Below are positions 1 through 64,000 of a stretch of 64,000 nt of DNA, one piece after another (the first letter of the stretch is position 1; each line of letters opens with the position of its first letter). The notes beneath the pieces are model-generated. The model saw only the letters and a list, made by a program, of their open reading frames with translations. It made no database searches and had not been told where the DNA came from. Source of the DNA: Polymyxa betae A26-41 (taxonomy: Eukaryota; Protista; Endomyxa: Phytomyxea); contig RBZT01000620.1 of NCBI GenBank assembly GCA_003693705.1, positions 5,535-69,534 on the forward strand, given 5' to 3'. A program made the position numbers and the translations under genes.

Positions 1-543
1 ATATCGATCATTGCCGCGTACAGGAAGACGGCGACCAGTATGACCAGGACATTGCCGAGGATCCAAATCAAGGCGAATTGGTCGGTCAAGAGAAAGCTCA
101 GAACTGCAATTGACCGACGAATCTTGACAGAATCTGCATCTGAACATGTTCCACTATTGGCCAATCTGAATATAACATAACATGTATCAATATAACTTAT
201 GTTTAGCGGTCAGTGCGTTCCCTAACCTGATCTGATCCTGTGTCTTATTGAATGCTACATATAATGATATAGCGAATAAGAACATTCCTTCAGTGCAGAT
301 AGATAGTAATGAAGCTCCTAATACAACATCCCACCATGTACCTAATCTATATTGAAGGAGATTACGTGATATCTGATGTAGACAGAAAAATGATATAGCA
401 ACGCATGTGGCTGTTAGAAGACGGGGACGCCGATTCTTGATAGGATCCAAGTTACTACATCGCCAATAGACGACAGGGATCAGTACGACCGGGATATGAA
501 TCAGGCCGAATATGGCAAAAATCCACCATACAGTCGGCAGCAT
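1..543 (-). CDS. Multi-pass membrane protein (GPCR/7TM-like), 5' part; runs off the window start
   Basis: From ATG 543: MLPTVWWIFAIFGLIHIPVVLIPVVYWRCSNLDPIKNRRPRLL..., with several hydrophobic helices. A GT-AG intron after ...DQIR joins an exon LANSGTCSDADSVKIRRSIAVLSFLLTDQFALIWILGNVLVILVAVFLYAAMID that is open at base 1. The basic 'PIKxRxP' after TM1 recalls protist 7TM(-RGS) receptors (inference). Confidence 0.5.
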
Positions 544-780
544 AACGGCTACAATCGCTGATGCAATCGCTTTCCCATAATAGATATGGTACGGTCCCAC
601 CGATCGTACTGGCCCTAGCCCGCCCTTCGCCAGGCGCCCAGAAGCAATATAATTCACCTGAGCAATAATGCGGTATACATAAGGGCAGATAGGAGCCCGT
701 TAATATCAGCATCAGAGTGTGAGTCAGGATTATAACGATAATGTTACTATACATACGAGATGTATTATGATATGGTATCG

Positions 781-2546
781 TTATTGATCCATAACAGGCT
801 CTTGTAACCTATTAGATGTGTTTGTATCAATCATAGCGAACATAAATAAATGATCTGATGCATATAGCATATTAAATTCAGGTATCTGGCTATTAACTGA
901 CACGTTACGACCTACAACTTCACAATGTCGTTCGTATAGATCTATTCGTTACGATACATAAGTCCGATCATGATACATATCGATACGATCACGTTACCTT
1001 TAGTAACAAAGATGTAATCGAATCGTCGTTTGGGTCGCCATGATGGAAAGGTAAAGCCAGCCTCCGAGTCCGGGGCGTCCTGATAAAAGTTCTATGGTCA
1101 GTTACAGAAATCATCAACTGAGTAACATGTGCATGTAACATTATAGACCTGATGTGTAGCAGTCCAGACATCAGTCATATTTGGGAAATAATCATCTGCT
1201 CGGATCGAGTTCATATCTCCAGCTAGTATGACGGATTCCCCCTATATAATCCATCATATATATACAGAAATCATTCCACCTATCCGACTGGACGTACCTG
1301 CTCCCAGTGTGCTTCCACAATGTCGCGAATTTCAGGCATTGTTCGAATTCGCGCCTTCTCACTCAGTGATCTACAGAATTTAGAGCATAACAGTCGGCGT
1401 GTCCATGGGGTGATGAGTGGAACCCCATCACCCCATCTTCCCTTACAAATGTGTGTTAAGAACGTGTATGATCTCAGACTTGGCCACAACACCAACATCC
1501 AGTACAATACGTTGATGGAAATCATCTACATCATCCACATCACGGGTTAAATGTGTTACAGATACAGAATCTATAGGATAACGACTAAATGTAGCCAGAC
1601 CCTCCCGTACTACCCTCAGCCGAATTAGTTCCATAGATGGAGTGCTATGTCATGAGGGTTACCGATCTCATCACCATCAGTGAACATCATAGCTGATTCA
1701 TATACATACTGCATATCAGGTAACATAGCGCGTAGATCATCAATCATGAATCTATCAGTATCTTTCGTACTAACAGCACGTGAGCGTACCTGTAACGTAC
1801 CACGTCTAAGTGTAACGTGACATCAAGAAACATCAAGATCAGAAATCTGACCTCTTGAAAGGCGATTATATCGGGGTCATACTGGTCCAGGATCTGTTGT
1901 AATAGTGGAATACGTAAGTTCCAGTGATTATAATTCCATATGTTGGCTGATAATATACGTAGTCCAGTACTACCACGACTATCACAGGTACTACCAGGTA
2001 ACTGAACATGTTTGTAACGTTGTAGATCACCATTATATGAACATCTATAACTGGTGATACTTGACACATTCTGATATGTTGTAATTGTAATCTCATGATC
2101 GAATGTGATCTCGGAGTCTGTAATACGTAATATGAGATCAGCGACTTCACCAATTACCACTATATCATCATATAAGCTACATCATACAATTTCAATGCCA
2201 AACATTGTTCAGTTGACAAACCAATCCTGAAGCATCTCCTCAACAACCAACCAAAATTCGATGTAAAATCGTAATGTTAGATTACTTGGGGGGAACGGTA
2301 TTGTCAAAGTTTGTGTCTGATTAGAGATAACATCTATTAGATGAAGACGATCACGATCTCCTTTAGCCATCTCCAGGATCTTATCCATAGCCAACTGATA
2401 AACACAGCATACGCGGATCAGTACGCATTGGGGGCACCGCTTCGCACCTCGGTTTATACCTGGACAATGGGGCTATCGGCATGGGTCAGTACGCCGGCCA
2501 TTGTTGCGATGAGAATAGCGGCAGCAGAATGAATGAATTTGAGCAT
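781..2546 (-). CDS. Secreted endonuclease/exonuclease/phosphatase (EEP) family protein, multi-exon
   Basis: Signal-peptide-like MLKFIHSAAAILIATMAGVLTHA. EEP motifs occur across exons: LRILSANIWN, PDIIAFQEVR, VILAGDMNS, GFTFPSWRPKRRFDYIF, YASDHLF. Stop TAA at 783-781. Confidence 0.8.
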
Positions 2547-4056
2547 AATAGGGGGGGGACTGCGTATTAATTGCTGATCAATATAGATATATGTAGTCTT
2601 ACGTATTATTGCAGTTACGGACTTAACAGATGCGACGCATGCAAGCCCAATACGATCGAACATTCGGTCAATGTTCGATATAAATGTGGATCTGAATCCA
2701 TCCACTGGACCATTAATGTAGAGGGGTCGTTCACCTCTAGACACACTGATACAATGGTGATCATGTTAATATTAGATAGAGCTACACCCATTGATCAATG
2801 AACATTGTTGTGTGGAGGATGTGGGATCATAAACTGAGATGACAGAACCGGACCTGATCATATCCACCCAGTTCGGACTGCATCTTGATTTCAAAACATG
2901 GCAATGCCGCCGGTGCCCCCGTACTGGCTCCCTGATGTTATCTTTACCTAACTCATCGGCTGGCTCATCGGCTACTACCTATAAACTCGATATATTTGAT
3001 ATAAATTTCATATATAATCTAAGAGTTGACATAGAATATGTTACAATTCAATTGGAATAAATGCACCATGAGCTGTTTTTGTGAGTCAGTCTTTAACATG
3101 TTAATGACTGAAAGCAAACACAAATATCAGATAGGATAGATTCGATTCGAATGGTGCCAAAATCTAGTATTGAATTGTCATATGGCGAAATTTGGTATCA
3201 TTTGTGAGAATTCGCAACAGATCAAATGTTCATTGTATGTTGGCACATTTACAAGGACGATGTTATGAGCATGGCATGGCCAAACATTAAGCATGGTATG
3301 CACGGATGATAAATGCATTAATTAATCTCACGAGATATTCTCAGCTGCGCTAACTATGCTCATTAAAACTGCAAATCTGGAGAACTCAAAGTATCTATGT
3401 TGAGTGCATAAACTGTCCAATTACTACATACCAACATATAAAGAGCGCAAGTAATCGGATCCGTTAATGATCATCGCTGAAGTCTCTGATACTGGGTATC
3501 TGCCTGTTATAATTATGATGTCATGTCGGCACAACGGAAGATCTCAATAAAATTGCTTCATGGAGAACCCACTGTTTCTAGACATTAGGGTTTGAACACT
3601 GCAGGTCTTAACGGTTGTGCGATCATTGTAGATGGAGACCTGTTTATGGCAAGATCCGTTCTCAGATCAGTATTTGATATCGATTGAGGTGACGATCTCC
3701 TTCCATCAGTGTTATTTACTAGTAGTAATATAACATCTCTATACTGAAACCATGTTATGCATCCAACAACAGAAAAGGTAGAGTGTACAGAGCTGCTCAT
3801 CAAACACAAGAAATGGATGTTGTTATAGAATCCATATCAAGCAATAGAGATTTCAACTTAGCCAGTATTGAATACGTCAATAGAGGTGAATTAGTTCTGA
3901 GGTCATGTCAGTATGATATGATTTAGTGTGTCTGTATTGTAATAGATATAATCAATACTGAAGAACTGAGAGATTATCATGACCTTCTATATATAATTAA
4001 TGGATTAGATCGCGGTACCCCTAATAACTAATGAGATTAGGAAGCTTGTCTCTATC

Positions 4057-7000
4057 ATGTCGAAATCATCATCGATTGCCGACTTACAGATAGGACATTT
4101 ATATTGGATTCCAGATACAGAACAAGGATGGATTAGGGCTAGAATACATCAAATTACTGATCATGATCTTCATCTAAAAGTTGGTGCTGATGACACATCG
4201 CTGACTTTACCAATTGATCAATATCGATCACTAATACCAGCTGGAGCTGATTGTGGTGATCTAGCTGATGTTCAAGATCTTACACAGCTCGATCGGATCT
4301 CTATTGCATCTCTATTGGCGACATTACGGGCTCGATTCTTCACAGATCGTGTTTATACATACGCTGGTCTTACATTGGTCTCTGTAAATCCGTTCAAATC
4401 AATCCCAGAGCAGTATGGTGCGACAAGTATGGCCTCGTTTATTAAAGGTGGTGATAATATGCCACCACATATATATGCAGTAGCACAGAGATGTCGACAG
4501 AATCTCATAGAGACACACCAACCACAATCATTAATCATCTGTGGTGATTCTGGTGCTGGTAAAACAGAGGCTGCCAAATATGCTCTGCAGTATCTGGTGC
4601 TATTATCAGCACATTGTACAGAATCTGATCAGATTAGAGAGGGTATGTCAGGGTCATTATATCGATTTCCTGAGATGAATAATTTGTTAGCTACAAATGA
4701 GATCCAAACAAGGATTATACAATGTAATCCTGTATTAGAAGCATTCGGAAATGCAGAAACCGTTCGAAACGAAAACAGGTTGGAATATTTTCGACGGTTT
4801 CGCCGAAAATCAGTTACGACTAGGGTCTAGGGTTTTGTGCAATTGAACCTTCCCACAGTTCACGATTCGGAAAATACCTGGAGATCAGTGTCGAGAAGCA
4901 GACCGGTGTGATACGATTGGCCAGTATGACGTACTTTATGTTGGAGACGTCAAGAATAACTGGCCATGCTAATGGTGAACGTTGCTTTCATGCATTCTAT
5001 GCGATAGTGGTGGGATTGGATCCGCAACTGCTCCAAGACCAGTTCGGTCTGCAATCGACCAAATCCACCTATAAAATTCTACAACCAGCCAATGGTAGTT
5101 CAGGCAAGCCCTCACCCCATCGACGACGTCCATCGATTCCGTCTTTAAAGGTCTCAAGTTGAAAATGCCACAAATTTTTTTATTTAAATTTCGAAAACAA
5201 GTGCGTCTGCGTTTGTGTCGTCTTTTTAAGATTGGAGTTTTATAAATGTGAACTTGTTGAGTCTTATTTTTTTACTTTTTTCTCATCAATGTATATGTGC
5301 AGGTAGCAAGTGCTGCTGAAGAATGGGCAGGAATTGTGTCTTCCATGAGACAGATCGGTGTGACCGATGACGAAATTCATGCGATCTCATCGGTTCTGGC
5401 CGCCATCCTCCACGTAGGCAATATTCGTTTCGAAACCGATGACCAGAACCATGCTCGAGTTATCGAAGATCATCATTTTGATTGGTTCATTCGCCTCACC
5501 TCATTTGGTAACGATCAATTTTAGAATCTTCGAATATTCCTGAGACGTCCTCTGTTGCTTACAGATCGCAAACGCTGTCTTGAAGCATTTACATGCCGAT
5601 ATCTTGGTCAGAATCCACAACATGTAGTACAGGTACCAATTGATGTTCAAGCTGCTGAATCTGGTCGCAATGCTTTAGCTAAAGAGATGTATGGACGTCT
5701 ATTTCGATGGATCGTTGCCCGCATCAATGTATCACTCCAGAATATTGCTCCCGTTCAATCTGATACTCTCACAACTATCGGCATCCTCGATGTCTTTGTA
5801 TGTTTATCATTTTGACATTTTTGTGAAATTCGATGACTGTATGAATTCGAATTTATTGCTTAAAAGTGTTCTTGGCGACTGTGAATATGTTAATTTGTCT
5901 CGTAAAACCGATTGTTTCTTAGACCTGATGACCTGTAGGGATTCGAAAAATTTGATGATCGTAACGGGTTCGAGCAGATCTGCATCAATTACTGCAATGA
6001 ACGCCTTCAGGCTATGTTTATTGAATCAGTATTGAGTGTTACTGAACAACAAGCATATTCTGTTGAGGGTATTCAATGGAATGCCATTTTGTTGCCGGAT
6101 TGTACACCGACGTTGACGTTAATTGAAACCATCCTCAAACTGCTTGACGACGAATGCTTAATTCCTCAAGGTTCCGCTTCCCATTTATTCACGACAATCT
6201 CACAGGTTTGGAGACATAGTCGGTTCTCTCAGTCTCGGTGAACTTAGTAGTATTCAGATATCCAGCAGTGTTTTCACCGATGATAATCGGCGCTCTCCAT
6301 TACATTTCACCATCTCACATTATGCCGGTCAGGTCCAGTACGATTCGTCTGAGTTTATCACCAAGAACCGTGACCGCATTAGCGACGATATGAATGATCT
6401 GCTTGATACAGCTACATCACTTCTGATCTATGCGGTAAATGTCTTCGATCATAATCCTTCCTGGTTTTGATCGGATATCCATCTTAGATGACATCATCAA
6501 CAACACCTTTCTCAATGTCTACTGAGATGCAAGTAGATGATCCAGTATCTGCTCGTCGTTCAACCACGAAAAAGAGCAGATTTCAAGCTGGACAGTTCCG
6601 AGGTCAAGTTCAGCATCTGATGAGCACCTTGGGTCGTACTACCCCGCATTTCATTCGCTGTATCAAACCGAACCAGGCCCAGCGACCCGGGCTGTTCCAG
6701 TTCGGCGCCGTACTGGACCAGCTCGGCAACGCCGGCGTCCTGGAATTGGTCCGCGTCCGACAGACTGGGTTCCCTATTCGATTATCTCATGAACAGTTCC
6801 GTATTCGATATCAGTTCAACGATATCGTTGAGCCTCTGGAAGTGTTTCTCTTAAGGCAGCTCAAAGAAAATCTGTTTGCTGTTGGAAATACGCTCGTCTT
6901 CTTAAAGGATGATGGATATTCCCGTCTTGAAGCGATTCGTAATCAGGTTTTGTTGATTTGCCTTTTTATTCGTTTGAATTGAAACATCTTTAGGCTTTGA

Positions 7001-8379
7001 CCGTCTCGGTAATTTCCTTACAAGCATTGCTTCAAGTAATCCGTGCAAGAATCAGATTCCGAAGATGGCGTTCATCTCTGGCTGCAATACAATCTGCTAT
7101 TGCTACATATGCCGGTGTTCGGTCACATGTCAGCAAGAATATCATTGCAGCTGCAATGCTAACGCTCGTAGCAAATCGTGCTGCTAGAAGTCTGCTTCGA
7201 TCCTGGTCTCAGAAAGCAAAAGATGTCGATCTGAATAAGATCGATGGTATTGATGCACTTTATGTAACCAGTCAAGTTGTAATGTTGACGTTTACGACGA
7301 GTGACGTCACAAGTGCCATGTTAAGGCTGATTTGTCAATTACGAGATGGAGCTCCATTCCGAATCTACAACTTATGCCTTGGTAACATTATTTTATTGGT
7401 ATTTGTTGACTTAGACATCGAGTTCAGATATCGAATACGATAAGAGTGCTCTGCTTCCTGGCGAATTGGCTCATTTCCCATCATCAGGCCATACGCCATG
7501 TCCGTTTGCAATGCTCTGCGAATTCTGCCTATCGATCTCGGAATGGATCTCAAAACCGGATTCGATCGCCATCGTTCACAGTAAGGGTGGTCGAGGTCGA
7601 TGCAGGTAATCGAACGTTACGCGATTTGAGAGAGAATAATTTATTCATGCCTGGTTGCAGCCTAATGATAGGCGCTTATCTATTGCATCAGCGTATCTCA
7701 GTAAGCCAAGCTGATGCTATGTCTCGTGTAGCATCGCTATGTTCCGATCAGGATCCAGATAGACATCTTGCGCCATCTCAACGTCGCTACCTCGAATATT
7801 GTACTGTTTCAATTACGAACACATTGACTGGTTCTGATTGACGTTGACTTGATAGATCATCGTTATGTGATCGCTAGCCCACCAACCCAGCTGAATGTGA
7901 CTGTCAACTTAACCCATGCAACTCTGGATAATGTGGACTCAAGCTATATGGGTCCGGATATGGAGATCTGGTTAATGATAGCTACTCAGCAGGTTTGTCA
8001 AGACACTGCTGGTCATGATTCTCGATTTGAATGAGCTCATGTTCAGGACGATGGGAAAATGCGGCAGAAATGGATTCGATCTGTGTCCAGGACGGCAACG
8101 TCGTGTTCGTGGAAGCTGCGGAAACCTTGCTTGCTTTCAGGAGATGTAAAAATTGAAGTCCTTTCTCGTGAGAAACGCGGCAAAGTCGCCAAAGTTCTCA
8201 TGTACGTCTGTACCCATTCAGCCTTCGTCCAGCCCCGATCGGTTTTCACCAAAACGGTATTGCTGAAGGATGTTGTTGGTATTTGCCTTTTCTCATCAGC
8301 TTTTTAGGAGCTCGATAAAGTATATCGCGATGCTGATAAATTTCAATTTGTAAGGTTCTCTATCGATTTTGAGACCTGA
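4057..8379 (+). CDS. Unconventional myosin (SH3-like N-terminus, motor, IQ) with a C-terminal PTEN-like pseudophosphatase and tensin-type C2 domain
   Basis: Motor motifs: VSVNPFK, P-loop GDSGAGKT, LEAFGNAETVRNENSSRFG, DVFGFE, HFIRCIKPN. IQ-like segments follow intron 6947-6993. Tail spliced through intron 7382-7427 and an intron starting at 7606 reads FRIYNLCLDIEYDK...IAIVHSKGGRGRCSLMIGAYLLH...PSQRRYLEY, then C2-like GDVKIEV...TKTELDKVYRD. Stop TGA 8377-8379. Confidence 0.88.
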
Positions 8380-10975
8380 TCTTATAATGAAAGCTCATAA
8401 AATAATAGCAGAGTTAACTGCAGATTATATGCTCAGATTTACTTGTCTCCGTGCAGCATAGATATCAATTGTTTCTTCATTCTATTCTTTTCGCCCGTAA
8501 CAGATTTACTGTGTCGAAGCGTGGCAATACGTTTAGACGTTGAGTTAAAGATGTTCGCCTTTCTCTCCAACTGGAATACTTTGAATTCCATGCCAGATTA
8601 TCGAACAAACATTTGCAGACAATAATCTATCACCACAATTATTTTGTAAAACCAGCATAATCTTCGGGTCTTGGTTCTAAGAGCATACCAAGATATCAAG
8701 TCGTCCGTCCACAACAAACTCGATAAATTCTCTGGTATCTTCCACCATAACGGATTATGGATCAGAAAATTCTAAACTTCCAGCGTCAGATTTTTCCAAT
8801 AGGACTTAGGAGCTACGAGATGGCTTCATCGACGAAATCGTTAAGTAATGCATTACTGTTATCAGATGAATATCCAAAAGAATAGATAGGTAATCGTATT
8901 CGTAAAGATGCTTCAGTGTGTGACGAACATAACGTGCGAATCATCTACAACTTCTCAGTTATCAACTCACATTTGGCATCATGATCTCAGCTCTGAGCCG
9001 GTTGCGACTGGGGTTCGAGATCTGTGTAAACTGGTTGAGAACGCTCTTTACCCTCAAAACGCTACTGTACGGCTATGTAGGCAGGCCAGACACCAACCAA
9101 GTATTGCTTTCAGGAGGATATAGTTTTTGGACTGGAAAACTGATTCTCAAATCGCAGGACATCAATGCTAATGAAAAAGACACACAAGCGCAGGTTGAAG
9201 GCGAAGTCGAAACCGCGACTTTTGAGGACCAAGTCGAACTGGAATTAGATAACGACGATGAGCAATTCTTGCTGGAAGGAGCATCACAGGTCCAGTTTGA
9301 CTGGAATTGTTTGAAAACGCCAGTGCCCGAGAGGATTCCGGCCAATGATGTTATTGGTGAGCCAGCATCATGACAGATTAACCATTATGCCAATAAACTG
9401 GAAGATTACAATAAAAACTCTGTGTTTTACTATATAACGCCAATATCTGAGAGGAGTTGCTCAACTGATGACTTGATAGATTTAAATAAAAACGCTTAGT
9501 GGCTTATCACAATCAGCAAGCAAGAAATGAGAAGCGAGAACAGCGTCGCGGGTCGGTTCCAGTTTCTCATCGAAATGATGAGAAAACACCGATTTGAAGG
9601 ACAAAGCTGCATCCTAAGCGACGCGTTAAGTCATGTAAACTGTAAAAACGGGTAACCAGAAAGAGAACAAATAAGAGTTAAATAATACGACCAACAATTG
9701 CAGAGAGATTCTTGACCACGCTCACATAAACCCAAGCTGGGATCATCGACGAATAGCATGAAGTGAAAACTGCAGCAGCAAGACCGGTAATGAAATTCGG
9801 AATAGGCAATCTAGGGCATCTTGAGATGGGACAATTATCTTGTGCAGTGATGTGATATAAATCAAAGCCTTCGTCTTCATTCCTGTTCTCACTGAAGAAT
9901 TTACAATTCGGCATTGAAGACAGTATCAGCATTCTGAGGGAAAATCAACAAAGCATCTATTTCTGATTGTTAAACACACCTCTCAAACTCAATACCCTGT
10001 ATAAGGCGTTCAGCAACAGCAGCCAGGTCGCCATCGTCGACAAGCTCGTCGTCAGGGCAAAATGCGACCAAATCGTCTTCTCTTTCCACTATTTGAATGT
10101 GGATATCTTTCTGTTTACAGCTATCACACTCGACGGAAACAAACGTCGAAGCACCAGCTGATGCCACCCTGCCGATGGCCAGAAGAAAATTACGACAGCG
10201 ACGCTTCGCGACCGAATCGATGCGAATCTGTATGAAACCATGAGACAAGCGAACAGGATGCAGATATCCAGGTACATTATAGTGATGGTTGATTGACAGC
10301 TTGGAAAGTGTCAGATCGTCATTCCGACACCGGCTACAAGGATCCAAGTTCAAATCCATTAACTTTGAATATTACACCGTGGGAGGCAGTCTCAAACAGG
10401 TTGTATAATGTCGGGGTGCTTATTACAGTAACTAACAACAGTAAATCATCCAACCAAAGCTGAATCTCGACTTCATTTAAAACATATGGTAAATGGAAGC
10501 CAAACATAGACAAAATTGATTGGGTCACAATAGTGTGTCATCATTAGCTCTGCTGATTATAATTAGCAGCTAGGCTCCACCAAATGGCGTTAGAGCTAAT
10601 TGCTATCCAAAGAAACTATTTCTGTTCGAGTCAATTAGCTTCTAGTTGAAGCAAATTTTGCACTCATAGGATCTGATACCTAACGTCATTTATTATTTGA
10701 TTTCACGAACGATAGTCTTAACCATCAAGAAGATCTAATCTGGTGATGTCTGTCAATTTACTTTAGAAATCACGAACAAAATGATATGTTGAAGCCGCCA
10801 GCCGAAGAGTTATAAATCCTGGAAATGGGTTGGCCCATGACAGTTGAAATCGCAATCGTTAAAGGAAGGTGAAGACCGAGTTGGCGCAGCCCATCATCCA
10901 TCACTGCATATATACTGCCTTTGTCTTGATTTTGCTCTTCAATATTTGTCGTCGTCGGTATTATTGCCAGTCACG

Positions 10976-11564
10976 ATGTCCAATCCCGAAGCGTATGTCG
11001 TTCCCAGAAATTTCAAGCTGCTGGAGGAGCTCGAGGCCGGCGAAAAAGGTATCTCTTCCGGTAAACATGCTGGCTGGGTGTCATATGGGCTTGATGGTAT
11101 GTCGAATAACATCTGTTTATGTCATGATTCAACATTAGATTTATAGGCGACGATATACTCCTAACAAACGTAAGACTTGCATTCGTCAGTCCAATTATTG
11201 AAGGTTTCCTTAAGTGTGACTAACAGTGGAATGCGACGATTATTGGTCCACAGAATACCAATCTCGGTGAACGTATTTATTCTTTAAAGATTATCGCTGG
11301 ATCTAGATATCCCAATGAGCCTCCTACGGTGACGTTTGTCACCAAAATCAACATGTCTCACGTTGATGGCACCGGTTTAGTATTACCGAGTTTTCCATCC
11401 ATCCATAACTGGAAACCATCCAGCTCTATGGTCGATGTACTCTGTGCCTTACGGGAAGCCATGGTCTCCGCCAGGTAAACCTTCCGATCCTTGTTACTCA
11501 ATCGTGACTCTAAAACAATTTATGCAGCAAATTGCCACAGCCACCAATTGATTCTACCTATTAG
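10976..11564 (+). CDS. MMS2: Ubiquitin-conjugating enzyme E2 variant (UEV1/MMS2)
   Basis: [18 protein letters not shown]...VSYGL...[11 protein letters not shown]...RIYSLKI...[16 protein letters not shown]...KLPQPP; three short GT-AG introns. Confidence 0.92.
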
Positions 11565-11871
11565 ATATGTGGACTTTTTAAATAATAAACTTCATATTGT
11601 CATTGGCAGTTAATTTTGACTTTGCATTTCAATTATAGAAGTTTGGTTGGCGCCCTTTGCAGGAAAGCTTTACGGAGGCAGCAGCCACCCGTAGTTCGGC
11701 GATTTGCTGATAGGTATCGTAACGTAAGAGAGTAGAGAGACGCTGCTGCCTGCGTTATTGTTGCAAAGAACAGTTTGTCACAGGGTCGGAGGCAGTGAAC
11801 TCTGCAACTGCTCTACCTGGGAGATTTCATCCTGGATCCTGCAGATTAGAAAGTCGGCGTCATTCGTCAGC

Positions 11872-12554
11872 ATGGTGGCCTTTGTTGAGGATCTCGTATC
11901 CAAAGTAACCAACATCGAATGGACGCGCCTGAATCAGTTAAGAGCGGCGTGGGGTGTCACAATTACCATGACGACAGCTCTAGTCATTTCGGCAATTGTA
12001 TGCATCTTTATTATGCTGGTTTTCATGGTTTTAGCTCTAGACTTTCGTTCATGGCTGTCTGATCCCATCTGAAATTTTATTTCAGGTTGCGGCTGCTGAA
12101 GTACCCACGAAAACGCTGCAGTTTTCGCTGATCTGGTATATCCTGACGGTCGTTGTTTGGGCTACATTTTCTTTCATCGTACTACTGGTCAATGTGCCTT
12201 GGATTCAGATCGACCCGTCGATCGGCTTTGGAGCTCTAGTTGCATCATCTGCGTTTCTACTTACAGTTGAAGTTGACCATTGTGTATTCTGGGCTTCGCT
12301 CAATGGGATTGTACGTTTGCTTGTCGATCTCTTTTGTATTTGTGCATTTCTATGCACTGCTTTTTCATTGCAAGTTCGTCTGTATGATGTCATTGAGCTT
12401 ATTTTGTTTAAAGAGCTCAGTTACGAGCGTAGCAGTATTCAGTGCCCTGACAGCCACTAGCTTGCTTGTCACCCTGGTAGGTTTCCTTCAATTCAAAGAT
12501 GACCTTATTGGCGATACGGTAAAATCAGTGAAGTTATTAGTATTTAAGAACTAA
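11872..12554 (+). CDS. Uncharacterised multi-pass membrane protein
   Basis: Spliced ORFs 11758-12072, 12194-12460 and 12240-12554 give about five hydrophobic helices with plausible GT-AG introns; no family recognised. Confidence 0.5.
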
Positions 12555-12692
12555 ACTTTTGACAGAGTACCATGGAAGCTCCAAATGTCATGGCCGTTTC
12601 CTCGCAGAAACACATTAAACCAAAAGATTATTATGGCAATCATAACGCTGAGCAAGCGTAGACTTAAAGCATCAAATACATCTAACATATGT

Positions 12693-13520
12693 TTACAACC
12701 TAGATTGCAAGCTCCAATCTGGGGTTGGTTCAGAATTAGAAACCAATACAGGCGTCTGCAGATTCGCATCAACAATATCGCATTGAACATCAAAAAGGGC
12801 TTGGAATTCTATCAAAATCCGATCAGTAACTTCTTGTAAATCAAGCAATTCCGTCTTGCATAGCTTCTCCATGCTGGTGATATTGTATCCTTCCTCTCGA
12901 CTTATTCCACAAGGAATTATATGATCAAAATGTGACAGATTGGGATTCACATTCAAAGCAAAGCCATGCATTGTTAACCATCGTGAGCAAGAGATACCGA
13001 CGGTAGCAATCTTATCGGATGCGACCCAAACGCCAGGATAGCTCTTATGACGATGTGCTTTGACGTCATACGAAGCCAAGGTATTGATAATTATTTGCTA
13101 GGAATTTTTTTAGAAGCGAAAAAAATAAACAAACAGCTTCTACACTGACTTCGAGAGTGGATACATACCAGCGAAGGTCCATTCGAAAACGGCGAAGATT
13201 CAGCAAAGGATAGAATACAAGTTGACCTATGATTGCATTTCGTTATTAGGCCCTGACGAAAGTTCGAAACAATATCAACCAGGAGCATGACATGTAATCT
13301 GGCCTCCACGTTCAACCCGAATGACTTCAATATTATCGGGAATCTGATCCAGCTTCGTCTTCCGACCTCCAGTATAAACAAGATGATGTTGGCATACGAT
13401 CAGAATGTTTCGCGGATCAGCGCCTGAGAGCTGCTGCTGATGCAACGCTTGCTGCAGAGACCAGATCTGTTGATAAGATGTCGTCGACTTGTATAAGAAC
13501 GTAGTGCAGCGTTTCAACAT
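12693..13520 (-). CDS. LIPT2: Lipoyl(octanoyl) transferase LipB/LIPT2, mitochondrial
   Basis: [34 protein letters not shown]...KIATVGI...TMHGFALNV...IIPCGI. Confidence 0.92.
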
Positions 13521-13761
13521 CGCTACATTGGAGTGTGAATTGGACCAGATGCGATATTGGATGCGAATATAAAAAAGAATAGGCCCCGCGCAGACTCGAA
13601 CTGCGGTTGCAAGAATCAGAACCCTGCGTGCTAACCACCTACACTACAGAGCCAATCGTCACGATGAAACCGGTTGGGATTGTAGTCTCTCAGTTTCACA
13701 CAACAAACACAGAACTTTGGCGTCGTGATCGCAAACGGGTCTCCGTGTGCATTCTGTTAAA

Positions 13762-16247
13762 ATGCAGGATCAGACCCAGGAAGACAGCGATGATGGTCCG
13801 GTGTATGTCCCGCTCAAGGTTCGTAGAGCGCGTGAAGCAGCGCTTCTATCCAGCCATTTGAGCTCTAAGCCTGCCCGTCGGGCTTTCGTCCCTGAGCCTG
13901 CTGTTGCTGAGCCTGTAATTCCTGAAAGGCCAAAGAAGTACGTTGCCACGCCCTGACGAGCCCCATCTAACCTTGACAGATCTCTAGTGGAATTATCTCA
14001 GTCGATCGTTAAAACTGAGGGTATCGATAATGATGAACGAAGGCGTAAAGAGCAGGAAGATTTTCTGACTGAAAATCTCATTACTGATCGAGGTTGTTTA
14101 ACCATCTGGATTTTATTTATTTTCGTTGTATGTTTCAATGGTTTGATTTCGGCGATGTTTTCTGCTGCTGTAATTGCACGATGCTTAAACGCTGCTTATA
14201 GGCCCACTGCTGTCTGCTGCCGAACGTGCAGCTGGACTACAAACCAAAGAACGACTAAAAAGTTCCTGGTCTGCACCAAGACAAATCGCTGCGATGTCTG
14301 AAGATCAATTTGCCGCCATCAGGCAGCGATATCGAATTCTGGTCGAAGGCGATGATATCGCACCACCTATCAAATCGTTTCGTCAAATGAGTCAGAAAAT
14401 AATGCTACAGTTTGTTTTATCTTTTAACGATTTCTTGTAGAGTTTCCATCAGCTATTATCGATTATCTAAAGAGTATTGGTGTTCATCGGCCGACACCAA
14501 TCCAAATGCAAGCTTTGCCTGTTGCCTTGAGTCGACGAGATCTGATTGGTATCGCTTCTACTGGATCTGGTCAGTTGAGAATTCCATAACCTAACTGGTT
14601 TTGCTTAGTTTTTTGGCAGGGAAAACTTTGGCATTTGTTCTACCAATGGTGATGGCAGCAGTTGAAGCTGAAATGCGTCTTTCATTGATATCAGGGGAGG
14701 GGCCTGTTGGGCTTGGTATTTCGACTTTGTTGTTACTATTCGTTTGTTCTCAATTTGAGAATTCAGTTGTCTGTCCCTCTCGAGAATTGGCAGAGCAGAC
14801 GTTCGGAATCGTTAGAGAGCTATTGACTATCGCTTCTCGTTGTTATCGCATGAAACTGAACAGTCTATTGTGCATTGGCGGAATTGATATGAGAGACCAA
14901 ATCGATCCTTCCAGGAATCCGATTCATGTTATTGTGGCCACACCAGGTCCGTTTTTTTGTTGTGCTCGCTTCCGAATTTTTCAGCGCTTCCAATTTTTTT
15001 TTAAACCGAGGCTTATTGTGATGTGTAGGTCGCTTGTTAGATATGCTGTCAAAAGCGAAAATCTGTTTAACTACCTGTTCGTACTTAACACTTGATGAAG
15101 CTGATCGAATGATTGATCTTGGGTTTGACGATGATATTCGTGCTCTTTTTGGCTATTTTCAATGTTCCAGGCAAACTGTATACACCTCTTAGACGGTGCT
15201 TGCCTGCGATAATTCTGAAATTTGTTTATACAGGTGATGTTTTCAGCCACGATGCCAACTAAAATCAAGCAATTTGCTGCTACTTCACTTGTAATGATTC
15301 GGTTTGTACAACCTCATACTTCAAATTCGGTATATCAGGTTGATCCTATTGTTGTTAATGTTGGTCGCGCTGGTGCTGCTAGCATGGATGTTGTTCAACA
15401 CGTCGATTATGTTAAAGAAGAGAACAGGTGCGTTTGCGTTTACTGTTGGAACCCAGTTGATTGACTTTGACAGGATAGTCTATTTATTGCAATGCTTACA
15501 AAAATCAGCCCCACCTGTTTTGATATTCTGTTCAAATGTGTCCGATGTTGATGATATCGAGGTCTGATTTGAGGATTCTCCATTCACCAGATCTCATCGA
15601 TCTGACAGGTATACCTTCTGATTAAGGGTGTTGAAGCGGTTTCTATTCATGGTGGAAAGTCTCAAGAGGAACGCCAGGCAAGCTTCACCTGGATTTATGC
15701 TAAACCTTTCCGTCTGAAGACAATCCTAGGCGGCTATCAAGGCATTCAAATATGGTAAAAAGGATGTTTTAGTAGCGACAGATATTGCCTCCAAAGGCTT
15801 GGATTTTCCTGATGTGCAACATGTTATCAATTTCGATATGCCCAAGGAAATAGAAGATTATGTGCACAGGTTTGGCAGTACTCTAATACTGATTGGTCTT
15901 GTTGAATGCATTTGTCATAGGATTGGTCGTACTGGTCGCCGAGGCAAGACTGGACTAGCTACAACCTTTATCAACCGCAGCTGTAATGAGACCACGCTTC
16001 TAGATTTGAAACATTTGCTGGTCGAAGCTGGTCAGCGCGTTCCACCTGCTTTGCAAAGTTTGCAGGACTCATCTGTTGCTCATGATGGCTGTGCGTATTG
16101 TGGTGGTCTAGGTAAAAAACCTCCTTTGCTGTCATTGCAAAGCTCTCATATTTCATAGGCCATGGCGTAACGGATTGTCCCAAGTACATGACACACTCAA
16201 AAATGAAGGCAACTATGGGTTCCGAGGTCGATCTTGGAGGATATTAA
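13762..16247 (+). CDS. DDX41: DEAD-box RNA helicase DDX41/Abstrakt
   Basis: YVPLKVRR N-terminus, [74 protein letters not shown] and C-terminal zinc knuckle [15 protein letters not shown]. Confidence 0.93.
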
Positions 16248-16328
16248 TGACTTACAAACACCATTTAAATTTGAAACAGTATTTTTATCTGGAAGATGTA
16301 TGATTGCTAGTATAATATCTAATTTAAT

Positions 16329-19300
16329 TCAAAACTCTTCGTCATCATCGTCGTTCTCAGCGGAGAAATTGTCCGATTCCGAACCATTTTCTTCACTGTT
16401 CTCGTCACTGTCGATAACATAAATGGCTTTCGACTTTACCGCCCGCCTTTGCCTGGAAGCAGCAATCGGAGAATTATCGGATTTGGAGTCGGAGAGTACG
16501 ATTACATCATTATTGTCATCACTGTCAAGAGCAGTCTTTGCCTTGGCTTTAGGTTTGGCAGATCTTGATACCGCAGATTTTGCGACAGGTTTCAATTTTT
16601 GAGCTGCTTTCGACGAACTTGAAGCTCTAGCCTTAGAAGCAACGGGTTTCTTGGGGGCCAAATCCTCCTCGTCGATACTGAATGGATCAGATTTGGAGTC
16701 GCTGGATGGGGAAGGCTTAGACTTCTTCTGAACAGGAGGGGCCACAGTCGAAGAAGTCATAGCTCGCTTGGATGTCGCAGCGTTTGAAATGGACTTCTGG
16801 GCAAGACGCTCAGAAAGCGAAAGTTTCTTGGTTTGCGATTTGATAATAACCAAATCATCAGATTCGTCATCTTCGCTGAGAGCTTCCAGCTTCAAAGCAG
16901 AACGGGAAGGGCCACCTTTAGTACGAGGCTTCGCATTGACCTCAGTGCTGTTAAAGCCGAGCACGTCGAGGTCGGAAAACGCATCCGAAATGATATCATC
17001 AGTCGAAGATTTGCACTTGGAACCCTTTGTTGATCGGTTTGGCTTCAGCACTTTCGACTTCGCTGCTCTGACGGTGACTGCGGATGTTGAGTTACGAGGC
17101 ATATTCTCAGCGTCTGAAACGCATTCTAATTCTTGAACATTGAAGTCGCGCACGTGTATTTCGGCGCTGCAAACAGAAGCTGGCTGATATGTCAGTTTCC
17201 TGGATTTGGCAGCAGCTATAAGTGCAGTATGAGGAGATTGCCGCTTCGTTTTTTTGGCCAGCTCAGAATCGGCCTGTTTCTGTTCGGTTTCCTCAGCGGT
17301 TTCATGAATGTTGAGAATCTTGAGGAAGTTGTCAAGATCTGTAAGCCACATGTCTCGTGGACTGGTTTTTTCCAACACGTCAATCTCCTTTCGTTTGTTC
17401 TCCAGTTCCGTTACCAATTCTTCAACTTTTTCCTTGGTCAGACTGAGCAAAGGCATATTCAGCAGGTAGTCAAAGGAGGCGTTCAACGTATCTGTATCAT
17501 CATCTCCATCATCAAGACGAATATTGTGCTTGAGGATAATCATCTTGGTGTCATATGAAGGACCAGGGAGGCGATCGAAGCCTTGCTTCTCAAGCATTTC
17601 TTCAATGCGAACCCGGGGAACGTTTCGAATGTGAATTTCCTCTCGGATACAGCCCAAAATAAAACGAGCCTAAACAAAGTCAGAAATTGGAAACCAAGGA
17701 CAATGTAAACTGACCTTGTTGTCCAAACGCTTGCACTGACGCTGAAGCACAGACATCATGTGTTCTTTACGTAGAACGTACCTACACATTACTCACTTAG
17801 AGAAACACTGAATACTGCTCACAAGACTTACATATCATTACGGACAACGTAGTGTTCCTCCAGAATCTGCTCAACATTATAATAGTGCTTGATCTGACCA
17901 TCAGCATCGAAAAGAATCATATTCGAAGTAGCAATAGTATTACTCAGCTTGAACTTTTTGATAATTTCGGCCTCTGACGCACTGGAAAATGGGCAATCAA
18001 TGCCTTCGCCGACATCAACAGTGAAATCAACGCGAATGTCGGTATGGCGAGCTTGGAATCCAAGAATATCCTTCTTCTCGTCTTTCTCCTCCAACATTGC
18101 TTTATAAGAATCCGTTGACTTATTGACAGGAATTTCAAGAATAGAGAAAGATCGTTGATGTCTCTGAACAACACCAAACATCTCAAATCTTTTAGTTTGG
18201 TTGTTGCTCTCAATCGAGTTAATACTGCCCAGAAAGTTCTTATACCTGAAGAATGCTTAATTGCCTGACAGCATTTAATCAAATAAGTGCGAACCATGGG
18301 ATCAAGACAGGGCGGTTGGGGCTATCGGTAATTCGTGATTTGACCCATTCCACCAAGTCGCGAGGATTGTATTGCGGAATCGACGTGGACCATCCAGTTC
18401 CAATACCTTCGGCTCCGTTAACAAGCACCATCGGAATACTGGGACATATTAGACAGCCAACATTGTGTAAAAACGAATTTCCCTACATAGGAACATAATA
18501 CTTGGGCTCAATCTTCATTCCATCATCGTCCAGGTAATGGAGCAGCGGGTCATCTTGTTCAGGGAACAAAGCACGTGTAACAGGTGACAATCCAGTGAAG
18601 ATATAACGGGGTGATGCAGCGTCTTTACCCAAACAATGACGAGTACCGAATTGACCATTCGGAAGCAACAAGTTAATATTGTTGCTGCCACAATAATTCT
18701 GGGCCAAGTTAATAATGGTCGCGGTAAGAGATTGCTACAGTATCATTGATAAATAAAGGGGACACAACAGCAGGACAAACGCAAACCTCGCCATGATGAT
18801 AAGCAGAATGTTCAGCTACATACCCTGCTAGTTGGGCAACTTTAATCTCGCCGGTCAATCTTTCCACAGCTTAGCGGCAGCTCAATGAAAACTTTTCAAA
18901 TTGTCATACTTTCTTTTGAAGCAACCGTAAATAATTTTACGTTGACCGGGTTTCAAACCGTCAAGCAACGAGGGAATAGAACGCACGTTGTCTGATTGAG
19001 AGAACAGAACAAGCTCACGGTCAACAAATTCCTGATACGACACCTGGCCACGGCGGTAATCAATGAAGGTCCCATCCTCAACATTTGACAGCCAGGTCTT
19101 CCGGTCTTCGACTCGCTTCTTGCTAAATGCCTAAAAGAAATGCTCAAATGGACGAGAACGATACGATGAGTGATGTTACCTTTTCAATAGCATCGTCATT
19201 AAGCTTGCCATCCATCGATGAATCCCACTTAAACCATACTTGGTGCTAAAAGAATAATTCACGAAAAACGGGACAATTAAGCAAACATATGGACCTTATC

Positions 19301-21865
19301 GATTGCGCTGAAATAATCTTTAGCGTCTTTGCTCGTTGAAGTACCCAGACCTTTGAAGTACTTGATTTTCCATCCTGAAGGGTGTTGCAGGCGCCATTCT
19401 TGATATTCAGGAATCGTGTAAAACGAAATTGACCGATTCCCTAAAATTCTGTATGAGCAATAGCACGGGCACATGTCGGGAGACGACCTTTGGTAACTTT
19501 AACAATAGGTGTAATAAACTGAGACAAGAACGTATTCATTCTCAGAAGTGAGGGCCAGAAAGTGTGAAGGAAGTTGATTAGTAAACCTTTAATATGAGAA
19601 CCATCTTGATCCTGATCAGTCATCTAAACGGCAAAATTTCAAAAACAAGAACAAAAGCAACATGAGAAGGAAACTGACAATCATTAAGTGGCCATATCGT
19701 AGTTTGGATGTGTCTGTATAATTAACCCCTTGCTGCAAACCAAGAATTTTCTTGATGTTGCAAATCTCTTCATTCTTCAGGATCTGCTGTCCAGTAGCCT
19801 CTCGGACGTTCAATAACTTACCTAACAATCCATCAGCAATCTTGACTGTATGTATATCGTAGTGAAAACGTTACCCTTGAGAGGAAAAACACCATACTTA
19901 TCTCTTCCAATAATAGAAAGACCACTAACAGCCAAAGCTTTGGCACTGTCTCCTTCCGTTAGAATCAGAGTGCCTGAATTTGTTCATATTGAGGATTGAT
20001 TCACATTAACAGCTTACATTGTTGCGAGTTCTTAGTTCCAGCCCAATTGGCATCGTCAAGCTTGGGAATGCCGAGAATCTTCGATTTCTTGCTGCCATCA
20101 TTCTTTTTCAGGTCTTTTGTTTCGCGGAACTTTGACCAGGACAAAACCGCGTCCCGGATACCAACATCGAGAACTGCAGCCATAACTCTCACATTCAAAA
20201 TGTCTCGATAAAGACGACTGCTTACTCTTTTTCAGAAAATTTTCACTGATCTCGCACTTCGATCCGAATGTCTTAGTATTTGAAGTCATGTTTTCCTGTC
20301 AAGAATTACAAAGATGTTTTCGATATGAAAAGAGCCTTACCTTCGTCTGAGAATCGAAAGCTGGGTTCTCAATCAATGCGTTGACAAAAATGAAGATATG
20401 ATTTTTGATATGAGAGGGTTTAAGCGTTTTTGGAGCTCCTTTCTTTTTCATTATCGCTAGCACAGCAAATCAATTTCAAAGAAACGCAGCAAGGACATGC
20501 TGACCAGCTAAAGCTCCTTTCGTGATCTGATCCGTAATATAATCAACATGCTTTCCTCCTTTGATGGTCCAGATCGAATTCACGAAAGAAACCTGCTCGA
20601 ATGTACCTTCACTGGCAGCGACACAAACCTTAATGTGGAAAATTAGCAAAAAAAAGATTGCGAGAAAGCTGCATCTAGCACCTGCCATCGATCAAAGCTA
20701 TCGTCATAAACACGTTTAGTGTCAGAGCCCTCAGGTAAATACATGTCAACATAATCTTTGAAGTTGCGGATCTGAAAACTATTAAGCATCTCAAATCAAC
20801 ACAAACGAGACACTACTTTAAGCTTAGTTCCATTCAAATAAACTTTGACAGATTTATCTGTACAGCCAGCAACATCGTAAACTCGTTTAACCTAAATCAA
20901 AACATTCTTAGCAAGAAGCAGAGAAGACTAAAAAATAACACCATCAGGTCATAAATATCGTTATCGAATTCCTCCATTCCAAATTTTGCAAAGTCTGGTC
21001 GGAATGTAATGCGAGTCCAGTCCTGTTAAAACGTCAAATGTAGGAACAATAACCACGTTATTCACTAATACACTGGAAGTGGTCGCTTTCTTGACAGTAG
21101 GTTCGCTTTTGGCTGACATATTTTTCTCGAAAATCTAAACTACATGGTGAGCAGGGAAAATCAGCAGTTTGCTTTAGCATTGACCGACCTGTTTGAAATA
21201 TTTGCCAGAATGACAATCGTTAGTCTCAACGATAAATTTAGTGGAATAAATATTGGTCAACTTAGCGCCATATCCATTACGACCACCAGTGGTTTTTTTC
21301 TGGTCGTCGTCATAGTTTGAGGAGGTCAAGAGATGGCCGAAGATTAGTTCAGGGACGTAGCAATTGTGTTCAGAGTGAATCTGGACAGGAATTGCACGTC
21401 CGTTATTATAAACTGAAATTTCGCCTGCTTCGCGATTGATGTCAACCTACTTACAATTAGCGTGAAAGTACAGATTCAATGTGACAGTATCACCTTCATT
21501 GTGTCCATATTTTCAGGATCTCTCTGTTTGTTATCTGCGGCATTGACAATGATCTAATCCACTTGTTAAATTAATTTAACAATCATATACGGCAAACCTC
21601 ATCAAAAATTTTGTAAAGAGCAGGAACAACAGTGATATTACGCCTCTCCATTTGGTCGCCGGCAGCATTTAACAACCATATCTGTCGATATTCTGTGGCC
21701 TCTACTGATCCAACGTATGAATCTGGTCTCAAAAGAATATGTTCGAGTTGTGTCTAAGAGGTAGGAGGAGTACGATTAGAAACAAAACAGACAGCAGGAA
21801 AGTCGGCTTGCCTTTTTCTGATAAATCTGCTCGATCGACTTCTGATTCGACTCAGCTACAACCAT
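16329..21865 (-). CDS. TOP2: DNA topoisomerase II, multi-exon
   Basis: IEQIYQKKTQLEHILLRPDSYVGS, GGRNGYGAKL, LILTEGDSAK, MTDQDQDGSHIKG, KYFKGLGTS, DGLKPGQRK, YHHGE, active-site KDAASPRYIFT, GIGTGWST, acidic/basic C-terminal tail. Confidence 0.97.
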
Positions 21866-22861
21866 CGCAGTCGTAGACTTTCGAAACGACAGGCAGTATA
21901 ACGATGGATTGCGACGACAGAGAGAAGATTAGGGATGAAATAGGAGCGAAGATTTGTCGCGACAGAGCCCAATTTCGGAGTGACCCAGTCCCCATAGGTC
22001 ATCACTAAACGACTTAGGTCGTCTTGAAAAAACTGCGAAGGCCCGCGCGCATTAATCATTGAGATTTTAGAATGCGTTTCCCCGATTGACCGATTGGCTA
22101 CAGCAATTACAGAATTCGGCACGTTGTAAAATAATCGTGAGTGGTTGTAAGTTTCTGGCAGCTTGATAAATTCTGTGCGATACCATTTTTGGCTGAGGAA
22201 ATTTGTATGGACGCAACTATTATTTTGCTAAACAGATGGTGGTCTAGCTGCGCACCAGATGAAAAAGGTTTTTAATGCGATGGTTTTGAAACGGTAGATA
22301 TTCACCTATGTCCTTAAATTTCTGAAATTATTTCACAAGAGTACAGGCCCAAACCCAACACAATAATGCAAATAATAATGCGCAACTGCGCAGAGTCATT
22401 CTTCTGCAAAGGTTCGTGACTGGAGAATCATAGATTTACGACGTATTAATAAAGTTTGTATTTGCGCGATACAAAGTTCCGTTTACCAACTGAACACGCA
22501 AATAAATATGAGAAGTGGATGACATTATAATTGAAGGAAAGCGGCCAGCCATTTGTTCATCAGAACCCCATAACGTTATCACTCCTACATTATGTTTCTG
22601 CAAATAGGCCCTCTTTATCGGAAAATAAAAATGTACGTCATGCACATTCCACTTCCAAAGCATAATGCTGGTTGGACCAAAAATCTAACGAGAGACTGGC
22701 ATATTTGGAAGCAAAACCGCAAGTTCGGTTCGGCGGGTCATGACCTGCGGCTTCGAATGACTTGTTCGCAAAGGCAAGCTCGTTATCCTGGAGTGGCCTT
22801 CGGACTTTTAGAATTACATTAACTAGAGCGCGACCTCCCGGGGGGGGGACGTCTCCAAGTC

Positions 22862-23759
22862 ATGGAACCTTATGTGGATGGCGACGAACGCCAAGGGGAA
22901 ACTACATTTGTCTACAACCCGGCTATGCATGTTAAACAGGGGAGCGGTCAATCAAATACCGAAAATGACGACATCGCGTGCTTGTCGGTGAATTTCTTTC
23001 CCGGAAGCGTGACCCAATTCGATTTAGAAAAGATGTTTGCCGATTTTGGCAAAGTCAAAAAGGTCAATGTGATACGTAATCGCGAAACCAAAGCGTGTCA
23101 GGGCCATGCATTTATTATTTTCGAGGAATTCGCAGCATCATCTCGAGCTTATTCCCATTTCACAAAACTGGCTGTGAGTCGTCCCCTTTGCAATTCTGTC
23201 AAGGTTCAATACTCAAAAAGGGCGCTTGACAAACAACAATCTTCGACTTTAGTCTTCGAAAATTTACCTGAAGGATTTAGCATGCAGGATTTGGAAAAGA
23301 TGCTTCAGCCTTGGGAGCCATTGCTTGAAATTCAGATTTCGGTGAAGGCTAATAAAGCTTTTGCACAGCTCGATTCGCCGGAGAAGGCGCGACAGGCTTT
23401 AAAAAGTTTAAAGCAGGCGCCTTCCGCAGAAGATCCACCATGGTAAGTGTTAATCTAGAAAATGATCGCTTAAATAACTTTTGCAAGCAGCGCCATGTCC
23501 ATCCGAATTAAAGCTGATATAATCGAAGAGAAAAGGAAAGAAAAATCGTGGCGTCCTGATATGACGGCGCCACCGCCTAGTTTACAAGAACGAAGACTTC
23601 AGTACATGATGGTAAGGTTGTTGTAGTATATGTGTTTCCCAGACTAAGATGTTCTTGTGTTAGAGGCAATGGGATAAAGCTGAAGTTAAGTCCAGATATG
23701 CTACACTTGATCAAATCTTCACTTCACTTCAGAATCGGCAGCCTGCTGATTTGTTCTGA
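22862..23759 (+). CDS. RRM RNA-binding protein (ELAV-like paralogue 1, two RRMs)
   Basis: RRM1 LSVNFFP...CQGHAFIIF and RRM2 LVFENLPEG...AFAQLDSPEKARQAL. Two introns; predicted stop TGA 23757-23759. Confidence 0.8.
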
Positions 23760-24289
23760 CTCCCTACTCGTTGTGTCTTGTTAAACTTCTCAATCATTTA
23801 TATAAAGTATCGTTGTTATCGTTAATAAATTACTTGCTGCTAACTTTCTCAAGCCATGTTGCTGAAGCCCAATTCCAAGAAAAAGTGTAATCTTGGTCAT
23901 AACTTGAATATAATCGATTAAAAGATGCATTCCTCTCCATGTCGTCAGTTCGATCTTTTCTTTGATCGGGCGAGACAGAGCATTACTGATCAAGATAATA
24001 ATTGAAATAGGAATGTCACTGTTTATGGCTGAAAAAGCTCTTGGGTTTTATTCGAGAAATAGGAGTTTTTCACATACTCCACGTCAGAATGCAAGCATAA
24101 ACATCGTCATGCGAGTGTGCAACACATTTTCAGCAATATGTTCTTTGCTATGAAGATCTTCGATCAAAGCCCTCAGGTCATCCGACAAGCTTTCATCAAT
24201 TTCCCATAATATTCACTGACCAGTCTTTGACTATCCCTTACCTGACATACTGATGTAAGTTTAGACTGACAACGTTATGCAGGTTAGCA

Positions 24290-24860
24290 TTTAAATTGAG
24301 AAATGGATAAGAGTTAATAGTGCCCAGTCACACAGAACAGTTAGAGAAAGCGATGCAATTGACGAACTCGCCAAACAGGCGGCCATGAACGGAGAGCTGA
24401 TTGAACATGACCCACTAGTCTCTTCATACAAACAAATATATAAACGATTGGAGAAACAGAAACTACAAAAAGGTTGGAAATAGAGGTGAAAACAAGCCAA
24501 TTCACAAACTACCCGAATTGACAGCTTTTTATAGCCAGCTATGCCAGTAGACAGAGTACTCATGGTAATGAGGAATGCCGATCATACTCTGATAGCCGCC
24601 CATAAGAACAAGACATACTGGAAGCACGAACACATTTGCACAACCTTAAGAATGGAACCCAGTGATCAATCATCAATGTCACCATTGTGAACGAAACAGC
24701 GAAACAATTGAATTTGCTCTAATGCTCAAAGCTCAAAGAGCAACTCCTAACGAATACAGAAGGAAATACAAACAGAGAAATCCACTAACTTTGATGAACG
24801 CACCCTATACAGACAACAAATTCTTGGCAAAAGCATATGCTCACGGCTGCATATAACGAA
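24290..24860 (+). mobile_element. Degenerate 3' fragment of a non-LTR retrotransposon (RNase H C-terminus plus Cys/His zinc-binding motif)
   Basis: KWIRVNSAQSHRTVRESDAIDELAKQAA resembles RNase H 'W..aH.gi.GNE.AD.LAK.AA'. After stops and a frameshift, LIAA/IRTRHT...HQCHHCERNSETIEF resembles 'LRTGH...C..C...ETIEH'. Internal stop codons are present. Confidence 0.5.
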
Positions 24861-25502
24861 CGACATATCATGAACGCTGGGAAACCAGTAGGGGAGGAAT
24901 AACGGGATGGATGGATGCCTACCCAATCTCTTCGGGTCGCTCTTATGTCCTGATAATAGGGCCGGTGGCGATCAAAACATATCAAGAAATGGGTGAAATG
25001 CTGAACAAACCTGAAATTGGTGTTAAGGGCTCTGCATTATTTGGTCACATTGCACGAATATCCAGTCAATGCGTTATAGACATAGCGCCTTCTATTGACC
25101 AACAATCAATCAACGGAATCCAATCCAATCCAACTTATTAATAGAATGCTCTTGTTGATGACCAAGAGCAGTTTGATATTGTGTGTTGATATCGATATTG
25201 TCAGACTTTGGCGGTGGATGAGACACGTCCTCCAACTTCTCACCGTCCCAACATCTATCAATACTATGTCTGTTGATATCAGGTTGTCAGGTTTATGATT
25301 TGATACTGATATTCTTTGTTGTGAAAGATTGCGATGCTGATCAAGTTAACTGCTCTGAGTGTCTGCTGCAATCAAGGACGACTTGGAAAAGTCCCTGTTT
25401 AGTCAGCTGCACTATTCGTGGCGGAGCGCGCGCGAAATTCAACCGATGTAGTCACATTTAAGTTGTTTTCCGAGCATACCTGCAGGCTCTCCCTTCTTCA
25501 TC

Positions 25503-27200
25503 ATGAGGTTCCTTCCTACGCCCGTTATCCAACAGCAACCGCAACATCAATTGACGCCCAGCTCTAACTTGCTTGTTTTTTATCTACCCGAATCTGTGGA
25601 GAAACCACAGCTGGAGAACTCTTTCTCCCCGTTTGGCTGCATCGAAAATGTTAAGACCATCAAGAGCAAAGGCAAATGCCTTGGTTATGGTTTCGTCAAA
25701 TTTGCTTCAATAGATTCGGCCATTCGAGCCGAACGTCATTTTACTTCCATTCCTGTTCATCTCAGCTCATTTCTAAAGGTCCAGTTTGCAAGATCTCCGG
25801 AATCTCATAAGCTTTCTCTTTTAACATTCTCAGACATTCCGCCCAAATTCTCGCATGCTGAGATCATCAAGATTTTCGAAGCTTTCGGTCCTATCTGTCA
25901 AACAAATATCAGTTGGTCAACAGCTGGATGGAGCGGAACTATTCGACTCGAAACTCCAGCTCAGGCACAAGCAGCTATTGGCGCTTTGAACAACTGGAAG
26001 CCCCCAGCTAGTACACGGTTAATGCATTACGACAAGTTGAGATATTACAAAGTTAATCTGTGTTTAGGCCGGTCGTGGTTAAGCTTAAAGCTATGGAGGA
26101 TTCGCCATATGGATCTCCCATCAATAGTAGCAAGAAAGCTTTTGGAAAACCGTTAATGCCAATGCTCTCTGAAGGTTCAATTCATCTGCACGTAAAGTTA
26201 CACGTTTGGCCTTCCCTTAAGGTTTTAATTTGAACAACAGCAAACTGCACCTAAGAGTCGTGTTCTTGGCTCGAGCCTGAATTCGCCAGGTAGCTCACCT
26301 GATTTTAGAGCGTCGAGCGCTAGCCTATCTGTATCTCGTAAAGCAGCATCTGAACATCGTCTAGAGGTACTATTGATTGAGGTCTATAATACTTCTAAAC
26401 TGTATTTAAAAGTTATATCAAAACTCAGCCAAAAACTTTCAACGACAAGTCTCTCCTCGTCCGTTGAATTCTCAAAAGAGAGGTTTCCAGGACAGGCCGT
26501 CTATTGCTCCCGTTGATAAGCGGAAGATGTCGCCTCAAGAACCAAAATTTCAAAAGGATACATTTTCGACCTGGTCGAGCAACGAGGCGCGAGAGAAGCC
26601 ATCCCGGCCATCTTTTGATCAGAATGCCAATTCTAACTGGTCTCGTAATTCTTTCTCTGTTGCACAGAACTCGGGCCCTTCTTCCTGCAATTTGCAAAAT
26701 GATGTCTGGAAGCCACTGTCGTATGCTTCCAATGGTTCTTCTGTTCTTTCGGGAATGCCTCCAATCACCAACACTTCTTCCTTTAGCAACTCCAGCCTTG
26801 TCTCAGCCCAATCTCATTCATTGTCGAAACCAAATGGTCCAGCCGTCGAGGTTATCTCTCAAAAATCGGGTTTTGGGAGAAGCATTTCGTGTCTATTCGA
26901 CAAGCCTGTGGAGCCAGTGATTCCATGCCGGTTTGTTAACTGCAAAGGTAGCTATTTATTGACCTAAGCTCTGGTTCTCGTCGGAAACACTGATCTTTAT
27001 AGAGGAACGAGTTTCTTTGCATCTTTTGTTTAGCTCGCTACAACTTACATCGAATCGGTTGGGAGGCATACAGGAACGATACTGAAAGCGCAAACACAAG
27101 GTATAAATTCCTTATACATTCTTTCAATCAACATTTGAATCTACTGTCGCCAGGAACTACTGTCAGAATATTGTGTGGTTAATGAGAAGATGCAATTTTC
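25503..27200 (+). CDS. RRM RNA-binding protein (ELAV-like paralogue 2) with Ser/Asn/Pro-rich tail; 3' end approximate
   Basis: SNLLVFYLP...CLGYGFVKF...VQFARSPESHKLS...IRLETPAQAQAAIGAL; downstream exons include ORF 26464-26967. Confidence 0.78.
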
Positions 27201-27831
27201 AAGCTTACTGTACTGATAACAGCATATTCTATTCGAATAAATTTGTGGAAATTTTCAGCGATCCTCATCGTGATAATAGAGATAGAAATCATAGGGACAG
27301 ATGCGAAATTTCAATGAAAAAGACTAATTGTTAGACTGGAAAACAATCTGAAATCGGATTTATTCATAATCCGCTATAAAGATACTGACCATTCATATCC
27401 AAAGAACATGAGTTGTTATGACGTATGAGTCGAGCTTAGAGAAAATTCAACAAGCCTACGTTTTCATGTAAACGAGACTTGTTGTTCTGCGATCAGTTCC
27501 ACTGATTCGTTCGCCATAAGCTCATGGTACTGTTCACTGCATTCTGAGCCAATTTTATGGTCGGGTCTAAACTATTGACGACCGGTTAATGATCCTGCCA
27601 GCTGCTTTCGTGGAGTCTAAATAGACTCACCTGTAAACGGTATTGTTCATTTTTCACATTTTGTTAGCAGCACAAGCTCTCGAGCTTTTATCATGGAGTT
27701 TTGAGTCTTCGAATGAATAACAGGCCGCGCCTCCCGTCGGGTCACAAACTGCGATCGGCGGCCAAATTTCGCGCTTTGTTGTCGTTTGAGGAGGCGTCGT
27801 TGTCTGCCATTTAGTATCTAAAGCTGGAGGC

Positions 27832-51186: not shown

Positions 51187-53073
51187 ATGTTGCCATGCTA
51201 TTGCTCTGATGATCGATTTCAGCATTCTCTTCTGCTGCAGTTTTGTACAACACTGTATCTCAATTTCGATATCGCTCAAGCAATTAAACATGCTCATCCC
51301 CTTAAATTTCAATGCCCTATGATGGCTGTTTTCGTATCTGTAAGCTATATCTTTGTTATGGGCATTCGAAATATTTTCTCTTTAATTTGCTGCAGTACAA
51401 TTGACGTATTCTATATTTCTATAACTTTTTGGAGTCGTTTTCCACACACCACTTTACGTTCATGCTTAATTAGGCACTAACGATCTATTTCGAAGCAAGA
51501 GATACTAATGTAATAATAATCTGATAAACAGGGCATATGTGCTCTGGGTGGTCAGCAACTAGATTCAAATTCTGATCTGACAGCAATCCTTCATTCTACA
51601 TCCGAATCTGACATCCATCCCATCATCGAGCATCATAAAAGAGCCATAGACCATTATCGTCAACATCGACGTCGGCTTGCCATTCAGTCCTGGCTAGAAG
51701 TGCTGGCTCACAACCCTGCTGATCTACTGGCTCTGAAATTCCTCACCACAGCTTGCTTCTTCATTGGAGATGCTGATACGATGGTTGAAGTATGCCAGTC
51801 TTCAGTAGAATATATTCCAAGTTCAGATAGACATCATGTATGGGCTATGTTAGCCTTTGCCCTGGTTGAGAAAGGCGACGCCACCACGGCTGAGAAATAT
51901 GCTTCTCGTGCATTAAATCGATGTTGTCATTCACCATGGTCTGTTCATGCTCTATGTCATGTTTATTTAGAGCAGGGTCGTATTACAGGTTTGTTCTTTC
52001 TGAATACTTGCTCTCACACTTTTTTTCGATTCTCGCTTCAATCCTAAACTACTTCATCTTGAGATGAATTCTGCCTAGCCTGTGAAAGTGCCAGGTTTAA
52101 CGAGTTTGAACAATTTTCTTCATTGATGTTTCAGCAATTAATTTACACAGATTTGCTGCCTTAATTGAGACAATGTTTGAAACAAGTCAGACGTGGAATT
52201 TTGCTTAGTCATTTCTTTAGATTAATTGCACGGTTGAATGGAGTTTAGGTTTTTGCAATAAAGTTTTGAGCGGCTCCACCTCGTCTAGCTTTTAATGCTG
52301 ACTGTTTTCTAACAGAAGGCTTGGAATTATTAACTGGAAATGATCAACAATGGCGCCATCATGAAGATCTATCATGTCATATATATTGGCATTGGGCTAT
52401 ATTTAGTTTATATTATGATAATTTTACTGAAGCTCTTGCCATTTATGATCAGGAAGTATTTCCTCGTGTACTGAAGTCTGCTGGATTCCCGATGGATGTT
52501 TCCGATGCTGTTTCTCTACTAATTCGTTTCGATATGGTCGATGTGAACATGGGAGCTCGCTGGACAGCCTTGAAAGAAGCCATTGGTCATGAAATACCCC
52601 ATTTCTTGACCTATCCGTTCACTGCATCACATTTCTTCATTCTATCGTATCGAATCTGTGCCCAATCTACCGTTGAAAATTTACCCACAGCACTTGATCA
52701 AGAACCAAGCAACATATTGACATTGTTTTATTCGGGATTGCAGGCATACATGCACAGGAATTTTGAAGCAGCGTTTGATAATTTGTTTGCTGTCTTGTCC
52801 AGATTACGATGTGTTGGAGGCAGTAATGCACAACGAGACGTCTTTGTGTTGATTTGTATTGATGCGGCAATGAAATGTGAGAAAGAGCATCTGGCGTTAA
52901 GGTTGTTAACTATTCGTACCCCAATCTCAGTTCAGAACAAACTACGAGCTTCTGCATCTTCACGTCTTAGGCATGACCCCCATCTGGATTATCTTATAAT
53001 TCCGCCGTCTTCTTCATCTATTGAAGTTGGTGCATTTCGATATAAACTCTCGCAGGACCTTTCAGAAGAATAG
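51187..53073 (+). CDS. TTC38: Tetratricopeptide repeat protein 38-like
   Basis: LAHNPADLLALK...FFIGD, AMLAFALVE, PWSVHALCHVYLEQGR, SCHIYWHWAI, DAVSLLIR, VGGSNAQRDVF. The start codon is uncertain. Confidence 0.85.
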
Positions 53074-53201
53074 ATTGATTCGCTATACGACGGGACATTT
53101 CTTTCTTGATCATCTGTGTCGCATTGCATCCTGTTGGCTTCGTTTACACGCTGTAATGTCTTTAATTAAATTAGATTGATGTATTAAATATATTACAAAA
53201 T

Positions 53202-54724
53202 TTAGACAGTCATTATGAAGCAAGCGATTGAGAGCGCTGCAAAAGTCCATGTTGATAATGATGAGGTCATAAATGCATGAGATGTGACATCTTGACATTT
53301 CGTTGAGCTCGCATCATCTCCTACATTCTGTAATGTCAATGCATTGCCAATCGATTCCACAATTTTATCATGTCCAGCATCATCAACACCGCAGATCTTA
53401 TCTGGGAAAATAGCTCCAAGGCAGACATCATACAGGATTAGACTAACATCAGCCAAACAGCCGGATTGAACAACATCGCTGATGAGAGAGTTGTAGAATA
53501 GAACCAGATAAGCATTGACATCGGCCATGCGATCAGTAGGTAGACCACGAGATAACAGATTCAGGGCCAGCTGTATTGTAATACGAGCACGATCGGCATC
53601 GCTGAAAACGGCATAAAACTGGGTCAGGTTTGCTGTTCGAATCTCGATCGCCGCTATGAGAACAGATCAGATCACAGTCATCAATATATAGAAAGAAACT
53701 CGAAACTAAAACCGCATAACCAGATAATGAATGTGATATTACCGAGAAGGAATGCGATTTGTCTGGTATTGAGCTGATCAATACCGTTTATCATTAGAGC
53801 ACCAATAAGTCCATCATAATTAGCATCAACTATTGACAGGTTTACAGTAGAGAAATATGATCGGAATAGGTCCCGGCTCAGAGCTCCGAATAAATCCACA
53901 CTAATCGCCTCCGTAACATTACTCAAGTTGGAAATTTCGGTAGCGTTAGTCGAGATCATGTTACTGCTAGTAGGGATAGTCGAGTTCACGTTACTGCTAG
54001 TAACTGGACATGAAATATCACTGGGAACCTGAACATTGGTGACATTCAAGGCATCCAAAGCCCCATTGACGGCAATGAGAAGATCACGACGGTCGTTCTG
54101 GCCATCATGGCTACATAGCCATGGGTTCAGGATATTCACACATGTTGGAAATTGATCCAGATTGTCACTGGTCAGCGACATACATTCGGTATTGGTCCAT
54201 GCAACAACTGAAGCTAAGTACGAATATAGGAGGCGATCAGCAATTAGATCAGGTTCAACCTCAATAGATCTCAAACATGGCAATGATGAACGTAGGACTG
54301 AGTCCACATCCGCGTAATTACATTGATAGGCGATCATCAGCGCCGATCGTGGATAGAAATGTCGGGTATCGTTCTGGGTCCGATTACTGCACAATTGATC
54401 ATATTGGTTGGAGCAGGTTCCAGTATCAGCACATCGTGCTTGATGACGACGTAAGTTCTCAGTGTTGTGGCGGACGATGCCGAGAAAAGCGGCCAGCTGA
54501 GTTCGTGTGAACGTGACATTGAGAAGAGAGATCGCACGGTTCAGGGCAGCGTAGTTGGCATCGATATCGGCCGGGGAGTCGGTGAAGACAGCCATGAAGT
54601 CGTCATGATCGATGCCAATAGAGTTATTAGATGGAATAAGACAATTGCAGTCAGCAGTAGCTGATAGCATCATAATAACGAGTATAGATGTAATCAATGT
54701 AAGCATTGATCGCATCACGATCAT
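53202..54724 (-). CDS. Secreted/GPI-like protein with two degenerate GH19 chitinase (lysozyme-fold)-like domains
   Basis: Signal peptide. Domain 1: QLAAFLGIVRHNTENL...FYPRSALMIAYQCNY...EPDLIAD...SYLASVVAW...FPTCVNILN. Intron 53742-53654 gives domain 2 QIAFLLAAIEIRTANL and joins ORF 53202-53528, which ends in a hydrophobic tail. Confidence 0.7.
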
Positions 54725-54839
54725 CAGGGGTTTAGATATAATTTAGAGTTTTGAAGATAGACATAAGACAATGAGAGTAGAGCATGACCTGAGAACATAT
54801 TGAGTCAACTGGGATGTATGTTGATGGGTCAGCATGACG

Positions 54840-56191
54840 TCATGATGTAGATAGTGATGTCTTAACCAGATCATAGACAGTAAAGCTGAGTCCAGTAGCA
54901 ATTGGTCCTTTGATCCAGTTCATAGATAGACCTTTATATAAACCTCGTATTAATCCCTCAGTACGATAGATCTCTAATGCCAATGATAATATTGATTGAT
55001 TTGAACTCGACATCACCTAACATCCGATATATTAACATGATGATAACGTAGGAAATGACATAATTAACCTGCATACGTCTACGAATAGTCTCTAATGGAT
55101 ATGAAGCAGATTGGGCCAATAAACCAGCACAAGCACCCATCAAGAATCTATCTGCAGGATGTAGATCATGAACCCGTCCTTGAAACAATCTAGACTTCAA
55201 TGTTTCGAATGTCCAGAAACTAATACCTGCATATGGAACTATACCCTAATTATAACATATTACACATTGATAAACATTGATAGAAATGAATAAATGAACA
55301 TACAAGTAGAGTTGGTAACATTCCTCTATACAGACCCAATATACCACGATCAGTAATGATCTTAGCTGTGATCTTCTTCAAATGGCCCAGACGACGAACT
55401 GGGTGATGCTGGTCCACAGCCATACGTGTTCGTAACAGATCTGAACAGAGATATATGGAAATATTATTAGAGAATGGGACTATGATTATATACCTAATGG
55501 GTAAGTAGCAATAACAGAAGTAGCACCAGCAGCAGATCCTGATATAAACCTTTCTATACCAGATATATCTCCATTTATATCTCCTCCATATAATTCTATC
55601 CATAACTACACATATTCAATATCCATTTCTATCCAATGTCAGAATACAACTCGGAGCTCTTACTCGTTGAAAACGCTCGAAAGATGAATACCTACGTGAT
55701 TGAATCAGCAATTAGAAGTGAAGCTGTGTTGGTAAAAGTCCTACTGAATAGCAGCATATGGTATAATACGAAGTAAGGTAGCTATATTGCCTTTCCAAAG
55801 ACCCAATATACCTTCACTTTGAATAATTCTACTAGCTGATCTATATGCAGCTATAAAGCTGAATCTCTCCAAGTTTGATACCTTTTCTAAAGATTCAGAG
55901 GAAGCATAGAGAGTCATGATATTAAAAAGAACGAAGAATGCCTGTTAGAAACTGTAATAATGATTGAATAAAGATATGCAAATATATGGTATCTATTGCG
56001 ATAGTAAATAGAATGAGACTAATAGATAAATGCAGAAATATGTTTGATTGTGAATATAAACGAACCTGATATAATATCTTTACTCTATCAAGTGGTGCTA
56101 CAGTTGTCTTAGCAATAGCACCAGCTATACCACCAGCTACAAATGATCTCATTCCAGATCCATGATCTTTATGGTTGGATTCACCTCCCAT
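54840..56191 (-). CDS. Mitochondrial carrier (SLC25A42/SLC25A16/Leu5 CoA-transporter-like)
   Basis: Three carrier repeats: [51 protein letters not shown]; [14 protein letters not shown]. Confidence 0.88.
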
Positions 56192-56278
56192 TACCAACAC
56201 CAATAATTAGATCAATGAGTAGATTAACCAATATCTATAATACACAAGAACGAGATGGCATGTATAACAAGATCAGCG

Positions 56279-56309
<31 letters not shown>

Positions 56310-56372
56310 GCTTTACCTGCGCATTCCGATCTATTCGTTGAATAATCGTCATAAAACCCATCAAATCGAAAT

Positions 56373-57121
56373 ATGATACAGGACCTACAGTTGAGTCTGG
56401 AACTAGAATCGATCACACAAGTCCAGTTCGATGCCGATTATCTCTGGCACGTACTGGCCCAGTGCAGCAACTGCCAGGAGAAGATTGAGGATCTGTACTG
56501 TCGGGTATCGGTATGATATGTTCTCCATTAACTTTATTGTTTTGGCGCTCACCTTTAGTACGTTTTCAAGATTTTTTTTTTACATTTTTGGACTTACAGT
56601 AAGGCCATTGGTACAATTCAGTTAGAAACTGACCAATTAACATCCCAACTTTTTTTTATGGAATCGTCAGCAAACTGTCATGAATTATCGTCTCATGTTT
56701 CATATCGGTTAACAGATATTCATGTCAGGAAGTTCAACCCATTCCGAATAGTCGTGGTGAAGCAAATTGTGTAGTCAAATGTAAATTGTGTGAACGTCAT
56801 GCTTATATAAAGATTCGGTCTAGCTCCGACCCGATTATTTACACATCAGAACAATCAGGTTGTGTTATTTGTACTTGATCTTATCGTATTTTTTCTAATC
56901 TGATCTCAGGGAACTATGTGACAGTAGCATCATTTGATTGTCGTGGAGTGATATTAACACGTTGGATACCTGAATCTAATCAGCTATCAGCTCAGGGGGT
57001 ATCTTCTAACGCTGTCTATCACAATCTCGACCTGAACGACGAATTTTTCGAGTACGACGAAGGTGCTGGAGTCCCAGTATCTATCACTGAAATACGACAC
57101 CAATTTGTTCCAGGTAAATAA
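56373..57121 (+). CDS. CZIB: CXXC zinc-binding protein (DUF866/C1orf123 family)
   Basis: LELESIT...CSNCQE...IPNSRGEANCVVKCKLCER...VASFDCRG...DLNDEFFEYDEGAGVPVSI. Confidence 0.8.
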
Positions 57122-57178
57122 TAAACAGGCATTGAATGTGCTCAAGGGGTTGTTAGGGCGTTAATAATCATCTGTGTA

Positions 57179-58701
<1,523 letters not shown>

Positions 58702-59523
58702 GTCGGATTCAATGAACCAGTACGAATTTGACAATACGGTGGCACGCGTGCACATGACCATTTCTGGTAGCAATGCATATATTGAGTCATGATTAAATAG
58801 TCGGTTATAAGGGCGTCCATCATCAGTACTGATGGTGATTGGGATCAAGATGAGCAATGTCTGAATAGCAAATGATATAATCATATAGATAGATAGGATG
58901 CTCTGTAGATCATGTATTTGATACCTTCTAATACTTGAAATCATCTTCACATATCATCAGTTCAACATTCATGATGGATCGCTTCATCGATCCTTATTAA
59001 ATCATACCTTCAAGTTCAGATCTATTACCAACATTTCCATCAGCTATAATTCTGTTTCGATGGTGCCGGTGTCATTATTACAGCAATTGTGGCAATGAGC
59101 AGGGCTCGGATCTCATTCATTCATGAACAGGATGCAGCAGCAGTGTCAGCAACAAACTCCAATCGTGAAATAGTAGCAATCAAGGTAGAGGTTGAATGGT
59201 ATCCAACATCATGATCTTTGTAGTGATGGTGAAATATTATCTGTAACCTGCATTTGAGCAATATATCATTGGAGAAAGGTTGATTATACTCTAAAATATA
59301 ACACATAAAGGGTTGTCATTATTCTGTCAATTACAGTAATTGCATTAATATATTATATGTATGAGATATGTACAGAATAAGACTATGAAGCAGAGGAAAT
59401 ATTGTCATTATTATTAATAGCAGATCACCGATCCGGTCCGATGAACAATTGAGCTCCGATCGCTGCTTTCTTCATGTATTGAATATAGTTGGGTATTAAT
59501 CTTCTTTAATATACAACATCATC

Positions 59524-60450
59524 ATGTCGCTAACTGCCTATATATGCTCAGCTATCATATCATCATATTCCATGTTTGCCAGTCCTGTTCCTGTTGTTAT
59601 CGAGTCTCTTCTACCCTATCATCTTCTTCATCTTCATCAGCAAATATTTCATATAGGGACGTCAGCTGTCATCCCATTTGCATTTGTCATCAGACCGATA
59701 TTGGGATTCTTCATGACCTGGGCGACTTGGATCGGTTCTCATTATCTCCATCTACTTCAAGTTCTTATAATTTCACTTGCACTTCGTAAACGATATTTTC
59801 ATGATCGTGTTGCCGGTCGGTTGCGTCAAGGAACTCGCCAAGTTCTGATTCTTGGTGCTGGATATGATGCTCTAGCAACACTATTTGCTGAAATGTATCC
59901 AACTGTTCTATTTGTAGAAGTTGATACTCCTAATATGTCCAGTTTAAAAAAGCGTATTGTCAGTGAACTTGGTAAACGGCGAGATAATCTGGTCTTCCTT
60001 GCTGCTGATCTCTCTTGTAACAATCTTAAAGACAATTTACAAAAGCAGATTCCATCATGGGATGTTAATGCCAAAACTGTAGTCATTGCTGAAGGTGTAT
60101 TTATGTATCTGACAGCTGATTGTGTACGAAAATGTATGCATTCAATCAAAACTTTAACACCATCCGATACCATGGTGGTCTTCAGTTATGTGCAAAAACA
60201 GCAGCTGAATAAGACAACGAATTCCTTCAGAGATTTTTTTCTTTGGATGCCAAAACTGATTTGCGAACCGTTGAAATGGATCGCCCAAGATGAAGAAGAG
60301 GTAGCAAACATTATTGAAGGAGATGAATTTTATGCAGAGCTGGCACCTCATGAGAATAATCTTTTCAGGAAGTATCTTCGGGATACTGAATTTGGCATTG
60401 AAGATCATCCATTCTATCGAAAATCTAATGGCATGGCTATGTCAAAATAA
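59524..60450 (+). CDS. Class I SAM-dependent methyltransferase (LCM/O-methyltransferase-like), intronless
   Basis: LRKRYFHD...QVLILGAGYD...FVEVDTP...AADLS...VVIAEGVFMYLT. Confidence 0.8.
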   Translation: MSLTAYICSAIISSYSMFASPVPVVIESLLPYHLLHLHQQIFHIGTSAVIPFAFVIRPILGFFMTWATWIGSHYLHLLQVLIISLALRKRYFHDRVAGRLRQGTRQVLILGAGYDALATLFAEMYPTVLFVEVDTPNMSSLKKRIVSELGKRRDNLVFLAADLSCNNLKDNLQKQIPSWDVNAKTVVIAEGVFMYLTADCVRKCMHSIKTLTPSDTMVVFSYVQKQQLNKTTNSFRDFFLWMPKLICEPLKWIAQDEEEVANIIEGDEFYAELAPHENNLFRKYLRDTEFGIEDHPFYRKSNGMAMSK

Positions 60451-61384
60451 ATATACATCATATTGATATTTATGGATCTATTCAAATTGACCATGACCAT
60501 GGTGCTACTTGTCTGTGAAATCTTCCAAATTGACCAATTCTCGACCAACAACCAATAAGAGCATGAAAAGTGCACTACTGTACCATGACACCTTAACACA
60601 GTTGATTCTCGAAAATGCCCAGACACGAACGCTCGAATTTCCTTGATTGTGTTTGACCAACACAAGCATACTTATGAAAAAAGTATACAGAATAGCACAC
60701 AGGTTTTCCCCGTTCACTTTTTATGAATTGTGTTTGTGGGAACTATCATTCCCACCCAGCTCGATGAGGGACCCGTTATATCAACATGACGATGTATTCA
60801 GTTCTACTTGTGTTAATGCACAAAAAGCTGAGTATCAGTTGTAAAATCACAAATCGTAAGAAAAGCTGAGGACCCCTGTATTATTGATAGGCCTGAAACT
60901 TGACAAAAAGACAGGCATGGCATTAATCGAAGAACACAGCGCTGTCCATTGATTTTGCTCAAAAACATCCATTTCATTCCAATCAAAGAAACCGAGTTCC
61001 AAATGCGGTGATAGCGAATCTCGTGCCTGTAGACGACTTTCATACGAACATGACGACGTGAGGAAGAGCATCGTTGACCGTGTTGTCAAGCTCATATCCG
61101 CTAACTGGTGAAAGTGAGAAATTACCCTTCTACACAGTATCTGTATGTCTAATTTGGGTCCTCATATCGACGGATATGTTAGGTATGTAGGATCCAAATG
61201 TCCACGAAATAGGTGATATGAAAGACAGTGAAGACAGAGAATAAAAACAGCAGGCAATCTAGACTGATGATCATCAATATATACAAGGGTAAGTGCCAGA
61301 GATTGAGATAGAAACTTGAAGAAATTTCGGGCTACCAAATTAGTATACAGTGAATAATAAACTGATTGTGCTTCCAGATTGTTT

Positions 61385-61858
61385 TTATCCACTTTCGTGA
61401 ACAAATGCATTCGATCCTGCGAAAAAATCGTGCAGAAATTTGGATTGTTTTGATGTCGTTGCTCCAACAAAACTTTCAAATCCATGGCTCAATAGATCTC
61501 TTGATGGATCCAAGGCCCGGATCAGATGAGTCTTTGTCTTGAATCCTAGAAGAGCTTCTTGTAGCTCCATTTCCCCTTTACATCGTATAATGTCAACAAG
61601 ATGCGTATCAGTAATAGCCTGATTCTGACGAAACCGGTTCTTAATCCCTTTACGAACAAGATTCACGTCCATATCCGAGATATCATAAGACTGTAAGCGA
61701 ATCAAATATAGGAAGGGGAAAGCTGAATGAAGCCGAACCTGCATGATTTGGGGTAAAAGCCGAGAGATGTGTCTATAGAGCTGCAGGACCCGGCTGCGGG
61801 CTTCAGCCATGTCTTTGGATATCACGGTTGAGACGGGGGCCAAAGCACGAGGATTCAT
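61385..61858 (-). CDS. NDUFA6: Complex I LYR subunit NDUFA6 (B14)
   Basis: SKDMAEARSRVLQLYR...RFRQNQAITDTHLVDI...KGEMELQE...KTKTHL; a 48-nt in-frame GT-AG intron follows IMQ. Confidence 0.85.
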   Translation of the reverse strand: MNPRALAPVSTVISKDMAEARSRVLQLYRHISRLLPQIMQVRLHSAFPFLYLIRLQSYDISDMDVNLVRKGIKNRFRQNQAITDTHLVDIIRCKGEMELQEALLGFKTKTHLIRALDPSRDLLSHGFESFVGATTSKQSKFLHDFFAGSNAFVHESG

Positions 61859-62636
61859 GATGAAAATGAGCGATATGAGCGGCGATAATGTATCCTATGT
61901 CGTTGAGCCTTGAAGACCTAATAAATACACACTGCTGCTATATTGGAACTTGCGCTTTCTTCGAACTTAATGTTACGTCTAACATCGGCTTATATACCAA
62001 ATTAGTACCTAATTACTACCTAGATATTAATTAGCATTCACTTCCAGTTCACAAAAATGTGTTTATAACAGCTCACCATCTGTCGACACAGTATATTCTA
62101 TAATCTGTGCTAAAGCAGATTTTTATTAAAACACAATATGCCCGGCTTAATGAAGCATGTGCGAGCTAGTTCGATAATCAGAAAGTGATATTAAATACTA
62201 GTATCTCATTTCACTCAGCAACAGGGGCCTGCCAGTGTTGCCTGCCAGTATTAGCTAGAATCGCAAAACTAACTGGTTACAATTGCTGAGCTTTGGTCAT
62301 GGTAACAGCCAAGTAATAAATTCGAATATAAGAATCACGCAGATAGATTATGTAAATATTGCCTCCGTATATTAACATGCAGAACTCTCTCTGAAAACGT
62401 GGATTGTTAGACTCAAATTATTTGTTCAAGTTACCAGGCAGGGACATCGACTTGCTGATTGTCCAGCAGCAATAACCGCTCGTAATTACAGTAAATGATC
62501 TGATAGTCATTTTTCAAATATAAGTTTGCAGCGACACTGCACGCTAACGATAGATTAATTGCATAGGAGAAATAATAATTTACAGATAGATAAATACATA
62601 ATATGGTGGATGAATAGATCTGTGAAATATGAACCT

Positions 62637-63098
62637 TTATCTTGGTGTGTGCAAATAATGGATTTTTCGGTCAAATTTCTTTCTAGTTACATCATCAATA
62701 CGTCCAAATATAAGATAACTGGGTTTAGATTCAACAATCTTCTTCATAAAGCCGTCTATCTGTGATATTAATTCATTAATTTCATCAATCTTGTGCAAAA
62801 TGGATCCTTGCAAATATTTTGTCCGAATTTCACTATTGATTTGTTGTATTCTTTCGAACTGCTCGTCGAAACGAATCTCTTCGAAATCGATCTTCGGTGC
62901 AAATCTTGTTAGAATGACGTAAGTGTTATGAAGGTTGTCATGGAGCTGATCTAGCTGCAACTGTAGCTGAATACTCTCTCTCTTATGCTGCTGGACAATG
63001 TTAACAGAGATGACGACGACGGCCGTGATGACACAAAAAGCTGTGATAACAAGCGCATACTTGAGTGTCGATTTAGGCTTTGTTGATTGTTTCAACAT
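62637..63098 (-). CDS. Hypothetical single-TM coiled-coil protein
   Basis: 153-aa ATG-started ORF with TM ALVITAFCVITAVVVISV followed by an amphipathic helical region. Confidence 0.45.
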   Translation of the reverse strand: MLKQSTKPKSTLKYALVITAFCVITAVVVISVNIVQQHKRESIQLQLQLDQLHDNLHNTYVILTRFAPKIDFEEIRFDEQFERIQQINSEIRTKYLQGSILHKIDEINELISQIDGFMKKIVESKPSYLIFGRIDDVTRKKFDRKIHYLHTPR

Positions 63099-64000
63099 AG
63101 TTGTAAATTGCTATCTAAAAGTTATTGAGACCACGTTCCATAACGACGTACCCGTGGTAGACTGTTACATAACAGCCACGCAATATCTCAGCGTAACCAT
63201 CATCTATATCTAAACATTGACTTGTTTCATCATCTTATTCAGCAGTAAGAATAGGTAGCTCTGTTTCAAGCACAACCAGCGAGTTCTCAGAGGAGATAGA
63301 GGAAGAGAAAGGCAATCGCGACAAAACCTGATGCGTTTCAGGACTGCATACTCAGCCATAAGGTGCACAGTTTTCAGGAATGAATTAAAGGTCAAAATCA
63401 ATATATGAGACAGAATAACACTGAATCCTTTAATCCACCAGATCTTACATAGCTACCATAAAGACTGAGCTTTTAAAACTGACAAGTGACAATGTTGAAT
63501 ACCGTAAACACAATATGTCAATATCTTGCTCAGTAATCGTAATTTATTAGCACGTAAGATATTTTAACATCATGGAGTGATGGTTACTATATTGAGTATA
63601 TTATATTAGTATATGATACGCAGTCGATAGTGCCTGTGCTATACAACTACCTAGGTACAGTTAATGTGGGAAATATTGAAAAAGTCAGGAAAATTCAGGG
63701 TAGAATTGCGCAATTATCAGAGGTTGCGCAGGGAGTGTCTATCTGGTAGTATCTCGTGATATAGAGCGGATTCTTCAGATCGCGATTTCAGGTTACTACA
63801 AAATCGGGCAGCACTTCGGTCAGATCGTAATCAAATTCTGTTTTTATTTCCAGCTCGAGTCCCAGCTTCATTCAGCTCAGTCCGTACGGTGTCCGTACGG
63901 ACCTTTGGGAGTCGAGCCCAATATTATTAGAGTAGGTCTTCATACTTCATCAATGTTCGCATCTTTAGTACGCATCAGATTTATGCGTCAGTCTTCGAGT

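What the first reader, a model, noticed from the sequence alone, without database searches (positions are those of the whole stretch)
4057..8379. Myosin motor fused to a complete PTEN-like phosphatase + C2 tail
The ORF track splits this locus, but canonical introns (6947-6993, 7382-7427, one from 7606) join motor, IQ region and tail in frame. The tail follows PTEN in order: FRIYNLCLDIEYD (PTEN YKIYNLCAERHY), IVHSKGGRGRCSLMIGAYLLH ([20 protein letters not shown]), PSQRRYLEY (PSQRRYVYY), then a tensin-type C2 (GDVKIEV...TKTELDK; PTEN GDIKVEF...TKNDLDK). PTEN-like modules are established in tensin, auxilin/GAK, TPTE/VSP and plant class II formins. I do not know them as a standard myosin tail. Inference: a lineage-specific myosin that couples actin motility directly to phosphoinositide membranes.
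Basis: partly seen in the sequence, partly recalled or inferred. Interest (0 to 1): 0.9.

Follow-up and report, generated by a model that had tools for sequence, protein, structure and literature searches.

The report
Myosin with a dead PTEN tail
A sugar-beet root parasite (Polymyxa betae) and the clubroot pathogen share a myosin motor whose tail is a PTEN-shaped but probably inactive lipid-binding module, an arrangement not found in the myosin surveys searched, which probably hooks membranes onto actin.

Summary
The fusion is real. Thirteen exons joined by twelve GT-AG introns give one stop-free 1159-aa protein: SH3-like N-terminus, intact myosin motor, two to three degenerate IQ-like repeats, a PTEN-fold phosphatase-like domain and a PTEN-type C2. 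The genome matches Polymyxa betae by size. Plasmodiophora brassicae has a collinear ortholog (44% identity, four shared intron positions) in which one exon spans motor end, neck and PTEN start. Best reading: a single-headed myosin anchored to anionic or phosphoinositide membranes, as with auxilin and class II formin PTEN modules. Unidentified protists carry myosin-RGS-(C2)-PTEN-C2 proteins, one with an intact catalytic site. Their motors group with the plasmodiophorid pair, but the AU test does not reject alternatives. No paper searched describes a myosin-PTEN fusion; new tails are common among protist myosins. The scan noted this same stretch once before, on the same DNA only.

The parts
4057..8379 (+). 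Whole gene, 13 coding exons, 1159 aa: myosin with PTEN-like pseudophosphatase-C2 tail
   Evidence: ortholog alignment
4057..4778 (+). Exon 1: N-terminal SH3-like domain (aa 15-55) and motor start with P-loop GDSGAGKT (4543-4566)
   Evidence: (Myosin_head E 9e-44; Myosin_N E 9e-5, below cut-off)
4859..5150 (+). Exon 2: motor; switch I (NSSRFGK) spans the exon 1/2 junction
5303..5507 (+). Exon 3: motor; following intron position shared with P. brassicae
5565..5797 (+). Exon 4: motor (TEDS-site position is His); switch II spans the next intron, position shared with P. brassicae
5939..6205 (+). Exon 5: motor, relay helix
6258..6434 (+). Exon 6: motor
   Evidence: (C12:11798-11968 hit)
6488..6946 (+). 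Exon 7: motor end, SH1 helix with the group signature QLxNAGV, converter
6947..6993 (+). 47-nt GT-AG intron joining motor to neck; absent in P. brassicae, where the junction lies inside one exon
6994..7381 (+). Exon 8: degenerate IQ-like repeats at 23-aa spacing (aa 794, 817; about 6994-7218) and start of the PTEN-like domain (about 7234 on)
   Evidence: no Pfam IQ hit
7428..7605 (+). Exon 9: PTEN-like core; WPD-loop Asp replaced by Gly936 (7490-7492); P-loop HSKGGRGR (7577-7600) with Ser966 for the catalytic Cys
7661..7800 (+). Exon 10: PTEN-like domain end (PSQRRY motif); following intron position shared with P. brassicae
7856..7992 (+). Exon 11: first part of C2
8047..8256 (+). Exon 12: C2 core with basic CBR3-position loop REKRGKVAK (8167-8193); best conserved part of the protein
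   Evidence: (PTEN_C2 27.8 bits)
8308..8379 (+). Exon 13: end of C2 and stop codon

Best explanation
A single-copy unconventional myosin of plasmodiophorids. An ATP-driven actin motor and a short light-chain neck carry a PTEN-fold pseudophosphatase plus C2 that works as a membrane-binding and phosphoinositide-reading tail. The motor is probably single-headed (no long coiled coil between neck and tail), so it would act like class I myosins: tethering or pulling a membrane against actin, or moving vesicles in teams, rather than walking processively alone. Shown: gene structure, orthology, fold of the ortholog's tail, loss of catalytic residues, conserved basic C2. Inferred: motor activity, monomeric state, lipid binding and its specificity, cellular role.
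For: Stop-free 13-exon frame. P. brassicae SPQ99898.1 aligns at 44% over 1207 columns with Pfam Myosin_head, weak DSPc and PTEN_C2; one P. brassicae exon (aa 715-946) runs from the SH1 helix into the PTEN start. P-loop, switch I, switch II, relay and SH1 motifs are present. AlphaFold model of the P. brassicae tail: pLDDT 89.5, pTM 0.90; best Foldseek match PTEN 1d5r, TM 0.80, then Ci-VSP and auxilin. Cys->Ser and Asp->Gly in both species, whereas most other PTEN domains surveyed keep HCKAGKGRT. C2 core 65% identical, motor 52%, phosphatase-like 38%; the C2 core stretch has net charge +10/+8. Three intact PTEN genes exist elsewhere in the genome. Precedent: inactive PTEN modules target moss class II formin to PI(3,5)P2 (PMC3410418) and auxilin/GAK to phosphoinositides (PMC7054993); Cys->Ser MTM1 keeps lipid binding (PMC3410418).
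Against: No transcript evidence for P. betae. Two of three P. brassicae annotations split or truncate the gene (CEP03938.1; XXQ36819.1), though CEP03938.1 reads through an intron whose position is shared with P. betae. IQ motifs are degenerate and get no Pfam hit. The TEDS position is His, so regulation is atypical. The fold model used a PTEN-rich alignment, which biases it towards PTEN. No lipid-binding data.
Confidence: 0.72

Rival explanations
1. The tail is a protein-interaction (cargo adaptor or scaffold) module, as in tensins, and lipid binding is minor.
For: The active-site pocket is eroded at two catalytic positions and the phosphatase-like part is only 38% conserved; PTEN's N-terminal PIP2-binding motif is not conserved between the two species.
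Against: The most conserved and strongly basic part is the C2 core including the CBR3-position loop, the membrane face in PTEN (established knowledge); P-loop Arg and Lys are kept.
Confidence: 0.18
2. The tail is an active lipid phosphatase carried along actin (literal reading of the first title).
For: Complete PTEN fold; catalytic Arg retained; a related myosin (P0181/P0283) keeps HCKAGKGRT and the WPD Asp.
Against: Nucleophilic Cys is Ser and the general acid Asp is Gly in both plasmodiophorids; Cys->Ser inactivates this enzyme class (PMC3410418).
Confidence: 0.03
3. Two adjacent genes (a tailless myosin and a tensin/auxilin-like protein) or a decaying locus joined only by the model.
For: Some P. 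brassicae annotations split the locus; no reads checked.
Against: Only 47 nt separate motor and neck in P. betae; the junction is inside one exon in P. brassicae; no frameshift or stop in 1159 codons; four conserved intron positions.
Confidence: 0.03
4. The motor is inactive and the protein is an actin-membrane tether.
For: Divergent motor (long branch; best non-ortholog identity about 33%); His at the TEDS position.
Against: All nucleotide-site motifs and the switch I Arg / switch II Glu pair are present in both species; motor 52% conserved.
Confidence: 0.04

Closest known systems
Plasmodiophora brassicae SPQ99898.1 / UniRef A0A3P3YI76 (PBRA_003545 locus), 'Myosin motor domain-containing protein'
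   Same: Ortholog: same architecture, 44% identity, same Cys->Ser and Asp->Gly, four shared intron positions.
   Different: Automatic annotation only, no paper found. It has a third IQ-like repeat and a roughly 60-aa low-complexity extension; its last ~260 aa look like a mis-joined neighbour gene.
PTEN / TPTE / Ci-VSP
   Same: Phosphatase-C2 fold in the same order (TM 0.80).
   Different: Catalytic Cys and Asp absent; fused to a myosin.
Plant class II formins, auxilin/GAK, tensin (inactive PTEN-like modules)
   Same: Eroded PTEN module attached to a cytoskeletal or trafficking effector; independent fusion followed by loss of catalysis is documented for formins (PMC2386819).
   Different: Effector here is a motor; inactivation is by Cys->Ser with the Arg kept, whereas moss formins lose the Arg (PMC3410418).
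Class I myosins (TH1 tail)
   Same: Works like: short neck, compact membrane-binding tail, probably one head (own knowledge, inference).
   Different: No TH1 domain; has an SH3-like N-terminus; His at the TEDS position.
MyTH4(-FERM) myosins (class IV and allies)
   Same: Most motors near it in the trees carry MyTH4 tails.
   Different: No MyTH4 or FERM; deep branches weakly supported.
Choanoflagellate myosin III-like proteins with Y_phosphatase (PF00102)
   Same: Myosin fused to a Cys-phosphatase-superfamily domain (PMC3942036).
   Different: Classical tyrosine phosphatase without C2, different lineage.

Membership tests
Myosin superfamily | Myosin_head domain covering the profile in order | tested here: met
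   Exons 1-7 hit PF00063 in order; ortholog covers 2-679 at 603 bits.
Myosin superfamily | P-loop, switch I, switch II, relay, SH1 motifs | tested here: met
Myosin superfamily | IQ light-chain neck | tested here: inconclusive
   Degenerate repeats at 23-aa spacing in both species; no PF00612 hit.
Myosin superfamily | Actin-activated ATPase and motility | not testable with these tools
   needs biochemistry
PTEN-like module (PTEN, tensin, auxilin, formin II) | Phosphatase fold followed by PTEN-type C2 | tested here: met
   PF10409 over cut-off; PDB sequence hit; Foldseek TM 0.80 for the ortholog's tail.
Active PTEN phosphatases | HCxxGxxR with catalytic Cys | tested here: not met
   HSKGGRGR / HSKAGKGR.
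Active PTEN phosphatases | WPD-loop general acid Asp (D92) | tested here: not met
   Gly in both species.
PTEN-like module | Phosphoinositide binding | not testable with these tools
   Basic C2 conserved; binding not measured.
Class I myosin | TH1 tail | tested here: not met
   No PF06017 hit in the ortholog or the exons scanned.
Class IV / MyTH4 myosins | MyTH4 tail | tested here: not met
   No PF00784 hit.
Rhizarian classes XXXV-XXXVII (10.1101/064030) and the 79 classes of PMC5583752 | Motor groups with the class reference sequences | not testable with these tools
   Reference sequences and figures not available; text and domain key name no PTEN or tensin domain.
Proposed myosin-PTEN group (with P0181/P0283, P0276) | Motor monophyly | tested here: inconclusive
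   Clade recovered in all trees (FastTree 0.87-0.99; IQ-TREE 86/72); best of 62 placements, but several alternatives pass the AU test.

The most novel reading that the evidence does not exclude
An unnamed myosin class of single origin, defined by a QLxNAGV motor and a PTEN-C2 tail, spread across several protist lineages. Some members carry a catalytically intact PTEN plus RGS and C2, making a motor that delivers a lipid 3-phosphatase along actin under G-protein control. Plasmodiophorids kept a shortened, catalytically dead version as a membrane anchor.
Probability: 0.5. Interest if true: 0.72.

Novelty: new variant of a known kind. Interest (0 to 1): 0.58.

Why it matters
Myosin tails set what a motor moves. 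A PTEN-C2 tail would be another solution to membrane coupling beside TH1, FYVE, PX and MyTH4-FERM, and a further case of the pattern seen in formins and auxilins: fuse PTEN, lose catalysis, keep lipid binding. It is conserved in two crop-relevant obligate parasites whose cell biology is poorly known, and gives a concrete protein for studying their actin-membrane work (plasmodium growth, cleavage, host entry; which of these is unknown). The relatives with an intact site suggest a motorised lipid phosphatase may exist. The surprise is moderate: PMC5583752 counts 287 orphan myosins representing about 160 further types, so new protist tails are expected.

Tried and rejected
rRNA search of the genome gave only a weak piece, so species identity rests on assembly size and the P. 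brassicae ortholog. A short-query homolog search found nothing. Two metagenome scans gave no further member: none, and 80 other myosins with no PTEN within the DNA held (positive controls worked). ESM Atlas feature search was blank. The source organisms of P0181/P0283, P0276 and P0237 could not be identified. One tree script returned no answer and was redone. (bacterial promoter scan) does not apply to a eukaryote and was ignored. Rejected: active phosphatase, two genes, class I or class IV membership, and the 1506-aa length of SPQ99898.1 as a real longer tail.

Full report
Source. The window lies on contig C12 of a 27,085,814-bp, 1001-contig eukaryotic assembly. The published Polymyxa betae draft has 1,001 contigs and 27,085,946 bp (PMC6328671). 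With the closest relative of the gene coming from Plasmodiophora brassicae, I take the genome to be P. betae, a plasmodiophorid (Rhizaria). This is a match by size and kinship, not by rRNA (one search was uninformative).

Observation. Three-frame translation and a hand-built model give 13 coding exons from ATG 4057 to TGA 8379, separated by twelve GT-AG introns of 46-152 nt. The frame is 1159 aa with no internal stop. Eight introns are not multiples of three and the other four hold in-frame stops. Exon by exon, Pfam finds Myosin_head pieces in profile order, a weak Myosin_N, and PTEN_C2 just over the cut-off on exon 12; exon 9 matches human PTEN chains best.

One gene or two. The best hit to exon 1 among 1.84 billion representatives belongs to a P. 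brassicae cluster. Its member SPQ99898.1 has Myosin_head, weak DSPc and PTEN_C2 and aligns with the model from residue 15 to 1150 at 44% identity. In P. brassicae a single exon (aa 715-946) runs from the SH1 helix through converter and neck into the PTEN domain, so the junction needs no splicing there. Four intron positions are shared between the species (after aa 406, 484, 914, 1020). Other P. brassicae annotations truncate or split the gene, one by reading through the shared intron after NLCL. The fusion is therefore well supported without transcripts.

Motor and neck. Purine-binding, P-loop (GDSGAGKT), switch I, switch II, relay and SH1 motifs are intact in both species. The TEDS position is His in both, which is atypical. 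The neck has degenerate IQ-like repeats at 23-residue spacing (two clear in P. betae, three in P. brassicae) with no Pfam IQ hit, and the tail follows within about 30 residues, leaving no room for a dimerising coiled coil. A single-headed motor is inferred.

Tail. AlphaFold on the P. brassicae tail gave pLDDT 89.5 and pTM 0.90; Foldseek ranks PTEN first (TM 0.80), then Ci-VSP and auxilin, and the Atlas neighbours are PTEN, TPTE and tensin clusters. The alignment used was PTEN-rich, so this confirms compatibility rather than discovering the fold. Both plasmodiophorids have Ser for the catalytic Cys and Gly for the WPD-loop Asp, while keeping the P-loop Arg; most other PTEN domains surveyed keep HCKAGKGRT. 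Conservation between the two species is 65% in the C2 core, 52% in the motor, 38% in the phosphatase-like part and 29% in the neck, and the C2 core stretch is strongly basic (+10, +8), including the loop at PTEN's CBR3 position. P. betae has three intact PTEN genes elsewhere, and none of its other myosin loci has a PTEN_C2 hit.

Mechanism. Most likely the motor pulls on actin while the pseudophosphatase-C2 unit holds an anionic or phosphoinositide-rich membrane, the basic C2 giving affinity and the dead pocket possibly giving head-group specificity. Precedents: the inactive PTEN domain of moss class II formin binds PI(3,5)P2 and can be replaced by a Cys->Ser MTM1 (PMC3410418); the inactive PTEN-like domains of auxilin and GAK read phosphoinositides and time recruitment (PMC7054993). 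Functionally this resembles a class I myosin with a different lipid anchor. Gene structure, orthology and residue loss are shown; motility, monomeric state, lipid binding and cell role are inferred. Confidence 0.72; main rival is a protein-binding tail (0.18).

Wider distribution. Tail searches found further fusions in unidentified eukaryotes: P0181/P0283 (myosin-IQ-RGS-C2-PTEN-C2, catalytic site intact), P0276 (myosin-RGS-PTEN-C2, Cys kept, WPD Asp lost, intein-like insert in the P-loop) and probably P0237 (converter-IQ fragment, MyTH4, intact PTEN). P0181 and P0276 were found through their tails, yet their motors group with the plasmodiophorid pair in every tree: FastTree 0.984, 0.87-0.99 in six variants with up to 125 motors, IQ-TREE 86/72. 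They share QLxNAGV in the SH1 region, seen in one other motor in the motif surveys (the pattern did not read every motor). This placement is the best of 62 tested (bp-RELL 0.70) but several alternatives, mostly among MyTH4-type myosins, are not rejected by the AU test. In the PTEN tree their domains lie close together with Paulinella proteins, which hints at Rhizaria, but branches are long. P0237's PTEN lies elsewhere, suggesting a separate fusion. The reference motors were a similarity-selected, largely unnamed sample, so no class assignment is made. Two metagenome scans added no member.

Novelty. The two large myosin surveys (PMC3942036, PMC5583752) contain no mention of PTEN or tensin in text or in the domain key, the rhizarian myosin survey names none, and keyword and accession searches found no description. 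Figures could not be read, P. brassicae myosins were annotated qualitatively in PMC5583752, and most subscription papers are not searched, so prior cataloguing as an orphan is possible. The parts are all known and PTEN is a promiscuous module in protists (PMC2386819).

Verdict. A real, conserved, apparently undescribed myosin architecture: new variant of a known kind, interest 0.58. If the motors form one class that includes enzymatically active members (probability about 0.5), interest would be about 0.72.

Noticed in passing
L032:5317-7010 (ENA ERZ27284698; protein P0276): The myosin-RGS-PTEN gene carries a Hint/Hom_end intein-like insert (PF05203, E 1e-12) directly after the P-loop GESGAGK, ending in HN before the motor resumes. 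An intein in a eukaryotic myosin P-loop is not something I know of.
   Followed up: partly
L030:1474-7863 and L031:10001-16513 (P0181, P0283): Myosin-IQ-RGS-C2-PTEN-C2 with intact HCKAGKGRT and WPD Asp in one open frame, from an unidentified eukaryote: a candidate motorised lipid phosphatase.
   Followed up: partly
L125:2-4132 (JGI 3300042198; P0237): Contig starts in a myosin converter-IQ-like stretch and continues to MyTH4 and an intact PTEN-C2; probably another myosin-PTEN fusion. Its PTEN domain branches far from the others, suggesting an independent fusion.
   Followed up: partly
L126:2481-6002 (P0200): RGS-C2-PTEN-C2 protein with no motor upstream, 32% identical to the tail of P0181, with an eroded P-loop: a possible source cassette or a motor-less derivative.
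   Followed up: partly
L033:53-3937 (P0198): C2-PTEN-C2 followed by a Myosin_TH1 domain with no motor in the called gene.
   Followed up: no
G000 C846, C839, C462 (L127, L128, L130): Three PTEN genes with intact HCKAGKGRT in this genome, plus further PTEN-like hits on C721 and C686; about ten myosin loci in all.
   Followed up: partly
window about 9750-12630, 34500-35810, 45400-45880: Genes homologous to neighbours of the P. brassicae ortholog (including a ubiquitin-conjugating enzyme and an EF-Tu/EF1A-family GTPase): partial synteny with rearrangement.
   Followed up: no
window 1744-2160 (-): Exon with a weak endonuclease/exonuclease/phosphatase hit (PF03372, E 3e-4), part of the upstream gene.
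   Followed up: no
window 38001-40000: Strong GC skew (+0.36) against a flat background.
   Followed up: no
L035:3001-9603: P. brassicae annotations of this locus disagree: a fused model with a probably mis-joined 3' neighbour, an intron read-through, and a split model.
   Followed up: yes
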